IMG/VR virus record: IMGVR_UViG_3300026963_000002
Direction: 5' to 3' (one strand)
Origin: an uncultured virus (IMG/VR IMGVR_UViG_3300026963_000002)
Lineage: Duplodnaviria > Heunggongvirae > Uroviricota > Caudoviricetes > Thumleimavirales > Hafunaviridae
DNA: 64,000 nucleotides
Shown: piece by piece, positions 1-64,000 of the stretch
Numbering within the stretch: position 1 is the stretch's first letter
Layout: each line of letters begins with the position of its first letter
The notes under the pieces: model-generated
What the model was told of the DNA's origin: nothing
What the model saw: only the letters and a program-made list of their open reading frames with translations
Databases searched by the model: none
Program-made: the position numbers and the translations under genes

Positions 1-51
1 GTAGTAAAATCGGATGCAGAAGACAGAGTGCGGGTCTGTGCACCCGTCGGT

Positions 52-123
52 GCCTGGGTAGCTTAGCGGTAAAGCGCGTCCTTGGTAAGGACGAGACCGC
101 GGGTTCAAATCCCGCCTCAGGCT
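52..123 (+). tRNA. tRNA-Thr(GGT); probable integration site (attL)
   Basis: Cloverleaf GCCTGGG/CTCAGGC acceptor, GCTT/AAGC D stem, CGTCC-TTGGTAA-GGACG anticodon arm, GCGGG-TTCAAAT-CCCGC T arm; immediately upstream of an integrase. Confidence 0.95.
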
Positions 124-306
124 TTCACGGGCTACACGGCCTGTATTCCCACTTTGCGTGCTTCTTGGGAGCGAATCAATGTACCCCAAGAAAGCACTCT
201 ACCCACAAACGGCCACCCCCGCGCCGTCTTGCGATTCCGAGAACTGTCAGGACACTATAAACTCAGAACCCCATCAGCGGTGTTCCTCGCGCGTGGTGAT
301 AGGCCG

Positions 307-1500
307 ATGAACCGCGACGACCCCCTCGAAGGGATGGAAATGAGCGCGGCATCCGAGGATATACCACCCGCGCCCGAACCCATCGAGTTCGGCTTCCCCC
401 TCGTGAGCAAACGCTCGCGCGAAGACCTCGCGGAGTTCGGACTCAACATGGTTCAGGACTACCACGACTTCAAGAAGGACGTGCTGACGTGGCTCGGCAA
501 CTACGGGAAAAACCCCGACAAGCACGAGGGGCTGGCCCCTACCACGCTTGAGAGTACCCACTACAAGCTCGAAACCGTCTTCCGCTGGCTATGGAAGTAC
601 GAGGGCCAATACACCACGACGTTCACGCCTGAACACGCGGACAAGTTCATCACCATCCTGAATCAGGCCGACTCGATGATTGACAGCACCGTACTCCACC
701 ACGCGAAGGACATCAAGCGGTACTTCCGCTTCTGCAACCACGCACGCGGGAAGGAGTACGAGTGGGAACTCGATCTCGAACTCTCCGCGAGCAACGGCGA
801 CGAACGAGAGTACCTACGTCGCGCCGCGTTCGAGCCGCTGTATCAGGCCGCGCTCCAACATTCGTCAGTCAAGAGCTACTACTCCTGCTCACCGGAGGAA
901 CGCAAGGAGCTGAAGTCCTACGTCTCTCAGCGGCTCCAAGTCCCGAAGTCGAAGGTCGGCCCGGACGAGTTCAAGGAGGCAAACTCGTGGAAGTACCCCT
1001 CGATGATAGCCACGACTCTCGATACCGGGCTTCGACCCATCGAGGTGGGACGCGCCAAGGTGTCTTGGGTGAACCTCGAAGACAACGAGCTGAACATCCC
1101 GAAGACAGAATCCACGAAGAACGAGGGCCATTGGAATTGCGCTATCCAGAACCGGACGGCGAAGGCGCTCGAACGCTGGATAGACGAGCGGAGTACGATG
1201 GAGAAGTACGACGGTCGGGACGAACTATGGCTCACGCAGAAGGCGAAGCCGTACAACTCCGACTCGTGTAACGGTCTACTTGATCGAATCATCGAGTCGG
1301 GGAACGTCCCGATTCCCGAACACCGCGAGGACGAAATCTCGTGGTACTCCATCCGTCACGGCGTAGCGACGTATTGGGCGAACCACGTCGGCCCGCACCA
1401 CGCGAAAGAACAGCTCCGACACAAGAGCGTCACGACGACGATGAAGTACCTTCACTCGGATTCTGATACCCGAGGGAGCGCCGTCGAACAAATCTGGTAG
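307..1500 (+). CDS. int: Tyrosine recombinase / integrase
   Basis: TGLRPIE, YSIRHG, QLRHKSVTTTMKY catalytic motifs; ORF-track start at 82 overlaps the tRNA, so ATG 307 preferred. Confidence 0.92.
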   Translation: MNRDDPLEGMEMSAASEDIPPAPEPIEFGFPLVSKRSREDLAEFGLNMVQDYHDFKKDVLTWLGNYGKNPDKHEGLAPTTLESTHYKLETVFRWLWKYEGQYTTTFTPEHADKFITILNQADSMIDSTVLHHAKDIKRYFRFCNHARGKEYEWELDLELSASNGDEREYLRRAAFEPLYQAALQHSSVKSYYSCSPEERKELKSYVSQRLQVPKSKVGPDEFKEANSWKYPSMIATTLDTGLRPIEVGRAKVSWVNLEDNELNIPKTESTKNEGHWNCAIQNRTAKALERWIDERSTMEKYDGRDELWLTQKAKPYNSDSCNGLLDRIIESGNVPIPEHREDEISWYSIRHGVATYWANHVGPHHAKEQLRHKSVTTTMKYLHSDSDTRGSAVEQIW

Positions 1501-1605
1501 ACCAAACACCATTTTTGAAGGATAGGCTGGACGGGGAGCTATGTACGGGTTCTGCGCCCGCATCTTGCGTACTGTTATGTGTATAGCACAAATTAAGTCG
1601 GTAAT

Positions 1606-3435
1606 ATGGAGCCGAAGACGATCTCGGATGTTATACCGGAACTAAACAGCACGTATCTGATTCCTGCTATCCAGCGAGAGTTCGTATGGGATACCGACCA
1701 GATTCTCGATCTATTCGACTCGATTCTCCGTGACTACCCCATCGGTTCTCTGCTACTATGGAAAGTCCGAGACGACCGGGCGCAGAGTGAAATCAAATAC
1801 AAGTTCGTCAGCGACTACATCGAGGAACCGAACTACCCCCGAGAGATTGACGATGTAAACCACCACAACCCGAAGTGGAGCGAAGACTTAGATGGGGCGC
1901 TCCCGCCAACGACGAATCTCGTTATCGACGGCCAGCAACGACTGACCGCGCTCAACATCGGACTCAAGGGGAGCTTCTGTGAGCGGAAATTCAATGCCCG
2001 CCGGGATGAGGTCAGTTCGTGGGTTCGCAAGAAACTCTATCTGAACCTTCTCTCGAATCCGAACCGAATCACCGAAGGAATCGGTCGCCGGTATCATCTC
2101 GAATTTAAGAAGCCTCACCCTGAGAACGACTCCGAACACTACTGGTATCCCGTAGGCGAGATACTCCAATACCGCGACGAGAACGACTTTAACAACTATC
2201 TGTTCGAGGTCGAGGACGAGATAGAACAGCACCTAATAGACGAAGACCCCGACCTCAGCGCCGAACGAGTCAGAGAATACAAAAAGTGGGCAAAGCAGAA
2301 TCTCAATAGTCTCTGGACGAACGTTCACGACCGCGATCATCTCAACTTCTTCACCGACGACACCGAAGATCACGACCGCATTTTGGACATATTCATCCGT
2401 ATCAATCAGGGCGGTACACAGCTTCAACACCACGAAATTCTACTATCCCTCGCAACGTCAGAGTGGCAACAGGATGAGCCTTTCATCGTCGCAAGAGAGG
2501 CCGTCCCTAAACTGCGAGATCGTCTGAACCGTGATGTTCCCGGTGGGAACGAACCGTTCACGACAAACTTCGTTCTCCGCGCCCTGCTGACCTGCTCTGG
2601 TATGGAGGTTCAGTATCGCCTCTCGAACTTCAGCGCCGAGAACCTTGAGCGGATGAAAGAGGTTTGGCTAACAGACCGATTCAGGAACAGTCTGGAGGAG
2701 TTCGTGAGTCTGATGCGCGGGTACGACATTACGATCTCGCACGTTCACAGTCCTCTACTCTCGGCCCCTGCCATCTACTTCCTCTACAAGCACGATAGTC
2801 CACCGTTGGGGTGGAATAGTGCCCAAGGTCACGATGCTCGACGGGACGTTCTCTACTGGTTGTGCGCGGCAAAGCTCAAACGACTGTCCCGGCTGTCGTC
2901 CGCCCAAATTGCCGAGGCGGTTCGAGATGAGATAGATAACACAGACGAGGTTCGATTCCCGATAGACCGCATCGACGACCGGCTAAGAACAAGCTACGGA
3001 GAATCCGTCTACCTCTCGAATGATGACATAGACAGCATCTTCGATGAAGCGACGTACAACACCCAACGGGGAGAGTTCCTTCTCCATCTGCTCCGCTTCC
3101 CCGAATCAGCCGACCCCGGCCACAGTTACGAAGCCGATCACATCTTCCCGCAAAGTCAGGTAGAAGACGAGTACCCGGACTTGATGCACCGCGTGGGCAA
3201 CCTCCAATTCCTTCGTGACGACGAGAACCTGTCCAAACACAGTAGCGACTTCGCTAATTGGCTTACTTCACAGACCGAGGAATACAAGGAGAGACACTAT
3301 ATACCGGAGTCGGAAGATGGGTCGCTATACGAATTGGGGAACTTCCCCGAGTTCGTGGAACAGCGCGAACAATTGATTCGTGAACATCTGCTTGAGGTCT
3401 GTGACGAACTACGCGAAGCACACGAAACGAATTAA
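1606..3435 (+). CDS. GmrSD-like (DUF262 + DUF1524 HNH) restriction/defence protein
   Basis: IPAIQREFVW, PIGSLLLW, IDGQQRLT, FIRINQGG; C-terminal EADHIFPQ...GNLQFL...N. Confidence 0.85.
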   Translation: MEPKTISDVIPELNSTYLIPAIQREFVWDTDQILDLFDSILRDYPIGSLLLWKVRDDRAQSEIKYKFVSDYIEEPNYPREIDDVNHHNPKWSEDLDGALPPTTNLVIDGQQRLTALNIGLKGSFCERKFNARRDEVSSWVRKKLYLNLLSNPNRITEGIGRRYHLEFKKPHPENDSEHYWYPVGEILQYRDENDFNNYLFEVEDEIEQHLIDEDPDLSAERVREYKKWAKQNLNSLWTNVHDRDHLNFFTDDTEDHDRILDIFIRINQGGTQLQHHEILLSLATSEWQQDEPFIVAREAVPKLRDRLNRDVPGGNEPFTTNFVLRALLTCSGMEVQYRLSNFSAENLERMKEVWLTDRFRNSLEEFVSLMRGYDITISHVHSPLLSAPAIYFLYKHDSPPLGWNSAQGHDARRDVLYWLCAAKLKRLSRLSSAQIAEAVRDEIDNTDEVRFPIDRIDDRLRTSYGESVYLSNDDIDSIFDEATYNTQRGEFLLHLLRFPESADPGHSYEADHIFPQSQVEDEYPDLMHRVGNLQFLRDDENLSKHSSDFANWLTSQTEEYKERHYIPESEDGSLYELGNFPEFVEQREQLIREHLLEVCDELREAHETN

Positions 3436-3468
3436 GGGATGTAAACGGCTTTTGAAAGGCTCTATTCC

Positions 3469-3951
3469 CTAATTCCCGACAAGGACTTCAACCGAGCGCA
3501 TCCCGAGATCGTTCAGACGGTAGTCTTTCTTCCGACCATCTCCCTCGTGGGGTCGTTTCTCCACAACGTCACGCTCCGATAATTCCCACAAGATTTGGCT
3601 CACGTCGTCCGGGTCAATTTCTGAATCCTCAGGGAGCTTTTCCCTGATCTCAGTCGTCGTATGCCATTTCTCGCCGTTATGTTCGTATAGAAATTCAGCG
3701 AGCTTTCGCGTCCGCGACCCCTCCTCGAAGTTGACGATCTCCGGGTCATCGTCCTCGGACTTCTTCGGTTCGATGGATTCGCCCGTAATGTATTCCGTCA
3801 GGTCAATCGGGGAGTCGGCTTCGACTCGAACGCTGATTGATTCGACCGAATCAGCGAATCCTGCCTCCTTGATGAACTGGTTGAAGGCGTGTAGACCCTG
3901 TTCGCCGGACAATTCCAGAGTCATAACACCCTCGGGTTGGTCAGACGACAT
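3469..3951 (-). CDS. Winged-helix (MarR-like) DNA-binding protein, possible repressor
   Basis: C-terminal TTTEIREKL...VSQILWELSERDVVEKR...DGRKKDYRL wHTH pattern. Confidence 0.7.
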   Translation of the reverse strand: MSSDQPEGVMTLELSGEQGLHAFNQFIKEAGFADSVESISVRVEADSPIDLTEYITGESIEPKKSEDDDPEIVNFEEGSRTRKLAEFLYEHNGEKWHTTTEIREKLPEDSEIDPDDVSQILWELSERDVVEKRPHEGDGRKKDYRLNDLGMRSVEVLVGN

Positions 3952-4205
3952 AAGCTGATGTTTGATGTGGGGTACTGAAAAACCACTTGCTGTTAAAAAT
4001 CCTCACAGGTTACTCACTACTCTGTGTTTAACTCTAAGTGTTCTACTACGGTACTGTCTTAGTTGAGTGAACAACCCTCGATGTGGTAAAACTCAACGTA
4101 GGTAACTACTTAGAGTATATATCTAAGATAGATATTTCGCCCGCGTTGTGCGCTCGCGCGAGCTAATTCGGATGTTTCGTCGTATAGTACCAGACGGTAC
4201 TATAT

Positions 4206-4216
4206 GACTTAAAGAT
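4206..4216 (-). promoter_or_regulatory. Repeated viral promoter core ATCTTTAAGTC (class A; also at 5712-5722, 20189-20199, 21054-21064 on - and 22236-22246 on +)
   Basis: Identical 11-mer with TTTAAG TATA-like box in five intergenic gaps; four copies are followed by a CTAWTAGASTGAGG-like element. Confidence 0.75.
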
Positions 4217-4236
4217 ACCTATTTGAGTCTTAGACT

Positions 4237-4785
4237 TCACCGGAAATCCTCGTGGAGTCGAGAGGGAGTCGGCCCGGTCTGGTCGTTGTATTTGTTCCCG
4301 TTCTCCTCGGAGTACGCCACGTCAGGCTTCGTCTTCATATCGTGAAGCGCGAGCTGGCAAATCCGCATCCCATCGCGGAGACGGATGGGGTACGGTGCGG
4401 CGTTGAACAGTTCGAGCGTGATCTGCCCCCGGAATCCGGGGTCGATGAAGCCCGCGTTGTGGATGAATAGGCCGAGCCGTCCGACCGACGAGCGACCGTG
4501 GAGGATACCCACCTTGTCGTCGGGTACGGTGATGCTCTCCTCGGTGTGAGCCAGCGCGAACTTCCCCGGAGAAAGCGAAAGCTCAGAGGTTCTTTCGTAG
4601 TAGTCGGGGTAGGAGTCGGCGTCGTCAACTTCAACAACGCCGGTCGCGGCAGGAATACGAAGCTCCGGCCCGAGGTGCAAATCCATCGAGGCGGGTTCGA
4701 CAGCGAGCGTCTTCCCGTTACCACGAACGGCTCCGAGATCGCCACGGCTAATTGCGTGCTGAATATCGTGCTGAGAGAGAATCAT
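4237..4785 (-). CDS. dcd: dCTP deaminase
   Basis: MILS, PASMDLHLG, GRSSVGRLGL, AGFIDPGFRGQITLE, RICQL; start overlaps thyX stop (ATGA). Confidence 0.92.
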   Translation of the reverse strand: MILSQHDIQHAISRGDLGAVRGNGKTLAVEPASMDLHLGPELRIPAATGVVEVDDADSYPDYYERTSELSLSPGKFALAHTEESITVPDDKVGILHGRSSVGRLGLFIHNAGFIDPGFRGQITLELFNAAPYPIRLRDGMRICQLALHDMKTKPDVAYSEENGNKYNDQTGPTPSRLHEDFR

Positions 4786-5486
4786 GGGGCGCGAATCGAG
4801 TTGTTGTTCAGGTGGGTTTCGTAGGCGGAGAAGACGAGCGGCGACCACTTCTTACACTCATCGAGAACCTGAGTAGCGAACTCGCGGGCCTCCCATTGGG
4901 CCTTCATGTTCTTCCGCAGATCGAAGAAGTGCATCAGGGTTCGAGCGTTCGCAGAGAACGTTAGGTCAACCTCGACGCCGATGGGGAGGATGAACCGGGC
5001 GTCCTCCTTCGCCATTCCTTGTTCGATGAGCCGTTCATACAGCTCGACTGAGTTGAGGAAGTGTCCCTCGAAAGCGTCCTTCCCGGTGAAGTCTTCGGCG
5101 GGGCCGTCGTACTGGCCGAGAACCACGCCGTCGGCTCCGGGGTTGTTCTTGTCGCCCGGCGGAACGACGATGTTCTTCTCGGAGAAGTCGCAGTAGCGTT
5201 GGCTCTGAACGTCGAAGCTCATGTGGCGGTGTCGCGTTACCTGAGCCATAGCCGACCGGCTGAGTCCTTCGACCGCGAAGAACGCTTGGATGTGTTCAAA
5301 CGGCCCGAAGTGGCCGCGTCGGAGTAGTTCACCGAGTAGTTCCTCGTGGGTCTTGTCCGTCCCTTCGAGGGCATCCTCAACGGTCTTACCGACGAGGGAT
5401 TCGCTCATGTAGTCTCCCCGAGCCGCAATCACGGGAACATCGTCGGCGTTCGGTGTGCTGTATTCGGTCTTTAGTTCGACTTTCAT
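4782..5486 (-). CDS. thyX: Flavin-dependent thymidylate synthase
   Basis: GHFGPFEH, RHRHMSFDVQSQRY, EDARFILP, NAR..F..LR, AQWE. Confidence 0.95.
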   Translation of the reverse strand: MKVELKTEYSTPNADDVPVIAARGDYMSESLVGKTVEDALEGTDKTHEELLGELLRRGHFGPFEHIQAFFAVEGLSRSAMAQVTRHRHMSFDVQSQRYCDFSEKNIVVPPGDKNNPGADGVVLGQYDGPAEDFTGKDAFEGHFLNSVELYERLIEQGMAKEDARFILPIGVEVDLTFSANARTLMHFFDLRKNMKAQWEAREFATQVLDECKKWSPLVFSAYETHLNNNSIRAP

Positions 5487-5650
5487 TCGTAGTAGTAGGT
5501 GAGATTGAGATTGATCTCAGTCAGTTCAGGATTGAAGTGATGGGTTTCCTGAATCCCCTCGATGCGGCAGTCCTCTCGAAGTACGTCGCTGAGAATATCA
5601 GCGAGAATTGATGCAAGTTCGTCCTGCGAAGTCGGTGTGATGTATCTCAT
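5483..5650 (-). CDS. Small hypothetical protein (55 aa, MRYITPTS...)
   Basis: Translated by hand; stop overlaps thyX start; downstream of class A promoter. Confidence 0.55.
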   Translation of the reverse strand: MRYITPTSQDELASILADILSDVLREDCRIEGIQETHHFNPELTEINLNLTYYYE

Positions 5651-5736
5651 AGATGTATCTGATTCAGATTCTCGTAGAAGCCGCTCCTCAGTCTAATAGA
5701 CGCGATATAATGACTTAAAGATAGCTATTCAACTCT

Positions 5737-6165
5737 TTACGCTACTGGTGTGAGCTGACCTGCTTCGTCGATTATTCGATCTTGATAGTGGACTCTCGCG
5801 TGTTCGTCGTGGCCGAGAACTTCGATGTTATCCAGACGATTATCGAGCTTCATCGAGTTGATGTGGTGAACGTCGTTCCCAACTACCGCGTCGTATCCGT
5901 ACTTCGCAACCGCGAGTAGTCGATGGTGGAGGACGGAAACCGACTTTCCTTCCACGTTCACGACGAACTGTTCGTACCCGTCCGATCTCTCGGAGAGAGC
6001 AACGCTCGATTGACGCCCGGTGCGCTCTATCCCGAATTTCACCATCCAGTTCCGTACCGTCTCCTTTCCACAGCCAAGTTCCTCAGCGACCTTTCGGATG
6101 GAATGGTGACGGGAGTAGGCTTCTTCCAGCGTCTCCTCATCTCTCCACGGTCTTTCGGAGGACAT
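5737..6165 (-). CDS. Free-standing HNH endonuclease with N-terminal HTH
   Basis: HHRLLA...VHHINSMKLDNRLDNIEVL...H. Confidence 0.85.
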   Translation of the reverse strand: MSSERPWRDEETLEEAYSRHHSIRKVAEELGCGKETVRNWMVKFGIERTGRQSSVALSERSDGYEQFVVNVEGKSVSVLHHRLLAVAKYGYDAVVGNDVHHINSMKLDNRLDNIEVLGHDEHARVHYQDRIIDEAGQLTPVA

Positions 6166-8729
6166 TAGCAGAACGCGGCGAGTCCGGTCTGACTCTGCCC
6201 CTCGATTGCGGCGTCCACGTCGATGCCCACGGCGTCGAGAATGTCCACCATCGGGTTCCGAACGAGAGTGTCCTGCATCCGCTTCACGTCCACGGTGAGC
6301 TGGTCACGGAGGTCGTCCAATTGCGCTCCCCGCTCGTATCCAATCACATCGAGCGTGTCTTCTCCGAGTGTCGTGTGCTTGAGGTACACCCGCTTGACCG
6401 TATTCCCCTTCCCGAAGTTGCAGTCCTTGATGAACTTGTTAGCGTAGAACGCCGCTCGTGGCGAAGCGCCCTTCGGTGTCCCGTCCGACCACGAGTAGTC
6501 GTCCAGTTCTTTTCCAAGGCCGCCGGGGATTCCGATGAGATCGAAATCGGGGTTAGAGGCGTCGATGCGTTCGGCTCCTTCCCGAATGATACGGCGAATG
6601 TCGTTCTCGTCGCCGCCACGGACGATGGTTTCGAGGACTTCCCGTTGAACCTCCTTGGTGAGCTGAGCCGTGTTGTTCTTCTTGCACGGGTAGCCGCTGA
6701 TGGACAACTTCCCCTTCCCGTCTTTCAGGGTGGCGTCGTAGTCCATCCCCTCGTCCCACATCTTCACGTAGGCGTAGAACTTCTTTTGCCCGGACATAAA
6801 GAACCGAGAGGCGTACATCTCGATCTCGATCTCGAACCGGCACGGGTCGGTCGGCATCCCGTACTCGGCGGCGAGGTCGACATAGACCTCGTTGTTGAGG
6901 GTGTCCGTGATTTCTTTCGCGGCTTCAAGACACTCCACTTGGCTCATCGAACTATCAAACGCTATATAATTTGAGTCGGTATCTCCATATGATACATTTG
7001 CGATACTTTTCTCGTTCACGTACTTCGCAGTACGTTTAATCACCGCCTGCCCCGTGAGGGTGACAGCGGCGGCAATATCGGCGTCGTAGAGGAAGAACCG
7101 AACCCACCCCAAAACGCCGTAGATCGAGTTAACTATCGTCTTCCTGACACTATACTCCTCTCCCCATTTCGCCTTCTCCTCGGGGCTGAGCGAGTCGTCC
7201 TTCTTCATCTCGCCAGCGTGTTCCTTCAGGCGGAGAGCTTCATCCACCAGTTCGCGGAACACGCCGTCATAGTCGAGACGGAAGTAAACGTCATTCGCGG
7301 CCTTCGCCACCGGCACGAGGTCGCCTCCTTCTTCGAGGACAGCGTAGAGGCCGTCGTCGTGTTCCTCTACGTGGATGGGGTCAACCTTCGTCTCCGGGCT
7401 GGCGTTCAGCATCCAGAGCGCGTTCGGATACAGCGAAGCAAGGTCAATTCCGACGATGTTCTCCTTGAGGCCGTTGAAGGCGTCGAACACGTAGGCTCCG
7501 TCGTAGCTCCCCGTGTCCTCCGGCTCCGTCGCGGTCGGCCCGGCGTAGCCCTCGTTGTAGAGCTTCCGGCGAATCATCATCTCGATGAACTCGTTGTTCG
7601 CCGTGGTCTGCTCGAAGTCCAGACCAATCGTATCACGGAGTGCCTTCTTGAACGCGAGAACGTTCGCGGCTTCGTTGACGCCGACCGTCAGGAAAACGTC
7701 CTTCGTGTTGTAGTTGAGGAACTTCTGCGTGTTCTCCGAGTATAGCTCGTAGAACCCCTTGTCCGTGTGTTCGATCTTCGCGTCGTCCAACTCCATCTCG
7801 GCGGCAGAATCGAGCGCCCCGCTGACCTTCGTGAACTTGGTGTCCTTCCAAGCGTCCATCAGGTCGTAGCAGGTACGCCCCTGAATCGTCGGGCCATTGT
7901 ACCCGGTGTAGGAGTTCCCGGTACGGGAGAGGCGGTCGGCGTTGACACCGCGCTCTTTCATCCGCTCGATGACGAACGGGGTGTCGAACCCATTGCTGTT
8001 CCACCCGCAGATGAGGTCGGCGTCCTTGTCCTGAACGTAGCGGGTGAACTCTGTGAGCATCTTCCGCTCGTTCGGCTCGAACTTGAGCTGACTCAGGTGT
8101 TCGAGGCCGAGGTCGCTTGGATGGCTCACCGCATCGAGGTCGGCGTCGGGGAAGCGTTCCCCAAGCCCGTGACCATCGAGGTCGATGAAGCCCACGTACT
8201 CGTCGGTGTAGTTGTCGTGAGCGACGATAGAGAGGATACGGGCCTTCCCGTAGTCGGGGAACCCTTCGCCCCGGTCGTCTGTCTCAATGTCGAACGTAAT
8301 CACGCGGGGCGGCGCGTCCATCTCCACCGGCTCGATCTCGTCGGGAGTCACCCGGTCGCCGGGGACTCGAACGCCGGTCTTGATGCCGAGGTCGATTCGG
8401 AGCCGGTCGGTGTAGTCCACGTCGGCTTCCCACGACTTCGAGAAGAACGACGAAACCTCTCCCATCTTCTTCGGGTTGTTGACGATAACCTTCGCCAGCT
8501 CGTCGCCGTCGACGAGGCCGGTAAAGTCGGTGTCTTCGTACCCCTCGATGTGGTCATTATCGAATGGGTCAACCTCCCCCTTCTCCGCCGCCGGGATGTA
8601 GAAGTAGGGGTCGAAATTCTCCACCGTCACCGAGTCCGGCTTCCCCGCTTCAGTTCGACCGAACAGTTTGATTTTCGGCGTGTAATCCTCGTAGACGAGT
8701 TCGGTGTTAGTAACGTAGATTTCCTTCAT
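6165..8729 (-). CDS. polB: Family B DNA polymerase (no intein)
   Basis: FDIET, GWNSNGFD, DLASLYP, KTIVNSIYG, YGDTDS, KKFY. Confidence 0.96.
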   Translation of the reverse strand: MKEIYVTNTELVYEDYTPKIKLFGRTEAGKPDSVTVENFDPYFYIPAAEKGEVDPFDNDHIEGYEDTDFTGLVDGDELAKVIVNNPKKMGEVSSFFSKSWEADVDYTDRLRIDLGIKTGVRVPGDRVTPDEIEPVEMDAPPRVITFDIETDDRGEGFPDYGKARILSIVAHDNYTDEYVGFIDLDGHGLGERFPDADLDAVSHPSDLGLEHLSQLKFEPNERKMLTEFTRYVQDKDADLICGWNSNGFDTPFVIERMKERGVNADRLSRTGNSYTGYNGPTIQGRTCYDLMDAWKDTKFTKVSGALDSAAEMELDDAKIEHTDKGFYELYSENTQKFLNYNTKDVFLTVGVNEAANVLAFKKALRDTIGLDFEQTTANNEFIEMMIRRKLYNEGYAGPTATEPEDTGSYDGAYVFDAFNGLKENIVGIDLASLYPNALWMLNASPETKVDPIHVEEHDDGLYAVLEEGGDLVPVAKAANDVYFRLDYDGVFRELVDEALRLKEHAGEMKKDDSLSPEEKAKWGEEYSVRKTIVNSIYGVLGWVRFFLYDADIAAAVTLTGQAVIKRTAKYVNEKSIANVSYGDTDSNYIAFDSSMSQVECLEAAKEITDTLNNEVYVDLAAEYGMPTDPCRFEIEIEMYASRFFMSGQKKFYAYVKMWDEGMDYDATLKDGKGKLSISGYPCKKNNTAQLTKEVQREVLETIVRGGDENDIRRIIREGAERIDASNPDFDLIGIPGGLGKELDDYSWSDGTPKGASPRAAFYANKFIKDCNFGKGNTVKRVYLKHTTLGEDTLDVIGYERGAQLDDLRDQLTVDVKRMQDTLVRNPMVDILDAVGIDVDAAIEGQSQTGLAAFC

Positions 8730-8730
8730 T

Positions 8731-8847
8731 TCAAATGAGGCAGGCACTCCACCCGCAGTTCAGGCACGTTTCGCAACCGCCCTGAGGGGCGATTCGCGGG
8801 CTATCACATCCGCACGGCGCGGCTTGCTGGTGACTCTGATTCTTCAT
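8731..8847 (-). CDS. 38-aa Zn-ribbon microprotein
   Basis: MKNQSHQQAAPCGCDSPRIAPQGGCETCLNCGWSACLI, fills the gap exactly between two genes. Confidence 0.6.
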   Translation of the reverse strand: MKNQSHQQAAPCGCDSPRIAPQGGCETCLNCGWSACLI

Positions 8848-9284
8848 AGATTGTGATCGCGGATGATGGTCGATTCAGCGGCAGTCCACTCGTGGAGGGC
8901 TTCATCGACGGGGACGAACCGCTGAGGGTCGTCGCCCATCTCATTCGAGAAATTGCCCTTCTCGTAGTCCACGAGGTTAAATTCCAGAAGACGGTCGTTG
9001 TCCGTCTCCTCGATCACGATTCGAGTAACATTCGCTCGCCGGAGCAGGCCAAGGGTAGACTCGCTGAACGAGTACCCACCGCCTTTCCGGTAGAAGTGCT
9101 GTTTCTGTTCGCCGTCCTCCCAGTAGGGATGTCGCTTCCGCTGACAGACGATACAGTTCGCGTCCCGGTTCGAGGGGCCGAGGAACCCGACGAACTTCTC
9201 GGGATTGTCGGGATACCGGAGCGGCTTGATCTCTCGAACGACGAGCGGTTCTACGTCGGTGAAGTCGTGTAGTGTGCTACTCAT
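8844..9284 (-). CDS. Hypothetical protein
   Basis: Acidic ORF tightly packed in operon. Confidence 0.7.
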   Translation of the reverse strand: MSSTLHDFTDVEPLVVREIKPLRYPDNPEKFVGFLGPSNRDANCIVCQRKRHPYWEDGEQKQHFYRKGGGYSFSESTLGLLRRANVTRIVIEETDNDRLLEFNLVDYEKGNFSNEMGDDPQRFVPVDEALHEWTAAESTIIRDHNL

Positions 9285-9396
9285 TATCTCGTTGTTTTTC
9301 CCTCATCGTCGCGTTCTTCGTCACCTCAAAACAGAGAGGACAGAGCGACTTGCCGGGAATAGGCTCTCGTTTGTCGCATTTTCGGCAGTTAGTCAT
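9277..9396 (-). CDS. CxxC..CxxC microprotein (39 aa)
   Basis: MTNCRKC...LCPLC; overlaps next start. Confidence 0.5.
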   Translation of the reverse strand: MTNCRKCDKREPIPGKSLCPLCFEVTKNATMREKQRDNE

Positions 9397-9461
9397 GTCT
9401 CTGGATTCCGTGCCGCGCCGCCAGCGGATGCTGACGGCATTTCGACCGAAAACAGAGAGAA

Positions 9462-10376
9462 TTAGAGCCAAGCCGGGGACTCGCCCCGGTATTCCTCCTT
9501 CCACTCGGGGTAGGAGAGCGTGTCGTCGCGGTAGAAGTACGCCCGACCGGGGAACGGGTGTTCCTCGTCCGAGCCGATACAGAGTTCGTCACGAGAGGGA
9601 GGTCGTGCCTTCCGCTCGTTTTCGAGAATCGCGGGTGTTTGTGGGTGTTCGACCTCCCGCCGTCGCCGGTTCAGGAACGCCGAGTCAACTCGGTCGCCCT
9701 TGTTCCACGAGAGCAGGACGTTCTCCATCGACCGCTCGATGCGATCATAGTAGTTGTAGCCGTCCTCTCCCCACTTATCGCCCTGCCACACACTCCCAAA
9801 TTGAGCCGCTTTCAGCGGAGAGGCGGTGTCAACAGAGTGAACGGGGACGTAGTGGGATAACTCGAATTGTCGGTGCGGGCTACCACCGAGGATGTGAACG
9901 CTTCGGCAGTTACGGTACTCCCATACAGGCCACGGTACACCACCAAAGCGGTCTTGAGCGGGGAGTCCGACACGGAACCGAGAGGGTACACGGTCGGGCT
10001 TGACGCCCTTTGGAACCACAATAACGATTTCTGCGTGGCGGCGAAGCCGGTCAGCCTTAGCAAGAGTAGAATTGAGGGAAGACTTGTCCTCAATATCAGG
10101 CGCAACAGCATATTTTGGCTTCTCGCGCTTCACCACATCGAGGTGGGATTCCCATTTCTGGTCGAACGATAGATCATCTTGGAGAAACGGCCAATCGACG
10201 AACTCCACCGGAATCTCCCCCGGTGGTCGGGCTTTCGTACTTTCCATCCCCACGAGCGAGCCACCACGGTAGGCCGCTCGGGGCATATCCTCGCCGCCGC
10301 AGGACGTGACTATAACATCGATCTTGTCGGGTGAGCTGGTGCTGTCGCTGGTTGTTGCGTATTCTGTGAGACTCAT
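9462..10376 (-). CDS. Possible TGT/DpdA-fold (DUF6610-like) protein
   Basis: VAPD, VHILGGSP, HSVDTAS resemble transglycosylase-like H.LG...S.D motifs; recognition tentative. Confidence 0.45.
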   Translation of the reverse strand: MSLTEYATTSDSTSSPDKIDVIVTSCGGEDMPRAAYRGGSLVGMESTKARPPGEIPVEFVDWPFLQDDLSFDQKWESHLDVVKREKPKYAVAPDIEDKSSLNSTLAKADRLRRHAEIVIVVPKGVKPDRVPSRFRVGLPAQDRFGGVPWPVWEYRNCRSVHILGGSPHRQFELSHYVPVHSVDTASPLKAAQFGSVWQGDKWGEDGYNYYDRIERSMENVLLSWNKGDRVDSAFLNRRRREVEHPQTPAILENERKARPPSRDELCIGSDEEHPFPGRAYFYRDDTLSYPEWKEEYRGESPAWL

Positions 10377-10389
10377 TAGGAGTGTTCAG

Positions 10390-10563
10390 CTACGAGAGGG
10401 AGTGAGCGTGCTGTGCGTACAGGGTGTTGCGGATGGTTTCCGCTTGCTCCGCTTCCTCGTGCTGTCTCACAACACGCTTCATCTGAGCGTACTCCGTGAG
10501 CATCGAGGCGAGGTCATCGAACGATTCGTTGTGCAGGACGAAACTGAGGTTGCCTTCGGTCAT
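10390..10563 (-). CDS. Hypothetical protein (57 aa)
   Basis: Hand translation MTEGNLSF...; packed in operon. Confidence 0.55.
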   Translation of the reverse strand: MTEGNLSFVLHNESFDDLASMLTEYAQMKRVVRQHEEAEQAETIRNTLYAQHAHSLS

Positions 10564-10679
10564 TGTCGGTTATTGTATTCGTGTCGCAGGTAGTCGTAGA
10601 TCGTTCCAAGTCCGTAGCTCAGCACGAGAACACCGAGAGGAATCAGACAGAGCCGGAGGAATACGTCCCAGTCACTCAT
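10560..10679 (-). CDS. Small single-pass membrane protein (39 aa)
   Basis: MSDWDVFLRLCLIPLGVLVLSYGLGTIY...; overlaps both neighbouring genes. Confidence 0.5.
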   Translation of the reverse strand: MSDWDVFLRLCLIPLGVLVLSYGLGTIYDYLRHEYNNRQ

Positions 10680-10872
10680 TCATCCCGAGCTGACCGGGAA
10701 TCTTCGTGTTCCCGAACGGGGCGCAGTTCTCACAGTAGACGACTGAATTGAGAGAACCGCGATACCGGGCGCTCCGTCTCTGAACCACGTAGTAGTCGTC
10801 GTTACACTCCGGGTTCAGGTAGTTGAACGTCATTCCGCACTTCGTACAGTCGTGAGGGAGATTGAAGTCCAT
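10672..10872 (-). CDS. CxxC Zn-finger protein
   Basis: CTKC...CENC. Confidence 0.6.
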   Translation of the reverse strand: MDFNLPHDCTKCGMTFNYLNPECNDDYYVVQRRSARYRGSLNSVVYCENCAPFGNTKIPGQLGMNE

Positions 10873-11888
10873 CAGTAGGGATACCAATTCTTCTCTCGCT
10901 TGTGTTCGATAATCTCGTCTTTCGGCTTCGTAGAGCCATCAGGCTCCGCGAATCCGTGGTAGCCTTCTCCGCCCTTCTTCCCCCACGTCGACGGGCATTG
11001 GTCGTAGAAGAAGCACTTGCCGTGACCGTAGTGACAGAGGGGGCCGCTTTCGAGATCGTAGTTCCCGATCTCGGGCTTCATCTGCATCCCGAGGACTGAC
11101 TTGCGGATGATGTGTCGCCGGTCTTCGTCCGGGTACGGGCTGACGACCAGCTCATCCTCCTGTGGATAGTACCCGGCGACCCCGGCGATTTCGTAGTCCA
11201 GTTCGTTCTCGAACAGCCACCCGTAGAACTCTCCTTCGAGGTAGATTCCCTTGTGGCGATACTGCTCGTCCTGAACTTTCCCGGTCTTGTAGTCTACAAT
11301 CACCACGCCTTCCTCCGCCTCGACGCCGGGAACCGTTGCGGCGTGAAGCAGGGCGTCGGCGTACCCCATCCACGGGAGATTCCCGATAGGAACGTCGTCG
11401 CCTTCGAGTCGGCCTTCGACTTCAACCCCGAGGGGGAGCCACGCTTCGAGGGCGTACTCCATCACGGTCTTCCCGTCGCGGGGGTCGTCCAGAGCGCGGA
11501 ACTTCGCGGCGGCGTAGTCGCACGCCAGCTCCCATCGCTCGTCCTCGAACTGCCAAAAGTTGCGGATGTGGGGTTCGAGCCATTGTGCCCAATCCTCCCA
11601 CGGCCCCATCAACTCGGCATACGTCTCGGGGCGCTTCCCGTGTTCTTCGACGTACTCGATCAGGTTCAGGTGGAACGTCTCGTAGGCCCGGTGAATCTGA
11701 CTCCCCTTCTCGGTGTGGTAAGAGCCGGGCGTCCGGTTCCCACACCAGTAGGAGTAGAAGAACTTGCGCGGGCATTGGAGATACGTCTTGATTCGGGACT
11801 TCGAGATGTGTTCGAGTCCGTTCTCAAAATGCTCCTCTGGAACCGTGAGATCGATTTCGTTTCCGTCGTCTGTGAGTGCTTTACTCAT
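10872..11888 (-). CDS. Cas4/RecB-like PD-(D/E)XK exonuclease
   Basis: S.S....Y.QCPRK, GYAD, IVDYKTG, three C-terminal Cys (Fe-S staple). Confidence 0.85.
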   Translation of the reverse strand: MSKALTDDGNEIDLTVPEEHFENGLEHISKSRIKTYLQCPRKFFYSYWCGNRTPGSYHTEKGSQIHRAYETFHLNLIEYVEEHGKRPETYAELMGPWEDWAQWLEPHIRNFWQFEDERWELACDYAAAKFRALDDPRDGKTVMEYALEAWLPLGVEVEGRLEGDDVPIGNLPWMGYADALLHAATVPGVEAEEGVVIVDYKTGKVQDEQYRHKGIYLEGEFYGWLFENELDYEIAGVAGYYPQEDELVVSPYPDEDRRHIIRKSVLGMQMKPEIGNYDLESGPLCHYGHGKCFFYDQCPSTWGKKGGEGYHGFAEPDGSTKPKDEIIEHKREKNWYPY

Positions 11889-12807
11889 TGATTTCTACTT
11901 TTTCGAGAATCACGTCGTACCACCCACTCCCCGGTTCTTCGACGGCGGCGTACACCGAGCCGTCACCGAACACCGGGTAAGAGAGCATATACCACGTCCC
12001 GTCTCGGTCGTCTTGGGGAATCTGCGTGAGAAGTTCCTGCTGACCGTTCCGTACTTGACCGGCGAGGATTTCCACCGTCGCTACCGCATCGAGGTGGTCG
12101 GGCGCTCCGAGCGTTTTGTCGTTGATGTGGAGCGTGAGCCGGTCGTGTAGGTTGACGCTCTTGAGCGGCTGGCACTCGGACTGAGAGACGACGATGGAGT
12201 TGTCCTCCTCGGGTTCTTCCACGTCGTCGGCCCATTCCATCAAACGGACTTGCTGGCCGTCGTCCCCCTCCTCGATGTGGTAGACCGCTCCCCGGTGGTG
12301 GAGAACGTCCATCACGTCGTCGGGAACTTCCCCGTAGGCGAAAATCGCGCTCGGGAAGGGAGCCGACCCGTCCGTATGCTCGAACTTGAGGCGGCCCTCG
12401 ATAACGCAGAACACCTCGGCCTCGACCGCGTACTTGTGGAACCATTGCGTACTCGTTCGGTTCGGAACCAAACAGAGAACGTAGTCCACGTCGTCGCGCT
12501 GAGCCTCGGTGCTGGCCTTCTTCATCCAGTCCTCAATATCGGAGTACGGTGGGTTCATCCAGACCGAGCCGAACCACCGCTGAGCGAGGCCGTCGTCGTC
12601 TATCGTGAATCGCTCCCGTCCGATGGGTTCGGGTTCACATCCAGAACAGGGGTCGAGGTCGAATTGTCCGCCGTTCGCCCGCTTCAGTTGGCGAGCGAGT
12701 TCAACAGGAGTGCCGCGTTCGTCGTTACCGGATTCGTAGTGCGCCTTGTTTTGAAAATCCCTACCTCCTTCAGTCGGTTTGTCCTTGGTCTTGCTGTTCG
12801 TACTCAT
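11881..12807 (-). CDS. Phage-type DNA N6-adenine methyltransferase
   Basis: TP, FDLDPC, WMNPPYS, LVPNRTST.WF, GRLKF. Confidence 0.88.
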   Translation of the reverse strand: MSTNSKTKDKPTEGGRDFQNKAHYESGNDERGTPVELARQLKRANGGQFDLDPCSGCEPEPIGRERFTIDDDGLAQRWFGSVWMNPPYSDIEDWMKKASTEAQRDDVDYVLCLVPNRTSTQWFHKYAVEAEVFCVIEGRLKFEHTDGSAPFPSAIFAYGEVPDDVMDVLHHRGAVYHIEEGDDGQQVRLMEWADDVEEPEEDNSIVVSQSECQPLKSVNLHDRLTLHINDKTLGAPDHLDAVATVEILAGQVRNGQQELLTQIPQDDRDGTWYMLSYPVFGDGSVYAAVEEPGSGWYDVILEKVEINE

Positions 12808-12958
12808 CTTCGAGGACGGCGACGTGTTCCGTTATGTCCATCGCGTGAAGCTCACCGTCGCGCTTCTTGAACTCAATTACCGCTCTCTCCTGCGAAGCCG
12901 CTCGACGAAGAATATCCATCAGAATATCCTTCGTTTCCGAAGGGAGTCCGACGCTCAC
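12770..12958 (-). CDS. Hypothetical protein
   Basis: Packed small ORF. Confidence 0.5.
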   Translation of the reverse strand: MSVGLPSETKDILMDILRRAASQERAVIEFKKRDGELHAMDITEHVAVLEDEYEQQDQGQTD

Positions 12959-13119
12959 GAGAACAGGGCCTCCGCTTGGGTTTTCATCTCGCGGGGTTCG
13001 GGGTCAAATACGCCTTTCCACTTCTTGTTTCGCGCTTTTGCCAACCGTAGCGACCGCTCGATTTCGAGTGCGAGCGCGTCGATCTCATCATGTAGGTCTT
13101 GGTCTTCTTCCTTTGTCAT
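12955..13119 (-). CDS. Hypothetical protein (54 aa)
   Basis: Hand translation MTKEEDQDL...; overlaps neighbours. Confidence 0.5.
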   Translation of the reverse strand: MTKEEDQDLHDEIDALALEIERSLRLAKARNKKWKGVFDPEPREMKTQAEALFS

Positions 13120-13400
13120 CGACGTAGGTTGCTGGCGAGGTTGACGTAGCCGAGGCGGTCACGGTAATCATCCTCGTGGTAATCCCCACCCTGCGCTCGT
13201 GCGAGCTTGAACAGCGCCATCAAATCCGCCACGTCGGACGGGGTGATGTTCGGGTCGGGGATTCCGGTGTTGATGAAGTATGCGTTCCAGTAGTGAGCGA
13301 TTCGTTGAAAGGAGTCTTCGGGAGCGCCGTGTGTTTCTGAACGCCCCTCGATGATTTCAGCCGCTTCTTCGAGCAGTCTCCCGTTATTCACTTCGTCCAT
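13116..13400 (-). CDS. DUF6378-like helical phage protein
   Basis: EEAAEII.GR..HG.PEDSF.RIA.YW.AY...M..K.AR...D..GY. Confidence 0.7.
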   Translation of the reverse strand: MDEVNNGRLLEEAAEIIEGRSETHGAPEDSFQRIAHYWNAYFINTGIPDPNITPSDVADLMALFKLARAQGGDYHEDDYRDRLGYVNLASNLRR

Positions 13401-13770
13401 TTCGTACCCGGTCGTATTTGATCTCGTTCACGTCCATTCGAGCGTGGGTGGTCGGTTCTTCGCAGACCGGACACACCATCTCGGTCTGTTCACCCCTGTC
13501 TCGCTGGCTGATTACGTCCGTCTCGAAGTCACCGCACTCCGAACAACGATAGCGAAAAGCATCCTTGATACCGCGAACTTGCGACCGGACGATTCGACCG
13601 CCCTGAATCTGCTTGAGTCCGTTCTCGTAGTAGAACTTCACCGTCCCGTCAGGGAGGTTCATTACATCGACTACGTTCTCGTACTCTCGGAAGTTCGTGA
13701 GGTTGCCGTCGTCGTCAACCTGAGCGAGATGGATGTTGTGACTAATGCCGTCTGTTCCAAAGCTCATCAT
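13384..13770 (-). CDS. Protein with C-terminal Zn ribbon
   Basis: YRCSECG...CPVC. Confidence 0.65.
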   Translation of the reverse strand: MMSFGTDGISHNIHLAQVDDDGNLTNFREYENVVDVMNLPDGTVKFYYENGLKQIQGGRIVRSQVRGIKDAFRYRCSECGDFETDVISQRDRGEQTEMVCPVCEEPTTHARMDVNEIKYDRVRNGRSE

Positions 13771-13787
13771 TTGAAGTAGGGCCGTGG

Positions 13788-14141
13788 TTACTCGCCGTCC
13801 GGTGCAAAGTACCCGGAGTGCTTACCGTCGCGCTCTCCGAGCAGTTCGAGGTCGCCGCGCTGAAGTCTGAGGTAAACGCCGAAAGCAGACTCCTTCATCC
13901 CTTCCAGAATCTCTACGAGCTGTTCGTCGTCTTCGCCCTTCGCCATGAGAATCCGCTCATCGAGGGCGTTACTCAGCTTGAGTGCCCCCGACTTGTAGGC
14001 GTCAAGCTCCTGATGAGCCGTCTTAATGTCGCCCACGAGGTCAGAGAGGCGTTCGTCCTCGCCTCCGATCTCCACGGTTGTTTCGTTCATCAGGCGTTTC
14101 AACTCGGCAGTCGTGTCGGTGATAGATTCAGTCGCTTCCAT
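13788..14141 (-). CDS. Hypothetical coiled-coil protein
   Basis: Acidic helical ORF; start uncertain (14141 or 14162). Confidence 0.65.
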   Translation of the reverse strand: MEATESITDTTAELKRLMNETTVEIGGEDERLSDLVGDIKTAHQELDAYKSGALKLSNALDERILMAKGEDDEQLVEILEGMKESAFGVYLRLQRGDLELLGERDGKHSGYFAPDGE

Positions 14142-14562
14142 AGTAACCAGATTGGGTGTCAACTCGCCCCGCCGCCTTCGGGTCGCTGACGATCTCGTAG
14201 GTGGGTCGCCCGTCGTCGCAGATAAGACCGCACTCGGGACAAACCGGCTCGCCCGTGTCTATCTTCTTCGCGGCTTCCTCACAGTCCGGGCAGTAGAGGG
14301 TTTCCTCCGTGATTTTCTTCTTCAGCACACGGCCTCTCGGAGAGTCGTGAGCGATAGGAATGAACTCGTCATAGTATCCCTCCATCAGCTCGCCGTCAAT
14401 CATCCGTCCGGGGTGGTAACAGCGGAGGTGGGTGGGCATCCAGTCGTACTCGGTTTCGAGTGCGAACTTGTGGAGCGCCCAGTAGTCGTGGATTCCGGGG
14501 CCGCTCTCCATTTTAACCGTGTCAGCTCTTGGCTTGCCGAAGAACTCGTCTTTAGTATCCAT
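14128..14562 (-). CDS. Protein with TFIIB-type Zn ribbon
   Basis: CPDC...TGEPVCPECGLI. Confidence 0.65.
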   Translation of the reverse strand: MDTKDEFFGKPRADTVKMESGPGIHDYWALHKFALETEYDWMPTHLRCYHPGRMIDGELMEGYYDEFIPIAHDSPRGRVLKKKITEETLYCPDCEEAAKKIDTGEPVCPECGLICDDGRPTYEIVSDPKAAGRVDTQSGYYGSD

Positions 14563-14647
14563 TTAGTGTCCTGCTTTTGCGTACTGCTAAGAATCAGAGA
14601 ACGTTGCTTAAGTCTTCCGTAAGACTCACCGTTAAGTCTCCAAGTCT

Positions 14648-15829
14648 TTACGGCTGATACTGAACGTCGTAGAGCCACGTCAGCGGGAGGCTGTCCGAGA
14701 CTCCGTGAATCGTCGCACCGGGCATCGACCACTCGGAGATAGACTCCTCGAAGTCACCCGGCGGCTTGATGGAACCCGAGCGAATGACTGGAACGTTCAT
14801 CACGCGGTCAACGCCCTGCGTGTGGTAGTGCCCGGCGTAGGCGATCTCGAAGTCATGCTGAAGCATCCAGCCTCTCCAATCCCGCTTCGAGGCCGCCGTC
14901 CCGATGTGTTCTGCCGCGTTCTGCCCGTGCCGGAGGTGGGCCTTGTGACCCCGCATCTCGAAGTTCGTGAACCCCGTCCGGTCGTTCCGAATGAAGGTGA
15001 TGTTCTCGTAATCCGACGCCCGGACAATCGCATCGAGCATCCGGTACACGATGTCGTCCCCGTTCGCCTGCTGACTCGAACCGCTAATGCGAATCTCGCC
15101 GTGGTTCCCGGTCTGACACACGACCTGAACAGCCTCGAAGTGTTCCGCGAGAATACGAATCTGCTCGAAGTGAGCCTGAGTCGCAATGTCGATCTGCTCG
15201 TTCAGGTTCTTCTCCATCTCCCACGCTTGGCCGAGGTAGATACCGGAGCCGGTGATAATGTCACCGCCCATCAGGTAGTGAACCGTGTGGAACTCCCACC
15301 CGGCCTTCCGCTGTCGTTCGACCAGCTCAAGCGTCTTCTTCGTCCGGTAGCGAATCCGCTCAAGAGCGATTTCGGTGTTGAACACTTCGTTCCCAAACTC
15401 GTCTTCGAGAACGTCGCCAATGTGGTCGTCCGTGACGTGAATCACCACGTCCTCCTCCCCGCCTTCGGAGAGGGGAACTTCGCTGATAGCGGGTTCCGTC
15501 GCGTTCAGCACCTTATCGAGTCGTCGGGAGAGTGACCCGGCGGCATTGTTCAGCCGCTTCGTCTTCGTCGCCTTCGTGGTGGAACCGTACTCAGTCGTCC
15601 GGTTCTGGTTCGTGGGATGTTCCTTCTCCACGTTCCGCATATACGCTTCGACCTTCCCGCCCTCGATGCGTCTTTTCGCAAGCGGCGCTCCCTTGCGCTC
15701 GATACTGCTGATGTGATCGCGGGCCGTTGACTCGGAGAACCCAAACTCCTCGGAGAGAGCAGAGTAGGTCGCAGGCAGATAGTCGATGATTTCCAGTTCG
15801 GTCGGTGTGAGGTTCTGTTCGTAGTTCAT
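14648..15829 (-). CDS. HTH + calcineurin-like metallophosphoesterase
   Basis: DDHIG, GDII, GNHG, HG, GHYH; N-terminal HTH. Confidence 0.85.
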   Translation of the reverse strand: MNYEQNLTPTELEIIDYLPATYSALSEEFGFSESTARDHISSIERKGAPLAKRRIEGGKVEAYMRNVEKEHPTNQNRTTEYGSTTKATKTKRLNNAAGSLSRRLDKVLNATEPAISEVPLSEGGEEDVVIHVTDDHIGDVLEDEFGNEVFNTEIALERIRYRTKKTLELVERQRKAGWEFHTVHYLMGGDIITGSGIYLGQAWEMEKNLNEQIDIATQAHFEQIRILAEHFEAVQVVCQTGNHGEIRISGSSQQANGDDIVYRMLDAIVRASDYENITFIRNDRTGFTNFEMRGHKAHLRHGQNAAEHIGTAASKRDWRGWMLQHDFEIAYAGHYHTQGVDRVMNVPVIRSGSIKPPGDFEESISEWSMPGATIHGVSDSLPLTWLYDVQYQP

Positions 15830-17064
15830 GTAGGTACGTATTCTTCGTCGTAGATTCGACAGGATTCGTCCGAGAGGTCGTTCATTCCAACGCAGAACTC
15901 GCCGCCCGCATCCCAAACGTTCTTGCAGACAAACGGCCCTTCGTATCGGGTGATTAGGTCTTCAACAAGCGAGCGCGTCGTGGACTCGTTGAACCCCTCG
16001 ATGGGGCGAAAGAAGTTCACGATCACGTCGATGGGGACTTTCTTCTGAATCAGCTCCTTCATCACGTTAATTTCCATCACGCGACTCTCGGAGCCGTAAC
16101 CGTAGGAGTCGTCGCGCTTGACGAACTCCATAATACAGGGCTTGTTCGCAACGAGAAGCGGAATATCGCTGACCTTGATTCGGTCGTTCGCTTCCTCCGT
16201 GTAGCGTTTCACCGCCTTCGGGTCTTTCACCGACCGGCGGCGCTCGCTGTACGTGTTGTCGCCACCGCTGGCGTTCCGTACTTCGAGGGCGACCTCCCGG
16301 CGTCCGTCCTTCGAGGGGGTTCGCTCCTTGTAGGGCACGGGCCGGGGGCCGCTGGTAAGTTTCAGGTATTCCTCGGGAGTGAGGTCTACCAGTTCTTCGA
16401 TGCTCACCGGAACACACCAACTCGTTTCATCTCGATGCTCCGCACCGGGATGAGGCGTGTTCGGATGCCGGACGAGACGAGCAAGGTCGCTTGAGTCAAC
16501 GTCAACCCACGGGTCGATGTTGATTCCGCCCGCGATTTCGTCCAGTTGTTCTATCATCTGGTCGCCGTACCGCTCAAGACCACGCTTGAACTGCGTGTAG
16601 GAGCCGTTCGATACGTCCACTTCCTCGAAGTCGAAGAACAGGTGGATTCCCTTGTGGCCGGACAGGGACGCTCGCCAATGGTCTTGTTTCCCTCCCTCGA
16701 TGATCGCCTCAGCGACGAGCTGAACGCGAATCAGAAGGTCACTCATCGAGCGTTTCCACGCATCGAGGGTTCGGTTCCGTTCGCGGTATTCCGAGTCTTT
16801 CGGAATATCGAAGTCAATGAAGATTGTGTCAATCTTTGGGATGTTGTCACCGTCGTCGGTGTGACCCCGAGGGAAGGAGTAAACAGACACGTAGCCTGCC
16901 TTTCCAGCACGACCAGCTTCCAGAAGGTTGCTTACCAGTTCTACTCGATTATTCGCCGGTTCCTGAATCTTGAACCGGGTACTCGCCTGACGGGGAGCGT
17001 TCGGCCCCACGTCGGGACACCATACTTTCGATGCTTCCCATAGAAGCTTCTCGTGATTTCCCAT
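15826..17064 (-). CDS. Archaeo-eukaryotic primase (with PriL-like Cys C-terminus)
   Basis: FIDFD, SGHKGIH, RLVRHPNT; C-terminal PC...C..C..C. Confidence 0.8.
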   Translation of the reverse strand: MGNHEKLLWEASKVWCPDVGPNAPRQASTRFKIQEPANNRVELVSNLLEAGRAGKAGYVSVYSFPRGHTDDGDNIPKIDTIFIDFDIPKDSEYRERNRTLDAWKRSMSDLLIRVQLVAEAIIEGGKQDHWRASLSGHKGIHLFFDFEEVDVSNGSYTQFKRGLERYGDQMIEQLDEIAGGINIDPWVDVDSSDLARLVRHPNTPHPGAEHRDETSWCVPVSIEELVDLTPEEYLKLTSGPRPVPYKERTPSKDGRREVALEVRNASGGDNTYSERRRSVKDPKAVKRYTEEANDRIKVSDIPLLVANKPCIMEFVKRDDSYGYGSESRVMEINVMKELIQKKVPIDVIVNFFRPIEGFNESTTRSLVEDLITRYEGPFVCKNVWDAGGEFCVGMNDLSDESCRIYDEEYVPT

Positions 17065-17076
17065 GTGTGAGTGTGG

Positions 17077-17193
17077 TCATTCGGTACACCTCGTGGCGAA
17101 GCTGGTACAACCCGCGCTCTGACAGTCGGGGCAGTATTCGGAGAGGCCGCCCATACTGGTTTCACAGCACCGGCACGTCCAACGCCCGTTCAT
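17077..17193 (-). CDS. Cys-rich microprotein
   Basis: MNGRWTCRCC...CPDC. Confidence 0.45.
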   Translation of the reverse strand: MNGRWTCRCCETSMGGLSEYCPDCQSAGCTSFATRCTE

Positions 17194-18656
17194 CCGAGAG
17201 TCCCGCCAGCGAAGGCTTCCTCGGCGTCGGCGTCGGCATCGACTTCGGCCTCGGAGTCGTCGGAGTTGTCGCCGCCGTAGAGCGACTGACCGAAGACGTC
17301 TTCCTCGGCGCTCTCGGCCTCCTCTACTTTGTCTTCGAGGATGTTCTGCTTCGTGATGTTCAGCTTCTCCCCGGTGAATGGATGGGTCACGAACAGGCCG
17401 TCGCCTTCGCAGTACCGCTCGATGTATTCCTCCGCAATATCGTCGGGGAGGGCCTGCCGAGCGGTTTCCTTCGTGTCCTCGATCATCTCCTCCCAGTTGA
17501 GGGTCACGTCCCGGCGGGCTTGAGCCGCGAACTCGGACGCCTTCCACATCACGGGGTTCTCACTCTGGTCTTTCCGCACGTAGCCCTTCGTGAGCATATT
17601 GTTCAGCGCGGAGTGAACGTCGCGGTTCGTGATGTTGAAGCCACGGTCGCGCATCTCCATCTGAATCTCTGCCTTCGAGTACCCGTCGTTCGTGTCCCGA
17701 AGCATCGACAGCATCTCGAAGTCGATCTCCCGCAGGTTGAGCGCGGAGAGAATCATCTGCTCACCGAAAATCCGCATAGCGTACCACACGTCGGCGGGCG
17801 TGATTAGGAGAGTCGCCGTCTCCTTCCGGTCGGGGAGCGCGGGCGTCATCCGGTCTTTGTAGTGGAACAAAGCCACCGACCGGCAGAAGTCCAGCAGGCG
17901 CGGGAAGTCCTGTCGGGCCTCGGTGAAATGCTGAGGGAGCGGGTTCTGGTTGTTCAGAGCCACCGACACCGGGTTCAGCGTCCCACCGTTCGGGCCTTCG
18001 TCGGAAGCGAACATCTTGACCGGGATGCCGGAGACGTAACTCCGAATCTCCTCTCGCTCATCCTCGGTGAAGTTATACTCGACGAGGCCAGCTTCCTGCC
18101 GGGCCTGTCGCCGGTTCACCTTCTTGGTCAGCTCCTCGGAAGCGTCAATCGAGACGACCAACGCCCGGTTTCGTAGTTCGGGGTAGTCGTTGAGATCGAC
18201 CTGCTCGTTGTCCGAAGCGACGAACAGAACGAAAGCGTCCGGGGGCTTCAGCTCGAACGACTCTGTTTGGCCGCTCGTGCCGAGAGCGCGAGAGTGAGTA
18301 GCCGACTTACCCTCCCCGTGGCGCTTCATAATCTCCTCCAAGTGCTGTTTGTCTTGAAGGGTCGCAATGTCCGGGTAACGGTGGACACGGGCCGAGTTCA
18401 TCTGGTCTTCCTTCATGTAGAGGTCAGTCTTCGAGGTGGAGTCGGGAACCTTGAACACGAAGTCGCCCTTCGTGCAATAGTCCGCCGCGTCCACCACCAT
18501 GTCCTTACCTCCCCGAGAGAGGCCGGTCATAGCGACGAACCCCCCGTTGAACCACGAGAGGAATACGGTCTGAAGGGTGTCTTCTTCCCCCATCAGGCCG
18601 AAGTCCTCTTTCATCAGGGTGAGATCGTACAGGTTCGGAATGTAGGTGTCTTCCAT
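17190..18656 (-). CDS. P-loop NTPase, putative replicative helicase with C-terminal wHTH
   Basis: GLSRGGKD Walker A-like, next to primase. Confidence 0.6.
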   Translation of the reverse strand: MEDTYIPNLYDLTLMKEDFGLMGEEDTLQTVFLSWFNGGFVAMTGLSRGGKDMVVDAADYCTKGDFVFKVPDSTSKTDLYMKEDQMNSARVHRYPDIATLQDKQHLEEIMKRHGEGKSATHSRALGTSGQTESFELKPPDAFVLFVASDNEQVDLNDYPELRNRALVVSIDASEELTKKVNRRQARQEAGLVEYNFTEDEREEIRSYVSGIPVKMFASDEGPNGGTLNPVSVALNNQNPLPQHFTEARQDFPRLLDFCRSVALFHYKDRMTPALPDRKETATLLITPADVWYAMRIFGEQMILSALNLREIDFEMLSMLRDTNDGYSKAEIQMEMRDRGFNITNRDVHSALNNMLTKGYVRKDQSENPVMWKASEFAAQARRDVTLNWEEMIEDTKETARQALPDDIAEEYIERYCEGDGLFVTHPFTGEKLNITKQNILEDKVEEAESAEEDVFGQSLYGGDNSDDSEAEVDADADAEEAFAGGTLG

Positions 18657-18757
18657 TAATTGAGGAATCGAGGTCGTCTCACGGACTGCGTTGCATACGC
18701 CTATTTCATGTCCTGAGTCCGGTTGCTATACTACTTCATCGAGCGGGAGAACAGAGC

Positions 18758-18988
18758 CTACTCGTCCTTTCGGACGTGCTTCTCCCACCGCTCCATGATG
18801 CTCCTCTCGGTGGATTCCCACGCGAGGTCTTCCAGCGCCTCGATTACCTCGTCCACGTCTTCGTCGGCGGGAACCTCGGCGGTGAGGAACGTGTGGGCAG
18901 TCGCCGGTTCGTACTGACCCAACTGTTTCTTCTTGTCTGCTCCGACCTGTACCTCCGTCACGTACTGCTTGGCTTCATCCTTGTCCAT
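18758..18988 (-). CDS. Hypothetical protein
   Basis: Acidic small ORF. Confidence 0.6.
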   Translation of the reverse strand: MDKDEAKQYVTEVQVGADKKKQLGQYEPATAHTFLTAEVPADEDVDEVIEALEDLAWESTERSIMERWEKHVRKDE

Positions 18989-19034
18989 TTGTATGAGTTA
19001 ACGTTGGCCGTTCGAGTCTTTACGCCAAGAGTGT

Positions 19035-19982
19035 CTACATCCGGCGCTCGATCTCGCCAATCACCGCATCGAGGTCGTACTCGGCGTCACCAACCTCACC
19101 GTCGACGAGCTGTTCGACGTTCTCCGGCGTCGTCTCACCCGTGTTTGCCATGAAGTCGATGATCTGGTCAGCGGCCTGCGGGACACCCTCGGGAAGCTCC
19201 TCGTCGGTGGCGTCACCGCCGCCGAGTGAACCACCCGAGGACTCCTCGGCGTCGTCGTCCGACGAGCCACCGCCGTTGTTGGCGATAGTGATACCGGCGA
19301 ACGTCTCGGCGTCGAGAACCTTCGCGTCCGTGTATTCCACGTAGTCGTCCTCGCTCTCCGCGTCGTCGGGGAGGAAGCCGTCCTTGTAGTAGGAGAGGAT
19401 GATGCGCCGCCCTTCGAGGTCGTCGCGCAGTTCGATGGCGTCCTCGTTCAGCCAGTTGTAGTTGTCGTCCTTGTCGTCAACCACGTCGTGACCAGCGGGC
19501 GTGATGACCTTGGCGAAGGTGCGGTTCTTCGTCCCGTTCGAGAGCCACAGCGTGCAGTTGCCGAGGCTCACCGGGTCGTCGCCCTCACGCACAGCCTCCT
19601 GAAGCTTGTACGTGAAGTTGTTGCTACCGAACTGCTCGTTGTGTCGGGAGGGAACTTCGTCAGCGCCCACATCCTCGGTGGGAGCGCCGTTGTCGTCGGT
19701 GGCGAACCACGTATCCCACCCGAACACTTTGAGGGTGTCGTCGGAATCGTCGCCCGGCGACCGCTCCATCACGATGCCGTCGATCACCTTCACGTCGTCG
19801 GCGTCCACGATGAGGGACTGACCGTAAGACGACCCGGTGTATTCACCGAGCCGCGAGATCGAGAACTCGATGAAGGCGTAGTTGTTCATCTTCAGGGAGA
19901 TACGCTCCTCGAAGTCGCCGTCCGCGCCGCTCTGGTTGTTGGTGTTGCCGCCGCTGTTGTAGTCGGTGGAGAACAGGCTCAT
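19035..19982 (-). CDS. Highly acidic protein, possible ssDNA-binding protein
   Basis: Strong C/G-ending codon use; position before helicase/primase; function inferred only. Confidence 0.6.
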   Translation of the reverse strand: MSLFSTDYNSGGNTNNQSGADGDFEERISLKMNNYAFIEFSISRLGEYTGSSYGQSLIVDADDVKVIDGIVMERSPGDDSDDTLKVFGWDTWFATDDNGAPTEDVGADEVPSRHNEQFGSNNFTYKLQEAVREGDDPVSLGNCTLWLSNGTKNRTFAKVITPAGHDVVDDKDDNYNWLNEDAIELRDDLEGRRIILSYYKDGFLPDDAESEDDYVEYTDAKVLDAETFAGITIANNGGGSSDDDAEESSGGSLGGGDATDEELPEGVPQAADQIIDFMANTGETTPENVEQLVDGEVGDAEYDLDAVIGEIERRM

Positions 19983-20062
19983 TATTGCTGTATAGGTTTC
20001 TCTGGTTTGCTCGTCAGTCGGTTCAGCTCAGGCTACGACATTGTGTTTGCGTCGTAGCGAAA

Positions 20063-20135
20063 CGCCGAAGGCAGGACTCGAACCTGCAACCTACGGAGTA
20101 ACAATCCGTCGCACTACCAGTTGTGCTACCTCGGC
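20063..20135 (-). tRNA. tRNA-Asn(GTT), virus-encoded
   Basis: GCCGAGG/CTTCGGC acceptor, GCAC/GTGC D stem, ACGGA-TTGTTAC-TCCGT, GCAGG-TTCGAGT-CCTGC. Confidence 0.93.
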
Positions 20136-20283
20136 AAGAGAAAATGAGGGGCGGGTGCTTGTCCTCACTCTATTAGAGGTGGGACTAAGACTTAAAGATG
20201 CCTATATGATTCTTGGAAGTCGTCGGGAGGGATACCCCACTCGATGAGATTAATAGCAAGTAGAGAACTCGAAGGGTCGTCGA

Positions 20284-20706
20284 TCACTCCGCCGCCTCCG
20301 AGAGTGCGTCGAAGTTCGGAACGACCGTACCATTCACGCGCTCGCCGGGAACGCTCTGCCCGGACAGCTCGAACACGTCGGCCACCTTCTCGATGCCGAA
20401 CGCATCCAGCAGGTCGAAGAACTCAGCCGCCGCGTCCTCGATGCCATCGGGGAGATCGAACTCCAAGTTAGCCGGGTCGGGGCCGTTCGCCGTGTACGTG
20501 GGAATCACCACGTAGAGGTCTTCGGTCAGCTCGCCCCGGTCGATGAGTCTCGGCTCACCAAACTCGATCTGTACCTCGAAGCCGGAGTCCGTTCGCTCAG
20601 CGATTGCGTTGAAGACCGCATCAGCGCCACCGAGGTCGAGGTAGTCGAGGGGGTCGTCGTCGTCGTTACTTCGTCGGAACAGTAGGTTTCGGATGAATCC
20701 AAACAT
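20284..20706 (-). CDS. Hypothetical protein
   Basis: Acidic ORF, good codon use. Confidence 0.7.
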   Translation of the reverse strand: MFGFIRNLLFRRSNDDDDPLDYLDLGGADAVFNAIAERTDSGFEVQIEFGEPRLIDRGELTEDLYVVIPTYTANGPDPANLEFDLPDGIEDAAAEFFDLLDAFGIEKVADVFELSGQSVPGERVNGTVVPNFDALSEAAE

Positions 20707-20788
20707 AGCGTCTCTCTGGTTCCAGCAGTTAGCCGCCGCTGGCGCGTCTCAAGGTAGCGATACAGAATCCCCTATGACCAAAGGGGAA

Positions 20789-20868
20789 GCGACCGGCGGG
20801 AATTGAACCACACCTTGACCCCGCCCACGCCCGTCGAGGGGCATGGTCACGGGGCCACCATTGGTCGC
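20789..20868 (-). ncRNA. tRNA-like element with long internal arm
   Basis: GCGACC/GGTCGC stem stacked on GGTG[T]GG-TTCAATT-CCCGCC T arm. Confidence 0.6.
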
Positions 20869-20889
20869 AAGATCAGCGATACACCGCAT

Positions 20890-20936
20890 CGAGTTGGGAG
20901 GAATCGAACCATCCCTCTATGCGTACCAGCAACTCG
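20890..20936 (-). ncRNA. Mini-tRNA element
   Basis: CGAGTTG/CAACTCG stem plus GGA[T]GG-TTCGATT-CCTCC T arm, linker with TGGTA. Confidence 0.6.
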
Positions 20937-21134
20937 GAAAAGCCACCGTAGCGGTGGCTGGATACCAACGAGTCAAACCATTACAGGATTCAGCCAAGCA
21001 AAGCAGTCGAGGGGGCCGCCGCGACCTCCTCACTCTATTAGACGCGGTTCTATGACTTAAAGATTCCTCTTTGAGTCTTATCCCCTCGCGCGGGCATAGC
21101 AAAGACTTAATAGACAGACTTCTTCTTTGGAGGT

Positions 21135-21686
21135 ATGGCTAAGACGAAACACAAGAACGAAGAAAAAGTCGTCAAGTGTCCCGTGGAGGGGTGCGACCAC
21201 GAGGGCCTGTCCCGAGGTATGCACCTTCACGTTCGTCAATCGAGCGGCAACGGACACGGCCCTAACGGGGATGTTCCCGACGGCTTAGATTTTAGTAATC
21301 TGGAAGTTGTGGGTACAAAGGAAGTTGAAATGGATTACCCGTCTGAACGTAAAGGAGAAGACGTAGCCCGTCTGTGTCCTTTCTGTCGTCGCCCGTTCAA
21401 CGGGTATCAAGGGGTAATGATTCACCTTGGGCAGATTCAGGGCAAGGAGAATCACCCCGAAGACGCGGCTGATATGGTCGATAAGGAAGATTGCCCGGTT
21501 GCTCACGTCGATGAGAACCGGAACGTCATCGAGGTCGTGGAGCAGGGCGACCCCGACCTGATGCCGTCCACGGAAGAACGGCGGGACGGCTCCGTGCCGA
21601 GAGCTGACGTGATTGCCTACATCGAGTGGGCTGAATCCAACGATCAGCTCACGGCGGCGAACAAGGCACGAGAGATGCTACTCTAA
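21135..21686 (+). CDS. Double Zn-finger protein
   Basis: CPVEGC...H...H and CPFC...H...H; AAAGACTTAA promoter at 21101 and GGAGGT SD. Confidence 0.75.
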   Translation: MAKTKHKNEEKVVKCPVEGCDHEGLSRGMHLHVRQSSGNGHGPNGDVPDGLDFSNLEVVGTKEVEMDYPSERKGEDVARLCPFCRRPFNGYQGVMIHLGQIQGKENHPEDAADMVDKEDCPVAHVDENRNVIEVVEQGDPDLMPSTEERRDGSVPRADVIAYIEWAESNDQLTAANKAREMLL

Positions 21687-22168
21687 GTCTCGATTTCGTC
21701 ACGCCACTTATTCGAGAAGAACGACGTTTCGTACTTCCACCGATTGATGGATGGGTCGTTGCGGTACATCTCGTTCATCGACTTCACGATCTCGTAGAAG
21801 CCCTGCTTCGAGTGGTGCTTTCCTTCGGCTACCGGCATGACTATCTCACCCATGAAGATGCCCAATAGCTCGTTCTTCTGGATGATGTAGGGAGCCAGCG
21901 GGCTGAAGAACTTATCGAGGTCTTCAGCGCCCGACACCACGAACGACATCGTAGATTGCAGGTCTTTGATTTCCCACCCGACGCTCTGCTCCGAGCAGTA
22001 TTCCTCAAGCATCCCGAACACGACCGTCTCCGGGTCGCTCCGGTTCATCTTGAACACCGGCTTCATCGTGTAGCCGGTCTTGTATTCGTCGTCTTCCTCT
22101 ATCTCAACCCGGAAGCGGCCAATCGAATCGACCACTCCCGAGAGATACGCTACGTCGTCCTCTTTCAT
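21683..22168 (-). CDS. Free-standing LAGLIDADG-type endonuclease
   Basis: AYLSGVVDSIGRF; PYIIQK-type C-terminal motif. Confidence 0.75.
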   Translation of the reverse strand: MKEDDVAYLSGVVDSIGRFRVEIEEDDEYKTGYTMKPVFKMNRSDPETVVFGMLEEYCSEQSVGWEIKDLQSTMSFVVSGAEDLDKFFSPLAPYIIQKNELLGIFMGEIVMPVAEGKHHSKQGFYEIVKSMNEMYRNDPSINRWKYETSFFSNKWRDEIET

Positions 22169-22441
22169 ACCACCCAGTTTCGGGGTGGCGTGTTAAGTTA
22201 TTCATTGTTCATCAATCTAAAGACTTAGAAACGGTATCTTTAAGTCCTTAGTTCCCGTCTATTAGAGTGAGGAGTTCTTCCGAACGGTTCTACTACACAG
22301 TATAGTACCTACTCTATTCTAACTACTCTGATAACACTCTGTTAGATAAAGAGACTCGATGTAGTGAACTACTCTTAGTAATACACTTAGTTATACTGTT
22401 AGGTCAGCTACGGGGGAGAACTCTACCTAAGATGATATTCT

Positions 22442-22921
22442 ATGGAATCTCCCAAAGAGAAGCACCCACCTGAAACAATCACTCCCGACACAGAGAACGC
22501 AACGTACTTCGACCCGAACGAACGGAACAGCAATCCGAGCAAATTCCGGCGGCTAATGCTCTACAACCGTGGAACGTGGAAAGACCGCCGAGAAGAAAAC
22601 AAGAAGGTCACTCATCGACAGGACAACCTCGCAATTCTGGACTCTCTTGCTGGTCAGCTCGATCTCACTCGCTTCCAGAAGGAGAAGGCTCGTCGAGTCT
22701 TCGATGATCTGGAATTGGGTAAACTCGGCAAGTCAGTATCGCTCGTCGCTTTCGGCGTTTGTACGCTGGTTGCCAACGACGACGTTCCCAACGGAACCCG
22801 CTACTGGCCCACATCCAACGACACCTGCTCGTTGTTCGAGTCGATTGCTGACGACCTCGGTTTCACCGAGAACCAGCAACTCAGCATCATTCTCACCATC
22901 GACCACCGGAGGGTCGAATGA
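22442..22921 (+). CDS. Possible TFB/cyclin-fold transcription factor
   Basis: LDSLAGQLDL...KEKARRVF...GKSVSLVAFGVC resembles a TFB cyclin repeat. Confidence 0.5.
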   Translation: MESPKEKHPPETITPDTENATYFDPNERNSNPSKFRRLMLYNRGTWKDRREENKKVTHRQDNLAILDSLAGQLDLTRFQKEKARRVFDDLELGKLGKSVSLVAFGVCTLVANDDVPNGTRYWPTSNDTCSLFESIADDLGFTENQQLSIILTIDHRRVE

Positions 22922-23382
22922 GCGAGTTCACCATCCTCCGAGATACCCGAGAACACGAAGGCCACGGGTATTGGTTCGAGAATTATCCCGTTAGGGTGAA
23001 GGAGAAGAAGCTCCGCACCGGAGACTACGCCGTAGAGGAACCGGGTTACTACGGCAAGCACGGAACCTACGTCCCGCCGTTCGCAGTTGAACGGAAGGCG
23101 AAGGGAGACTTCCTTAACTCCATCACCCACGAACGAGATCGCTTCGAGCGAGAACTACAACGAGCGGATGAATGGGACGCACCGATGCCGGTCGTTGTTG
23201 AAGCCCCGTGGCTCGATTTCACGCAGGGCAACTACTGGCGGAACATCAATCCCAACTCGATCATTGGGACAGTCGAAAAGTGGCCGGGCTACTACAATGT
23301 TGACTTCTTCTTCAAGCCAACAGAATCTGACGCAGAGAAGTTCACCTACGATTTCCTCAAGTGGTGGAACAACCGTGAGTAA
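22918..23382 (+). CDS. ERCC4 (XPF/Mus81) nuclease
   Basis: DTRE, GDY, VERK. Confidence 0.85.
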   Translation: MSEFTILRDTREHEGHGYWFENYPVRVKEKKLRTGDYAVEEPGYYGKHGTYVPPFAVERKAKGDFLNSITHERDRFERELQRADEWDAPMPVVVEAPWLDFTQGNYWRNINPNSIIGTVEKWPGYYNVDFFFKPTESDAEKFTYDFLKWWNNRE

Positions 23383-23633
23383 ACAGGCTCGATTCTACCA
23401 ACGAGCTTCCGCCTAATCGTTATGCAGTCACCGATCTCGGTTCGTGCCTCCTGCTCTATACAATCATTGTGAACGCTGTTGCTATCATGTAACATTCGTG
23501 TATGAGAGAGCGACTCTTTTTCGTGCGTCAACACCGCACGGTCAGTCGAACTCAACTTTTCGCAGAGAATTAGAAACGTAGCCGTAACCGCTCTCAGGTC
23601 ATTTTCGTGGATACAACGAGGCCCTGAGCCAGC

Positions 23634-23966
23634 TCATTCATAGTTTTCGTCCAACCACGTAATCGCCGTAGCGAGAGCGCACATCATCTCCATAAACCAC
23701 GGCCCCGATTGGGCGGAATAGATGGGATAGCCGTCTTCGATATACTCGTCGGACGTTCCCTCGTTGACGATCTCGAAGTCTCGAACGACTATGTTGTAAC
23801 CCTCCTCGGGGTCGTCGTTCTCAGGATACACCTCCACCTCTACGCACTTCTCGTAGTTGATGAGGCGGAAGTCGTAGCCGTTCCCTCCGATGGGGCAGTA
23901 TTCCCAATCGTACTTCGTGAGGTCGGGGCTGACGTGGTTGCCGGTCGTATCCGTTGCGACCGCCAT
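23634..23966 (-). CDS. Early hypothetical protein
   Basis: Acidic ORF at end of leftward operon. Confidence 0.6.
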   Translation of the reverse strand: MAVATDTTGNHVSPDLTKYDWEYCPIGGNGYDFRLINYEKCVEVEVYPENDDPEEGYNIVVRDFEIVNEGTSDEYIEDGYPIYSAQSGPWFMEMMCALATAITWLDENYE

Positions 23967-24262
23967 TACAACCACCCGAGGTCTTCTGCGATTTCCTCCC
24001 CAATCCTCGCCTTTCGGTCTGCCATATACTCATCCTCCTCGATGCTTTCGACCGCCGCGAGCCATGCTTGCCGGGCTTCCTTCTCCGTGATGATGGAGTC
24101 GGCGTTGCTCAGGTCGAGTTCCCGAACGTAGTAGTCGTAAGTCTCTGCGATTTCGGTGGATTCGTCACCCGTGTCCGGGGCGTAACCTGCCGCGACAGCG
24201 GGGCAACAGCATCCACCAATCGTGTCCTTTCCGTAAGCGAAGTTTCGGTTTTGCGTACTCAT
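23966..24262 (-). CDS. Early hypothetical protein
   Basis: MSTQNRNF...; overlapping start/stop. Confidence 0.6.
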   Translation of the reverse strand: MSTQNRNFAYGKDTIGGCCCPAVAAGYAPDTGDESTEIAETYDYYVRELDLSNADSIITEKEARQAWLAAVESIEEDEYMADRKARIGEEIAEDLGWL

Positions 24263-24711
24263 TGTTCGTAGATTACCTCGTACTTGTCTCCGACTCGAAC
24301 CCGAACGTAGCCGTCTCCGTACTCGTTCGGCGGGTCGCAGTCCACCATCTCGATCTCCTCGAAGTCGGTGATCTCGACAGCCACCAGAGCGTCCTCGTAC
24401 AGCCGCTCGATGAACCGCCACTCGTTGTGGTAGTCTTCTTCCGACGCGAGGTAGGCTATGTCCGGCTCGTCGTCTCGGAGAACCACAACGCGCTCCACCT
24501 CACACCGGAACGTCCGGGTTTCCTCACACGACCATCCTTCTCCCCATCGACCCTCCGCGTAGTGGCAACGCTCGTGGAAGATTGCCGCACCATCTTCCAG
24601 AATCGGGTTGTCCACGTCCCCCGGATACCACTCGTGATCGTGGGAATGATCGGGAGCGTTCCACGGCGCTCGTGGGTCGCCAGCCGACGTTCCCGGCGGG
24701 TAATTACTCAC
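24259..24711 (-). CDS. Early hypothetical protein
   Basis: MSNYPPG...APWN; acidic. Confidence 0.7.
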   Translation of the reverse strand: MSNYPPGTSAGDPRAPWNAPDHSHDHEWYPGDVDNPILEDGAAIFHERCHYAEGRWGEGWSCEETRTFRCEVERVVVLRDDEPDIAYLASEEDYHNEWRFIERLYEDALVAVEITDFEEIEMVDCDPPNEYGDGYVRVRVGDKYEVIYEQ

Positions 24712-25141
24712 CGTACACCACCGGGGCGATTGCGAGGTACTTCTCCGAGTCCTCGGGGTGAATTACCGCGATAAAGTTCCACTCGGGGTGGACGTAGATC
24801 GCGTCCTTGTTCTCCCGAAGGTCGATGTCGAAGAACTCCTCTGCCTTCTCGAAGTAGTCCTTCTGAATCCGGGTCTTCACCGTGGCGTCCTCGGCCTCCT
24901 CCGGCCACAGATCAACTACCTCAGTCTCCCCGGCGATAATGTCCTGAATGACCTCAGGGTGTTCCGACGCGAGAGTGTAGTCCCACGTTATCCGCTTGTT
25001 CTTCTCCCTCAGGTCTTCGCCGTAGGTTCCGAGGCAGACCGTGTTCTCGTCGTTCTCTATCGCTCCTTCGAGCGTTTCGGTATTCGCGCTTCCGAACAGT
25101 TCCTCGAACTTCTCCTCATCAGTTTGGATTGTAACACTCAT
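24704..25141 (-). CDS. Early hypothetical protein
   Basis: Acidic packed ORF. Confidence 0.7.
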   Translation of the reverse strand: MSVTIQTDEEKFEELFGSANTETLEGAIENDENTVCLGTYGEDLREKNKRITWDYTLASEHPEVIQDIIAGETEVVDLWPEEAEDATVKTRIQKDYFEKAEEFFDIDLRENKDAIYVHPEWNFIAVIHPEDSEKYLAIAPVVYGE

Positions 25142-25143
25142 TA

Positions 25144-25566
25144 TTAGTTCTCTGAGTCTTTGCCGCGAAGTTCGTACAGAGCCTTCACGAACTCCGTCAT
25201 ATCGTCGAAGCTACTCCGCTCGACCGTCTCGCCGTCGTAGTACGACGATTGGTTGTCTCGAACCATATCGAGGCAGTCGTCGCACAGACCGTTTCGAGGG
25301 CCGGGCGTCTCGTTGCCACAGACCTCGAAGTATTCACACTCCCAATCCTCAGGTCGGGGTTCCGACTGAGTGTTGTGAGAGGTGTGGGTCGTATCGACAC
25401 CGAGCTTGTTCATCCAATAGGAGATCGTCCCGGCGGAACAGCCGAGTTCGTCTCCCATCTCGGACTGGTCAAGCCCCTTGTCGTGATACAGTTCGTGGAG
25501 CGTTTCTGCGTCCTTCCACGGTTCTTCTTCGGGGGTTTCTGCCCCGAAGTCTGCGAGCGTACTCAT
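25144..25566 (-). CDS. HTH + Zn-finger protein
   Basis: PWKDAETLHELY...ELGCS..TI..WM.K.G, the same HTH type as in the HNH gene at 5737; C..C...CDDC. Confidence 0.7.
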   Translation of the reverse strand: MSTLADFGAETPEEEPWKDAETLHELYHDKGLDQSEMGDELGCSAGTISYWMNKLGVDTTHTSHNTQSEPRPEDWECEYFEVCGNETPGPRNGLCDDCLDMVRDNQSSYYDGETVERSSFDDMTEFVKALYELRGKDSEN

Positions 25567-25712
25567 TCTATGACGCCGTTTCCATCGGGTTCATCATCTC
25601 GCTCTCCTCCATCCAGTAGGTCGGGAAGGGGTGAGTCGGGAGTAACAATTCGGGCGGACATACCGATACTAACCGCACGAGGTTGACACCCGGTTCTTTC
25701 AGAGCGCGACAC

Positions 25713-25979
25713 CTACCACCACCCCTCGAATCCCATCACTTGACGGGCGAGCTGGTCGATGGAATCCCGACCGTTCAGGAACAGGACGTTCGACACCATC
25801 TGCTTGATCGCATCGAGTCGGGGGAACGTCGCATCCCGAACGTCCATCCACTCTTTCACCACTCCCCGGAGAGAGCGGGACTTGTCGTAGAACGCCACCA
25901 TCAGTTCAGCCGAGAACTGCCGGGCGAGGTTCCACGCTTCGAGCTGTTCGAGGTATCGTCCACGTAGTCCGTTGTTCAT
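25713..25979 (-). CDS. Hypothetical protein
   Basis: Packed ORF. Confidence 0.55.
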   Translation of the reverse strand: MNNGLRGRYLEQLEAWNLARQFSAELMVAFYDKSRSLRGVVKEWMDVRDATFPRLDAIKQMVSNVLFLNGRDSIDQLARQVMGFEGWW

Positions 25980-25980
25980 T

Positions 25981-26391
25981 TTACGCAGTCACCTTCGGGG
26001 CGTGTTCTGGTCGGGTCGCGTTGATTCGGTAGAGGCCGAAGACCTCCCGCATAATCGCCTGATTGTTGTAGTCAGCTCGGGCGTAGGCTCGGTAGAGGTC
26101 GCCCTCCCAAAGCGCCGTGAAGAAGTGGCCGCCGTAGGGTGTGAAGTCCTCAGCCTTCTCCTCGGTCAACTGTGGGGGAATGTGGTCGGTTCCCCGGACG
26201 TACTTCTTCACTTCTACCAGCACGGAATTGCGGTAGACCGCCTTCCCGTCGTCTCGATCTCGTTCCATCGAGGAAATGTCGAACTCGCACACCTCGATGA
26301 GTCGTTCGTCAGCTCCGGCCCATCGGAGTAGGCGTCGTTCGTGGTCGGTCAGGTCGGGCGTCGGGTCGTTGAAGTCGGTAAGTTCGTTCAT
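25981..26391 (-). CDS. Hypothetical protein
   Basis: Preceded by AAAGACTTATA promoter and AGGAG. Confidence 0.7.
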   Translation of the reverse strand: MNELTDFNDPTPDLTDHERRLLRWAGADERLIEVCEFDISSMERDRDDGKAVYRNSVLVEVKKYVRGTDHIPPQLTEEKAEDFTPYGGHFFTALWEGDLYRAYARADYNNQAIMREVFGLYRINATRPEHAPKVTA

Positions 26392-26423
26392 TTTTGTATT
26401 CTCCTAAGACTCAGAGTATAGTC

Positions 26424-26434
26424 TATAAGTCTTT
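26424..26434 (-). promoter_or_regulatory. Repeated promoter core AAAGACTTAW (class B; also 28269-28279, 34599-34608 on -, 21101-21110 and 46485-46494 on +)
   Basis: Recurrent AT-rich motif in intergenic gaps, oriented toward downstream genes. Confidence 0.65.
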
Positions 26435-26439
26435 GCCGG

Positions 26440-28236
26440 TTATCGCCACGGCGCGGCGTCTTCGTTCTCCCAATGCTCCGGCGGTTCATCTCGAATCGCC
26501 TCGGTGAACCACTCCGGCGGCTTCGTCCGGTTCATCAGCTTGTTGAACGCACCGTCGATGACGTAGTACGACGCGGCTTCACTCTCCTCCGGGCCACGGA
26601 CGGCTCGCCCCACGGACTGCTGAACGTCCAGCGAAGCCGACTCCATGTACCAGTCCCAGTCGTTCCGCTCATCGAGCAGGTAGGACACCCTGCTGTCACC
26701 GAGGTACGGGTAGGGAACCTTCAGGAGAACCTGCCAGCGGCAACGGTCGCCGTAGAGGTCAACACCCTCCATCATCGACGGGGAGATGAGAATGTCCTTG
26801 TCGGACTGAACCCACTCCTCGATCACCAAGTCCTTCTCCTTCTCTTGGTCTTGGACGATAACGTTCTCCCGACCGAGGGAGTCAGCGAGCTTTTCGGCCC
26901 GCTTGTAGGAGTTGGTGTGAATCAGGCCGTTCTCCCCTTCGTGATGGCTGTGAATCTCTCGAATCGTCCGAATCACCTGATTCCAGTTGCGATCTTCGCC
27001 GTCGCCGCTCATCGAGCCGACGATGGTGTTCGTGTGAATCAGTCGGTGTTCCTCGGGGAACGGCATCGGACGGCCAATCAGCTTCGTGGAACCTTCGAGG
27101 CCGAGGCGGTCGGCCCAATCAGCGATTTTCTCTCGGTACGGAATCGTCGCGGAGGAAATCACTCGCTTCTTCCCCCGGCTCCAGATGAACCGTTCGAGGA
27201 ACTTGTCCACGTCCACCGGGCTAATGACCATCTTCTTCTGGTCGGACTTCCCGAACTCGCTCACCGTCACCGTCCACGGGCGTCCCTCCTTCACTTCCCG
27301 GTGGCAGTATTCGGCCTTCTTGATGAAGTCCTTACATTGGTCAACCTCAGCCTGCTTGTTCGGGTCTTCATCGTGGCGGTCTACGTAGTTTGTCGCCCGG
27401 TCGTAGAGGCTGTTGAGGATGTGGGTAACGTCCTCGAAGCGTTCGTAGTCCCACCGAATCCGGTCGCCCGTGTTCCGGTAGACCTCGTTCGGGAGAACCC
27501 ACGGGGAGATAGTGAACCCGGCGAACAGGGACGCCACTTGGCTTTCGAGGCCGTGGCCTTCGTCAACGATAACGAGATCGCGGTCGTCGAAGGAAATCTG
27601 CTCGTCCTCGAACCCGTCCGTCATTAGGTAGGTCGGGATGTAGTTGTCAACCACCAGCATAGCGAACGTGAGAGCCGCTATGTCGGCGTCCATCGCTCGG
27701 GCCTTTGCTCGCCAGTAGGTACACCCGGCGATTGTCCGGCAGGACGCATCCTCTGTCTCGTTCGGGACGTTACAATCCTTACAGTTCATGTCGCTGGCCC
27801 CGCAGATGTAGTCCTGCCGGGACTTCAGCATCGTCACGTACTCCTGAAGGTCAACGTCCTCCGCGAGCTGATTACGGAGTTGCTTCTGAGGGGTGGTGTA
27901 GAAGGACTTGCCCGACTCGATGCCGTGAAGCTTGTAGTTGAAATGGTCTTCGAGCCGCGACTTGTTCTTGGCGAGGTGCTTGAACACCCGACCGAGAGTG
28001 ACGTTCACCGGAGACTTCCCAATCCCCGTGGGGCCGTCGATCACGACGTTCGTGTGCCCCTCGATGAACAGGGCTTCGAGCGTCCCGTGGAGGATTTCGT
28101 CTTGGTAGTCCCGGTAGCCGGGGAACGGGAATAGATCGTCCGAGAGGTTGAACAGGTACTCCCGAAGCCCATCTCTGTTCCTCGAATAGTTCGCTAACGG
28201 TTCGACTCGTTGACTCTGGATTGTTTTGGTTGACAT
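26440..28236 (-). CDS. DinG/XPD-family SF2 helicase
   Basis: GPTGIGKS, Cys cluster, VDEGH, SAT, EGVD, QQSVGRAVR. Confidence 0.9.
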   Translation of the reverse strand: MSTKTIQSQRVEPLANYSRNRDGLREYLFNLSDDLFPFPGYRDYQDEILHGTLEALFIEGHTNVVIDGPTGIGKSPVNVTLGRVFKHLAKNKSRLEDHFNYKLHGIESGKSFYTTPQKQLRNQLAEDVDLQEYVTMLKSRQDYICGASDMNCKDCNVPNETEDASCRTIAGCTYWRAKARAMDADIAALTFAMLVVDNYIPTYLMTDGFEDEQISFDDRDLVIVDEGHGLESQVASLFAGFTISPWVLPNEVYRNTGDRIRWDYERFEDVTHILNSLYDRATNYVDRHDEDPNKQAEVDQCKDFIKKAEYCHREVKEGRPWTVTVSEFGKSDQKKMVISPVDVDKFLERFIWSRGKKRVISSATIPYREKIADWADRLGLEGSTKLIGRPMPFPEEHRLIHTNTIVGSMSGDGEDRNWNQVIRTIREIHSHHEGENGLIHTNSYKRAEKLADSLGRENVIVQDQEKEKDLVIEEWVQSDKDILISPSMMEGVDLYGDRCRWQVLLKVPYPYLGDSRVSYLLDERNDWDWYMESASLDVQQSVGRAVRGPEESEAASYYVIDGAFNKLMNRTKPPEWFTEAIRDEPPEHWENEDAAPWR

Positions 28237-28539
28237 TCTTGCTTGAGTCTAAGACTCAGAGAAGTATCTATAAGTCTTTATCGCTATTGGTCAGCTCGTC
28301 ATAGCCGGGACGACCACCTCCCGACGACGCCCCACCGTAGGGCGTTTCGCCATTACTCTTGCCAGTACCGCCGCTCGATGTTGATTACCTCCGATACATC
28401 ACGGCGGGGCTTCGTCTTTCCACGTCGACGCCAACACGCCTTCCTCCGAAGGGAGTAGAAGTAATCGTAGTCGGCTTGCTCGATCTTCTCAATATCTTCT
28501 TCCATACTACCGGGGTGACACCGCAGGATGTTCGTCGGC

Positions 28540-28872
28540 CTATTCGTCGTCGTACTCGAACCAGAACTTCACGCCGACTCCCTTCCCGGTGAGAGTAGCG
28601 AAGGAGAACGAGAAGCCGTGTTCCTCCATCGTTTTCCGCTCGCTGTTCATCAGGATGTGTGAAGCCGGGTCGCCGTCGCTGTCTCGCCACGTATGGAACG
28701 GAATTAGGAGCATCTGAACGTCCCCCATCTTCCCTTCTCGGATGTGGCTCAGCTCACGGAACCGCTCGGGAAGCTCGTCGAGGATTCGTTCTTCGAGAAC
28801 ATCGTAGTCCACTTCATCGACGGTCGATTCATCGTTGCTGTCGCTACCTGCCGGGAGTGCTTTGGTACTCAT
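28540..28872 (-). CDS. Early hypothetical protein
   Basis: Acidic ORF. Confidence 0.65.
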   Translation of the reverse strand: MSTKALPAGSDSNDESTVDEVDYDVLEERILDELPERFRELSHIREGKMGDVQMLLIPFHTWRDSDGDPASHILMNSERKTMEEHGFSFSFATLTGKGVGVKFWFEYDDE

Positions 28873-28878
28873 TAGGGG

Positions 28879-29160
28879 TTACTCGCTGAGAATTTCGTCC
28901 GCTCGATCTCCATAGACCGCTTCCAAGTGTTGCCAGTTCGGAGGGTCGGGATTCTCTCGGAGAAAGATATTCACATCTTCTACGAACCTCTCGGAGACGT
29001 CTTCGAGATCATCGTCCTCCATATCCAACTCCCGTGCTACGAAGTCGATACCACAGAAGTCCCGTCCGTCGCTGGTCAGCTCCCATAGAACGTGTGCCCG
29101 GTCGCCATGCCGGGCTATTGCGTCCAGCTTCTCCTCCTCGGTCGCGTCAGAGAACTTCAT
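28879..29160 (-). CDS. Early hypothetical protein
   Basis: Acidic ORF. Confidence 0.65.
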   Translation of the reverse strand: MKFSDATEEEKLDAIARHGDRAHVLWELTSDGRDFCGIDFVARELDMEDDDLEDVSERFVEDVNIFLRENPDPPNWQHLEAVYGDRADEILSE

Positions 29161-29813
29161 TCGTCCTCCTTCTCTCGCTCCCGTTCCCGGCGAGCGCAGA
29201 TGTTATCGAGGAACAGCTTGAGGGAATATTCGGGAATCTCTCGGTCGGCGTTCTTCACGGCGACTCGTGGGCTGATTACCTCGAATGGCTCGTCGTCCGG
29301 GTCATACATCCGCCACTCTCCCTGTCCGAGAGCTTCGAGGGTGTACGTCACCGGCTCCTTCGAGGACAGATTGATGTGGTAGTCGTACTCGTACTGGACA
29401 CCCCGAGAGTGGAGAGGCCCTTCGAGCAGGTTTATCGCCTCACCCAATCCATCTCGGATTTCCTCGATGAAGCGGAGCTTCGTGATGATGTCGTTGTAGA
29501 ACCCGGCGAGAGCCAACTGGTGAACGGACTCCTGTTGGTCTTCCGGGTCGTTGTAGTACCGTTCCCCTCCCTCGTTGTAGAACCCTTCTTCGGCGTGGTA
29601 GATCACGCATCGCTGGTAATACTGAATCAGGTCGTGGTTCTCCACAGCGGCCTCAGCGATAGCCCACAGGGGAACGTCCTCGGGAATCTCGTCGGGGTTA
29701 TACGCCGAGGTTCGTATCTCGTCGCCTCCCTCTCGGGAGTAGTCGTAGTATCGCTTTGCGGTAGCCTGTACCTCTCGGATGTATGCCTCGAAGGAATCGT
29801 ACTTGTTGCTCAT
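29157..29813 (-). CDS. Early hypothetical protein
   Basis: MSNKYDSF... acidic. Confidence 0.65.
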   Translation of the reverse strand: MSNKYDSFEAYIREVQATAKRYYDYSREGGDEIRTSAYNPDEIPEDVPLWAIAEAAVENHDLIQYYQRCVIYHAEEGFYNEGGERYYNDPEDQQESVHQLALAGFYNDIITKLRFIEEIRDGLGEAINLLEGPLHSRGVQYEYDYHINLSSKEPVTYTLEALGQGEWRMYDPDDEPFEVISPRVAVKNADREIPEYSLKLFLDNICARREREREKEDE

Positions 29814-29880
29814 TATCACACCAGAATTACTGCTCCACCGCTCCCTCCTCGCCGCTTGAAGAAGTCTCGCAGAATCGCCC

Positions 29881-30735
29881 TCAGTTCCACACTTCAACCC
29901 CCGGAGTGTCCACGTAGAGCGGCCCGATCAGCTCGGCCACTTCGCTGAAATTCTCCGGCTTCACGATGAAGCCCCGCCAAGCGAGACTGAACTTCCCGAG
30001 GTCTTGCTCCTGAAGGGCGTCGTCCACGACTCGGCAGACGTGTTCGTTCCAGAGCCGGGGAATCACGAAGAACCCCTGAGGGAACTGTTCTATCTGGAAG
30101 GTCGTCGGCGTCTCTTTCGTGAGGGAACCCCATAGGTGGGTCTTCTCCGGGTCGCCGCCGTGGTGGGACACCCACATCTTGTTCAAGAGGCTCCGACGCT
30201 TCTCGTGGAGGTGGAGGACTTCGCGGTTCTCCGGTTCCATCAACGCATCGAGGCTGTCGATCTCGTTGAGGTGGGCCTCCAAGTCACCGACCGTGAGAAT
30301 CTTCGCCACGTTCTCGTTCAGCTCTGCCATCACTCCGTAGGGAGTGTCCGACTTCCACCCGTCCTCGATTGTTTGCTTGATGGTCGCCGGGTTCAGGACG
30401 AACCGCCGGTAGTAGGCATCGACCTTGTTGAACGAGGTAGTGTAGAACTGCTCGATGCGTCCGAACTCTGTCTCGTACACCGTAGGGTCGTCTTCGTTGC
30501 TGAACTCGGCGTCGGGCTTCTCCCGGTAGAGAGTCTTACTCTTACCGTTGAACCACTCCCGAATCCAGAACTCGTCATAGAGCGGAAGGGGGTCGTCGGC
30601 GTCGGTGAGCTTCCGGGCCTTCCACACCGGGTCAACTGGGTCGTTCGGTTCAAGCCGGGGCGGGCTGATGCTGTTCGCTTCGAGAGTGTTTACCAGCGAC
30701 TCTCCGGCCTTCGTCTCTATTGTAGTAGGAAGCAT
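29881..30735 (-). CDS. Early hypothetical protein
   Basis: MLPTTIET...; typical codon use. Confidence 0.7.
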   Translation of the reverse strand: MLPTTIETKAGESLVNTLEANSISPPRLEPNDPVDPVWKARKLTDADDPLPLYDEFWIREWFNGKSKTLYREKPDAEFSNEDDPTVYETEFGRIEQFYTTSFNKVDAYYRRFVLNPATIKQTIEDGWKSDTPYGVMAELNENVAKILTVGDLEAHLNEIDSLDALMEPENREVLHLHEKRRSLLNKMWVSHHGGDPEKTHLWGSLTKETPTTFQIEQFPQGFFVIPRLWNEHVCRVVDDALQEQDLGKFSLAWRGFIVKPENFSEVAELIGPLYVDTPGVEVWN

Positions 30736-30737
30736 CG

Positions 30738-31102
30738 TTATCGGGTCATTCGCCGCGCCGCCATTCCACCGACGAGCCGCTGGTGGTGCTGTCCACAGAG
30801 GATGAATCGCCCGGTGTCGTCCTCCGCGATCTTGCTCCCTTCGTAGGGGCAGGGGTCGTCGTCGGTCGCAACTGTTCGTCCGTGGTGACACATCTCGCCG
30901 CCGTGGTAGTGTTCAAAGTCAACCATTAGTGAGTCTCCGCGTAGTGCTGTTCGTGAGTCTTTGCGCTGAACATCGGGAGCTTGTCCTGCCACCACCGCTT
31001 CCAGAGACACCGGAAGTTCGAGCAACGAACTCCGTAGGAGCGTTCCTCAACATCCGAGTCACACGCAGGACAGTTCTCGGGGTAGTCGTCGTGTGGTTCC
31101 AT
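30738..31102 (-). CDS. Two Cys-rich microproteins (30738-30926; 30926-31102)
   Basis: MVDFEHYHGGEMCHH...; MEPHDDYPENCPAC... Confidence 0.5.
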
Positions 31103-31383
31103 TACTGAGTGACCTTCTTCGCACAGCTCCGGCAGTAGTACCGCTTGTCGCTGTCACTCGGGAAGGCGATTCGCCAACCGCCATTCTGCTTATCCCGAGT
31201 AACCGGCGTTCCGTTCAACCGAGGGCCGCCACATCTCTCACACTCTAAGGCCACGTTCCACCTCGGAACTCGATGAACCGGCCTTCGTCGTGATCGTAGC
31301 CGCCCCGAACCCTCTCGCCGCAGTCCTTACACCGCCAATTCGCCTGATAACCCCGACTGGAGAGCCACGTTCGGTTCTCGTGG

Positions 31384-31653
31384 TCACACATCCAGAGTCA
31401 ACTCCTGTATCTCGCTCGTTCGGAACGGCTTGCTCCGATCTTGTCCCTGAACCGTGGACTCGATAACGACCTCCGCGACCTTCTCGTGAGGATAGTCCTT
31501 AGCGAACACTCCGGCTTCTTCGAGCCTCGATGCGACTTCCCGCCGCGTTTCGAGAGGGAGCTTGTTCGGCTTGAGGTGGAACATATGTCCACCACGGGAG
31601 TCGTTCTTCGGTCGGGCTATCACGTCGTGGGTCTTGGTGTGAGTGACACTCAT
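31384..31653 (-). CDS. Early hypothetical protein
   Basis: MSVTHTKT...; overlap with upstream stop. Confidence 0.55.
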   Translation of the reverse strand: MSVTHTKTHDVIARPKNDSRGGHMFHLKPNKLPLETRREVASRLEEAGVFAKDYPHEKVAEVVIESTVQGQDRSKPFRTSEIQELTLDV

Positions 31654-32018
31654 CGGTTCTTTGGGTGGAAGATGTGGTTCTCGGGGTACTCTCGCTGAGC
31701 CGACCAGCCGAAGGACTTGAGCCACACCGAGAGACAGCCTTCGCAGAGGAAGACCGTCATATAGCCGCCGTTGATACCTCCGGTGTAGTCGCTCAGCACG
31801 CCCTTCTCCCGGCCTTCCCGACCACACTCCGGGCAGTAGTCGTCGTGGTGGTATCCCTCGAAGTGAATCCCCGAAGGCATCGACCGGAAGGGGTTGTCGT
31901 CGGAAGCGTGGGGTGGCTCGAACACCTCGGTATCCACTCCCCACGTTTCCACGAGGGCTTCCCGTCGTTCGATTCCGATTAACTCCTCTCCGTTGTTGTC
32001 GGTGGGTCTAACACTCAT
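31650..32018 (-). CDS. CxxC protein
   Basis: CPECG...CEGC. Confidence 0.65.
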   Translation of the reverse strand: MSVRPTDNNGEELIGIERREALVETWGVDTEVFEPPHASDDNPFRSMPSGIHFEGYHHDDYCPECGREGREKGVLSDYTGGINGGYMTVFLCEGCLSVWLKSFGWSAQREYPENHIFHPKNR

Positions 32019-32036
32019 TATTATGTCTCTGAGTCT

Positions 32037-32705
32037 TTATACCGAACCAACCAGAGTCAGCTCGTCGCTCAGGTAATCCTCTTGGAAGTCCATCTCGTCC
32101 TCCCAATCCTTCTGACAGTCCTCGCAGTAAGCGAACGGGTGGCTCCGACCTTTGACCTTCACTACGTGGTCGTGGTCACAAACCTCGTTCTGGTAGTGCC
32201 ATTCCTCCTCGCGGAGTTCGTCGATACGCTCGTCGATGGCCCAACGAATCCCATTTCGGATGGAAGTCTCGATCTCGGCCTCGTTGACGCCGTTCTCGTA
32301 AGCGTCCTTAATCTCTCCCGGCGTTGCCTCGACGGTGAACTCGACAGTAACCGTTCCCCACGTATCTCCGGTGTATTCCTCACATCGGAGCTTCGAGCCA
32401 CCACGGGAGCCGTGCTTCATCTCCCACTTCCCTCGGGAGTAGGGAACGACCTGCCAATCAGGGGAGCAGGAATACGTCGCCATCCCCTCGATGTGGCCCT
32501 TATGATCGTAGGTCTTCAGGGTGACGTGGGGCAACTTCACCCGAAGGTGCTTCATATCCCTCGGGTACAGCTCGAACCAGCGCCCCATCCAGCGGGCCTT
32601 CCGAAGTTTCCGCCACGCTTCTTCGTCGTTGGCGTGGAATCGGTAGTGGTAGTCCCGACCGTCCGGGTTCCCCATCCAGTCCTCGGGGTAATCGTCCCAC
32701 GTCAT
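32037..32705 (-). CDS. Early hypothetical protein
   Basis: C-terminal CDH...CEDC. Confidence 0.7.
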   Translation of the reverse strand: MTWDDYPEDWMGNPDGRDYHYRFHANDEEAWRKLRKARWMGRWFELYPRDMKHLRVKLPHVTLKTYDHKGHIEGMATYSCSPDWQVVPYSRGKWEMKHGSRGGSKLRCEEYTGDTWGTVTVEFTVEATPGEIKDAYENGVNEAEIETSIRNGIRWAIDERIDELREEEWHYQNEVCDHDHVVKVKGRSHPFAYCEDCQKDWEDEMDFQEDYLSDELTLVGSV

Positions 32706-32953
32706 TATGCTTCGACCTCCTCGATGGGGAGAACCAGCGGTTCTTCGTCGGTGTCTATCGGGTCTTCCGACCAGAAGAACACACCAAACGTCTCGGAGTC
32801 GTATTGGTGAACGTCGTAGGCTTCGGTGTAGTTCTCGTCGTCGTCAAACGCCTCGTTGAACGCTACGACAGCATCCACGTCCGACTCGGCGGTGACTATG
32901 ATCTCGTAGCGATTCTCTCTCGTCGGGTGGTCGGTGAATCCAATAACTGACAT
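32705..32953 (-). CDS. Early hypothetical protein
   Basis: MSVIGFTDH... acidic. Confidence 0.6.
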   Translation of the reverse strand: MSVIGFTDHPTRENRYEIIVTAESDVDAVVAFNEAFDDDENYTEAYDVHQYDSETFGVFFWSEDPIDTDEEPLVLPIEEVEA

Positions 32954-33062
32954 TCTCACTCCACGATGTAGTGGCCGTTCGGCGTCTCGTAGACAGTGCC
33001 GGGCTTCACGTAGTCGTCGTCCTCTGCCATCACTTCTTGAACCGCGATTTCCAGAATATCCA

Positions 33063-33338
33063 TTATGCGTATCCTGCTTGGTAGACCGCTTCCGCTTGCT
33101 CGAACTCCGATTCCTTCGCGTCGGTGAATACCTCGATCTCCACCACAGCACGGGGATAACCCTCGGTGTCAGCGGTGAAGTTCTCGTAGATAATCCAGCG
33201 ACCATCGAGGTCTTCTTCGAGAAGGTCTGTCGCCGCGAAAATCGCATCGAGGTCGTCGTCTTCATCCACCGCATACTCAGCGGCGAATACGTCCAAGTCC
33301 TCCTTCAGCCGGTCTATGAGGTGCTTTTCGAGACTCAT
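33063..33338 (-). CDS. Early hypothetical protein
   Basis: Acidic ORF. Confidence 0.65.
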   Translation of the reverse strand: MSLEKHLIDRLKEDLDVFAAEYAVDEDDDLDAIFAATDLLEEDLDGRWIIYENFTADTEGYPRAVVEIEVFTDAKESEFEQAEAVYQAGYA

Positions 33339-34033
33339 CCCTTGATGATTTGGAGTCCGTGGTTTGCTTCGAGGACGTGTTCCGCCGCTTCCTTCGTGGG
33401 GAAGGACTCGATAATATCGAACTGAACGCCGGTTTTTCCAACATCGAAGTACGGTTCTGTCGGGTCGATTAGGTGGTACTCGTTCATATTGTCACAATCT
33501 CAGGCTTCGCTTCGTGGTTCGGTTCCGCCGTAGGAGCCAAGCTCAGCTTGGGGCCGGTCGGTTTCCTCGAAACCATCACGGCTCCCGCCGCTGGTGGTTC
33601 GTCGTCGTCGCTCCCGCCGTCCCTCGGGTCGATCTTCAGGAGAGGGTTCGCGTTGCTCTCGTCGTCGCTTCCACTCTCGGTATCGCTCTCGGCGGATTCG
33701 TTGGGCAAGAATATCACCGCTCATAGTCTGGTTCGTAATCGAGGGCCGAGTATGCCTCATCAAGAGCTTCAGCAAGCTGGTAGCCAGCCGCCGTCTCTCG
33801 ATAATCCCGACCACAGTTCTTCAGCGCCTCACTCACTTCATCGGCAAGAGTCGCTAACGCCAGCCGGTCGATTTCTACGGCGTTGCTCATAGGTGAGCCA
33901 CCTTCTCCATCGGGTTGTTGAAGCCGTCCAGCTCGTCCATATCGAAGCCGGGTTCGTCGCGGTCGTCGTAACTTGCGTCGTCGTTCATCTCCGGGTCGTG
34001 GAAGTCGGGGTAGTAGTTGTCGTACATCGTTCT

Positions 34034-34327
34034 CTAAAGGTCACTCAGGGCCTTTTCCAGCGCCGAGTCGAACAGCGCCACAAGTTGCTCGATAGCCTGT
34101 TCCTCTCGGGGAATCGGCTCTCGCCACTCCCCGTCGATGCCGAGAATCAGGTATTCTTCCTCACTCGGGATTACGTCAATCCCTCCCCACGATTGGGGTT
34201 CCTCGTAGTACCTCGCCACCGAAGCCTTGCGGAGTCGGTAAGCGTAGTCTCCGATCTTCTTTTCGAGGTCTTCTTCGCTTAGGTCGATGCGTCGATCTGT
34301 CGTTGGTGTCTTTTCTGCTACTGCCAT
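34034..34327 (-). CDS. Early hypothetical protein
   Basis: MAVAEKTP...; preceded by GGTGACACC. Confidence 0.65.
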   Translation of the reverse strand: MAVAEKTPTTDRRIDLSEEDLEKKIGDYAYRLRKASVARYYEEPQSWGGIDVIPSEEEYLILGIDGEWREPIPREEQAIEQLVALFDSALEKALSDL

Positions 34328-34358
34328 CGGTGTCACCCGGTAGTTTTCACTACCAGAG

Positions 34359-34400
34359 GCTCCGCTACGGGGTCGAACCGTAGTTTTCGCCACTCGGAGC
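34359..34400 (-). ncRNA. Mini-tRNA element
   Basis: GCTCCG-AGTGGCGAAAA-CTACGG-TTCGACC-CCGTAG-CGGAGC. Confidence 0.7.
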
Positions 34401-34613
34401 AAAGGGTTAGAGTTGCTTACTTGAGTCTTTAGAGCCGATTGTAACCTCGTCGATGATCGGCTCGCTTGGCTCGTTCTAAGTCACAGTACCAGCAGTTACA
34501 GTCCGGTTTCAGGGAATGTGGTCGTTTCATTTGGGGTTACTCGCATCGAGTCGCTGTCCCCCGAAAAGTTCCTCACTCTAAGAGACAACGTTGCGGTATT
34601 AAGTCTTTGCTGT

Positions 34614-34964
34614 TTACATCCAAGCGCCGGTATATGCCGCTCCCCGGCCCTCTCGAATCTTCTCCTGTCGTTCTTTGCGTCGTTGCTCCTGCTTCTGAAG
34701 GCTCTTGAGTTTCTTCCCCGTCCCTCGGTAGGTCGTGATGATCGACTCATCCCTCGGGTCGATGACTACCGTGATGAGCTGGCCGCTCCATCGAGTCTCT
34801 AAGAGAACCCGTCCTTTGCGACCGAGGTGTGCCTCACCATTCTCAATCGCTTGGTCAATCGCACTCATCGGAATCCGTCGCTCCCGCCGCCGGTTCCCTC
34901 CGTGAGAAAGAGGGTCGTATTCGTAGTTCTTTGCGTCTCGGCTGAAAGTCGGTGTCTCGTTCAT
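34614..34964 (-). CDS. DUF4258-like protein
   Basis: SHG..RRRER.I....I.QAIENG...VVID....IITTY. Confidence 0.6.
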   Translation of the reverse strand: MNETPTFSRDAKNYEYDPLSHGGNRRRERRIPMSAIDQAIENGEAHLGRKGRVLLETRWSGQLITVVIDPRDESIITTYRGTGKKLKSLQKQEQRRKERQEKIREGRGAAYTGAWM

Positions 34965-34969
34965 AGTTG

Positions 34970-35299
34970 TCACTCGCTGTCGTGGTATTCGGAGTAGCGC
35001 CGCCGGTACTTCTCGGCCTTCTTCTTCGCCTCGATCTCGTCGTCGGTCAGGCCGGAGCCTTCGTATTCCTCAGGCTCCGACGTTTTCTCGTGGTGGGGAT
35101 GAATCTCACTCGGGTCGGGAGTCCATCCCATAAACTCAGCAAGTTCCTCTCCTTCGAGCAGTTCTCCCTCGCGTCGTTCCTCAACTACCGCTCCGAAGGC
35201 TCGATGCCTCTGGTCGATCTTGAGGTCAGCGCGGTGGCTCCATTGGTTTTCTTCCTCCCGTTGGGAGGTTCGTACCGTTCCGAGCCTCGGGGCGAACAT
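34970..35299 (-). CDS. Early hypothetical protein
   Basis: Packed ORF. Confidence 0.6.
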   Translation of the reverse strand: MFAPRLGTVRTSQREEENQWSHRADLKIDQRHRAFGAVVEERREGELLEGEELAEFMGWTPDPSEIHPHHEKTSEPEEYEGSGLTDDEIEAKKKAEKYRRRYSEYHDSE

Positions 35300-35468
35300 T
35301 ACTCGCTCTCCTCACTATCCGCCGCGTTGAGCGCCGCTAACTTGTCCATCTCACGTCGATAATCCTCGTCGCTAAGGGGGTTCGTGAGACTGCCAGCGCC
35401 GCCGCTACGTCGTGGGTATCGCTCTCGTCGTTCCATAGGTGTCACTCGTGGTAGCCGTTGCTACCGAG

Positions 35469-35509
35469 GCCCTTCCGGGGAGTCGAACCCCGGTGTCGCC
35501 ACTAAGGGT
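35469..35509 (-). ncRNA. Mini-tRNA element
   Basis: ACCCTT-AGTGGCGACA-CCGGGG-TTCGACT-CCCCGG-AAGGGC. Confidence 0.65.
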
Positions 35510-35537
35510 TATTGAAGCGTCTTTGAGTCTTTGCGCC

Positions 35538-36431
35538 TTACTCGGAGTTTTCGAGCAACTGCTGAAGAAGGGCGTCCTTCTCGCGCTGGCTCATCTCACT
35601 CACGTCGGGAACCTCCGGCTCGGGAAGTTCGACGTGTTCCTCGTAGTCTTCCCAGTTGAGACTGATCTGATTCTCTACGATGTGAACCAGCAGAGCCTCG
35701 CCGTACTTGTTCCCGATACCCTTCACTTCCGTAGGGTCGAATAGTTCCTCGGGAAGATCGAGGCCGGTGTCACTCTCGCCGTCGCCGCCGCTGTTGCTCT
35801 TATCGTTCGATTCCGCCGTTTCATCGACTTCGACTTCTCCGAAGTAGTCACTTAGAAGGGTCTTGAGGCGTTCCTCGGCTTCCTCGTAAGTCGGGACACT
35901 CCCGACCTCGAAGCCTTCCGCCGCCTCTTGACGACCTTCACTTGCCACTACCGGGACAATCGGCTCCCCGTCGCTGTTGATGGGAACCATCACGGTGTCA
36001 CTTGCCTCGATGATTTCCTCCGAGAGCAGTAGCTCACGCTGGAACTCATCCGCTTCGGCAAGTGGCTTCACACCGAACCCGCCGTTTTCCTCCTTTAAGG
36101 AGTCGTACTTGCCACTAAAGGCGTTGTAGTCGTTGGCGGTGTAGTCGGTGGAAAGGTAGAACGCTCTCCCGAGAGAGCCGTCGCTATCGTTAGCCTCGCA
36201 CGGCTCGATCAGGTTCACATTCCGGGGCGCTTCACACCACTTAGCGATTTCACTCTCGCCGCCCTTCTTCACAGAATCCTCTCCGAACGCTTTGCGAACC
36301 TCGTGAGCGAGGCTCACCACGGAGTAGTCGTCCTTCTGGAGAAGGTCGTAGAGGTCACTAACAGGGTTAGCGCCGATCTTGCTCACCGTATTCTCAACGA
36401 AGTCGCCGTCGCTGTTGACTTTCACAGACAT
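35538..36431 (-). CDS. First early protein, acidic, unknown function
   Basis: MSVKVNSDG...; possible HhH (GIGNK) near C-terminus. Confidence 0.75.
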   Translation of the reverse strand: MSVKVNSDGDFVENTVSKIGANPVSDLYDLLQKDDYSVVSLAHEVRKAFGEDSVKKGGESEIAKWCEAPRNVNLIEPCEANDSDGSLGRAFYLSTDYTANDYNAFSGKYDSLKEENGGFGVKPLAEADEFQRELLLSEEIIEASDTVMVPINSDGEPIVPVVASEGRQEAAEGFEVGSVPTYEEAEERLKTLLSDYFGEVEVDETAESNDKSNSGGDGESDTGLDLPEELFDPTEVKGIGNKYGEALLVHIVENQISLNWEDYEEHVELPEPEVPDVSEMSQREKDALLQQLLENSE

Positions 36432-36489
36432 AGTTCGTTGGGTGTCACTTAGTGCTACTTTCCGAAGGGGAAGCACCAAACCCCCCATT

Positions 36490-37833
36490 CCGACTCAAGG
36501 AGAGAGATGACTCTCACTCACTCAAGTCGTGGTTGCTTAGCACGGGGCTTAGCCCCGTAAAGCCTCAATCCCCCGTCAATTCGGGGTTGGCTGTCGCTGG
36601 AACCTTTACGTCTATCCTTCCCCGTCCCTTACGGGACGGGCCGAACATACGAACGAGCGAATTAAGTGTGACACTTACCCCTCAAAGCCGATTGCTATAC
36701 GCTACGCTGTGCGATCTGCTCGCTATGCGGAGTTTCAAATCTCAAAGAGTCTTTCGCGTTAATCGCTATGAGCATTCGCTCTTGACTACTACGTACTTCT
36801 CCCTACGAACCTGTTTATGGCATAGACTTTCGTTCCATAGGCTAAGCGCCTATTGTTTTAACCGTAACCGCATCCGAAAGTGGGTGGGATTCACGTTTCC
36901 ATAGATGTATCTAATACATCTGGTTCGACAGTTTCGAGACGTTAATCGCTCGATGTGTCTATTTTCGTCACTCTTTGCCCTAAGGGACGCTCTTTGTCCG
37001 GGCCATACTCCCCCTATCACCTGAAAATACTCCCCGGAAAGCCGCTTTCCGGTTTCGGGCCTACATACCGGGACGGGGCCGCTTTCGCGGGCCGTCCCGT
37101 TCGGGCCGTACTTCAAACGTAACACCGGGAAAGGCGTTCGGGGCCGAACTATGCTACCTTTGAGGTTATCTCCGGGCGCATTCGGGGCCTTTCCTTTGTC
37201 GTATCAGGGGCCGGGCCGGATTTCTCGATCACATATCGTTTCGTCCGACCGGCCCCCTCTTTCCCGCCCCGGCCCCGTAGGGCCGGTAAATCTCCCCCGT
37301 ACTAAGACGGGCCTATGTGGTTTCGGGCCGTTTCGGGCCGTTTCCCGGTTATCTCCCCGTCTCTCGGGGAATTGTCGGTTAATCCGACGTTTCCGTACTA
37401 ACGACCTTACTAAGAATCCCGGCCCCGGCTTCCACGCCGGGGTTTCCGGCCCCTAAGGGCCGTTTCACCGTGAAAGACGGGCCGTTTCCGGCCCCGTCTC
37501 CTACATTTCGTAAGGGTCAATTCGGCCCGTAGTTCCGTCTCTCCGGTCGGCCCGAAACAGGGGCCGAAACGGGGAGATTCTACCTACTGGCCTACTTACC
37601 CGCCCCCGACCGTTCGAGGGGAGATTAGCGGTAATTCCGTTTGAAGGTGGCAACGTGCTAACGAAAACCTCCAACGGGGGGCGCATATGGCAACGCCCCC
37701 GATACCGGGACTTAAGCCGGTTTTCCGGGGTTTCCGGGCCTTTAACGCCGGGGAGTATATCCCCCGGCCCATTTCAGGGGGCCGACCGCCCCGGATAACA
37801 TCAATCCGGGGCGGGCCGCTTTCACCGAGCGAC
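36490..37833 (-). ncRNA. Candidate large structured non-coding RNA / leader
   Basis: No halophile-like ORF; many hairpins with GAAA, GTAA and TACG loops on - strand; TTATATATA box at 37857-37865. Confidence 0.6.
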
Positions 37834-38120
37834 ATATATACCAAGCATCCGGGGGGTATATATAAGTGACGGGTGTAGAACCATTATATACTATTAATCC
37901 GGTAGAGACGGGCGGTAGACGGGCCAACTGACGAATGTAGTTTCAACGACATAGTAGAAATAACCGGCAAGTATTGTAAACTGACAGGGTTTAGTAGTAG
38001 TTATACATATAAAGGTAAAAGTGTGAGAGTGTCGAACGCGGGGAATACAAGCCTCGATGCGGTAATATAGTGGGTAAAAATACCGGCAAAGAGATTTAAT
38101 AAGTAAGACGGTGAAAGTGC

Positions 38121-38610
38121 CGAAACACCGACGGACGGACGGGAGACGGCCCACAACGTACAAACAGGGGAAACGCGGGCCGGAACGCGAGAGACGGAAC
38201 GCGCGGGACGGGACGGGAGACGGACGGACATAGGAGAGACGGACGGGACGGCCCCCGTACTTGCCGAACGCGGCGTTTTCAGGGGCGGGGAGATACCGGA
38301 TAACGGCCCGTATGGACGGCCCGAGAGGGGGAGAGACGGCCCGCGCGGGGCGTGAGACGGCCCCAGTAGGCCCGAGAGACGGGACGGGACGGACGGGACG
38401 GGGCGGGCCGTGAGTGAGATCGAGAGGGACGGGCCGACCGGGACGGACGGGACGGGCCGACCGGCCCCAGTAGGGACGGGGCGGGACGGGGCGGGGGCCG
38501 ACCGGAGCCACTAACGAACAGGCAGGCACGCCGCCCGCGCGTAGGGTGGCCAACAACGCACATATCAGCAGGTACAAGCCCCAACGACCGGGCCGAGGGA
38601 CGAACAGGGA
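38121..38610 (+). repeat. Purine-skewed GGGAC/GGAC low-complexity tract
   Basis: Many GGGACG/GGACG units, very few T, direct repeat CGGCCCCAGTAGG at 38358 and 38462. Confidence 0.8.
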
Positions 38611-38794
38611 GTTAGAACATTAAGGCACATTCCGCACACGAGCTTTAGTAAGTAGCTCTCAGAATTTTCACCTCTGAGGTCAGAAAAATCGGTTTTTCTT
38701 CTTGGGTCGGGTGGCGGGGACGAGCTGGTGTGGACGGCCACTACGTGTTTCTTGGAGAGGAGTTCTCCTTTCTCGTGGGAGAACACGACTGAGA

Positions 38795-39241
38795 TTAGTC
38801 GGCGGGTGGTGAGCCTCTGGTGGACGGCCTCTCGTGTCGGATATGATCGGGGATTTCTACTTCGGTTCTCTCTGGTGTGATGTTACTCATCGAGTGGGGA
38901 GTCACCATCTCGCCTTTCTCGTGCATTTCGAGGTCGCCATACACGGCGATCTTGCCGCAGGAACAGCAGAACACCTTGTAGTCTCCGTAGTGGAAGGCGA
39001 CTCCGGTGTTATTGCATCCGTGGACGGTATCTCGGTTGGGGAGCTGGTCGAGCCAATCCGCGTCAATGCAGTCTTCCAGATAAATTGGCTCTTTCGTAGG
39101 GTCAACGCCGAGTAGGTCTGAGAGTTCGTTGATTACTGACACGGTGAGAGAACCCGGCCCTCTCGTGTCGTGCGCTCCCCGGCTAAGCAGATCATGTTCC
39201 TCATCAACCGCAACATGGTGGCTGTGTACCGGGTCAGGCAT
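38795..39241 (-). CDS. HalOD1 output-domain protein
   Basis: SV...LS...GVDP...L.D.ID.D.LD.L...VAF.Y..Y.V....G.I.V. Confidence 0.75.
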   Translation of the reverse strand: MPDPVHSHHVAVDEEHDLLSRGAHDTRGPGSLTVSVINELSDLLGVDPTKEPIYLEDCIDADWLDQLPNRDTVHGCNNTGVAFHYGDYKVFCCSCGKIAVYGDLEMHEKGEMVTPHSMSNITPERTEVEIPDHIRHERPSTRGSPPAD

Positions 39242-39387
39242 ACCTGTTTAGGAGAGAGTCGCGGTATTAAGACTTATCGCTCAAACTTCTTCTTAGTGTG
39301 CGATTCAGACGCATAGAATATCTGTGGAGAAAAAGCCTGATTATCTCCCTTTCTCGCTGACAAGTAGTATTTGAACACCCCCCTTCC

Positions 39388-39412
39388 TATATAAACCCTT
39401 TACCATTAATAG
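39388..39412 (+). promoter_or_regulatory. Putative late promoter, 25-bp exact repeat (copy at 59144-59168)
   Basis: TATATAAACCCTTTACCATTAATAG in both gaps. Confidence 0.75.
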
Positions 39413-39621
39413 GAGTGTAGGAGTGAAGCGACGACGAAGACCTCCTACCGATGGCTTTCTTCTCTGGATTCTGAGCTGGTGACTCAGATTCTTCTCTCTG
39501 GTTCTGTTTTACGTCGGTTTTGACTCAGGTACTTTCCTTTTCTCTACCTGAGTTTCTACTCTTTCTAACCCAAGTTAGAGGAAAACGACTCGATGCGGTG
39601 AATCACTTTACGTACAACACA

Positions 39622-40401
39622 ATGGCTCAGGCAGAAGTAACCGGCTACACGGTGCAGGAACTCGCGGAGTTACGCCACGAGTATCTTCAGACACCGAAGG
39701 CCGAGAAGGGGATTCCCTTCGATACTGCTTACTGCCTCACACGAATCGGGAAACAGCCCGAGGACTACGACGGGCCAACACGATATTGCAGTAACCGAGT
39801 AGCCCGCCTCGATGAGGGTGGGCACGCTCACTCGTGCCGATTTCACGGCGCGAATCAGAACGCCAACGGCAACAACGACAATCTCGAACTTCTCGCGGCA
39901 CTCAAACACGGAATGTACGCTACTGACGAACACTTAGAGGAGGTTTTCACCGAGGACGACCAGCGGCTCTACGACTTCGTAATGTCGTGGGCGGACGCTT
40001 ATGGCTGGCCGTCCAAGGAGGAAGACCCCGCTCGCCACGATCTGCTTGAGCAGGCGGCGATTGCTCGTGTTCGAGTAGCCCGGTCGTCCGAATACATCCT
40101 CGACGAGGGTGAGATGGACAGGCAGGAAGTGTACGATGAGAACGGGAACCTTCGCGTTATCACAGACGCGCACGGCCTCTCCGAAGACCTCCGCCTCAAG
40201 CAGAAGCTCATTCTGGACATTATGAAGGAACTTGGGCTGACGCCGAAAGAGGCGGCGAAGATGGACACGGACGAGAAGGCCGCCAGCGCAACGGAACAGC
40301 TCGCCGCTGTCGCGGCGGAGGCTGTTCTCGGCGGGGACAACTCTGACCGGGAGTTCGACCCCGACGACGACATATTCGAGGACGAAGATGGCGGAACTTG
40401 A
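39622..40401 (+). CDS. Putative terminase small subunit
   Basis: CRFHGA...GN...KHGMYA, upstream of TerL. Confidence 0.6.
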   Translation: MAQAEVTGYTVQELAELRHEYLQTPKAEKGIPFDTAYCLTRIGKQPEDYDGPTRYCSNRVARLDEGGHAHSCRFHGANQNANGNNDNLELLAALKHGMYATDEHLEEVFTEDDQRLYDFVMSWADAYGWPSKEEDPARHDLLEQAAIARVRVARSSEYILDEGEMDRQEVYDENGNLRVITDAHGLSEDLRLKQKLILDIMKELGLTPKEAAKMDTDEKAASATEQLAAVAAEAVLGGDNSDREFDPDDDIFEDEDGGT

Positions 40402-41309
40402 ACCATTCTCCGCTGGCTACGCGCTTGTTCGGGACGCGACCGTTCAGACGTGGAGCGAGCAGGAGGCTCACATGGACGTTGATCTGTACGACGATCTCGC
40501 CTTCTACCTTGGCGAGCCGGTAATCGGCATGGTCGGCGGGCTTCACTACAATTTCAGGCCCTCCGAGCAGGTTCTCAGCGATCAATGTGCGATTCCCCGG
40601 CATAACCGGGGGCGAAGGGTGGGCGGTTCTACCCTGCTGGTGCGACGGTGAATCAACTATGAATTGCTATAACTGCGGTTATCACGCCCCCAAAGGCGGG
40701 AATTGCTCCACCTGTGGCGTTCTTCTTGGGGATTTCCGCATCGAGGGGGCGACTCAAATCAATGGAAACGTCTGAAAACTCTAAGTTTAGTGTCTCTGAG
40801 GACGGCAAGCTCGTCCGAGAGGAGACTGAAGAAGCGAATTTCGAGGAAAACCTCACCTTCGAGGACTGAATCGTGACTGAGCCTTGCGAAAACTGCGACT
40901 GCGGCCTTTCTGAGCCGGATTTCGAGTACGATACGGTCGAATTTGGACTTTCACTCCCCCTCGCGTCGGTTCTGGACGGTCATATCCGTGGTTCTACGGA
41001 TGTTGACCCCGCTGACGTGGAGAAAATCGAAATCTGCGGCGATTCGATCACGATCACGGTTCAGTAGCGTTCTCCCCGACTCGATGCGGCGAATCTCTCT
41101 TTATGAACCCCTATGAGCCGGTGAAGGTGTCTAAATCGGAAGCATACCCCCGAACTAATACTCCGTTGGACGGCGAAGCCGTCGGATTGGAGTTTGGTGA
41201 CTCCGGCGCGGAGCCGCCTCGGTATCTCGTCGAGGATTCCCGCAACTGGTATGCGTGGATTGAGGCGCTGGACGGCGATTCTTACGTCAATTTAGACAAC
41301 ATTCGGTAG
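40388..41309 (+). CDS. Cluster of small hypothetical genes (40388-40651, 40659-40775 CxxC, 40873-41067, 41103-41309)
   Basis: Packed small ORFs between TerS and TerL. Confidence 0.5.
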
Positions 41310-41315
41310 TTTTTC

Positions 41316-43007
41316 ATGCAGGAAATAGCTGAGGAGTTCGCCTCCGAGAGCGATGCTGACGTTGACGCATTGCTTGAGAGGTGGGATGGACGGCCCGATC
41401 TTCTCGCAGAGGACATTCTCCGGGCGAAGAATCTGGAAACGGACGAAATTGAGCCGCTAACGCTCTTTCGACCGTACCAGCCCCGGATTATGCACGCCTA
41501 CTTCTACGGCGGCTCGAAGATTCTGAACATCTACAAGGGCCGTCGTATCGGCGTTTCCTACGTAATTGGGATTTGTATTCTACTTGAGGCGCTTCTCAAG
41601 CCGGATACGTTCTATCCGATTCTCTCGAAGACGAAGGGGCAGTCGAACTCGCGGATTAGCGACATTAAGACGCTAATCAAGAACGCGAAGATCGATATTG
41701 AGCTGGAGAAGGACAATCAGGACGAGATTGTTCTCTCGAACGGGTCGCGTATCAAGGCGTACACGGGCGACCCGGACTCCGCTCGTGGTGAAGACCCGCC
41801 GAAGACGGTCTTTATTGACGAGATGGCATTCCTCGAAGACCAGAGCGCCACCCTCGATGCGTACCTACCCACCATCAGTCTCGGTTCGAGTCAGATGGTT
41901 CAGGTGTCCACTCCGAAGGCGTCGAACGACGAGTTCATGCAGGCGAACGAGCGGGGGACACCGGACGGTCGCAACGACTTCGGGATTCTCGCGCTGAAAC
42001 AGCCGACGTTCAAGAACGCGGACGAGATCGAGACGGACGTTTCCCTGTTCGAGCAGGACGTGGAACCCGTCCGGGGCGACTTTGACTTGATGGCGGCGGA
42101 GACTCAGCGAGCCAGCGACCCCAACGGCTTCGCACAAGAGTATCTGTGCCGCCCTGTGAGCGACGAGTACCGCTTCTTCTCGATGCCCACCATAGAGGTC
42201 GCAATGGGGCGGGGGGCCGCTGAGGATTACTCCTACGGCCTCAGGCGGTACGAGACGACGAACACGCTGGTCATGGGAGTGGACATTGGGTTCAACTCCG
42301 ACGACACGGCGCTGGCTGTCTTCGAGCATGAAGGCCCGCGTCGGTACTGCCGGTACAAGGAGATCGTGAACGACCGCGTGCTTTCGCAGGCGGGAATCAC
42401 TCCATCGAGTCGGCAGAACCCGGCGGCGGTGGCCGAACGTATCTCTCAGGTCTATCACGCGATGGGCGTTTCCAACGTCGTGATGGACATGACGGGCGTG
42501 GGACAGGGGTTCCACGACGAGGTTCGGCGTCGTATCGGGCGGGCCTACACGGGCTTCAATTTCTCCGCGAAGGACAAGGTGGAGAAGATGATGGGCAACA
42601 TGAATTATGCCCTTCACAACGATCTCGTGTGGCTTCCCGAGGACGAACCCCTCCGTGAACAGCTCGGCGCGATTGTCAAACAGCAGAAAGAGGATTGGCA
42701 GAAGCCGAAGTTCACCGGGAAGGAACACGCCCCGGAGGGGAAGGACGACCTCGCTATGGCGACGGTTCTTGCGGCGTTCCCTCCGAACTTCAAGGCCGAC
42801 AAGTCACGAAATCTCCAACAGCGGGAGGAAGTAACCCCTCCGGTTCAGGTGGAAGAACCACAGGAACGCGACGGATGGGCGGGGTTGAAGATCAGCGGGC
42901 AGTCCTCGGGCGGTCGCGGGTATTCTCTCTCACACGGGCGCAAGGAACGCGGTTACAGCTCACGACACAAACGCCGTGCAACTGGAAGGCGGCGACGGAA
43001 GTTCTAA
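41316..43007 (+). CDS. terL: Terminase large subunit
   Basis: YQ, KGRRIGVS, ARG, FIDEMAF, STP, GVDIG, DMTGVG, DDLAMA. Confidence 0.93.
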   Translation: MQEIAEEFASESDADVDALLERWDGRPDLLAEDILRAKNLETDEIEPLTLFRPYQPRIMHAYFYGGSKILNIYKGRRIGVSYVIGICILLEALLKPDTFYPILSKTKGQSNSRISDIKTLIKNAKIDIELEKDNQDEIVLSNGSRIKAYTGDPDSARGEDPPKTVFIDEMAFLEDQSATLDAYLPTISLGSSQMVQVSTPKASNDEFMQANERGTPDGRNDFGILALKQPTFKNADEIETDVSLFEQDVEPVRGDFDLMAAETQRASDPNGFAQEYLCRPVSDEYRFFSMPTIEVAMGRGAAEDYSYGLRRYETTNTLVMGVDIGFNSDDTALAVFEHEGPRRYCRYKEIVNDRVLSQAGITPSSRQNPAAVAERISQVYHAMGVSNVVMDMTGVGQGFHDEVRRRIGRAYTGFNFSAKDKVEKMMGNMNYALHNDLVWLPEDEPLREQLGAIVKQQKEDWQKPKFTGKEHAPEGKDDLAMATVLAAFPPNFKADKSRNLQQREEVTPPVQVEEPQERDGWAGLKISGQSSGGRGYSLSHGRKERGYSSRHKRRATGRRRRKF

Positions 43008-43021
43008 TCTACTCTCTTTAA

Positions 43022-44461
43022 ATGACTACTGGAAATTTTGTTGACCCTCCCGAGGAGGGCGAGCGGATGGACTTCGCCGCCGACTCCCCGAAGGGGGCCA
43101 TTAAGGAAAGCGGACAAGGCGGTGGGAGTCGATTCACCGGCCCTCGATCATCTGAGGCTCCCAAGTCGGAGATTCAGAAGAATCGGGATATTGTTCGTAC
43201 CGACCCTCACGTTCACGAGGGTCTTTACACGCTCATTGACTGGCTCTGCGGTGACGGCTTCAACATCTCACCTCGGAACGTCCCCGGAACGGGGATGGAG
43301 CAGACCGAGGAGGATATTGCGCCCATCGCGCTTCTTCTACACAACTCGGAGTTTTGGCGCGTGTTCAACCAATGGGTTGAGTACGCGGCTCAGGACGGTC
43401 ACTCGTTCATGGAGCTGGTCGTGGAAGACGAGCGGTTCCGACCGCGCGTTCTCCCGACCGAGCGGATGCACAAGAAGACGGACGAGTACGGGTTCGTTAC
43501 GAAGTACGCTCTGGAACCGCCGGGTGGCGGTGGGCCGGACGATGATGATGCGACGGTCTACGACCCGCACGAGGTCGCTGAGCTTTGGTTCACGAAAGAC
43601 CCCGCCGAGGACTTCGGGCGGTCGTTCGTCGAGCCGATTCAGGAGCAGGCGGATATGCTCCGCGACATGGAGTTCGACTACGCCCGGTTCGTAGCGACGA
43701 AGGCGTACCCGCCCGTGCTGTGGAAGCTCGGGACAGAGGAGGAGCAATGGTCGGAAGACCAAATCTCCGGGTGGTTGGACACCGTGGAGCAGATCGAGCC
43801 GGATTCGATGCTCGCGGCTCCCCACGATGTTGAGTCCGAGATCGTCGGCGTGACCTCTACTTCATCGACGGCGGGGGCTATGAAGCTCGAAGGGACGTTC
43901 GAGCATCTTCAGAACCGCATTATCACGGGCCTCGGGATTCCGGCGCTCCTGATGAATATGGGCGGTTCGACGGGCGAAGCGACCGCCTCGATGCCTGCCT
44001 TCAAGCGGCGTATCAAGCGGCTTCAGAACATCATTAAGTCGGCTGTTGAGAACCAGATTCTCAAGTCGCTGATGGTGGAGTCGTCTCTTGATGAGTTCGA
44101 CGGCGTAGTTCCCGAATTTGAGTTCGGTGAACACTCGTCGGCTGAGAAGCGGCTTGAGATTGATAAGCTCATCAAGCTCTATCAGTCCGGGTTCCTCACT
44201 CGTGAGGCGTTCGCTGAGCGGGCTGGCATCGACCCCGAGGTTGAACTGCCGTCCCCCGACCAGCTCACGGGCGAGATTATTCCGCTTATCACGGAACTCG
44301 CCGGGCGTGGCGACAGGGTTCAGAACCCTGATGGTGGGCGTCCGACTGACACCGGGACTGGTGTGGAGTCGGCGGGTGGGGAGGTCAAGTCCCGAGAGTC
44401 GGGACGAGACAGCTCGAATGAGCGTAATCGGCAGTCCATCACGGAGGATGAAAACGCCTAA
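43022..44461 (+). CDS. Portal protein
   Basis: Follows TerL; size; FGRS, LGIP, EKR...G.LT.E.. portal-like pattern. Confidence 0.85.
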   Translation: MTTGNFVDPPEEGERMDFAADSPKGAIKESGQGGGSRFTGPRSSEAPKSEIQKNRDIVRTDPHVHEGLYTLIDWLCGDGFNISPRNVPGTGMEQTEEDIAPIALLLHNSEFWRVFNQWVEYAAQDGHSFMELVVEDERFRPRVLPTERMHKKTDEYGFVTKYALEPPGGGGPDDDDATVYDPHEVAELWFTKDPAEDFGRSFVEPIQEQADMLRDMEFDYARFVATKAYPPVLWKLGTEEEQWSEDQISGWLDTVEQIEPDSMLAAPHDVESEIVGVTSTSSTAGAMKLEGTFEHLQNRIITGLGIPALLMNMGGSTGEATASMPAFKRRIKRLQNIIKSAVENQILKSLMVESSLDEFDGVVPEFEFGEHSSAEKRLEIDKLIKLYQSGFLTREAFAERAGIDPEVELPSPDQLTGEIIPLITELAGRGDRVQNPDGGRPTDTGTGVESAGGEVKSRESGRDSSNERNRQSITEDENA

Positions 44462-44745
44462 TGCCCGCTGACCCCCCGGATGGAGACTCCGAGGTGAAAC
44501 TCCTCAAGAGTATTCTGAGTGAGATTCAAGACCTAAACTCACAGCTTGCTCGTACAGACGAGCGTTCTCGAAATAACCGCGAACAAGTGGAGAATCTGCG
44601 CGACAATCGGATTGTCCCGATGGAAGCGGCTGTTGAGAAGAACGATAACCGTAGTCGGCGCAACTCCCTGATTATCGGGGCGTTCGTGACGGCGCTTACT
44701 CTCGGTTTTGGGGCGGCTGTGACGTATCTCTTTACTCTACTATGA
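44461..44745 (+). CDS. Coiled-coil protein with C-terminal transmembrane helix
   Basis: LIIGAFVTALTLGFGAAVTYLFTLL. Confidence 0.7.
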   Translation: MPADPPDGDSEVKLLKSILSEIQDLNSQLARTDERSRNNREQVENLRDNRIVPMEAAVEKNDNRSRRNSLIIGAFVTALTLGFGAAVTYLFTLL

Positions 44746-45503
44746 GTCTCGATCTACACGAAATCGAATTTTCTACCAGTACCGATTCCCCGCCCGACGA
44801 TAAGCCGACGCCGGTTGATTCCAACGCTCAGCTTGAGTTTACTGCCGGGCGGCACTTCCCCGAGTCCGTTGACCTCGATGGGTTCAACGAGTACGGGGTG
44901 CGTGAGAACCGCGACGACGAGGGCGATCTCCTGTCGGTTGACGTTGTGTACGAAGCAATGGAACCCGGCCCGCCCGAAGCCCGGAACGGCGTTCGTATCA
45001 CGGACACGTTTCTGCGGAAGGTCGCGGAGAAGAACTACTCGGGACAGGAGCCGTATATGCTCGGCCACTCCGACCGCCCGCTGGACGAGATTGGTAAAGT
45101 CCAGAAGGTGTGGTTCGAGGAGTCGGTCAGCAAGCTGATGCTGATGAATCGGGTGTTCAACACGGGCGCTCCGACCCACGACGAAGTGGTGAAGCGCCTG
45201 ACGTACACCCCGCCGACGATGACCGATGGCTCGGTCGGGTTCGGTAATCAGTATGAAGCTGTGGTGAACGACGACGGAGAGCCTGAACTCATCGACGGGC
45301 AGATTCGAGAGTTCAGTACCGTCCCGTTCCCCGGAGGCTACGATGAAGGTGGGCTTGGACTTCCGAGCGCCGCCTTCGCAGAACACATCATGGAGCAGAT
45401 GAACGCCGCTGTCGATGATGAGGACGAAGCCAACCCCCTCGATGTGGGGGAGTCCTCGGAGAACTCGGCCTTCTCTGTCCGCACGGAGACTATCTCCTTC
45501 TAA
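44742..45503 (+). CDS. Prohead protease
   Basis: MLGH...IG, SVGF, EFSTVPFPG. Confidence 0.8.
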   Translation: MSLDLHEIEFSTSTDSPPDDKPTPVDSNAQLEFTAGRHFPESVDLDGFNEYGVRENRDDEGDLLSVDVVYEAMEPGPPEARNGVRITDTFLRKVAEKNYSGQEPYMLGHSDRPLDEIGKVQKVWFEESVSKLMLMNRVFNTGAPTHDEVVKRLTYTPPTMTDGSVGFGNQYEAVVNDDGEPELIDGQIREFSTVPFPGGYDEGGLGLPSAAFAEHIMEQMNAAVDDEDEANPLDVGESSENSAFSVRTETISF

Positions 45504-45509
45504 CTAACT

Positions 45510-45935
45510 ATGGATTTCCAGAAGGTTACTTTCGACACCGACCTCGATGAGATGGAGGCTGACGAGCTTGCTTCGCTCGTTCGTCAGTTCTCTGAGGCAC
45601 AGGAACAGAATATTGCGGAGTTCGAGCAGGCCAGCGAGACTATCGAAGGTCTTGAGGGTCGCGTCTCGGAGGTTCAGGAGTTCGACGCTGAACTGACGGA
45701 CGAGCTTGCCGAAGCCTCGCCTCTTGGTGAGGATGAGCTGGCGGCGTTCTCGATCTCGCGGAAGCGCGAGCTTCTTGCTGAGTTCGCTGAGGCGGACGAG
45801 GATGAGGAGGAGGACGACGAGGACGAGGAGGCCGAGTTCTCTGACATGGGCCAGCGCGGTGAGACGCACGACGAAGACGCGAAGGCAGACTTCGCAAAGG
45901 AGTACCTCGGAGATATTCCGGGGCTTGGCTTCTAA
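45510..45935 (+). CDS. Scaffold-like protein
   Basis: Acidic coiled coil after protease. Confidence 0.65.
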   Translation: MDFQKVTFDTDLDEMEADELASLVRQFSEAQEQNIAEFEQASETIEGLEGRVSEVQEFDAELTDELAEASPLGEDELAAFSISRKRELLAEFAEADEDEEEDDEDEEAEFSDMGQRGETHDEDAKADFAKEYLGDIPGLGF

Positions 45936-45957
45936 ACAAAGGAATTTCTGATATATA

Positions 45958-46473
45958 ATGGCTAACTTCAAGTTCGCTAAGTTCAAGGACACGCCGCTGA
46001 ACCGCGACGGTGAAACTCTCGACCCCGAAGCCGCTCTCCCTCTGCTTGAGGGCGACGTTGTGGGTCTGGACGCGGACGTTGATGGGAACACCATCGTCGT
46101 CCCCGCCGACGCTGACGCTGGCGTTGCACAGCCCGCTATTGGTGTGCTGATGGAGGACGTGCGCGACCGTTCGTACTGGTCGGCCACGCTCCACGACAAC
46201 GGCACGATGGGTCGCCGCCTCGACGACGCCTACGACAAGGAGCGCACGCAGGCTGGCGACGAAGTGACGTACTTCACCCACGGCATCTACCTCGAAGACG
46301 AGGACGCTACGGTGGACTTCACCCCGAACGAGCCGGTCTATCTCGGCGTCGGCGGCGGCGTCACTCAGACCGCTCCGAGCGCATCGGGCGAACTGGTGCA
46401 GTACCTCGGGGTTGCCGTCAACGCGACCACGTTCCTTCTGGACGTGAACCACGAGTACGAGACGCTGGCATAG
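45958..46473 (+). CDS. Capsid decoration/cement protein
   Basis: GDVV...PADAD..PAIGV...VYL..GG.T.TAP; before MCP. Confidence 0.7.
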   Translation: MANFKFAKFKDTPLNRDGETLDPEAALPLLEGDVVGLDADVDGNTIVVPADADAGVAQPAIGVLMEDVRDRSYWSATLHDNGTMGRRLDDAYDKERTQAGDEVTYFTHGIYLEDEDATVDFTPNEPVYLGVGGGVTQTAPSASGELVQYLGVAVNATTFLLDVNHEYETLA

Positions 46474-46514
46474 AGTACCAGCCTAAAGACTTAATCTCTA
46501 TCTTCTAACTCTTT

Positions 46515-47468
46515 ATGGTTAACCGCGAAATCTTCACTAAGGACGACGTTCCGCTTGTCGAGATTGCTGAGCAGACTCAGAATCTCGTTGACTACTTTAA
46601 CGAGGCTGACCGCCCGTTCCGCGACCTGTTCGTTGAGCAGGTCGATCAGCAGACCTTCCTTCAGGAAATCGAGGCTGAGCCGGGCGAGTGGGAAAAGCTG
46701 AGTGAGGGCGAGTTCCCCGGCACGACTCGCGCCGACGACGACGACTACCTCCAGATGACCATTCGCACGAGCGAATACGGGAAGTCGCTCGGGTTCACTC
46801 AGCGGTTCCTCGAAAAGTCCACCAGCGAACACATTATGAAGCAGGTTCGTAATGTGCTGGCTGAGGGCAAGGAAACGGAAGACCGCATCATCCACGATGT
46901 GATCTTCAACGGCATCGCTGACGGTAGCGAGCCGGTCTGGTTCGACGTTCCCGACCACGGCGAGTACGGCTTCGACCGCACGCACTCCCACGTCTTCTCG
47001 GGCACGGACGACCTGCTCGGAGAGACTTCGGCCCGTGCGAGCGAACACATCGAGTATGCGGCTGACGAGCTTCGCCACCACGGGTGGAACGGGCAGAAGG
47101 TCGCGCTCATGTCCATCGACCTGAAGCGAAAGCTTCGCAACGAGCTGTCGTGGGACATGGACTACCACATCCCGATGGCGACCGGGATGCGGAGTCAGGA
47201 CGTGCGTGAGCAGACGTTCAGCATCGACGGTGTTGAGCTGATGACTACGCCGTACCTCCGTGGCGACGAGTTCTACGTTATCGGCGTCGGTGAGAACCCG
47301 GTCAAGGAATACATCGACCGCCCGATGCAGGTCACGCGCCCCACGGGTGGCCCTGCGACCGAGCCGGGTGAGATCATCAACGCCAGCGGCACGATGTCGT
47401 TCGGTGTCAGCATGACGAACCCGCTCGGCGCTGTCCACTTCACGGGCGAGAGCGCGAACTTCTCGTAG
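46515..47468 (+). CDS. Major capsid protein (HK97 fold)
   Basis: Position, size, LSEGE...YGK...T pattern. Confidence 0.85.
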   Translation: MVNREIFTKDDVPLVEIAEQTQNLVDYFNEADRPFRDLFVEQVDQQTFLQEIEAEPGEWEKLSEGEFPGTTRADDDDYLQMTIRTSEYGKSLGFTQRFLEKSTSEHIMKQVRNVLAEGKETEDRIIHDVIFNGIADGSEPVWFDVPDHGEYGFDRTHSHVFSGTDDLLGETSARASEHIEYAADELRHHGWNGQKVALMSIDLKRKLRNELSWDMDYHIPMATGMRSQDVREQTFSIDGVELMTTPYLRGDEFYVIGVGENPVKEYIDRPMQVTRPTGGPATEPGEIINASGTMSFGVSMTNPLGAVHFTGESANFS

Positions 47469-47512
47469 ACGGGCGAGCAGTTCGAGTTCGACTTTTCTTT
47501 TTCGTACTTTCA

Positions 47513-47953
47513 ATGGCAACTGACGATACTACACTCAAATCTGAAGTCCGGGCGTTCACCGGCATCGAGGAGTCTCGAATCTCCGATGGGGAGATGGATG
47601 CTGTCGTTTCGGACGCTAAGCGGCATATCAAGCTCCGAACCTCACTCCACGAGTCCGAGATCAACTGGTATGGCGACCCGGCTCAGGAAGAAGCCCTCAA
47701 TTGGGCTACCAAGCTTTTCCTCAAGGTTGCCGCAGGCGAACTCGATGCTCAGACCGTTCAGGTAGGCGCGATTGACAACAAGGCACTTCTCGCCAAGCGG
47801 AACAACGAGACGACCGTTTGGTATCGGAATATGGAGAGCGCCATTCGCCGGATTACCAAGCCCGGCGCGGCGTTCGGTCTTTCCTCTGTCTCTCGGACTG
47901 ACCGGGAGTACGGTACTGACGAGGAGGACGACTCTGGTAGCGTCTCTCTCTGA
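47513..47953 (+). CDS. Head-tail adaptor
   Basis: Synteny, helical. Confidence 0.65.
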   Translation: MATDDTTLKSEVRAFTGIEESRISDGEMDAVVSDAKRHIKLRTSLHESEINWYGDPAQEEALNWATKLFLKVAAGELDAQTVQVGAIDNKALLAKRNNETTVWYRNMESAIRRITKPGAAFGLSSVSRTDREYGTDEEDDSGSVSL

Positions 47954-47955
47954 TT

Positions 47956-48291
47956 ATGCGACGGCAAGCTCACGCGGCGATTGACCGTCTTGGGAAAGAC
48001 GTCGACGTTCTCATCGAGGGGAAGGCCGGGGTTGACGAGTTTAACAATCCCGAGTATGACTGGATACTCTCTCACACCACTCGATGCGTTAGAACATATC
48101 CGAATCGGAACACGGAGTTGAACAATCGGGGCGGCCCCCGGAAGCGCGATCACCCGGTGTTCCTTTTCGCACGCGACGACGCCCCCGGTGGCAACGACCG
48201 GATTCGGTACGACGGGGTTCTCTACGAACTTGAGTCCCCGACCGTGTACGACACTCACGTTGCGATTTTCGGCAAGAAGGTTTCTGAATAG
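47956..48291 (+). CDS. Head-closure protein
   Basis: DEFNNP...DRI.YDG..YE. Confidence 0.65.
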   Translation: MRRQAHAAIDRLGKDVDVLIEGKAGVDEFNNPEYDWILSHTTRCVRTYPNRNTELNNRGGPRKRDHPVFLFARDDAPGGNDRIRYDGVLYELESPTVYDTHVAIFGKKVSE

Positions 48292-48293
48292 CG

Positions 48294-50738
48294 ATGGGCA
48301 AGATCAAGGTTCGAGTCAAGGGCGAGGAACGCACCATCCGCAACATCAAGCGCGACTTGAAGCGCGGGATGGACAAGTCCACCGAGCAGATCGCGGAGTC
48401 TGGTCGGGACAAAGCCCTCGAAATCATCAATCGGAATCAGGCGTACTTCAACTACGAGGTCGCCAAGGGGTTCCGAATCGTCGACGGTCGGGATACCGCG
48501 ACTCGTTCCAGTATCAAGCTCATCAACGAAGCCCCTCACGCGGGGGCGCTCGACGCTGGTGTACCGGCGTCCGAGTACGCTGACGGCGGCCCTCCGGTTC
48601 AAGCCCTACTCCCGTGGGTCGCCCGGAAGATGCAGGGCTTCTCCCTCGGGGGAGACGACGACGGCGGTGGCGGCGACGGCGGCTCCGTGTTCGACGTAGG
48701 CCCCGACGTTCCCCGGTCGCTCACCGGACGCTACGACGCCGACGACGTGGAAGAAGGCGACCGAGTGTTCATCAAGTACGACGAAGACATTGACTACCTC
48801 GTTGACGTTGTAGAGAAGAACGACGACTCGTTCGTTGCGCTTCAGGGGGACGGCTCCCGCTACGAAGTGGACTATTCGGACATTATCTCCCCGCTCGGGG
48901 AACACCCGTCGCTGGATAGTGACGGACGGGCCGACGTGGGAGATCGCGTCTACTGGTACGACGAAGACGGGAATCTCCTGTACGGCTACGTCACGGGTGA
49001 CGCCCACTACATTGGGTACAATCGACGGTACGTGGTCGAAGAAGTGGACTCCGACGAGAGCCACATGGTTCCGGTTACTCGGGTTCTTCAGGTCGAAGAC
49101 AGGCCGGAGTACGACGAATCGTTTGCTACCGACTCGATGAAGCGAGTCTTCATCCGCGACACAGCGGGTGGGAAGGCTCAGATGGCCTACTACAAGGCCG
49201 AGGTCGTCGCGTACAACGAACACTCCGGGGAAACCGCTCGTGGCGTCGTCTCAAGTCCGCCGATCAACAAGAACGACGGCTTCAAAGTGGAGCTGGACAA
49301 CGGCGAGGAGTTCGACGTTGACGACGACCTGAACGGATGGGTGATTCGTGACCTCGAAGACTTCACGCAGGTTTCGGAGTCCCGGCAGGACGAGCTGATG
49401 CTCGGCCACTTCGATGATGTGGTAGCGAAGACCGATGGGGACGGCGGCGTTCCCTCCCCGGCTGACGTTCAAAATCTCCGCGACGGCGTGGAGGATTTCA
49501 TCTTCCCGTCCTTCGAGGACAGGGAACACCTCGGTCGGGTTATCTTCGAGTGGGAGAACGCTCGGATTCGGCAAGACCGCGATCACGTCGGGTCAGACCC
49601 GGACGGGTGGCGGCTTCAGCACTCTCCCGGCTCGGGGAATAGATGGGAAACGACCCTTGGGCACGAGTTTGGTCACGCATACAGCCAGCCAACGGATGTG
49701 AGATACACGTTCTACGGGAACGACCCCGACGAGTACCACTTCGCAGGCCCGTGGTCGAAGCGTAACGACCCGTCGCACTCCCATATGTACGACTCCGGGC
49801 TTCCCGACTGGAATCCCTACGATGAGGAAAACGCAGTTCACGGCTACATCGAGTCGTACATGGCTATTGACGACTCGGCCCCGAGGCGGGTTCGGTACTC
49901 GAACGGGAAGCTCGTCGACGATAACCGCGACCAGCTTGACCCCTATGGTTTCCACGATTGGGAAGACGAGGTGGAAGAAATCGCCCGGCTCGATGCTCAG
50001 GGGAAGTCTCCGGCGACAGAGGCCCTGAAAGACCACATTCGGGAAGTGACCGCGAAGCAGGTTCTCAAGCCCGACGACATGAAGCTCGAACAGGGCGACT
50101 TCGTTGCGGTTCGCCGTGATGGAGAGCTGGAAGTTCTCGAATTTACGGGGTTGGATGGGACACCATCGACGTTCAGCGCGAGCGACGAGGAGGGCGTCCC
50201 GAACAGCGCAATCGCTTACGGATTCAAGAAACCGCACGAGGACTACGGCGACGAGGGGTTCTACGTTGATGAAGACGGCATGATTTACGCGACCTCTACG
50301 AATGATTGGGGTGAAGTGACGCTCTCGAAAGAGGACGCTCCTGAGTTCGTCGGGACGATTGAACGGAAGTTCTACGACGAGTCTCTGGACGAGTTCCCCG
50401 AGCTGACCACTCCCGAGTCAGAGCCGAAGAAGCGGCTTCAGGAGGCGGCGAATATGGCGTTCTGGTATCAGGTCGTCCATATCGCTAACGACCAATCTCC
50501 GAACAAGGCCGACTCGAAGGAGATCGTGTTCCGGGGCGGCTATTCGTCTACCTACTTCGAGGAGGTCATGTCCACGTTCAGCGAGGCCATGACTGTCCCG
50601 AATCCGAGTCGGAAGCAGTTGAAGAAACTCCGGGTGTTGGTGGACACGTACCCATACTTCGTGCGGGCATACCTGCTAACACGGAAACCCGTAAGTAGCG
50701 AGGCTGAGAAGATACTGAAAGACGAGGGATTCCTATGA
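48294..50738 (+). CDS. HK97-gp10-like neck N-domain fused to large cargo region with HEXXH motif
   Basis: N-term APHA..LDAG...PP...L.PW..RK; Gly/Asp linker; GHEFGH. Confidence 0.65.
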   Translation: MGKIKVRVKGEERTIRNIKRDLKRGMDKSTEQIAESGRDKALEIINRNQAYFNYEVAKGFRIVDGRDTATRSSIKLINEAPHAGALDAGVPASEYADGGPPVQALLPWVARKMQGFSLGGDDDGGGGDGGSVFDVGPDVPRSLTGRYDADDVEEGDRVFIKYDEDIDYLVDVVEKNDDSFVALQGDGSRYEVDYSDIISPLGEHPSLDSDGRADVGDRVYWYDEDGNLLYGYVTGDAHYIGYNRRYVVEEVDSDESHMVPVTRVLQVEDRPEYDESFATDSMKRVFIRDTAGGKAQMAYYKAEVVAYNEHSGETARGVVSSPPINKNDGFKVELDNGEEFDVDDDLNGWVIRDLEDFTQVSESRQDELMLGHFDDVVAKTDGDGGVPSPADVQNLRDGVEDFIFPSFEDREHLGRVIFEWENARIRQDRDHVGSDPDGWRLQHSPGSGNRWETTLGHEFGHAYSQPTDVRYTFYGNDPDEYHFAGPWSKRNDPSHSHMYDSGLPDWNPYDEENAVHGYIESYMAIDDSAPRRVRYSNGKLVDDNRDQLDPYGFHDWEDEVEEIARLDAQGKSPATEALKDHIREVTAKQVLKPDDMKLEQGDFVAVRRDGELEVLEFTGLDGTPSTFSASDEEGVPNSAIAYGFKKPHEDYGDEGFYVDEDGMIYATSTNDWGEVTLSKEDAPEFVGTIERKFYDESLDEFPELTTPESEPKKRLQEAANMAFWYQVVHIANDQSPNKADSKEIVFRGGYSSTYFEEVMSTFSEAMTVPNPSRKQLKKLRVLVDTYPYFVRAYLLTRKPVSSEAEKILKDEGFL

Positions 50739-51034
50739 AGTTCGTATTCATCGAGCGGGGGAACCAAGGATGGGCTGAATATGATGAGTCCACCGAGACG
50801 TTCTCGTGGGAGTACGAGGGGAGCCACGAGGAAATCCTCGGCTTGCTCCAAGACCTCGATGATGGCCTACTCTACGATGAAATGGACACGGGTGAACCAG
50901 TTGTAGAGACGAGCCGGAGTGGTGCGGTTGCGCCGAGCGAACAGCTCGTGCCGTTGCCGTGGGACAAACAGCTTGAACATCTTGCTCGTGATCTCCGGTT
51001 CTACGGAGCGCAGGTTCATTGGGTAGACGAATAA
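50735..51034 (+). CDS. Small acidic protein, possible immunity partner
   Basis: Start overlaps the stop of the 814-aa gene. Confidence 0.6.
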   Translation: MKFVFIERGNQGWAEYDESTETFSWEYEGSHEEILGLLQDLDDGLLYDEMDTGEPVVETSRSGAVAPSEQLVPLPWDKQLEHLARDLRFYGAQVHWVDE

Positions 51035-51039
51035 TCTGA

Positions 51040-51261
51040 ATGGCTAACGACGAAATAGACGCGCTGATGGAGAAATGGGGCGAGGATACCGTCCGTAAGG
51101 CGTTTTGGCTCCAGAATCACATCAAGCACCACGGCGTGAAGGGGATTCACTTCATGCATCCCGGCCCGGACGGGGGCGAAAACGCAGAATCCCATATGCG
51201 GCAAGTCGGGCCGATGATGGCGAAACGAATCATCGAGGGTGAGATGGACGACGTTTACTAA
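51040..51261 (+). CDS. Probable detached C-terminal half of gp10-like neck protein
   Basis: AFWLQNHIKHHGVKGIHFM. Confidence 0.5.
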   Translation: MANDEIDALMEKWGEDTVRKAFWLQNHIKHHGVKGIHFMHPGPDGGENAESHMRQVGPMMAKRIIEGEMDDVY

Positions 51262-51297
51262 CGCGACGTAGCGGCTCTCTCCTTCCTCTTTTTTCCT

Positions 51298-51807
51298 ATG
51301 TTTCCTAAAGAAGCAGTCTCAACTCTAATCTCAGAGCTGAACAGTCGGATTCCTCCCCCTGTCCATACGGCGGGCATCGAGGAGGAGCGACCGATTCCAG
51401 CGGTTCTGATTGACGGTGTTGACCTGCGAAATATCAACGCGCACAACTCGAACTACGCTGGTTCTAAGTTTGATTCAACGACGGGTCACGAAGTTGCGGA
51501 AATCAACCGCTTCTACTACACGCTTCGCTTCGATCTCGTCGTTCGAGACGACTCCGAGACGGGAGCCTACGACATTCTTACTCATCTCCAAGCGGCGCTG
51601 GCTACGCTGAGTGAGAGGCCGTGGGAATCGTTCCACCCGGATGTGAACGAAATCCGGCTTCTCAGTTCGGGTTCGGTGAGCTACACGTTCAACGAGCCTG
51701 CTGAGACTGAAATCCACCAAGCCTTCGAGCTTGTATCGTTCTTCGAGACGACTGATTCTACCGACGATGTGATTCAGTCTATCTCCAAACACTTCGACAT
51801 TTCCTAA
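51298..51807 (+). CDS. Tail terminator/completion protein
   Basis: Synteny before sheath; IPAV.I motif. Confidence 0.65.
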   Translation: MFPKEAVSTLISELNSRIPPPVHTAGIEEERPIPAVLIDGVDLRNINAHNSNYAGSKFDSTTGHEVAEINRFYYTLRFDLVVRDDSETGAYDILTHLQAALATLSERPWESFHPDVNEIRLLSSGSVSYTFNEPAETEIHQAFELVSFFETTDSTDDVIQSISKHFDIS

Positions 51808-51816
51808 TTCTAACAC

Positions 51817-53109
51817 ATGGCTGACTACGGCAACACTATCGAACCCGGTATTGTCACGAATGTCAACTCGGCGCTTGCTGTCACTTCGAGTGGGGGCGCT
51901 CCTGCTGACGTTGGTATCGTGGGACAGGCTGATCTTGAGAACGGCTCGGCTGAGACGAACGCTGTCTATCAGGTCACTCGCGCGACGATTGCCCGCGAAT
52001 GGTTTGGTGAGGACAGCCCCCTTACCCGCAACGTTCTCGATGCTCTCTCCGAGGGAGCGTACCCGGTCTACGCGGTCGCGGTCGACCTCGTGGATGTTTC
52101 GGGCGAAGACCTCTCTGGTCTTGCCTCTAACACGGGCACGCTCGCGGAAGGCCCCGTGAGCGAGGACGCGACCGACACGGTGTTCACCGTGAACGGCGCG
52201 GAACTGGACACGGTTCTGGTCTACGAAGACCTGACTGACCTCTCTCCGGGCGCTGACGAGGTTTACGTGAACCCGTCGTCCCGAGAGTTCAAGATCGACG
52301 CCGAGCTGACGGTCGGGAACACGGGCGACTCTGTGGACTACACGACCGCCGACTACGAGGCGGGCCACGCGGCTCTCGCTGACGGCGCTGGCGGCGCTGT
52401 TGACTTCTTCACGACGCTGAGTGAGGATTCGGCTGTTACGGCTGACGCTCAGCAGGTTGTGAACGCGCTGGCGACTGAATACAATCTCGCGGTCGCAATC
52501 GTCGGTGCTGGCGTGGGCATCGACCCGGACTCCTACGACAACCAGTTCGACGATTCCCGCGTGCAGGTTCTCTACCCCGCTCGGGACTCGGAGGGCTACT
52601 CCACGCTCGGGGCCTACGCTGGCCTTCGTGCGAAACTCGGTATCACGACCACGCCGATCAACAAGCGCCTCTCGTCCGTCAAGTCGCTCGCTGTCAGTCT
52701 GAACAAGGCTGAGCGCGGTGCGCTGATTGACGAGCGCGTTGTTCCGCTGGCCGACGAGAATGAGGGCGCTCGGATTGCTGACGACGTGAACTCGGTGAGC
52801 GACACGAACACCGAGGAGGCGGGCATCCGCTTCGGCTTCACGCGGCTCGTGATGGACTACGTTATCACGACCGTTCGTGTGAACGAACAGCCTTTCATCG
52901 GTCGTCTGAACAGCCGTGCTGTCCGTGCGTCCCTTGAGGGTCTGCTGAGTAATCAGCTCAGTTCCCTGAAGCGGTCGAACGCTATCGTGGACTACCGCGT
53001 TACGGTGTCCCGAGTCGATGCGACGACCTCGGCTGTTGAGATTCAGGTGAAGACGGCGAAGCCCCTCCGGTTCATCGAGAACACGATCACGATTGGGACT
53101 TCGGCGTAA
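51817..53109 (+). CDS. Tail sheath protein
   Basis: PG.V, GIVG, FG..S.L, F.G..N, P..FIE..IT. Confidence 0.88.
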   Translation: MADYGNTIEPGIVTNVNSALAVTSSGGAPADVGIVGQADLENGSAETNAVYQVTRATIAREWFGEDSPLTRNVLDALSEGAYPVYAVAVDLVDVSGEDLSGLASNTGTLAEGPVSEDATDTVFTVNGAELDTVLVYEDLTDLSPGADEVYVNPSSREFKIDAELTVGNTGDSVDYTTADYEAGHAALADGAGGAVDFFTTLSEDSAVTADAQQVVNALATEYNLAVAIVGAGVGIDPDSYDNQFDDSRVQVLYPARDSEGYSTLGAYAGLRAKLGITTTPINKRLSSVKSLAVSLNKAERGALIDERVVPLADENEGARIADDVNSVSDTNTEEAGIRFGFTRLVMDYVITTVRVNEQPFIGRLNSRAVRASLEGLLSNQLSSLKRSNAIVDYRVTVSRVDATTSAVEIQVKTAKPLRFIENTITIGTSA

Positions 53110-53137
53110 AGACTCAAAACACTCTTTCTAATTCATT

Positions 53138-53677
53138 ATGTCTGCTTCTAACGTTGACCGGATTGAGAGCGCGGCGAACATCACTCTGAACATCTCGAAG
53201 GGTGGCGAACAGGTAACTGAAGGCGACTTCGAGGACACCAACTTCGGTAATTCCGACTTCGATGACGCTGGTGGCGCGGTTAACGCGGGTACTCTCCGCG
53301 TTCCGATCTCGCGGCTGGACACGACTAAGGACATTGAGATTTCCGAGATTCGGGAGTCTTCGCTGAAGGCGAGCGGTTACTCGGTCACTTCCATCAGCTA
53401 TTCCGGCTCGATGATGTTCAAGGGCGAGCGCGTCCACGGCCCCGACAACGAGCCTGTCAGCATCGAGTCGCTGATCTACGATGCTGAGGGCGTCCCAGTT
53501 CCCTGCTCTATCACCATCACCCACGAACTCTCCGGCAAGTCGGAGACGTTCGAGGACGTTCTCGTGACCTCCGACGCCTACGAGGTTCAGTCTGAGTCTG
53601 AGACAGAGACGAGCTTCGACTGGATTGCGATGGACAAGGTGATGAAAGACCCCGAAACGGACTCCGAGAGTTCGTAA
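53138..53677 (+). CDS. Tail tube protein
   Basis: Follows sheath; beta-rich. Confidence 0.8.
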   Translation: MSASNVDRIESAANITLNISKGGEQVTEGDFEDTNFGNSDFDDAGGAVNAGTLRVPISRLDTTKDIEISEIRESSLKASGYSVTSISYSGSMMFKGERVHGPDNEPVSIESLIYDAEGVPVPCSITITHELSGKSETFEDVLVTSDAYEVQSESETETSFDWIAMDKVMKDPETDSESS

Positions 53678-53734
53678 ACGGGCCGTTCTCTACTGAATCG
53701 ACCTACGACTAACTTTCTTTACACTTAATCTATC

Positions 53735-54205
53735 ATGGCTGACGAAACCGACAACGACAGTAACGACGTTAACATCTCGAAGCTCCGCGAGCTTGCTCTC
53801 CGGGGGAAGAACTATCGCGAGGAATTTGACACCGACTACCTCGGTGAAGCTCTGACTCTCTACCTCAAGCCGCTCACCGATCTTGAGTTCCTGCCGATTG
53901 CGGCGTTCCTCGAAGACAAGCTCGACATGGACGCCGAGGAAGCGAAGGAACGCATCGAGGAGGAGCGAGAGTCCGGCGAAGACAACGAAATTGACGCCTC
54001 GAACTTCGACCGGGAGTTCGTCGGCATCATGCAGGAGGCCGCCGCGAAGGGCGTAGACACCGAGCAGGGTGACGCCGAGGGTATGACCGAGGAGGAAGTC
54101 CTCGATACGATTCGGATGCTTCTCGGTGGGAAGTCCATCGAGATCGCGGAGCGTGTGTTGGACATTTCCAGCAACGCAGAGGACGCCAAAAAGTTTCGCA
54201 GATAG
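53735..54205 (+). CDS. Tail assembly chaperone
   Basis: Between tube and tape measure. Confidence 0.8.
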   Translation: MADETDNDSNDVNISKLRELALRGKNYREEFDTDYLGEALTLYLKPLTDLEFLPIAAFLEDKLDMDAEEAKERIEEERESGEDNEIDASNFDREFVGIMQEAAAKGVDTEQGDAEGMTEEEVLDTIRMLLGGKSIEIAERVLDISSNAEDAKKFRR

Positions 54206-54527
54206 CGGGGCCGCAGGCGTAGTTCTTGGCCTCAAGACCGAACTCGGCGCTGGCTTCGTCGGATGTGAAAGTCAACTCGAAATGACGCCGTTCCAGCGGC
54301 AGATTTTCGAGGCCGAGAAAGTGCGGGAACACGAGGCGGAACAAGAGCGGATGCAGGCCGCCCAAAATGGAAAGATGGGCGGTGGGGGTCGCACTCCGAA
54401 CCCCGCACATCCGAAGGTTCCCTCGGGCGGCAGTCCGGGTTCCCGGCACTCGCAGTCTGAGACGGTACGGTATGTGAACGACAACCCCGACGAGAATCCA
54501 GAGGCGAACGTCACGTTCGTTGACTAA
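54195..54527 (+). CDS. Frameshift extension of tail chaperone (+1 frame)
   Basis: Open +1 frame from TTT-CGC (54194-54199) up to the tape measure start. Confidence 0.65.
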   Translation, partial: FADSGAAGVVLGLKTELGAGFVGCESQLEMTPFQRQIFEAEKVREHEAEQERMQAAQNGKMGGGGRTPNPAHPKVPSGGSPGSRHSQSETVRYVNDNPDENPEANVTFVD

Positions 54528-54529
54528 TT

Positions 54530-56350
54530 ATGTCTGTTACAATCGACCTCGACATTCGAGCCGAGGACGTGGTTGCTACTCTCGAAGGAGTCGAAAAACA
54601 GCTCGAACGGCTGGAAAACGACTTCGACTTTTCCTTTGATGGGGACTTCAAGGCTCAGCTTGACGATATTGCCAAGACCCTCGATGGGTTGGGCGACTCG
54701 TTGGTTGACGACCTCGATGAAGTAGCCAACCGGCTCGAAGACCTCGATATTGACGTAGGCGCTCCCGCCGGAGGGGGCGACTCTGGTGGAGATACTGGAA
54801 GTGATAGCGGAGATCGCTACTTTGCGGACAACCCCGGCGCGACAATGGGGATGCGGGAAATCATGCGCCGTGTCCGTGGTGGAGACTTCGGCCCGACCGC
54901 CGATTCTGTCGCTGAGGCCGACCTCGACTTTGAAGTTGAACGGCGGGAACGCATCGAGGGGCTGAAAGAGGCCCTGACCGATTCAGTTGGTGACGGTTTC
55001 CTCTCTGGATTCCTTACGAACCGGGCGAATTGGGGCGGCTACACGTCCGACCGGAGCATGGGTATTCCGTCGATGCTCGAAGGGAAGGGCGTCTCCCCCG
55101 AGCGGCTTCGGTTCGGTAAGCTTGGAAAGGCCACCAAGCGCCTGAGCGGGAAGGTTACGAACCTCCGTGGAGTCATTCGTAGTGCGATTCCCTCGATGGC
55201 GAAGTGGTGGCAACTGATTGCGCTGGCACTCCCGGCCCTGATTACGTTCGGTATTCAGGCGGCGGGTGTCGGTGCGGCGATGCTCTCGATGGCCGCCGCT
55301 GGTGCGGCGTTCATCGGACTCGGTTTGATCGGCCACGGTGACGACATGGCTGAATCGTGGCGGAACGCTCAGCAACAGCTCTCCGACCTCAAGGAAGACC
55401 TGTTCGAGACGTTCCAGCCCTCGATGCAGACCTTCGCTCCGATTCAGGACGCTTGGTTTGATATTCTCCCGCAGAAGCTCTCGCTCGTCAACGATGAGCT
55501 GAAACAGCTTCAGGGAACCAGCTTCCAGTACGCGCTATTCGACGCTACTGGTGGGACGATTGAGTTCATCGCGGAGTTCATCAGCCGGATGCGCGAGATG
55601 GACGGAATGATTGCTCAGCTCGCCATGCGGTTTGGGGATATTATCGGTACGAACATCCTCAACTTCTTCTCGTGGCTTGTCCAAGAAGCCTATCTGAATC
55701 AGGAGACGCTGATTCGGCTCGGACAGGTTATCGCTGACGTTGTGGAGATCATCTACAATCTCTCCAAGGTCTTCTCTCAGCTCATCATCGTCTTTAGTCC
55801 GCTCATCGGCTTCGTGCTGTGGCTGACTCGAACATTCGAGAGTCGCCTTGCGCGGGCGATTATCTCTGTGCTGGTGGTCGTCGGCGTGTTCGTCGGCCTG
55901 CTGGTGAAGACTATCGCTGTGATGGCGAAGCTCCGTATCGCTCTGCTGATTATGAGCATCACGGGGTCGGGCGCTATGGCTTCCTTCGCGGGGTCGGCGC
56001 TCACCGCGCTGAGTGCTGTTCAAGCGAAGGTGTGGGCCACTATCATGTCCCTCACCGCGCTTCAGGCGGCTCTGGTTGCGACGGGGATTGGCGCTCTGCT
56101 GGTCGGCGGTGGCCTGCTTGCGTACAAGGCCCTGAAGCCGAAAGGCCCGCCGTCCGGTGGTAGCGGTTACTCCGGGTACACGGACAGCGGTTACGGGAAT
56201 ACGGTCATCAACGAGGGTGACACCTACAACTTCAACGTTGACGGTTCGATTGACGGGCCGACTGAGGAGAAGATGTGGGATATTGCTTCGCTGAACAACC
56301 AGACCGACTCCACGCGGTCGCTGAATCTCAACGATGGAGAAGGAACCTAA
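54530..56350 (+). CDS. Tape measure protein
   Basis: Helical, hydrophobic Ala/Gly-rich segments; synteny. Confidence 0.85.
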   Translation: MSVTIDLDIRAEDVVATLEGVEKQLERLENDFDFSFDGDFKAQLDDIAKTLDGLGDSLVDDLDEVANRLEDLDIDVGAPAGGGDSGGDTGSDSGDRYFADNPGATMGMREIMRRVRGGDFGPTADSVAEADLDFEVERRERIEGLKEALTDSVGDGFLSGFLTNRANWGGYTSDRSMGIPSMLEGKGVSPERLRFGKLGKATKRLSGKVTNLRGVIRSAIPSMAKWWQLIALALPALITFGIQAAGVGAAMLSMAAAGAAFIGLGLIGHGDDMAESWRNAQQQLSDLKEDLFETFQPSMQTFAPIQDAWFDILPQKLSLVNDELKQLQGTSFQYALFDATGGTIEFIAEFISRMREMDGMIAQLAMRFGDIIGTNILNFFSWLVQEAYLNQETLIRLGQVIADVVEIIYNLSKVFSQLIIVFSPLIGFVLWLTRTFESRLARAIISVLVVVGVFVGLLVKTIAVMAKLRIALLIMSITGSGAMASFAGSALTALSAVQAKVWATIMSLTALQAALVATGIGALLVGGGLLAYKALKPKGPPSGGSGYSGYTDSGYGNTVINEGDTYNFNVDGSIDGPTEEKMWDIASLNNQTDSTRSLNLNDGEGT

Positions 56351-56884
56351 ATGAGTAGTTCTGAATATAATTTCGATGAAGACCCTATCTCTGAGGGGCC
56401 GAACGACACGATCACGTTCCGCGTGGTCGCGTTGGGTGAACCTGCAATAGAAGACGAGGCGGCTGATGAGGTATCTCGTCCGGCTCTATTCGAGTTCGCT
56501 CCGATGTTCTACCCGGATAGGTTCAACCAGAAGTTCGACAAGGAGCTACGCCGCGAGGGTCAGCAATGCCGTGGTGAGGACGTTTCTCTAAAGAATCAGA
56601 AGAACTCCGAGTTCCACGCGACCGGGGTTATTCTTGAGGAAAACCTCCGCGTTGTTCAGGCGCTTGCGGAACACGAGGGCGTCGTGGATATGTTCACTCC
56701 TGTTTCCCCGAACGGGGGGATGGAGTGCTACATCAAGGGCGGCGACGTTGGCGAGATCGAGGGCTGGAATCCAGTTGCGAAGCAATGGATGTTCAAATAC
56801 ACTCTTGATTTCGTCTCTACTGGTCTCGACGAGTTTGGCAACGACACCGAGAACGACGTGGTGAGCAGTATTCTCGATCAATGA
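56351..56884 (+). CDS. Tail tube initiator / baseplate protein
   Basis: Synteny. Confidence 0.55.
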   Translation: MSSSEYNFDEDPISEGPNDTITFRVVALGEPAIEDEAADEVSRPALFEFAPMFYPDRFNQKFDKELRREGQQCRGEDVSLKNQKNSEFHATGVILEENLRVVQALAEHEGVVDMFTPVSPNGGMECYIKGGDVGEIEGWNPVAKQWMFKYTLDFVSTGLDEFGNDTENDVVSSILDQ

Positions 56885-58317
56885 ATTGCGAAGACGCAGA
56901 TATTACGTTCGCGTTTATCGGGACGGACAACGATCTCGATAATCCGATTGTGGAAATTCGCCCGCTCACGATGGATTTCCAGCGGAATCGCAATAAGTTC
57001 GATTTTGCTCGCGCCAAGTTCTCGAAAGGTGTGGCTGAACACGTCGAGTCGGCTGTCCACGATGAGGATGGCGCACTTCACCGCCCCCGCCCGGTTGTTA
57101 TCAAACTCGGCGGGATTCCGGTTCACCGGATGCTCTACCTTCCCGACGCGATTCACTTCGGGAGCAACAACGTCCACATCGAGCTACACGACTGTCAGAA
57201 GTACCTCGACCGGGGCGTTGTAGACTACCAGCGGCAGAACGTCCGCCTCGAAGACGCTTATCGCTACGTGTTCGGCCAGCGGGACACCTCGGACGGCGAG
57301 ATGTTCTCTGGTATCGACTTCTCAGTTCCCGATTCCGCGTTCGAGCAACTGAACAGTCGGATGAAGCCCGGAATGGGGCCTATCGACTTGAAAAACCGCA
57401 AGACGTGGCGGCTGATTGAGGAACAGGAGCGTACTGACGAACACACGGTTCGCCACCAAGAAGACGTAATCCGCGATCTCGAAGCCGAGAACGTTCACAA
57501 CATCATCGACGGGCACTACGCGCTCGATTTTGAGCAGATTTCCCCGTGGGAAGCTATCCTCGAAATGAACGAGAAGTTCGGCGTCACGACGTGGGTGGCC
57601 CCGGACGGGAAGTTTTGGGTCGGCAGTCGGGACGCTACCGGCATCGATCACATCGCGGCTCCTGATGACCCCCGAGTGTGGCGGCTTGTTGACTACAACA
57701 TCACGCCGCCCCGCGACCCGATTATGAAGGTCGTCGTTCGGGGGAAGCAGGTTCACGACCCGAACGACAGTCTCGTTAACAACATCGGGGAGTTCGTCAA
57801 CCAAGACCGGAACATCTTGGACTTCCGTATGGAGGGAGTCGCTGAACGTCCCGATATAGACTTCGGGCGTATCATCGAACCTGAAGACCTCGAAGCGGCG
57901 GCTGACGGACTGAAGGAAGTGGCCGACCGGAAGTTGAGGAACGAGCAGAAGAAGCAATGGAGCGGGAATCTTGAGCTTCTTCCATCTCACTCCGGTAGCG
58001 TCTGGACGGACATTCGGGACGTGCAGATCGGTGACTCGATTGTTACTGTCCCGCCTGAGAACAACAGCGGGGAGTGCAAGTCGGGCGTCCGGTTAGAGCG
58101 GTTCTGGATTACTGGCGTTCAGCACAAACTCGGGGAGGACGGCGAGTGGAGTCTCCGTCTGAACGTGGTTCCTGTGGAGGACGGACACCTCCACCCGGAC
58201 AACATCAAAGTCTACAATCGCTACTTCGACCCGACGAGTGGCGATTACGTCGACGAGGAAACCTACGAGGCCCGCAAGAAGGAGAACAAGGGCTTCCAGC
58301 TTAACGACATCATCTGA
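56881..58317 (+). CDS. Baseplate hub protein
   Basis: Synteny; IGD.I, F.ITGVQH...W.L.L. Confidence 0.7.
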   Translation: MNCEDADITFAFIGTDNDLDNPIVEIRPLTMDFQRNRNKFDFARAKFSKGVAEHVESAVHDEDGALHRPRPVVIKLGGIPVHRMLYLPDAIHFGSNNVHIELHDCQKYLDRGVVDYQRQNVRLEDAYRYVFGQRDTSDGEMFSGIDFSVPDSAFEQLNSRMKPGMGPIDLKNRKTWRLIEEQERTDEHTVRHQEDVIRDLEAENVHNIIDGHYALDFEQISPWEAILEMNEKFGVTTWVAPDGKFWVGSRDATGIDHIAAPDDPRVWRLVDYNITPPRDPIMKVVVRGKQVHDPNDSLVNNIGEFVNQDRNILDFRMEGVAERPDIDFGRIIEPEDLEAAADGLKEVADRKLRNEQKKQWSGNLELLPSHSGSVWTDIRDVQIGDSIVTVPPENNSGECKSGVRLERFWITGVQHKLGEDGEWSLRLNVVPVEDGHLHPDNIKVYNRYFDPTSGDYVDEETYEARKKENKGFQLNDII

Positions 58318-58319
58318 TT

Positions 58320-58754
58320 ATGATTCACGGTATAGTTACATCTACGACGGTCAGCTCCGGTATTATTCTCGCTGACGTTCAGGTGGCACGAGCGGGGGTA
58401 ACTTACAAAGAAGTGCCCATGATGCACCAATTCCCCGGACACATCCAGTCTATCACGGAGGGTTCTCGCGTCCTCCTTGACCGGACGGCGGATAATCTGT
58501 GGGTGATTCTTGGTGTTCTCGAAACGAACGAGGATATTCTACCGGACGATGTGACCGAGAATGAGCAGGTGATGGCGTTCGATGATGGGACTGAGATCAG
58601 CGTCAAGCAGTCCGACACGGACGGCTACGACGTGAATATCAACGCATCGAGTGAGTTGAACATCAAAGCATCCGGGGACGTGACGATTGAGACGGGGGGA
58701 CACCTTCAGTTCAAGTCGTCTTCGGTTGACTTCGACACCTCTGGTGGAGAATGA
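58320..58754 (+). CDS. Baseplate spike (gpV-like)
   Basis: OB-like N-terminus (G.RV...VILG) plus beta-helix repeats. Confidence 0.75.
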   Translation: MIHGIVTSTTVSSGIILADVQVARAGVTYKEVPMMHQFPGHIQSITEGSRVLLDRTADNLWVILGVLETNEDILPDDVTENEQVMAFDDGTEISVKQSDTDGYDVNINASSELNIKASGDVTIETGGHLQFKSSSVDFDTSGGE

Positions 58755-59122
58755 GCAAGAAGTGGGTAGTCCACGGCGCGAGCTGTGAGGCGGACGGCCA
58801 CCCCGGAGAGTGCCAAGCGACTGTCTCCGGTTCGACGCAGGACAACGACGGCGATACGTCCGTGACTATCAACGGAGTTCCTGTCACCGACCACGGCGAC
58901 TCGATGCGGTTCGACTCTCACGCTCACAACTACGTGGAAACAGACGACGGTGGCTACTGCGACGACTACTACGGCCACGATCTCGTTCCCGACCAGAACC
59001 CCGATGTAACGATTAACGGACGCCCGATTGTACGAGTCGGGGATAGTACGAGCGACCCCGGAGCGGGTACTGCCGTAGTGCTGGATAGTGGCGGCAACGG
59101 GACGGTCACGCACACGGAATAA
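58751..59122 (+). CDS. PAAR-like spike tip
   Basis: VTINGVPV..HGD, H.H, VTINGRPIVRVGD. Confidence 0.8.
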   Translation: MSKKWVVHGASCEADGHPGECQATVSGSTQDNDGDTSVTINGVPVTDHGDSMRFDSHAHNYVETDDGGYCDDYYGHDLVPDQNPDVTINGRPIVRVGDSTSDPGAGTAVVLDSGGNGTVTHTE

Positions 59123-59188
59123 GCCGCTCAGCCGCTCACATCGTATATAAACCCTTTACCATTAATAGTATTAGAGGACTCCCTTCGT

Positions 59189-59515
59189 ATGCTTGATTTA
59201 GCCCTTGATAGTGACTTCTCCGTTTTTCTTGACGGAAGTAACGACCTTGCGACGGTGAGCGGGAGGGAACAGTTCGAGCAGTCGGTCGTGATTATGCTCA
59301 CCGAGCTGATGCGGGACTCCGCTATCGGGGAGTTCGACCAAGCGACCATCGAGCAGAAGCTCAAGCTCGAAGCATCGAGGGTAGCACGCAAGCACGACCG
59401 AATCTCCGAGATTTCAGGAATCAGCGTGGCCCCGCACAAGGACAATCCGCACGCCTACGTTATCGGTATCGACTACAAATCGGACGAATTTTTCGAGGAA
59501 ACAATTATTGAATGA
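59189..59515 (+). CDS. Baseplate wedge (gp25/Mu gp46-like)
   Basis: DLATVSG.E...Q; before baseplate J. Confidence 0.7.
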   Translation: MLDLALDSDFSVFLDGSNDLATVSGREQFEQSVVIMLTELMRDSAIGEFDQATIEQKLKLEASRVARKHDRISEISGISVAPHKDNPHAYVIGIDYKSDEFFEETIIE

Positions 59516-60747
59516 CGATTAACGAAGACGGCTCGTTTGGCGGCGATACTGAGGTGGAAATACTCGATGCGATGGTTGCCGACGCGAAGCAGTATTGGTC
59601 AGAGGACATTAAGGAGTCTGACCTTGCTGTAATTCGCAATTTCTACCGGCCTATCGCTCGGCGTCTCGCTCAAGCTCAGGACGATATTGGACTCGTTCTT
59701 GAATCAACGCAGATAGACAACGCGGATGGCGCGGCTCTCGATCTTCTCACGGCGCTCATCGGCGTCACCCGAGAACCCGCAGTTCGCGCTGAGGGTTATG
59801 TGACGTTCTCTCGCGGCGACACCGCCGAGATGGACTACAACATCCCTGCGGGGACGGAGGTTCAAACACGAACCGAACCCCCAATCGAGTTTGTGACGAC
59901 CGAGGGCGCGGTTATCGCGGAGGGTGAACTTTCTACCACCGCTCCGGTGATTGCGGTGGAACCCGGCGCTCAGAGTAACTTGGGGTCGAATACGATTACG
60001 GCCCTGCCTGTTCCTCTCTCCGGCGTCGAGCAGGTTACGAACGAGGAGAGTACGGCTGGCGGTGAGAACCGCGAGACTGACGAACTTCTCCGCGACCGAG
60101 CGAAAGGAGAGCTGGCTGAGGGTTCGAGCGCGACTGGCCCGGCGCTGGTGACTGCTGTTCAGCAGGTCGAAGGCGTGACCTCGGTGAGCATCCTCATCAA
60201 CGACACCCCGGACGAGAATGGTCGCGGCTACAACCTCCCAGCCAACTCCGGTGAGCTGGTCGTGACCGGCGGCGACGACTCCGCGATTGCTCAGGCGATT
60301 TTGGACACGAAGGGGATGGATTCGACCCTGATTGCGGGGGTGAACGGAGTCGGTGTTCCGGGCGTGGAGGCTGAACTTCCGAACGGTCAGACGCACCCGG
60401 TTGACTTCTCGCGGGCGAACCCTGTGACCATCTACATCGAGGCAGATGTAGCGGTCAATTCGACTTACGAGAGCGACGAGGACGTTCTTGACAGCATCGT
60501 GAAGTACGTCGGTGGACAGACCACGGACGGCTTCGAGCGCGACGGCGAGCTTGGTGTGACCGACGACGTTCTCTACGGCGAGATCGAGTACCGGATTCGG
60601 GATATTCCCGGCGTGTACGACGTGACGAGGCTCAAGATTGGTCGCACAGACCCCCCGGAGTCCACGGACAACATCTCTATCGGGAACATGGAGGAGGCGA
60701 ACACGGACGCTCGCACGGACATTACGCTCACGACGACCGAGGTGTAG
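59512..60747 (+). CDS. Baseplate J protein
   Basis: A.G..LD...G..R.PA..A.G.VTF, IPAGT, GG.N.ETD..LR.R. Confidence 0.9.
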   Translation: MTINEDGSFGGDTEVEILDAMVADAKQYWSEDIKESDLAVIRNFYRPIARRLAQAQDDIGLVLESTQIDNADGAALDLLTALIGVTREPAVRAEGYVTFSRGDTAEMDYNIPAGTEVQTRTEPPIEFVTTEGAVIAEGELSTTAPVIAVEPGAQSNLGSNTITALPVPLSGVEQVTNEESTAGGENRETDELLRDRAKGELAEGSSATGPALVTAVQQVEGVTSVSILINDTPDENGRGYNLPANSGELVVTGGDDSAIAQAILDTKGMDSTLIAGVNGVGVPGVEAELPNGQTHPVDFSRANPVTIYIEADVAVNSTYESDEDVLDSIVKYVGGQTTDGFERDGELGVTDDVLYGEIEYRIRDIPGVYDVTRLKIGRTDPPESTDNISIGNMEEANTDARTDITLTTTEV

Positions 60748-60751
60748 TTGA

Positions 60752-61405
60752 ATGGCGACGATTCACGATGAGGTTGAGCAACTGGTTAACTCGCTTCCGT
60801 CGTACTACGCTGACGACGACGAGAGCGGAAATTGGAAACTGCTCGATGCGGTTGGCCGCCAAGTAGTTGACCTCGACGGCGACATTCAGACGCTCGATGA
60901 TGAGACGACCGTTCAGGAAGCGATGGACGTGGACTCCCTCGAAGAACTCGCAGGGATGGTTCAAGTCCAGCGGTACTCCGGTGAGAGCCGCGATCACTAC
61001 CGAGCGCGGATTCTTGCTGAGTATCAGCTCAACACGAGCGAGGGTACTATCGAGGACGCTTTCGGCTCGATAGCCACTATTCTTGGGTGCGAGATCGAGG
61101 ACTTGTGGTTTCAGGACTGGCGGTTCCTCTTTGGAGAGGTTCACAACCGCACGGTCTGTTTCCTTCTTCCCTACGACGACGTTCAGAACATCAACCTCTC
61201 GGGGCCGGAAATTTCGGAGGTCGTTCAGAAGCTCGCTCCGGTCGGGACTACGGTAAAGTCGCAGTATAACGGCTCGCTCCTCTACAAGACGAAGGACGAG
61301 TACGAAAGGACGAACTGGAGCGGTTACAGCGGCGGCTACGACGCTCTTGACTCCGAGGGCGACCCGACCGGAGAGGGCGGGACAAAAGGAGGACTGATTC
61401 GATAA
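60752..61405 (+). CDS. Baseplate wedge (gpI-like)
   Basis: LP.YY, R..GES.D.YRARI, GT. Confidence 0.75.
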   Translation: MATIHDEVEQLVNSLPSYYADDDESGNWKLLDAVGRQVVDLDGDIQTLDDETTVQEAMDVDSLEELAGMVQVQRYSGESRDHYRARILAEYQLNTSEGTIEDAFGSIATILGCEIEDLWFQDWRFLFGEVHNRTVCFLLPYDDVQNINLSGPEISEVVQKLAPVGTTVKSQYNGSLLYKTKDEYERTNWSGYSGGYDALDSEGDPTGEGGTKGGLIR

Positions 61406-63103
61406 ATGGCATACACTTCTAAACTCAAGGAATGGGGAGCCGTCGCTGAGGAGCGGGCCGAGTTCCCTGATGGGTACAGGTACACGAAGGACAACCCGCC
61501 CGTCACTCACTACGACAACTTCCTCGTTCACAATCTCATCGAGGACGTTCAGCATCTTGTTGACCTCACGAACGAGATCGACCCGGACAACGACGGGCAG
61601 GTGGCTGACGCTGAGACGCTTCAGGGGAAGTCTCCCTCTCAGCTTGGTGGCTTCAAGTTCATTCAGTCGGACAATCCCGACGAGCTGACGCAGGGGACGA
61701 CGTGGTTCAAGGATTCAGCTCACCTTCTGTTCGTCTCTGATGGCGAGCAGTACGATGTGTTCCCCGAGATGGGGTACGATGAGACTCCCGACTTCAGCGG
61801 TTCCGAAGGGTTCTCGCTGACGCACGAAACCCCGGCACGAACTCGACTCGATGCGGGGAGCCTCAAACTCATCAACGAGCAGGTCGTCGCTGACTTCGAG
61901 AACGGTATCTCCCCCGACCATCACGCTTGGTGGTGGAGCGACACCTCCGGTATTTCTCACACCGGGAGTCGCGCCGAGATCACGTCGGTCGGGGAAGCCT
62001 ACACGCCTCAGCTTCAGCGGGACGTTCCCGTGGCTCAGGATATTGAGTTCTCCTTCGAGGTGGGTGAGGACACGGCGAACATAAACGACGAGTCGATCAT
62101 CCGACTGGACGACGAGAACGGGAACCGTGAGTTGGAGATTCAGTTCAACGACGGCGCGGGGAACGTCTCTCTGAGTGACGGCACGGAACTGCTCCCCGAG
62201 TGGACTGCCGGGCAGACCTACGTGTTCGAGGTAGACCCGGACTTCAACGCCGGGACGGTCGATGTGACAATCGACGGCTCGACGATCATCAGCGGTCGCA
62301 CTATGGGTGCCACCGCTATCTCGAACATCTGGTTCGGCTCGAAGACGACGGACTCCGGGGCTACTCGGAGCGTGTACGTAGACGATGTTCACACCGGAGC
62401 GCGGGAGTACGGTGAAGTCGTCGTGTCTTGCCCCGAACCGGATTCACGCATCGAGGGGTGGGACTTGCTCCGGTTCGACCGGACGGTGGCCGGAGAGAGC
62501 GTTGTAGTTGATGTGGAGGACGAGAACGGAAACACGCTCGTTGCTGACATTGATTCCAACGAAGACCTCTCGGCGGCTGTTGACGCGGCGACGAACCCGC
62601 AGATTCGGGTGAAGTTCACGCGAGCGAATACGGCGAACAATCCGTCGTTTGATTCGCTGTACCGACGGTGGGTTCTCCGCCCCGGTGACAACGGCGTGAA
62701 CATCCGAGCCTTCGGCTCTGACGGCGCTGACAACGTTCACGAAATCAACTTCACGGCCCCGGTCACGAGGGACGAGGATGGCCGCGTAACGGTTGACCTC
62801 GACCCGAGGTACGTGAACGTTACCGGCGACTCGATGAGCGGCGACCTCGACGTGAACGCTCGCGTTGAGGTTGGTGACGATCTCGTTCTTGACGACGATG
62901 ATGGACAGCAGTATATCGTCGTTGGGAAGGATTCAGACACCCTCACGATTGCCGAGCAGGGCGGTTCTGCGTTCGAGCAGATGGATGTGAACGCCCGGTC
63001 GTTCACGAAACAAGGCCACGAAGTGTGGCACGACGGGAATCGAGACGGACGGCAGAATCAGCGGATGCATATGCACACTCGGCTCGCTCGTCGGGTAAAC
63101 TAA
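61406..63103 (+). CDS. Tail fibre protein
   Basis: DAETLQGK, YVNVTGD.MSGDL, VWH.GN fibre motifs. Confidence 0.8.
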   Translation: MAYTSKLKEWGAVAEERAEFPDGYRYTKDNPPVTHYDNFLVHNLIEDVQHLVDLTNEIDPDNDGQVADAETLQGKSPSQLGGFKFIQSDNPDELTQGTTWFKDSAHLLFVSDGEQYDVFPEMGYDETPDFSGSEGFSLTHETPARTRLDAGSLKLINEQVVADFENGISPDHHAWWWSDTSGISHTGSRAEITSVGEAYTPQLQRDVPVAQDIEFSFEVGEDTANINDESIIRLDDENGNRELEIQFNDGAGNVSLSDGTELLPEWTAGQTYVFEVDPDFNAGTVDVTIDGSTIISGRTMGATAISNIWFGSKTTDSGATRSVYVDDVHTGAREYGEVVVSCPEPDSRIEGWDLLRFDRTVAGESVVVDVEDENGNTLVADIDSNEDLSAAVDAATNPQIRVKFTRANTANNPSFDSLYRRWVLRPGDNGVNIRAFGSDGADNVHEINFTAPVTRDEDGRVTVDLDPRYVNVTGDSMSGDLDVNARVEVGDDLVLDDDDGQQYIVVGKDSDTLTIAEQGGSAFEQMDVNARSFTKQGHEVWHDGNRDGRQNQRMHMHTRLARRVN

Positions 63104-63122
63104 CTCTTAGAAGCTACTATAT

Positions 63123-64000
63123 ATGGTCAATTACGGAGCAGGACTCTCTGGTAACAAGACAGTCTCAAGTAATGAAACGGCGAATACCGTTATTCTTCAG
63201 TACGAAAATCTAACCATCGAGTCGGGGGTGACGTTTACTGTTCCCTCGCCCGCATCTATTCTGGTTCAGGATACTCTGCGGGTTGATGGAACCCTCCGCG
63301 TAGATTATAGCGCGGCGGGTGGTTCTGGTGGTGGAAATATGGGGCCTCCCGGCGGTGACGCTGGCGGTTCTCTTTCAATCGCCGCTAAAACTGTTGATGG
63401 TACTGGTACTATCTCAGCAGTCGGTAAGAGTGGGGGAACGAATAACAACAATAACAGCTACGACAATTCCAACTCAAATTCAAATTCGGGTAGCGGCTAT
63501 GCTATTCCGTATGCTGGAATTAGTGGCTCTGATGCATCGGGTGGCCCCTCTGGTCGCAGACCGAATAACACCAACTCCAATGTCATGTCCAACTCGGTTT
63601 CCGGCCCGAACGGAATCCAAGAGGACATTCGACTCAAGGAGTTCGTTGAAGACTACCTGATCTCCGGCTCCTACATCACCGAGTCCGTTCTGGACATTAT
63701 CCTGAGCGGTAGTGGTGGTGGAGGCGGTCGTGGCGAATACGACAACTCATCCGGTGAATATGCCTCCGGTGGCGGTGGCGGTGCTGGCGGTAGTCTGATT
63801 ACGTCCGGCGGAAACGGCGGTCGCGGTGGCGCACAGGACGGTGGTATGTGTGGAGCTGGCGGTGGTGGCGGTGGAGCTGGTGGCTTCGTCGCCCTCATCA
63901 CCGAGAACTACGTCGGAGATATTACTGTCAAAGCAGACGGCGGAGATGGCGGCGATGGTGGCGACGGAATGAGCTACTTCAACGGGAACGACAACTCCAA
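63123..64000 (+). CDS. Glycine-rich tail adhesin (truncated by window end)
   Basis: Hand translation MVNYGAGLSG...YENLTIESGVT...; multiple GGGG runs; open to end of window. Confidence 0.75.
   Translation, partial: MVNYGAGLSGNKTVSSNETANTVILQYENLTIESGVTFTVPSPASILVQDTLRVDGTLRVDYSAAGGSGGGNMGPPGGDAGGSLSIAAKTVDGTGTISAVGKSGGTNNNNNSYDNSNSNSNSGSGYAIPYAGISGSDASGGPSGRRPNNTNSNVMSNSVSGPNGIQEDIRLKEFVEDYLISGSYITESVLDIILSGSGGGGGRGEYDNSSGEYASGGGGGAGGSLITSGGNGGRGGAQDGGMCGAGGGGGGAGGFVALITENYVGDITVKADGGDGGDGGDGMSYFNGNDNS

Follow-up and report, generated by a model that had tools for sequence, protein, structure and literature searches.

The polB gene of this virus raises the question of why a gene that mostly uses G- or C-ending codons should turn to A- and T-ending ones just where an invariant catalytic motif is encoded. 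The DNA analysed here, a stretch of 64,000 nucleotides (the window), belongs to a new Haloferacalesvirus, that is, an HF1/HF2-like halovirus of archaea from salt lakes: over 25 kb of the window, 81% aligned at 86% to HJTV-2, HSTV-3, and HRTV-15, and the gene order thyX-(HNH)-polB is that of HF2-like genomes. The polB gene is located on the minus strand at 6165..8729 and codes for a DNA polymerase of family B, 854 aa long when translation starts at the ATG (an in-frame GTG at 8747 is an alternative start giving 860 aa). Its product matched PF00136 (E 5.7e-23) and PF03104 above the cut-offs, and motif C, YGDTDS, was found at codons 581–586. The gene is 86–88% identical at the nucleotide level to that of HRTV-15, HSTV-4, and others, and colinear polB genes of 2565 nt are present in 14 Haloferacalesvirus relatives.

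The initial annotation described polB as consisting mostly of C/G-ending codons, with 16 of 20 codons ending in A or T at 6951–7010, and proposed a sliding-window analysis of GC3. The description proved accurate: gene-wide GC3 is 0.80, and the codons of the core patch (6951..7010, minus strand, codons 574–593, KSIANVSYGDTDSNYIAFDS) were identical to those listed, only 4 of the 20 being G/C-ending. The dip at motif C was significant when the synonymous codons were shuffled within polB 20,000 times and 20-codon windows were scored for G/C endings. None of the 20,000 shuffles contained any window with four or fewer G/C endings, the minimum reached being six, while the expectation at the position of the patch was 15.7 ± 1.76. 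When all 61 proxy genes of the 64-kb stretch were scanned in the same way, only two of 14,214 windows scored four or less. One was the patch; the other is located where an ORF begins and is probably the product of an over-called start, and the patch was the lowest internal window across these genes. It lies in an extended A+T-rich tract (6870..7040, minus strand, about 1690–1860 nt of polB), where sliding windows of 60 nt reached an A+T content of 0.68 over 6937–7040, one of two such stretches deep inside a gene. This tract also showed the greatest divergence from every known relative, with 8–11 differences per 60 nt to the nearest one and 0–3 in the flanks. Contigs of three independent runs end at 6846–6883. 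The motif C site is spanned by intein-free contigs from the public runs X5, X6, and X8, with no coverage of the site in X7, and the patch was retained without an intein in contigs from three independent metagenome studies; since contigs drop rare variants, intein-bearing alleles may nevertheless be present.

The same patch was the lowest window in the genus mean (9.3 vs. 16.06 G/C endings, sd 1.85). Synonymous pairwise diversity at this place was about twice the mean of the gene (0.367 vs. 0.175, sd 0.072), while the amino acid diversity of the core, YGDTDSNYI, was zero in the genus. On a tree made from data excluding the patch, strong A/T coding, defined as at most 8 G/C endings in 20 codons, appeared in three separately supported clades.

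As for its position, the patch encloses two unoccupied intein insertion points of motif C (6974..6981, minus strand), which were located by BLASTP and junction comparison: YGD|TDS (D583|T584, between 6981 and 6980) and YGDTD|S (D585|S586, between 6975 and 6974). In the BLASTP alignment with the intein-bearing polymerase P0001, one block ended at query residue 586 and the next restarted at 585; the extein blocks abut at query residues 534/535 and 585/586, and the junctions of four further viral polymerases (L123–L126) agreed with these points. The DTD|S site is occupied by an intein in L124 and P0001, the YGD|TDS site in L123 and in cellular PolB, and the N|S site of motif B in P0001, L125, and L126. 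Thus, polB here, colinear and intein-free, carries unoccupied homing sites at positions homologous to occupied ones in relatives. The genus and all relatives of at least 60% identity proved free of inteins (0/18); the nearest intein-bearing viral relatives, seven among the best 120 of 154 proteins above the cut-off plus P0001, are 42–45% identical, and an IMG/VR search with P0001 as query returned no match.

The initial annotation assigned codon patches to the intein sites of motifs B and A as well, and this held for motifs C and B, both occupied in relatives, but not for motif A. The motif B region (7098..7157, minus strand, codons 525–544, with the unoccupied site N534|S535 between 7128 and 7127) did show the weaker dip ascribed to it, having 14 of 20 G/C endings here and a genus mean of 12.4 against about 16, and in 8 of 19 genus sequences the region ranked among the lowest 10% of windows in the respective gene. 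The DLA|SLY region of motif A (7407..7466, minus strand) has no dip at all (15/20, genus mean 16.7, none of 19 sequences in the lowest 10%). In the four viral intein-bearing genes, dips were seen at two of four empty sites and one of four occupied ones. L123 has normal flanks at its occupied c site (13/20) and reaches its gene minimum at the empty b site (4/20); the empty c site of L126 dips as well (10/20, rank fraction 0.028). In L125, the flanks of the occupied b site are A/T-coded (7/20, the gene minimum). The inteins have a GC3 of 0.38–0.70 compared with 0.62–0.81 in the exteins, but co-conversion of A/T-rich flanks along with an A/T-rich intein fails as a general rule, since the occupied flanks are normal in L123, L124, and L126, L125 being the exception.

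A parallel pattern was detected in the polB genes of the hosts, for which 72 Haloferacaceae genes were compared with statistics that ignore phylogeny. GC3 falls lowest in the entire gene at site c (−0.245), with site b second (−0.160) and every other window at −0.06 or higher, and the rarely occupied sites n (0/72) and a (4/72) are flat. Synonymous diversity is highest at c (0.590), followed by b (0.493), against a mean of 0.317, and at the c site 13.1 was observed where synonymous shuffles gave 18.0. Within Halorubrum, A/T coding at the c site is stronger in empty alleles (−0.412, n = 23) than in occupied ones (−0.243, n = 7; MWU p 0.008, phylogeny ignored), and between an empty site and the occupied junction nearest to it there are 7.3 differences per 36 nt, compared with 1.7 ± 0.9 at 267 control positions. 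At the b site, the dips of occupied and empty host genes are equal (−0.143 and −0.139, p 0.92). The GC3 of the host patch tracks its GC content at codon positions 1 and 2 (rho 0.69), a correlation that would suit A/T mutation pressure alone, or the acquisition of sequence from donors of low GC content, as well.

The patch, statistically exceptional, placed on two insertion points and paralleled in relatives and host polB, is best read as a trace left by homing endonucleases that have long acted on an empty homing site, a reading to which we give an even chance. The amino acids of the catalytic motif cannot change, so that only wobble positions are free to vary; at a GC3 of 80%, nearly every synonymous step away from a common G/C-coded target replaces G or C by A or T. 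If cut sites are repaired by recombination, the motif would become a hot spot of short-tract conversion, from which high synonymous turnover, mosaicism, and the same A/T-coded haplotype in unrelated backbones are expected. Alleles differing from the target at many wobble positions together would stay uncut and intein-free. We infer from the sequence comparisons both that an endonuclease was the driver and that cleavage is lower at the patch, which would probably confer endonuclease resistance. Several observations count against this explanation: intein-bearing alleles are missing from the genus and its relatives of at least 60% identity, dips accompany occupied sites too (b of L125 and, equally with empty ones, b of the hosts), and GC3 of the host patch follows its GC at the first two codon positions. 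Moreover, homing endonucleases are reported to tolerate single synonymous changes (PMC3024317). An effect of host intein endonucleases in restricting the virus has low probability: in the shared 24-nt core, all viral alleles are 2–5 mismatches from the host occupied junctions, and the allele of this virus, with 4–5, shows no clear excess over the G/C-coded ones.

On a wider scale it is possible, and we suggest it only tentatively, that wherever homing endonucleases attack GC-rich archaea and their viruses, they leave behind a collapse of GC3 and a faster synonymous turnover, marking present or recent target sites, and that heavily recoded empty alleles are resistant and may spread by endonuclease-triggered gene conversion (passive homing). 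Such passive homing would account for one A/T-coded cassette being shared by three viral backbones that are unrelated. The literature searched, drawn from outside the subscription journals, gave no account of unoccupied intein sites recoded toward A/T in the passages covered.

Ordinary recombination, in a virus group that is highly mosaic, could have produced the patch with no endonuclease involved, if some 160 nt had been imported from an unsampled relative of lower GC content. The window is most diverged from all its relatives over 1700–1860 nt of polB, the differences between HRTV-15 and HJTV-2 cluster over the same tract, and the occurrence of the A/T-coded state in three clades as well as the host correlation described above would also suit such an import. 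However, scans of phage, IMG/VR, and JGI sequences revealed no donor, and none of the viral relatives examined has a gene-wide GC3 anywhere near the 0.20 of the patch (lowest L025, 0.51; L124, 0.62). Import also leaves unexplained why the same two motifs dip in 72 host genes, with the a and n sites spared, and we regard it as a rather unlikely source of the patch.

Another explanation is that a cluster of rare codons slows translation at the catalytic hairpin, assisting co-translational folding, or that some other need at the mRNA level is served. The dip falls on catalytic motifs in viruses and hosts alike, and at five columns (574, 575, 577, 578, and 580) each of the 15 genus sequences compared has an A/T-ending codon; TTT is reported to be rare in Halorubrum (PMC7230728). 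Nevertheless, clustering of these invariant columns in the genus was not significant (P 0.66), and the wobble positions are hypervariable rather than conserved, patch strength ranging from 4 to 14 G/C endings of 20 within one genus. Nor is the A/T-coded patch a universal feature of PolB: polymerases with the same motif have it slightly or not at all, with 15/20 in HSTV-2, HRTV-27, and HCTV-1, 14/20 in HRTV-25, and 19–20/20 at motif C in several cellular genes. A translational role is therefore distinctly unlikely.

As an alternative to resistance against homing endonucleases, the initial annotation linked the patch to the gene just downstream (5737..6165, minus strand), proposing immunity to its product, which might cut rival polB alleles; in the form considered here, the enzyme would cut the G/C-coded polB of competing viruses at motif C. 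This gene encodes an HNH endonuclease with an N-terminal HTH (PF13392 HNH_3, 28.1 bits with a cut-off of 24.8, and PF18024 HTH_50), and it overlaps the end of polB by a single base, 6165, which belongs both to its start and to the polB stop. Present in some relatives and absent from others, it is inserted precisely after the TAA of polB and before an IR promoter repeat, so that both its domain and its precise insertion beside a conserved gene are those of a free-standing HNH homing endonuclease. Such mobility at the polB stop favors the proposal, as does the A/T-coded state of 7/9 HNH+ sequences versus 3/11 HNH− ones, although these are raw counts with a Fisher p of 0.07. In contrast, all three of the closest HNH+/HNH− sister pairs (HRTV-15/HSTV-4, HRTV-26/HRTV-18, and HRTV-14/HRTV-19) share the same patch state, HRTV-26 and HRTV-14 are HNH+ with 12–13/20, and HSTV-4, HCTV-7, and HRTV-5 reach 7/20 as HNH− sequences. 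Differences linked to the insertion gather only in the last ~200 nt of polB, ~600 nt from motif C, in HRTV-15 versus HSTV-4, and do not gather in HRTV-26 versus HRTV-18. Considering also that motif A is not recoded and that host polB dips alike with no such HNH neighbor in this analysis, the proposal finds little support, and protection against the adjacent enzyme is very improbable.

Finally, there is hardly any likelihood that the patch acts as regulatory DNA within the gene, for example as an archaeal promoter of the TATA type from which an internal or antisense transcript would start, since the patch sequence varies between close relatives and the HF2 polB lies within an 18-kb transcript for which the accessible part of PMC8707807 mentions no internal start, even though the A+T-rich stretches of 30–60 nt in the window are nearly all intergenic promoter regions, with the patch among the few deep intragenic ones, the patch contains a TATA-like run, and it has a 9-mer in common with one promoter repeat (three in the window vs. 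0.42 expected). A class-I-like intergenic promoter repeat does lie downstream of the HNH gene (5708..5741, minus strand, nhmmer E 2.8e-5), at a place equivalent to that annotated as IR4 in HF2. The nhmmer profile, made from nine intergenic copies in the window, gave no match at 6951–7010 even at E 100, and the patch was thus rejected as a repeat of the HF2 promoter type.

If homing-endonuclease pressure did shape the patch, a local GC3 dip with high synonymous diversity in an invariant motif would locate present or past homing targets and candidate resistant alleles with no enzyme in hand. Target genes would then escape by changing many wobble positions together, single changes being tolerated by the enzymes, and viruses and hosts would be under the same pressure at the same polymerase motif. 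The resistant-empty-site stage of the homing cycle would also become directly testable with natural allele pairs of one virus genus.

Clusters of rare codons have been proposed to pace translation, and the patch resembles them in that codons rare in the host follow one another within a catalytic domain that is structured; unlike them, it is lineage-specific, hypervariable, and placed at intein sites rather than at a conserved structural boundary. Free-standing phage endonucleases such as SegG and MobE carry out intronless homing. The HNH gene here is likewise a presence/absence insertion beside a conserved replication gene, with a co-converted flank in one pair, but the patch lies ~800 nt from that insertion and does not follow HNH presence in sister pairs. 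The endonuclease of the Haloferax volcanii polB-c intein (Naor et al. 2011, PMC3024317) acts in a gene of this family and at this very site of motif C, YGD|TDS, and its homing is gene conversion with flanking homology; in the accessible part of that paper, however, the site changes were non-synonymous, and massive wobble recoding of natural empty alleles was not described. A further parallel is offered by the intein homing cycle and the resistant empty sites of haloarchaeal MCM-d, where a conserved site in a replication gene is either occupied or empty and empty alleles differ at the junction, their resistance being due to a flanking proline according to PMC10643990. Unlike in MCM-d as described there, the polB difference is almost wholly synonymous, is directed toward A/T endings, extends over ~20 codons, and is found in both the virus and the host genus.

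By its sequence, the window belongs with the HF1/HF2 group of tailed haloarchaeal viruses (Haloferacalesvirus, Hafunaviridae). At least 80% of its 5,700–8,800 bp region was covered by each of 41 phage records with 80–90% identity, the best being HRTV-15, HRTV-24, HJTV-2 and HSTV-4, and the first 25 kb proved to be colinear with the genomes of these relatives at approximately 86% identity. Two metagenome contigs bearing an identical and a 98% identical polB (L034, 193 kb and L036, 161 kb, respectively) far exceed the 74–78 kb genomes of the genus, which could mean that the genomes were assembled as concatemers, that they are proviruses or that the replicon is larger. The family B DNA polymerase gene, polB (6,165–8,729 bp, minus strand), is exactly 2,565 nt long in all 14 relatives first fetched, thus codons align one to one. 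It is followed by an HTH-HNH endonuclease gene of 142 aa (5,737–6,165 bp, minus strand) and then by thyX and a dCTP deaminase gene. Scattered in its occurrence across the genus, the HNH gene is inserted precisely behind the polB stop codon (TAA) and ahead of a class-I (IR) promoter repeat that directly follows polB in HNH-free genomes. The HNH proteins of three relatives (L035, L036 and L038) are only ~74–75% identical to that of the window, while their polB genes show 96–99% identity. Nuclease-type genes (LAGLIDADG, HNH C-terminus, T5orf172) are also annotated beside polB in other halovirus families (HGTV-1, HCTV-1, HATV-2 and L025), the last locus carrying an HNH homologue of 32% identity ~1 kb downstream of polB.

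At motif C, codons 574–593 counted from the ATG (6,951–7,010 bp, minus strand) include only 4/20 G/C-ending codons, against a gene GC3 of 0.80 and 11 such codons in the second-lowest window. When synonymous codons were shuffled within the gene 20,000 times, no window fell to 4 or below (minimum 6), and the expectation at this position was 15.7 ± 1.76. Of 14,214 windows taken from 61 proxy genes across the 64 kb, just one other had a score of 4; it lies at the 5′-end of an ORF, the start of which is probably over-called. Elsewhere, A+T-rich stretches of 30–60 nt are nearly all intergenic; a second one (≤0.80 per 30 nt) lies at 45,925–45,980 bp, deep in the putative proxy ORF 45,504–46,205 (minus strand). 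The initial annotation had listed the codons of the patch correctly and had proposed weaker recoding at motifs B and A; the sliding GC3 analysis of this gene bore out the dip at motif C, the other two being singly non-significant (14/20 and 15/20, respectively). In 19 sequences of the genus, motif B averaged 12.4 and ranked in the bottom 10% of the respective gene in 8/19, while motif A averaged 16.7 and did so in 0/19. The patch was not matched by a profile built from nine of the intergenic promoter repeats. The virus carries tRNA-Thr (GGT) and tRNA-Asn (GTT) genes (52–123 and 20,062–20,136 bp); the latter tRNA reads both AAC and AAT, and AAT is one of the rare codons over-represented in the patch.

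The patch is not confined to this virus and is uneven in strength: the 20 codons scored 4/20 in the window and L036, 5/20 in L038, 6/20 in L035/L016, HJTV-2 and HSTV-3, 7/20 in HRTV-15, HSTV-4, HCTV-7 and HRTV-5, 11–13/20 in HRTV-26, HRTV-14, Hardygib1, HRTV-10, HRTV-18, HF2, HRTV-19 and HRTV-8, and 14/20 in the Serpecor1-like L022 and VOLN27B. The genus-mean profile has its minimum here (9.3 vs. 16.06, sd 1.85), and synonymous pairwise diversity is about twice that of the gene (0.367 vs. 0.175, sd 0.072), with zero amino acid variation in the core YGDTDSNYI. The divergence of the window from every relative peaks at nt 1,700–1,860 of polB, where the nearest relative differs by 8–11 per 60 nt (0–3 in the flanks), and differences within the close pairs HRTV-15/HJTV-2 and window/L016 peak likewise. 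In a tree built without the patch columns, which represents an average since polB is mosaic, the strongly A/T-coded state occurred in three separately supported clades, which requires a minimum of three changes. The site is spanned without insertion by contigs of three independent metagenome studies, which keep the patch and differ in only two codons (K574 and A590 in the window). Contigs of three independent runs end within 6,846–6,883 bp, where the divergent tract stops on its downstream side, which suggests that variants co-exist there. In other halovirus genera and families the dip is slight or absent (HSTV-2, HRTV-27 and HCTV-1, 15/20; HRTV-25, 14/20), HGTV-1 and HATV-2 score close to their own gene means, and two metagenomic relatives of 45–46% identity show modest dips (10/20 and 9/20, rank fractions 0.046 and 0.085).

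That motifs B and C are intein insertion sites, as had been claimed, was confirmed by homologues carrying inteins at N|S (site b), YGD|TDS (c) and YGDTD|S (c′). A search for longer homologues found a 1,623 aa protein (P0001, 44% identity), the extein blocks of which meet at query residues 534/535 and 585/586, which places one intein at N|S of motif B and another, with a LAGLIDADG domain, at YGDTD|S of motif C. Two cellular PolBs (P0013, P0021) carry an intein at YGD|TDS, two codons upstream. Among the 120 near-length homologues listed, out of 154 passing the E-value cut-off, seven have one intein each, all at 42–45% identity, and none was seen in the 18 proteins of ≥60% identity. Four viral intein-bearing genes had readable DNA. 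L123 has normal flanks (13/20) at its occupied c site and the gene minimum (4/20) at its empty b site; L124 scores 15/20 at occupied c′ and 11/20 at empty b; L125 has its gene minimum (7/20) at occupied b and 14/20 at empty c; L126 scores 18/20 at occupied b and 10/20 at empty c (rank fraction 0.028). Dips were thus present at 2/4 empty and 1/4 occupied sites. The inteins of L123 (c) and of L124 and P0001 (c′) have similar N-termini (SVP..EPV..), although their insertion points are two codons apart, suggesting one family that uses shifted sites.

A species-genome scan of the host family yielded 80 Haloferacaceae polB loci, with the c site empty in 59, occupied in 15 and unresolved in six. Empty c sites are often extreme, as in Halorubrum kocurii and Hrr. 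sodomense (6/20; gene GC3 0.89 and 0.93); L052, L078 and other Halorubrum loci score 6–9/20 in genes of GC3 0.89–0.94, and the wobble positions vary between species. After removal of inteins, 72 full-length extein sequences were aligned, and the lowest mean GC3 windows of the entire gene fell on the c (−0.245) and b (−0.160) sites, all remaining windows being ≥ −0.06 (sd 0.046). Inteins occupy site n in 0/72, a in 4/72, b in 27/72 and c in 15/72 genes, and GC3 is flat at n and a. The lowest 2% of the own gene included c in 31/72, b in 11, a in two and n in one. Synonymous diversity was also highest at c (0.590), then at b (0.493; mean 0.317, sd 0.072). Since synonymous shuffles predicted 18.0 at c and 18.2 at b against the observed 13.1 and 15.1 (36/72 genes had 0/300 shuffles as low at c), the dips do not come from amino acid composition. 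Occupancy mattered at c, where occupied sites dipped less than empty ones (−0.160 vs. −0.267, p = 0.059; Halorubrum alone, −0.243, n = 7 vs. −0.412, n = 23, p = 0.008), but not at b (−0.143 vs. −0.139, p = 0.92), all these statistics ignoring kinship. The distance of empty Halorubrum sites to the closest occupied junction is 7.3 differences per 36 nt (controls 1.7 ± 0.9, 267 positions). GC3 of the patch is correlated with its GC content at the first and second codon positions (rho 0.69), therefore the A/T shift extends to variable flanking residues.

In hosts and viruses alike, the intein-trafficked b and c sites have lost wobble G/C and show the fastest turnover with a fixed protein, while rarely used sites are normal; for this reason we give an even chance to the patch being the footprint of homing-endonuclease pressure, judging from sequence comparison. 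Cleavage and recombinational repair would make the site a short conversion hot spot, and alleles with many wobble differences from the G/C-coded target may stay uncut and intein-free. At 80% GC3 a synonymous departure from the consensus would almost necessarily be A/T-ending, which could set the direction of the shift. According to PMC3024317, homing endonucleases of this kind tolerate single synonymous changes, which fits a need for many at once and equally cautions against taking resistance for granted. A purely mutational version, in which an often broken site is repaired with errors or is less exposed to forces favouring G/C, fits as well, being consistent with the dips at occupied sites and the correlation with positions 1 and 2, and is inseparable from selection on the present data. 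Import from an unsampled low-GC donor seems improbable: none was found in the phage, IMG/VR and JGI scans, and the whole gene of every viral relative examined is less A/T-coded than the patch. Immunity to the adjacent HNH, as put forward in the initial annotation, is very unlikely; the A/T-coded state was more frequent in HNH-bearing sequences (7/9 vs. 3/11, Fisher p = 0.07, the counts being clade-bound), but it was unchanged in 3/3 of the closest pairs with and without the gene, differences adjoining the insertion were confined to the last ~200 nt of polB between HRTV-15 and HSTV-4, and HRTV-26 and HRTV-18 had no difference cluster beside it. A universal translational or structural need is argued against by the many lineages having the same catalytic motif without a dip.

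The signature tentatively attributed here to homing-endonuclease pressure, in which several codons are recoded towards A/T and synonymous turnover is elevated at the b and c sites of polB, both empty and occupied, was not found in searches of the open full-text literature or in passages of PMC3024317, PMC4071816, PMC3990103, PMC10643990, PMC7230728, PMC8707807 and a 2026 dnaX preprint. Resistant empty sites, the homing cycle, co-conversion and the wobble tolerance of homing endonucleases are already known, and the signature described here is common to Halorubrum and its viruses.

What the first reader, a model, noticed from the sequence alone, without database searches (positions are those of the whole stretch)
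20789..20936. Tandem pair of non-canonical tRNA-like RNAs with a shared bulged T-stem
Seen on the minus strand, just downstream of the class A promoter at 21054: CGAGTTG-CTGGTACGCATAGAG-GGA[T]GG-TTCGATT-CCTCC-CAACTCG (20890-20936), and GCGACC-AATGGTGG-(long CCCCG...CGGGG arm)-GGTG[T]GG-TTCAATT-CCCGCC-GGTCGC (20789-20868). Both give a 12-bp acceptor plus T stack with a bulged T two bases before the T-loop and a TGGT linker, but lack a D stem and a normal anticodon arm. Inference: these are deliberate tRNA mimics, architecturally reminiscent of tmRNA or bacterial Y-RNA tRNA-like domains, rather than decayed tRNAs.
Basis: partly seen in the sequence, partly recalled or inferred. Interest (0 to 1): 0.72.

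Follow-up and report, generated by a model that had tools for sequence, protein, structure and literature searches.

The report
Two tRNA-like RNAs in halovirus
In this virus of salt-loving archaea, two short RNAs that keep only the top half of a tRNA sit in places where related viruses carry real tRNA genes; one was already noted as a broken tRNA, and the other is a well-conserved, unannotated folded RNA built around a hairpin that also occurs between tRNA genes of other salt-lake viruses.

Summary
Both elements are on the minus strand as described, each with a 12-bp acceptor plus T stack, a one-base bulge in the T stem, and no D arm or normal anticodon arm. ARAGORN at default settings and Rfam find nothing there.

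The window is a Hafunaviridae (HF1/HF2-like) virus, probably integrated.

**Element 1 (20890-20936)** lies in the slot of tRNA-Arg(TCT). It is the "partial tRNA-Arg with a 28-nt deletion" already noted in print (PMC7230728). Evidence that selection maintains it is weak.

**Element 2 (20789-20868)** lies in a slot that holds tRNA-Gly in some relatives.
- It is unannotated in the records examined.
- It occurs in three genera, including a virus with no tRNA hit.
- Its three-arm fold covaries strongly: 99.6% of cells paired, 8 pairs changed on both sides, 0 of 500 shuffles reach this.

The long hairpin of element 2 also occurs free-standing in 17 loci. In 13 of them it starts directly at a tRNA's 3' end. 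No Rfam family matches it.

The tandem arrangement is not designed: a roughly 1.1-kb deletion brought the two elements together in this lineage.

Best reading (about 0.5): host RNase P and tRNase Z cut at these tRNA-like frames, and element 2 yields a discrete hairpin RNA. No RNA data were available to test this. The tmRNA and Y-RNA comparison is not supported.

The parts
21027..21080 (-). Class I intergenic-repeat promoter, homologue of HF2 IR2. The TATA-containing beta motif is at 21054-21063 and the gamma motif at 21033-21044. The inferred transcription start is near G21035.
   Evidence: Aligned with HF2 IR2 and IR3. Three copies of the repeat occur in the near-identical record G001. Promoter activity and the start site of this repeat class were shown for HF2 in PMC8707807 (passages). 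The start site in the window is my inference from their -26 rule.
20941..20959 (-). Leader hairpin (8 bp, 3-nt loop) followed by TTT. It is conserved upstream of both element 1 and the true tRNA-Arg of relatives.
   Evidence: Fold (third sequence); alignments.
20890..20936 (-). Element 1. Acceptor 5' strand 20930-20936, linker 20915-20929, T stem 5' strand with bulge 20909-20914, T loop 20902-20908, T stem 3' strand 20897-20901, acceptor 3' strand 20890-20896. The discriminator A is at 20889.
   Evidence: It occupies the slot of tRNA-Arg(TCT). It is present in 16 of the 17 phage records hit; the 17th is a chance tRNA-Ser match.
20789..20868 (-). Element 2. Acceptor 5' strand 20863-20868, linker 20857-20862, long arm 20817-20856 (GA bulge, invariant U-G wobble, 6-nt loop), two A's 20815-20816, T arm with bulge 20795-20814, acceptor 3' strand 20789-20794. 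The discriminator T is at 20788.
   Evidence: covariation; hairpin core covariation; synteny.
20768..20787 (-). Small trailer hairpin after element 2. It is conserved in Haloferacalesvirus relatives but absent in HRTV-25 and HRTV-27.
   Evidence: Terminator-like scan; alignment.
20284..20706 (-). First downstream gene (140 aa, no Pfam family), homologue of the gene that follows element 2 in HF2-like viruses.
   Evidence: synteny.
20062..20136 (-). Canonical tRNA-Asn(GTT) with its own class I repeat promoter upstream.

Best explanation
Both elements are tRNA-derived 'top halves' (acceptor helix stacked on a T arm) transcribed from the class I repeat promoter at about 21035.

They most likely act like haloarchaeal t-elements. 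Host RNase P would cut at their 5' end and tRNase Z after the discriminator base. This would trim the long viral transcript and, for element 2, release a discrete, stable RNA of about 80 nt. The working part of that RNA would be the conserved long hairpin (GA bulge, invariant U-G wobble, flanking UGGNG and AA).

In other haloviruses the same hairpin is not framed by its own tRNA-like helix. It is placed between real tRNAs, so the same two enzymes would define its ends. Element 2 is a streamlined fusion of that module with an acceptor and T-arm frame. Element 1 is the remnant of a tRNA in the tRNA-Arg slot that kept only the part those enzymes read.

Shown: position, fold, covariation, conservation, synteny, promoter homology. 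Inferred: transcription in this virus, cutting by RNase P and tRNase Z, release of a small RNA. What the hairpin binds or does is unknown.
For: 1. Geometry. Both elements keep a 12-bp acceptor plus T stack with a canonical T loop and an abutting acceptor 3' strand.

2. Element 2 fold. On 10 distinct 80-nt sequences, 99.6% of 280 cells are paired and 8 pairs change on both sides, reached by 0 of 500 shuffles. Slid partners give at most 48.9% paired. Four different acceptor helices occur, all fully paired, in the window type, HRTV-25, HRTV-27 and L032.

3. RNA and strand. Many G-U pairs occur, including one U-G in 23 of 23 core sequences. These would be mismatches on the other strand.

4. Hairpin core. 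On 23 distinct sequences, 99.1% of 345 cells are paired, with 7 pairs and 47 cells changed on both sides; no shuffle of 500 reaches the paired share, the 47 cells or the covariation score, while 59 of 500 reach 7 such pairs.

5. Distribution. A search with a free-standing module hit 45 phage records, all Hafunaviridae by name except unclassified Hardygib1, each with one place. HRTV-27 has no tRNA hit at E up to 1 yet keeps element 2.

6. Two ways of framing. Of 17 free-standing modules, 13 start within 1 nt of the 3' end of a tRNA, and the tRNA identities vary: Gly, Arg, Ser, Leu, Thr and one called Asp. Eight are followed by tRNA-Arg(TCT).

7. Slots. Element 1 replaces tRNA-Arg(TCT). Element 2's slot holds tRNA-Gly(TCC) plus the free module in HRTV-10 and HRTV-14.

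8. Enzymes. In Haloferax, t-elements are cut by RNase P and tRNase Z and have been used to excise a small RNA (PMC4326828, passages). Archaeal RNase Z cuts pre-tRNAs lacking the D or anticodon arm but needs the acceptor stem (PMC7479834, passages).

9. Processing in HF2. Long HF2 primary transcripts were proposed to be processed into shorter RNAs (PMC8707807, passage). The window also carries a hammerhead ribozyme between genes.
Against: No RNA data bear on it: no sequencing run on record as RNA holds the stretch, so neither expression nor RNA ends are shown.

Element 1:
- Only 6 distinct sequences are known, with 7 variable sites, and one stem change (A-U to G-U). There is no change on both sides of a pair.
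- Its fold is not better than shuffles.
- It is described in print as a partial tRNA.

Element 2 and the hairpin:
- Much of the invariance of the hairpin core follows from the search patterns that I used. The one module found without constraining the hairpin (L072) has a different loop.
- A processing role does not explain why the hairpin's sequence is so conserved.
- In HF2-type viruses a hairpin plus T-run lies directly before element 2, which could end transcription there.
- Two of the 17 free modules have no tRNA beside them.

Whether haloarchaeal RNase P accepts a frame without a D loop, or with a bulged T stem, was not tested.
Confidence: 0.5

Rival explanations
1. Neutral wreckage. Both elements are leftovers of deletions and cassette exchanges among viral tRNA genes, and they have no function of their own.
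For: - Both lie in tRNA slots.
- Element 1 is described as a partial tRNA-Arg with a 28-nt deletion (PMC7230728) and shows no compensatory change.
- Element 2 reads as a chimera of the tRNA-Gly 5' strand, the hairpin module, and the T arm and 3' strand of a third tRNA-like element seen in HRTV-10.
- The tandem arrangement comes from a deletion.
Against: For element 2:
- Four different fully paired acceptor helices occur, and 8 pairs change on both sides.
- The length is exactly 80 nt in all 10 variants.
- It is kept in three genera and in a virus with no tRNA hit.

For element 1:
- It persists in 13 viruses from several countries.
- At most 2 of its 7 variable sites touch a paired base, and none lies in the T loop.
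- The bulged T-arm fold fits all 6 variants.
Confidence: 0.15
2. [quoted passage not shown] Element 2 would be a derivative that swapped self-cleavage for a tRNA-like frame.
For: - Thirteen of 17 free modules begin within 1 nt of a tRNA 3' end. This is the same placement as theta ribozymes (PMC10879173, passages).
- The junction bases are conserved: 5' TGAG in 16 of 17, UGGNG, the GA bulge, AA.
- In 8 loci a pseudoknot forms with four different sequence pairs of 6-8 bp.
- The virus group also carries a hammerhead and an RtcB ligase (PMC7230728 figure legend).
Against: - No Rfam ribozyme family matches, even at E up to 10 on short inputs.
- My attempt to thread the HDV-like nested fold onto it failed (inference, no tool).
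- Eight free modules lack the pseudoknot.
- Element 2 lacks the whole 5' part.
- Abutting a tRNA is equally explained by tRNase Z cutting.
Confidence: 0.12
3. True tRNA mimics that are charged with an amino acid or bind translation or quality-control factors, like viral tRNA-like structures, the tmRNA tRNA-like domain or Y RNA.
For: - Acceptor and T-arm geometry and a canonical T loop.
- Element 1 has C1-G72 and discriminator A, which I recall as tyrosine identity marks in archaea. The viral tRNA-Tyr of HF2 shares them.
Against: - Element 2's acceptor helix and discriminator (T, A or G) vary freely among relatives, which argues against one synthetase identity.
- No tmRNA or Y-RNA match was found.
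- I recall that archaea lack tmRNA.
Confidence: 0.08
4. Not an RNA element. Instead a small antisense gene, as annotated over element 2 in HRTV-25 and HRTV-27, or a DNA-level inverted repeat.
For: - One antisense frame is open across all 10 element 2 variants.
- Hypothetical proteins are annotated there in two records.
Against: - Substitutions are compensatory in helices rather than codon-like.
- G-U pairs make the fold specific to one strand.
- No feature is annotated there in the 32 HF2-like rows listed.
- An open frame of 26 codons in 1 of 6 frames is unremarkable.
Confidence: 0.02

Closest known systems
Haloarchaeal t-elements: the tRNA-like structure upstream of 5S rRNA in Haloferax volcanii, cut by tRNase Z and RNase P (PMC4326828, passages read; Hoelzle 2008 and 2012 known only from its reference list)
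   Same: A tRNA-like fold that is not a tRNA, sits inside a longer transcript of a haloarchaeal system, and has acceptor and T-arm geometry that the two tRNA-end enzymes read. It has been used to excise a small RNA.
   Different: These elements are viral. They lie in former tRNA gene slots and have a bulged T stem. Element 2 carries a conserved 16-bp hairpin of its own. Cutting has not been shown here. I could not read the original t-element papers, so I could not compare the arms.
Partial tRNA-Arg(TCT) of Serpecor1 and HRTV-8 (PMC7230728, passage read)
   Same: Element 1 is this element. It has the same slot and the same roughly 28-nt shortfall, and it is 90-98% identical to copies in 16 records.
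   Different: The paper treats it as a deleted tRNA-Arg. Here the retained parts are only 24 of 47 identical to HF2 tRNA-Arg while the flanks are 75-82% identical. This suggests a replaced cassette rather than a plain deletion of that allele.
Theta (minimal HDV-like) ribozymes next to phage tRNA genes (PMC10879173, passages read)
   Same: A compact structured RNA starting at the 3' end of a viral tRNA. This is true of the free-standing relatives of element 2's hairpin in 13 of 17 loci.
   Different: There is no match to HDV-type families in Rfam and no nested double pseudoknot that I could draw. The hosts are archaeal viruses. Self-cleavage is untested. Element 2 itself has a tRNA-like frame instead.
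tRNA-linked small RNAs of murine gammaherpesvirus 68, where tRNA-like genes are followed by hairpins freed by tRNase Z
   Same: A virus uses a tRNA-like part and host tRNA-end enzymes to make a hairpin RNA.
   Different: That is a eukaryotic system with a microRNA pathway. Here the hairpin is inside the tRNA-like frame or between tRNAs, and its function is unknown.

Membership tests
Canonical tRNA (Rfam RF00005) | The covariance model scores at or above 29 bits. | tested here: not met
   No hit at either element, at gathering threshold or at E up to 10, in the window. Element 2 of HF2, HRTV-25 and HRTV-27 is not among the tRNA hits at E up to 1.
Canonical tRNA (Rfam RF00005) | Cloverleaf with a D arm and a 5-bp anticodon stem closing a 7-nt loop. 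| tested here: not met
   Element 1 has only a 15-nt linker. For element 2 the ARAGORN cloverleaf gives 72.9% paired cells, the D-stem pair 12-25 is broken in 7 of 10 sequences, the T stem is 40% paired, and nothing covaries outside the acceptor stem. The arm's loop has 6 nt.
Canonical tRNA (Rfam RF00005) | Acceptor helix stacked on a T arm, 12 bp in all, with a 7-nt T loop. | tested here: met
   7+5 bp in element 1 and 6+6 bp in element 2, each with a one-base bulge. The loops are TTCGATT and TTCAATT.
tmRNA tRNA-like domain or Y RNA (YrlA) | A match to the family models or a tmRNA gene call. | tested here: not met
   ARAGORN's tmRNA search finds none. The only YrlA match (15.9 bits, E 7) lies on the true tRNA-Asn at 20029-20115.
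Haloarchaeal t-element | A tRNA-like fold with acceptor stem and T arm, embedded in a longer transcript. | tested here: met
   Fold. The elements lie about 100 nt downstream of a class I repeat promoter homologue and upstream of protein genes on the same strand.
Haloarchaeal t-element | Cut by RNase P and tRNase Z. | not testable with these tools
   No RNA data were available. The claim rests on enzyme properties in print.
Deleted tRNA-Arg(TCT) pseudogene (element 1) | Same genomic slot as the intact gene. | tested here: met
   Same leader hairpin upstream and the same sequence downstream.
Deleted tRNA-Arg(TCT) pseudogene (element 1) | The retained parts derive from the tRNA-Arg sequence. | tested here: inconclusive
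   24 of 47 bases are identical to HF2 tRNA-Arg, against 53 of 65 and 15 of 20 in the flanks. No closer tRNA was found in the phage collection.
HDV-like / theta ribozyme (hairpin module) | Starts at a tRNA 3' end. | tested here: met
   13 of 17 free modules do. Two have too little upstream sequence and two have no tRNA. This does not apply to element 2 itself.
HDV-like / theta ribozyme (hairpin module) | Nested double-pseudoknot fold, or a match to the family model. | tested here: not met
   No ribozyme family hit at E up to 10. The single pseudoknot seen has a different topology (my reading).

The most novel reading that the evidence does not exclude
The conserved hairpin with its flanking UGGNG and AA is the core of an undescribed class of small RNA in archaeal viruses. 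Its ends are made by the tRNA-processing machinery in two interchangeable ways: between real tRNAs, or inside its own tRNA-like frame (element 2). The free-standing form, with its 5' hairpin and pseudoknot, may be a new self-cleaving or protein-capturing RNA that acts on host tRNA or RNA-repair pathways.
Probability: 0.3. Interest if true: 0.8.

Novelty: new variant of a known kind. Interest (0 to 1): 0.6.

Why it matters
- Almost nothing is known about non-coding RNAs of archaeal tailed viruses.
- Element 2 is a family-wide, single-copy, strongly covarying RNA. It is unannotated in the records I looked at, including the model viruses HF1 and HF2, and it matches no Rfam family.
- Its hairpin appears with two different solutions for making defined ends. 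That is a natural version of the tRNA-scaffold trick used in the laboratory, and it suggests that haloviruses lean on host RNase P and tRNase Z (and, elsewhere in the genome, a hammerhead) to punctuate long transcripts.
- It gives a concrete small target for Northern blots, end mapping and mutation in a culturable system (HF2 on Halorubrum coriense).
- It also corrects annotations: protein genes are drawn over both elements in several records.

Tried and rejected
- **RNA evidence.** No RNA holder is listed for window 19000-23000. Two runs guessed to be RNA, laid as contigs, cover none of 20228-21139, so this says nothing about expression.
- **Rfam.** Tried at gathering threshold, at E up to 10 on the window region, at E up to 1 on 15 loci, and at E up to 10 on 4 short loci. 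Only tRNAs and chance-level matches came back.
- **ARAGORN with lowered thresholds and introns.** It gives a poor tRNA-Pro(cgg) for element 2 and an 89-nt call with mismatched stems over element 1. The first was rejected by covariation.
- **Intron or bulge-helix-bulge reading of element 2.** The arm has a single 2-3-nt bulge followed by 8 bp, with no second bulge (my reading).
- **K-turn or C/D-box reading of the GA bulge.** The opposite strand lacks the required GA (my reading).
- **Pairing of the module's 5' TGAG with the hairpin loop.** It is possible in most loci but mismatched in the two loci with a CTAGAT loop, and it shows no real covariation.
- **Origin of element 1 from the viral tRNA-Tyr.** It shares only C1-G72, discriminator A and the T loop.
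- **Genome collection scan.** The 4 hits are in bacterial records, lack the module's flanking motifs, and look like chance. No host homologue was found, but this was an exact-pattern scan only.
- **Earlier notes of this scan.** Look-ups by sequence gave nothing.
- **Papers.** Hoelzle 2008 is not held. The HRTV-DL1 infection preprint has nothing on these RNAs. Paper searches listed no paper that describes element 2 or the hairpin module. Supplements of PMC7230728 and PMC8707807 were not opened and may show the region.
- **Search error.** A first relaxed pattern scan failed because I miscounted a spacer. It was corrected.

Full report
**What the window is.** Pfam finds family B DNA polymerase, large terminase, tail sheath and baseplate J proteins. 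A 601-nt query around the finding matches 45 phage records at 80-95% identity. All are haloarchaeal tailed viruses of the HF1/HF2 group, family Hafunaviridae. A complete tRNA-Thr at 52-123 lies beside an integrase. Metagenome contigs of 193 kb and 161 kb hold the two elements in identical form. The window is therefore probably an integrated copy. All features below are on the minus strand.

**The observation.**
- Element 1 (20890-20936, 47 nt) has a 7-bp acceptor helix, a 15-nt linker and a 5-bp T stem with one bulged base closing TTCGATT.
- Element 2 (20789-20868, 80 nt) has a 6-bp acceptor helix, a 6-nt linker, a 16-bp arm with a GA bulge and a 6-nt loop, two A's, and a 6-bp T stem with one bulged base closing TTCAATT.
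- Element 2 folds far better than shuffles (z -3.77, 0 of 200). Element 1 does not (z -1.43, 21 of 200).
- ARAGORN at default settings and Rfam (gathering threshold, and E up to 10) see neither element. At a lowered threshold ARAGORN draws element 2 as a poor tRNA-Pro(cgg).
- A descriptor scan of my own for an acceptor plus T-arm stack finds 7 sites in the window against 0.54 in block shuffles. These include the two tRNAs and the two elements.

**The promoter.** Window 21027-21080 aligns with HF2 intergenic repeat IR2 and with the repeat before tRNA-Asn. Class I repeats of HF2 drive a reporter gene and start transcription at a G in their gamma motif, with the TATA box at -26 (PMC8707807, passages). 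By that rule the start here is near 21035, about 100 nt before element 1. This is my inference.

**Both elements sit in tRNA slots.** In HF2, HRTV-5, HRTV-21, Hardygib1 and HRTV-10 the order is:
1. promoter repeat
2. leader hairpin
3. tRNA-Arg(TCT)
4. prohibitin-family (SPFH) gene
5. a 135-nt gene
6. an unannotated gap
7. three small genes
8. promoter repeat
9. tRNA-Asn

- Element 1 lies exactly where tRNA-Arg lies, with the same leader hairpin before it and the same sequence after it.
- Element 2 lies in the unannotated gap. In HRTV-10 and HRTV-14 that gap holds a normal tRNA-Gly(TCC) followed by more structured sequence.
- In the window the SPFH and 135-nt genes are missing, so the two elements are 21 nt apart. 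The 'tandem pair' is a result of that deletion and is seen only in contigs identical to the window.

**Element 1.** It occurs in 16 phage records representing 13 viruses, as 6 distinct sequences. It is the 'partial tRNA-Arg(TCT) ... with a 28 nt deletion' reported for Serpecor1 and HRTV-8 (PMC7230728, passage).
- It is not a plain deletion of the HF2-type gene. The retained parts are 24 of 47 identical, while the flanks are 53 of 65 and 15 of 20 identical.
- Seven of its 47 positions vary. One is in the acceptor stem (A-U to G-U), four are in the linker, and two are at the bulge.
- The unbulged MFE stem of the window copy cannot form in 4 of the 6 variants. A T stem with one bulged base fits all six, although the bulge moves by one position.
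- This is suggestive, not proof, of constraint. There is no change on both sides of any pair.
- Several records annotate a protein start or an antisense gene across it.

**Element 2.** Ten distinct sequences were found, all exactly 80 nt.
- Six come from Haloferacalesvirus isolates or the window. One each comes from HRTV-25 (Laminvirus) and HRTV-27 (Minorvirus). Two come from uncultured contigs.
- On the three-arm fold, 99.6% of 280 cells pair and 8 pairs change on both sides (0 of 500 shuffles). Slid partners pair in at most 48.9% of cells.
- Four different acceptor helices occur, all fully Watson-Crick. The bulged base is U, C or A, and the discriminator is T, A or G.
- The ARAGORN cloverleaf reaches 72.9% on the same alignment. 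Its D-stem pair 12-25 is broken in 7 of 10 sequences, and its T stem pairs in only 40% of cells.
- The tRNA model does not score element 2 at E up to 1 in HF2, HRTV-25 or HRTV-27. HRTV-27 has no tRNA hit at all yet keeps element 2 behind a TATA-like motif.
- No feature is annotated over it in 32 listed rows. In HRTV-25 and HRTV-27 a small antisense 'hypothetical protein' covers it.

**The hairpin is a module found elsewhere.** Pattern scans found the same arm in 17 loci where it is not framed by a tRNA-like helix: HRTV-10, HRTV-14 and 15 uncultured contigs.
- The module there starts with TGAG (CGAG once), then a small hairpin, then UGGAG (or a close variant), then the long arm, then AA.
- In 8 loci the small hairpin's loop pairs with the tail in a 6-8-bp pseudoknot, with four different sequence pairs. 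In 1000 shuffles of each tail, 2 to 96 reached the observed run length.
- In 8 loci the small hairpin's loop is AAGGAAAA and no pseudoknot forms. The 17th locus, L072, has the same loop by eye but was not in that script.
- In 13 of 17 loci the module starts within 1 nt of a tRNA's 3' end. The tRNAs are Gly twice, Arg twice, Ser, Thr twice, Leu five times, and one called Asp. Two loci have too little upstream sequence and two have no tRNA.
- Eight modules are followed by tRNA-Arg(TCT).
- Across 23 distinct 46-nt cores of both types, 99.1% of 345 cells pair, with 7 pairs and 47 cells changed on both sides; 0 of 500 shuffles reach the paired share, the changed cells or the covariation score (59 of 500 reach 7 pairs). 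One U-G pair is present in all 23.
- These G-U pairs show that the fold belongs to RNA of this strand.
- Caution: several 'invariant' bases were fixed by my search patterns. The one module found without constraining the hairpin (L072) has a different loop and a G-U in place of a G-C.
- A search with a free-standing module hit 45 phage records, all Hafunaviridae by name apart from unclassified Hardygib1, each with one place.
- No Rfam family matches the module.
- The paper searches I ran listed no paper that describes it.

**How element 2 arose (inference).** Its first six bases and upstream flank equal those of the tRNA-Gly of HRTV-10. Its middle is the hairpin module without the small hairpin and pseudoknot. 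Its T arm, 3' strand and downstream flank match a third tRNA-like element that follows the module in HRTV-10 and HRTV-14. Two deletions would make element 2 from that arrangement. The later covariation of its acceptor helix shows that the fused form was kept under selection.

**Mechanism.** The common denominator of the two contexts is that tRNA-end enzymes would give the hairpin defined ends.
- Free-standing module: tRNase Z at the upstream tRNA and RNase P at the downstream one.
- Element 2: RNase P and tRNase Z at its own frame.

Supporting statements in print:
- Haloferax t-elements are cut by both enzymes and can release an engineered small RNA (PMC4326828, passages).
- Archaeal RNase Z accepts pre-tRNAs without D or anticodon arms but needs the acceptor stem (PMC7479834, passages).
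- HF2 makes very long transcripts that are thought to be processed (PMC8707807, passage).
- The window carries a type II hammerhead between genes.

Element 1 fits as the processing-competent remnant of a tRNA in the leader of the next gene. None of this is shown by RNA data. The function of the hairpin itself remains open. A role as a protein-binding RNA or as a ribozyme-derived element are the bolder options.

**Comparison and verdict.** Neither element is a tRNA, a tmRNA domain or a Y RNA by any test run. They work most like t-elements. Element 1 is already in print as a partial tRNA. For element 2 and its hairpin module, Rfam and the paper searches I ran turned up no description. I treat that as a parallel, not as support.

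Noticed in passing
window 28286-28352 (-): Type II hammerhead ribozyme (49.4 bits against a gathering score of 37) in the gap upstream of the helicase gene at 26440-28236. A conserved hammerhead in HF1-group viruses is mentioned in PMC7230728.
   Followed up: partly
window 52-123 (+) and 82-1500 (+): A full-length tRNA-Thr(GGT) lies next to a tyrosine integrase. Contigs of 193 kb and 161 kb hold the two elements in identical form. This points to an integrated provirus with the tRNA as the attachment site.
   Followed up: partly
window 34359-34400 (-) and about 35477-35510 (-): Two paralogous 5'-leader hairpins have a TTCGAC(C/T) loop. The first forms a 42-nt acceptor-plus-T-like minihelix (6+6 bp). 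Each is followed by a second hairpin and GTGACACC before the ATG. The region is conserved in 41 phage records.
   Followed up: partly
L008 about 2452-2522 (HRTV-10); the same in HRTV-14 and HRTV-8: A third tRNA-like element after the hairpin module. It has a 7-bp acceptor helix, a perfect T arm and one central hairpin. It gives only a weak tRNA-Sec match (23 bits, E 0.12) and lies under an annotated protein gene.
   Followed up: partly
L001 1671-2738 (HRTV-14); L050, L053; L004 1494-1658; L007 1442-1645: Likely annotation errors. The SPFH gene is extended upstream through the promoter repeat and element 1, and small antisense 'hypothetical proteins' are drawn over element 1 or element 2.
   Followed up: partly
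L004 1075-1143 (HRTV-25): An unannotated tRNA (41.6 bits; the anticodon loop reads GTA, so Tyr) lies under an annotated antisense gene. A weak 19.6-bit tRNA-like piece lies at 1306-1370.
   Followed up: no
window 20809-20950: One salt-mine metagenome contig replaces this stretch (element 1 and the 5' part of element 2) with 100 other letters, so natural variants of the locus exist. Another contig carries C to T in element 1's linker (20923).
   Followed up: no
window 1606-3435 (+): A GmrSD-type restriction endonuclease gene (N-terminal domain E 2.5e-31) lies near the integrase end of the element.
   Followed up: no

What the first reader, a model, noticed from the sequence alone, without database searches (positions are those of the whole stretch)
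34325..35509. Repeated mini-tRNA + hairpin + GTGACACC + ATG cassette in front of early genes
Seen on the minus strand twice: GCTCCG-AGTGGCGAAAA-CTACGG-TTCGACC-CCGTAG-CGGAGC (34359-34400) and ACCCTT-AGTGGCGACA-CCGGGG-TTCGACT-CCCCGG-AAGGGC (35469-35509). The stems differ in sequence but stay paired, the TTCGA T-loop and AGTGGCGA linker (GG as in a D-loop) are kept, and the acceptor plus T stack is 11-12 bp. Each is followed by CTC, a GGTAG/CTACC hairpin, GTGACACC, one base and ATG. A hairpin plus GTGACACC also precedes the gene starting at 36431. Known: RNase P and tRNase Z cut such acceptor/T-arm t-elements in Haloferax. Inference: the virus uses host tRNA-processing enzymes to cut its early polycistron into hairpin-protected mRNAs, and/or releases ~42-nt tRNA mimics as decoys.
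Basis: partly seen in the sequence, partly recalled or inferred. Interest (0 to 1): 0.85.

Follow-up and report, generated by a model that had tools for sequence, protein, structure and literature searches.

The report
Mini-tRNA cut-signals between halovirus early genes
Two short RNA folds that copy only the top half of a tRNA, each followed by a small hairpin, sit between early genes of this archaeal provirus and of many related salt-lake viruses, and most likely tell the host's tRNA-trimming enzymes where to cut viral messenger RNA.

Summary
Both cassettes are at the stated minus-strand coordinates, and a covariance model finds exactly these two in 64 kb (68 and 61 bits; next 13). All 41 HF1/HF2-like phage records matched by blastn carry both. 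Stems are kept by compensatory and G·U changes (97.5% of cells paired against 31-48% in slid controls).

The elements belong to a wider family I did not find in print. Full-length copies, 1-4 per record, occur in 12 of 48 halovirus contigs searched and in the siphovirus HHTV-2. They share a linker GG, a UUCGAYU loop and a near-invariant U after the discriminator. A stable hairpin follows in 21 of 29 copies, against 13% of random positions. Hammerhead ribozymes lie on the same strand in 6 records and the window.

Best reading (about 0.55): viral t-elements. Host tRNase Z and possibly RNase P cut read-through early transcripts, leaving a hairpin-capped downstream mRNA.

Caveats:
- No RNA ends are mapped at the borders.
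- The only published 5' end (HF2 T-4384) lies inside element 2, so the HF1-type cassette also overlaps a promoter.
- GTGACACC is specific to HF1-like viruses and occupies the Shine-Dalgarno slot.

This is a new variant of a known kind.

The parts
35467..35510 (-). Mini-tRNA element 1. Acceptor CCCTT 35508..35504 pairs with AAGGG 35474..35470. T-arm is 35493..35475 with loop TTCGACT. Linker is AGTGGCGACA. C35468 is at the discriminator position and U35467 follows it.
   Evidence: Sequence; R1 match of 60.6 bits; pair counts.
35450..35465 (-). Hairpin after element 1: GGTAGC-AACG-GCTACC.
   Evidence: Folded (-8.3 kcal/mol). Relatives carry compensatory variants AGTAGC/GCTACT, GATAGC/GCTATC and GGTAGT/ACTACC.
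35434..35445 (-). GTGACACC box (35445..35438), then T, then the ATG of a 45-aa ORF (35299-35436).
   Evidence: The box is invariant in 24 of 24 distinct cassettes.
35520..35532 (-). AAAGACTCAAAGA motif upstream of element 1. It resembles the 'alpha' motif of HF2 class I intergenic repeats and begins 5 nt after the stop codon of gene 1.
   Evidence: Repeat family D3; sequence; PMC8707807 section 3.5 and Table S1 (fragment IRA, 2880-2937).
34357..34401 (-). Mini-tRNA element 2. Acceptor GCTCCG 34400..34395 pairs with CGGAGC 34364..34359. T-arm is 34383..34365 with loop TTCGACC. C34358 is the discriminator and U34357 follows. G34391 is homologous to the HF2 5' end T-4384.
   Evidence: Sequence; R1 match of 68.3 bits; alignment A1 column 13 with HF2 sequence and PMC8707807 section 3.5.
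34337..34356 (-). Hairpin after element 2: CTGGTAGT-GAAA-ACTACCGG.
   Evidence: -11.8 kcal/mol, 8 bp; covariation.
34325..34336 (-). GTGACACC box (34336..34329), then G, then the ATG of the next ORF (34034-34327).
   Evidence: The longer TTG-start ORF (34034..34402) is not frame-conserved, because the HF2 linker is 2 nt shorter.
34424..34431 (-). AAAGACT motif upstream of element 2. It overlaps the TAA stop (34431..34429) of a 33-aa CxxC ORF.
   Evidence: The HF2 homologue is CTAAAGACTTAGAA, upstream of T-4384 (PMC8707807).
34580..34608 (-). Third AAAGACT copy. It has a class I repeat 'gamma'-like end (TGTCTCTTAGAG) and no mini-tRNA.
   Evidence: Repeat family D3; sequence. The HF2 homologue is the fragment 'IRB' 3666-3706 in Table S1 of PMC8707807.
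36429..36448 (-). GTGACACC (36448..36441), 10 nt, then the ATG of the first early gene (297 aa, 35538-36431).
28286..28352 (-). Type II hammerhead ribozyme on the same strand. The layout is stop codon, ribozyme, AAAGACTTA promoter repeat, then the ATG (28236) of a helicase-like gene.
   Evidence: 49.4 bits, gathering score 37; sequence; Pfam.

Best explanation
What it is: the two elements are viral t-elements. These are about 43-nt RNA folds that keep only the part of a tRNA read by end-processing enzymes. That part is a 5-6 bp acceptor stem stacked on a 6 bp T-stem, a canonical UUCGAYU T-loop, and a short linker whose GG could pair with the T-loop as D-loop G18/G19 do.

Where they sit: between co-directional early genes, so they are transcribed as part of read-through polycistronic RNA.

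How it likely works (inferred): host tRNase Z cuts after the discriminator-equivalent base, just before a near-invariant U, and RNase P possibly cuts at the 5' side. The downstream cistron then begins with one or a few free nucleotides followed at once by a stable hairpin. That hairpin should protect a 5'-monophosphate end from 5'-to-3' decay. A Shine-Dalgarno-like stretch follows (GTGACACC in HF1-like viruses, GAGGTG-type elsewhere), then the start codon. The upstream mRNA either ends at the RNase P site or keeps the mini-tRNA as a 3' cap.

Extra layer in HF1-like viruses: the cassette also overlaps a promoter, with an AAAGACT motif and the HF2 T-4384 5' end in the linker. Promoter-started and processed RNAs would therefore share almost the same leader.

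Shown: structure, conservation, family, context.
Inferred: which enzymes act, where they cut, and that the hairpin protects.
For: 1. Selection on the fold.
- In 24 distinct cassettes from the window plus 20 HF1-like records, 97.5% of cells pair, against 31-48% with slid partners. Nine of 18 pairs have changes on both sides.
- Within element 2 the acceptor stem reads GCUCCG/CGGAGC, GCCCCG/CGGGGC or GCUCUG/CAGAGC, and GUUCCG with a G·U pair.
- Across 32 distinct family members, 94.4% pair against 44-53% slid, and 10 of 12 pairs have double changes. I count 13 G·U cells in the pair table; these pair only in sense-strand RNA.

2. tRNA-specific features are kept.
- Linker GG: 30 and 31 of 32.
- T-loop positions: 31-32 of 32, fitting the GGTTCRANYCC motif used to find plant t-elements (PMC1920247, passages read).
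- U after the discriminator position: 31 of 32.
- A or U before the stem: 26 of 32.

3. Spread.
- Exactly two copies each in the window, HF2, HRTV-8 and Serpecor1, and one in the siphovirus HHTV-2.
- Full-length matches in 12 of 48 other viral records, 28 places, 1-4 per record, on one strand.
- None of the 27 places for which a locus was held overlaps an ARAGORN tRNA.

4. Coupled hairpin. A fold of -6 kcal/mol or better, starting within 4 nt, follows 21 of 29 elements. Among members found by a model that does not include the hairpin it follows 18 of 26. The rate at 2,900 random positions of the same loci is 13% (p 6e-11).

5. Context. In most of the 29 copies an upstream ORF stop lies within about 100 nt, and an ATG opening an ORF lies 3-60 nt downstream.

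6. Parallel device. Hammerhead II ribozymes lie on the same strand as the mini-tRNAs in 6 of 6 records that hold both and in the window. In G022, G010 and G032 they are only 0.5-1.8 kb away.

7. Precedent. Haloferax t-elements are cut by RNase P and tRNase Z in vivo to release crRNAs (PMC4326828, PMC4946936; passages read).

8. HF2 data (PMC8707807).
- Long transcript F2, primed at 15.6 kb, is detected at 3073-3093 but not in gene 005. So an RNA boundary lies at or near element 1 (Fig. S2 legend, Table S4).
- The authors suggest long transcripts are processed but name no signal (Discussion).
Against: - No RNA end is mapped at either border, and no usable raw RNA reads were found.
- The only published 5' end (HF2 T-4384) lies inside element 2, 9 nt after the start of the acceptor stem. 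That fits initiation from the upstream motif rather than RNase P or tRNase Z cleavage (PMC8707807 section 3.5).
- RT-PCR detects RNA continuous through element 2 (F2 spans 010-200). It also detects RNA running from gene 005 into the T-loop of element 1 (F1 cDNA primer 2937-2924). Cleavage, if any, is therefore incomplete at 5 h after infection.
- Folding energies are unremarkable, and the acceptor stem is absent from the 121-nt minimum-energy folds.
- The outermost acceptor pair is unpaired in 14 of 32 members.
- Two methanogen tRNase Z enzymes needed a mature 5' end (PMC7479834, passages read). Whether haloarchaeal enzymes accept a D-arm-less, anticodon-arm-less substrate was not established here.
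- The Rfam mascRNA match is below threshold (25 bits against 42.5).
- Alignment A4 was fitted to the model's structure, which favours pairing.
Confidence: 0.55

Rival explanations
1. Promoter plus 5' leader only. The AAAGACT motif and the AGTGGCG linker would be the promoter and initiator. RNA would start at the linker G, and the T-arm and second hairpin would simply be leader structures of a primary transcript. The acceptor pairing would have no role.
For: - HF2 5' end T-4384 is the linker G, behind CTAAAGACTTAGAA (PMC8707807 section 3.5).
- The spacing from AAAGACT to that G is the same in HF2 and the window, at 39 nt (sequences).
- The authors cloned the homologous stretches as candidate promoters (Table S1: IRA, IRB, IRC).
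- A third AAAGACT copy with no mini-tRNA looks like a class I repeat promoter.
Against: - The 5' acceptor strand lies upstream of that start, yet it co-varies with the 3' strand, including G·U states.
- Family members in other viruses lack the AAAGACT motif, and there is no general AT-rich box upstream (AT 0.43-0.50 against 0.45 background).
- Primer extension cannot tell initiation from processing. The paper does not say which RNA source (infected cells or reporter) gave T-4384 (section 2.8).
- A promoter here is compatible with the best explanation.
Confidence: 0.15
2. The released mini-tRNA of about 43 nt is itself the product. It could be a tRNA mimic that receives CCA and titrates or misdirects a host factor that binds the tRNA elbow or acceptor end. 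Candidates include a defence nuclease, the CCA-adding enzyme, or a modification or export factor.
For: - The elbow-forming features are conserved: linker GG in 30-31 of 32, invariant T-loop.
- There are several copies per genome in the early region.
- Plant t-element RNAs and mascRNA are stable released species (PMC1920247, passages read; mascRNA from Rfam RF01684's description).
Against: - The tight coupling to a downstream hairpin, a Shine-Dalgarno-like stretch and a start codon is what an mRNA-end signal needs, not what a small-RNA gene needs.
- Acceptor sequences vary freely, so no particular tRNA is mimicked.
- There is no expression data.
Confidence: 0.15
3. Recombination features. The elements would be decayed tRNA or att-site remnants, or repeated cassettes that mainly serve as crossover points for shuffling early genes, as reported for promoter-stem-loop cassettes of T4-type phages (recalled, not checked).
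For: - Gene content between the two cassettes differs among relatives, with spacing of about 970 to 1,530 nt.
- HRTV-17 has the element 1 cassette of HRTV-14 but the element 2 cassette of HRTV-8.
- These viruses integrate at a tRNA gene. The window starts with tRNA-Thr plus an integrase.
Against: - Compensatory changes and G·U pairs show selection on an RNA fold, not decay.
- All copies are in the sense orientation.
- The real attP is elsewhere (PMC8707807 section 3.6).
- Acceptor stems differ between copies and match no single tRNA.
Confidence: 0.07
4. A cis-regulatory RNA bound by a viral or host protein. It would act as a translational operator or antitermination-type switch for the downstream gene and would not be cut.
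For: - GTGACACC is invariant (24 of 24 cassettes).
- It recurs at 4-5 conserved, sense-only positions in 21 of 21 HF1-like loci, including inside gene 1. That looks like a recognition site.
Against: - GTGACACC is absent from the other family members, so it cannot explain the mini-tRNA.
- The tRNA-specific features point to tRNA-binding enzymes.
Confidence: 0.08

Closest known systems
t-elements of Haloferax volcanii (tRNA-like structure upstream of 5S rRNA; Hölzle et al. 2008 and 2012, known to me only through citing papers PMC4326828, PMC4946936 and PMC7714728)
   Same: Both occur in the haloarchaeal setting. Both are tRNA-like folds without decoding function, embedded in a longer transcript. 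[quoted passage not shown]
   Different: These elements are viral, lie between protein-coding genes, and come in several copies per genome. They are coupled to a downstream hairpin and a start codon. Their cleavage has not been tested. I could not read the primary papers or reach a host genome, so the host element's arm composition was not compared.
Plant mitochondrial t-elements (Forner et al. 2007, PMC1920247; passages read)
   Same: Both carry the GGTTCRANYCC T-arm motif within non-canonical tRNA-like folds that flank mRNAs. In plants, mRNA 5' ends arise by RNase Z and 3' ends by RNase P, and the released t-element RNA carries non-encoded C residues.
   Different: The plant elements are organellar and mostly cloverleaf-like remnants of tRNA genes. 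No conserved adjoining hairpin is reported for them. They are not a repeated module with a fixed architecture.
mascRNA / MEN-beta tRNA-like (Rfam RF01684)
   Same: Both are tRNA-like folds inside a long polymerase transcript. By the family's description, mascRNA is cut by RNase P and RNase Z. Element 1 aligns end to end with the model.
   Different: The score is 25 bits against a gathering score of 42.5, with E 0.19. The anticodon-stem part of the model (15 positions) is missing. The family is vertebrate and no homology is implied.
HF2 class I intergenic repeats (promoters; PMC8707807, sections 3.1-3.7 and supplement read)
   Same: Both have an AAAGACT 'alpha'-type motif upstream, an intergenic position, and a mapped 5' end 39 nt downstream of the motif in HF2 (T-4384).
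   Different: The cassettes lack the beta and gamma motifs (no CGTCTNNTAGAG; sequence). The paper states that the left 16 kb has promoters without an extended pattern. It does not mention the tRNA-like fold.
Hammerhead ribozymes of HF1-group viruses (noted in PMC7230728 Discussion; Rfam RF02276)
   Same: Both lie in intergenic gaps of the same gene arrays, on the same strand. The hammerhead is a known RNA-cutting device.
   Different: The hammerhead is self-cleaving, needs no host enzyme, and has an unrelated fold.

Membership tests
t-element (tRNA-like processing signal) | tRNA-like fold with an acceptor stem stacked on a T-arm that carries the GGTTCRANYCC motif | tested here: met
   Sequences; pair counts; T-loop columns 31-32 of 32.
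t-element (tRNA-like processing signal) | Not a decoding tRNA (no anticodon arm, not called as a tRNA) | tested here: met
   ARAGORN calls only tRNA-Thr and tRNA-Asn in the window. Rfam tRNA matches only those two. Of the family places checked, 0 of 27 overlap a called tRNA.
t-element (tRNA-like processing signal) | Lies within a longer transcript, next to the end of another RNA | tested here: met
   The elements are intergenic between co-directional ORFs. In HF2, RT-PCR product F1 runs from gene 005 into the T-loop of element 1, and F2 runs through element 2 (PMC8707807 Table S4).
t-element (tRNA-like processing signal) | RNA ends coincide with the element's borders | tested here: inconclusive
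   No raw RNA reads were available. The one published 5' end (HF2 T-4384) is inside element 2, not at a border. The 5' limit of F2 falls somewhere between gene 005 and nt 3073, which includes element 1.
t-element (tRNA-like processing signal) | Cut by RNase P and/or tRNase Z | not testable with these tools
   This needs enzyme assays or end mapping.
Rfam mascRNA-menRNA (RF01684) | Score at or above the gathering threshold | tested here: not met
   Element 1 scores 25 bits against 42.5. Element 2 is not listed.
Canonical tRNA (RF00005 / ARAGORN) | Cloverleaf with D-arm and anticodon arm | tested here: not met
   Only 10-11 nt separate the acceptor stem from the T-stem.
HF2 class I intergenic repeat | Alpha, beta and gamma motifs, with the transcription start in gamma | tested here: not met
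   Only the alpha-like AAAGACT is present upstream of elements 1 and 2. The gamma core CGTCTNNTAGAG is absent. The third copy at 34580-34608 does have a gamma-like end.

The most novel reading that the evidence does not exclude
Tailed viruses of haloarchaea use a modular RNA punctuation system. In intergenic slots of their early and middle operons they place either a self-cleaving hammerhead or a mini-tRNA that recruits host tRNase Z and RNase P. The mini-tRNA comes as a fixed two-part module with a hairpin that becomes the protective 5' cap of the processed, monophosphorylated mRNA. In HF1-like viruses the module is merged with a promoter, so transcription starts and processing yield the same leader. 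This would be tRNA punctuation of mRNAs, as in mitochondria, but evolved in archaeal viruses. The released minihelices may also act as tRNA mimics.
Probability: 0.4. Interest if true: 0.78.

Novelty: new variant of a known kind. Interest (0 to 1): 0.7.

Why it matters
How archaeal viruses turn very long primary transcripts into the short mRNAs seen on Northern blots is an open question that the HF2 authors raised themselves. This family offers a concrete, testable signal with a predicted cut site to the nucleotide. It would extend the use of tRNA-processing enzymes for mRNA maturation, known from mitochondria and a few cellular RNAs, to viruses of archaea.

It also gives annotators a reason not to extend ORFs through these regions. 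Several deposited records start the gene after element 2 at an upstream codon inside the element.

The module could be useful in practice. A mini-tRNA plus hairpin is a compact, natural counterpart to the engineered t-element constructs already used in Haloferax.

Tried and rejected
RNA evidence
- The search for public RNA runs listed 9 runs, all kept as contigs, with at most 0.20 of the words. One is on record as RNA, at a 0.06 share. Contigs cannot show RNA ends, so nothing was laid.

Host genomes
- The window's own assembly is not held, and I obtained no haloarchaeal genome handle. So I could not run the model on host genomes or compare it with the 5S-upstream t-element.
- Haloferax volcanii appears only as an unnamed control.

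Collection scans by pattern
- One search returned mostly T-arm-only matches and one search returned almost only bacterial contigs. Of the 80 IMG/VR loci, one (L080) was a clear full-length member (33 bits).
- The 80 genome loci were not examined further.

Other dead ends
- The protein search with the first early gene found only 7 known isolates.
- Coding reading of element 2 (TTG-start ORF 34034..34402) is rejected. Linker length differs by 1-2 nt among relatives, so the frame is not kept.
- A general promoter directly upstream of all family members is not supported.
- An intrinsic terminator is rejected: there is no T-run after either hairpin.
- Hölzle 2008 (PMC2327364) is not held. The 2012 Biochimie paper is known to me only from reference lists.

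Literature
- Searches found no paper describing these elements in haloviruses. I saw listings for all, and read passages of the papers cited in this report.
Full report
**What the window is**

The 64-kb window is an HF1/HF2-like haloarchaeal myovirus (genus Haloferacalesvirus).
- The region 34200-36600 matches 41 phage records at 80-95% identity; HRTV-8 is the top-listed hit, at 86.5%.
- The window starts with tRNA-Thr followed by a tyrosine integrase. It is therefore probably an integrated provirus, which puts the early region mid-window.
- Early genes run on the minus strand from the ATG at 36431 downwards.

- Element 1 stacks 5+6 bp, because its outermost 'pair' is A/C. Element 2 stacks 6+6 bp.
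- The linker-plus-T-arm pattern occurs twice, against none in 100 shuffles.
- A covariance model built from 15 distinct copies (R1) scores the two sites at 68.3 and 60.6 bits. Nothing else in the window exceeds 13.2 bits.
- Thermodynamics alone is unimpressive. The isolated elements fold as proposed but with z about -1. In 121-nt contexts the T-arm and second hairpin are predicted, but the acceptor stem is not.

**Conservation and covariation in HF1-like viruses**

- Both cassettes are present in all 41 HF1-like records matched by blastn.
- I extracted them from the window and 20 records. That gave 24 distinct cassettes, aligned as A1.
- With the three-helix structure, 97.5% of 432 cells pair, against 31-48% when partners are slid. 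Nine of 18 pairs change on both sides.
- Much of that signal is the difference between the two paralogous elements. There are also separate compensatory variants within element 2:

| Acceptor stem of element 2 | Viruses |
|---|---|
| GCUCCG/CGGAGC | most |
| GCCCCG/CGGGGC | HRTV-8, HRTV-17, HJTV-2, HSTV-3, HSTV-4, HRTV-24 |
| GCUCUG/CAGAGC | Serpecor1 |
| GUUCCG (one G·U pair) | HRTV-21 |

- HRTV-5 has a G·U pair in element 1.
- The second hairpin varies as GGUAGC/GCUACC, AGUAGC/GCUACU, GAUAGC/GCUAUC and GGUAGU/ACUACC.
- Relative to element 1, element 2 carries a 7-nt insertion (TGCTCCG) that creates its own 5' acceptor strand. The old CCCTT survives just upstream. The pairing was rebuilt rather than inherited.
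- The TTG-start ORF that some records annotate through element 2 is not frame-conserved.

**A wider family**

- The siphovirus HHTV-2 has one copy (58.6 bits) between two co-directional genes.
- I took terminase homologues and collected 78 IMG/VR loci.
- I then ran R1 over 48 whole records: 46 terminase-selected contigs plus two from a pattern scan. Fourteen had a match at E ≤ 0.01.
- One match is a real tRNA-Lys and one record has only partial T-arm matches.
- That leaves 12 records with full-length matches at 28 places. There are 1-4 per record, always on one strand, and successive copies lie 0.65-7.5 kb apart.
- Many of the 48 records are fragments. Among the seven that are at least 90% complete, four have full-length matches.
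- Aligned to the model (A4, 32 distinct rows), 94.4% of cells pair against 44-53% slid. Ten of 12 pairs have double changes, and I count 13 G·U cells in the pair table. This alignment is fitted to the model, which favours pairing.
- Column counts:

| Feature | Count of 32 |
|---|---|
| Linker G-G | 30 and 31 |
| T-loop UUCGAYU positions | 31-32 |
| U two positions after the acceptor 3' strand | 31 |
| A or U before the stem | 26 |

**Architecture**

I analysed 29 elements: the window's two, HHTV-2, and 26 new ones. I left out one exact duplicate, one place for which no locus was returned, the true tRNA and the two partial matches.
- A fold of -6 kcal/mol or better, starting within 4 nt of the element's end, follows 21 of the 29. 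It follows 18 of the 26 new members, which were found by a model that does not contain the hairpin. The rate at 2,900 random positions in the same loci is 13% (p about 6e-11).
- In most copies an ORF-opening ATG follows within 3-60 nt, often behind a GAGGTG-type stretch. In most, an upstream ORF ends within about 100 nt.
- There is no general AT-rich box upstream.

**What is already known at these sites**

Russ, Pfeiffer and Dyall-Smith (PMC8707807; sections 2.2, 2.8, 3 and 4, figure legends and supplement read) report the following.
- They mapped a 5' end, T-4384, in HF2 by primer extension. In the HF2 sequence this is the first G of the linker GG of element 2, homologous to window G34391.
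- They note that CTAAAGACTTAGAA upstream equals the alpha motif of class I repeats.
- Their Table S1 shows they cloned the three AAAGACT-bearing stretches of this region as candidate promoters: 2880-2937, 3666-3706 and 4343-4385. Only T-4384 is reported.
- Table S4 and Fig. S2 show a short transcript F1, from at or before 1855 to a cDNA primer inside the T-loop of element 1.
- They also show a long transcript F2, detected back to 3073-3093 but not in gene 005. An RNA boundary therefore lies at or near element 1, while RNA runs through element 2.
- The Discussion proposes that long transcripts are processed into the 1-2.5 kb species seen earlier, but names no signal.
- Neither this paper nor the 2020 comparative paper (PMC7230728, passages read) mentions the tRNA-like fold at these sites.

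**Mechanism**

- The retained parts are those contacted by tRNA end-processing enzymes: the acceptor/T stack, the T-loop, and a GG able to form the elbow. That reading rests on established knowledge of RNase P and tRNase Z and on PMC7479834 (passages read).
- With an 11-12 bp stack, tRNase Z would cut after the discriminator-equivalent base. That is directly before the near-invariant U, and the hairpin usually begins at the next base.
- A processed RNA with a 5' monophosphate and almost no free 5' tail before a stable stem should resist 5'-end-dependent decay. This step is inference.
- Haloferax does process t-elements with RNase P and tRNase Z in vivo (PMC4326828, PMC4946936).
- Type II hammerhead ribozymes give independent circumstantial support. 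One lies at 28286-28352 on the same strand, laid out as stop codon, ribozyme, AAAGACTTA promoter repeat, ATG.
- In 6 of 6 other records that hold both element types, they are on the same strand. In G022, G010 and G032 they are 0.5-1.8 kb apart.
I tested the co-occurrence here, but not slot homology.

**The promoter complication**

- In HF1-like viruses the cassette clearly overlaps a promoter-like motif, and the published 5' end is inside the element.
- RNA started there lacks the 5' acceptor strand, so it cannot form the minihelix.
- Since that strand co-varies with its partner, the read-through RNA must matter.
- The simplest reconciliation is that both routes operate and give nearly the same leader: hairpin, GTGACACC, AUG.
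- Primer extension does not distinguish initiation from processing, so the nature of T-4384 stays open.

**GTGACACC**

- It is invariant in 24 of 24 cassettes.
- It recurs at 4-5 conserved, sense-only positions in 21 of 21 HF1-like loci, including two sites inside gene 1.
- One of the two internal sites is followed after 3 nt by an in-frame ATG (window 35990..35988).
- It sits where other family members have GAGGTG-type Shine-Dalgarno stretches, and it contains GGTGA or GTGA. Its match to the 16S 3' end is recalled, not tested.
- Its 8-nt invariance, and its position 10 nt from the first gene's ATG, are not explained by that alone.

**Verdict**

This is a new variant of a known kind, namely viral, repeated, hairpin-coupled t-elements. 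Literature searches found no description of them in haloviruses.

Noticed in passing
window 28286-28352 (-): Type II hammerhead ribozyme (49.4 bits) between a stop codon and an AAAGACTTA class I-type promoter repeat, just upstream of a helicase-like gene (ATG 28236). Hammerheads in HF1-group viruses are mentioned, but left unexplained, in PMC7230728.
   Followed up: partly
window 52-123 (+), 82-1500 (+), 1606-3435 (+): A full tRNA-Thr(GGT) is directly followed by a tyrosine integrase and then a GmrSD-type restriction endonuclease gene. The window looks like an integrated Haloferacalesvirus provirus that begins at its tRNA attachment site and carries a possible defence gene.
   Followed up: partly
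window 35766-35773, 35994-36001, 36441-36448 (-): Besides the two cassette copies, GTGACACC recurs upstream of and twice inside the first early gene, at positions conserved in 15-21 of 21 relatives and never on the other strand. The copy at 36001..35994 is followed after 3 nt by an in-frame ATG (35990), which may be an internal start.
   Followed up: partly
window 34580-34608 (-): A third AAAGACT-motif copy with a class I repeat 'gamma'-like end (TGTCTCTTAGAG), between the DUF4258 gene and a 33-aa CxxC ORF. The HF2 paper states there are no intergenic repeats in the left 16 kb, yet its Table S1 lists the homologous stretch (3666-3706) as a cloned candidate.
   Followed up: no
window 38174-38495 (+): A cluster of 7 degenerate copies of a GGGACGG-rich 30-nt repeat in the non-coding stretch between the early genes and the terminase side. 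This is probably the terminal-repeat or packaging region of the virus.
   Followed up: no
L355/L366 (G033 24902-24945, -): One family member has both an altered linker (AGTAGCG in place of the GG) and an altered T-loop (GGTGCAACTCC). This may be a joint loss or co-variation of the elbow contact.
   Followed up: no
L133-L136, L143-L144 (HJTV-1, HCTV-7, HRTV-9, HRTV-13, HSTV-3, HRTV-24): The deposited annotations start the gene after element 2 at an upstream codon inside the mini-tRNA, giving 366-369 nt. HF2, HRTV-19, Hardycor2 and Hardygib1 start it at the conserved ATG, giving 291 nt. The longer calls are probably wrong.
   Followed up: partly
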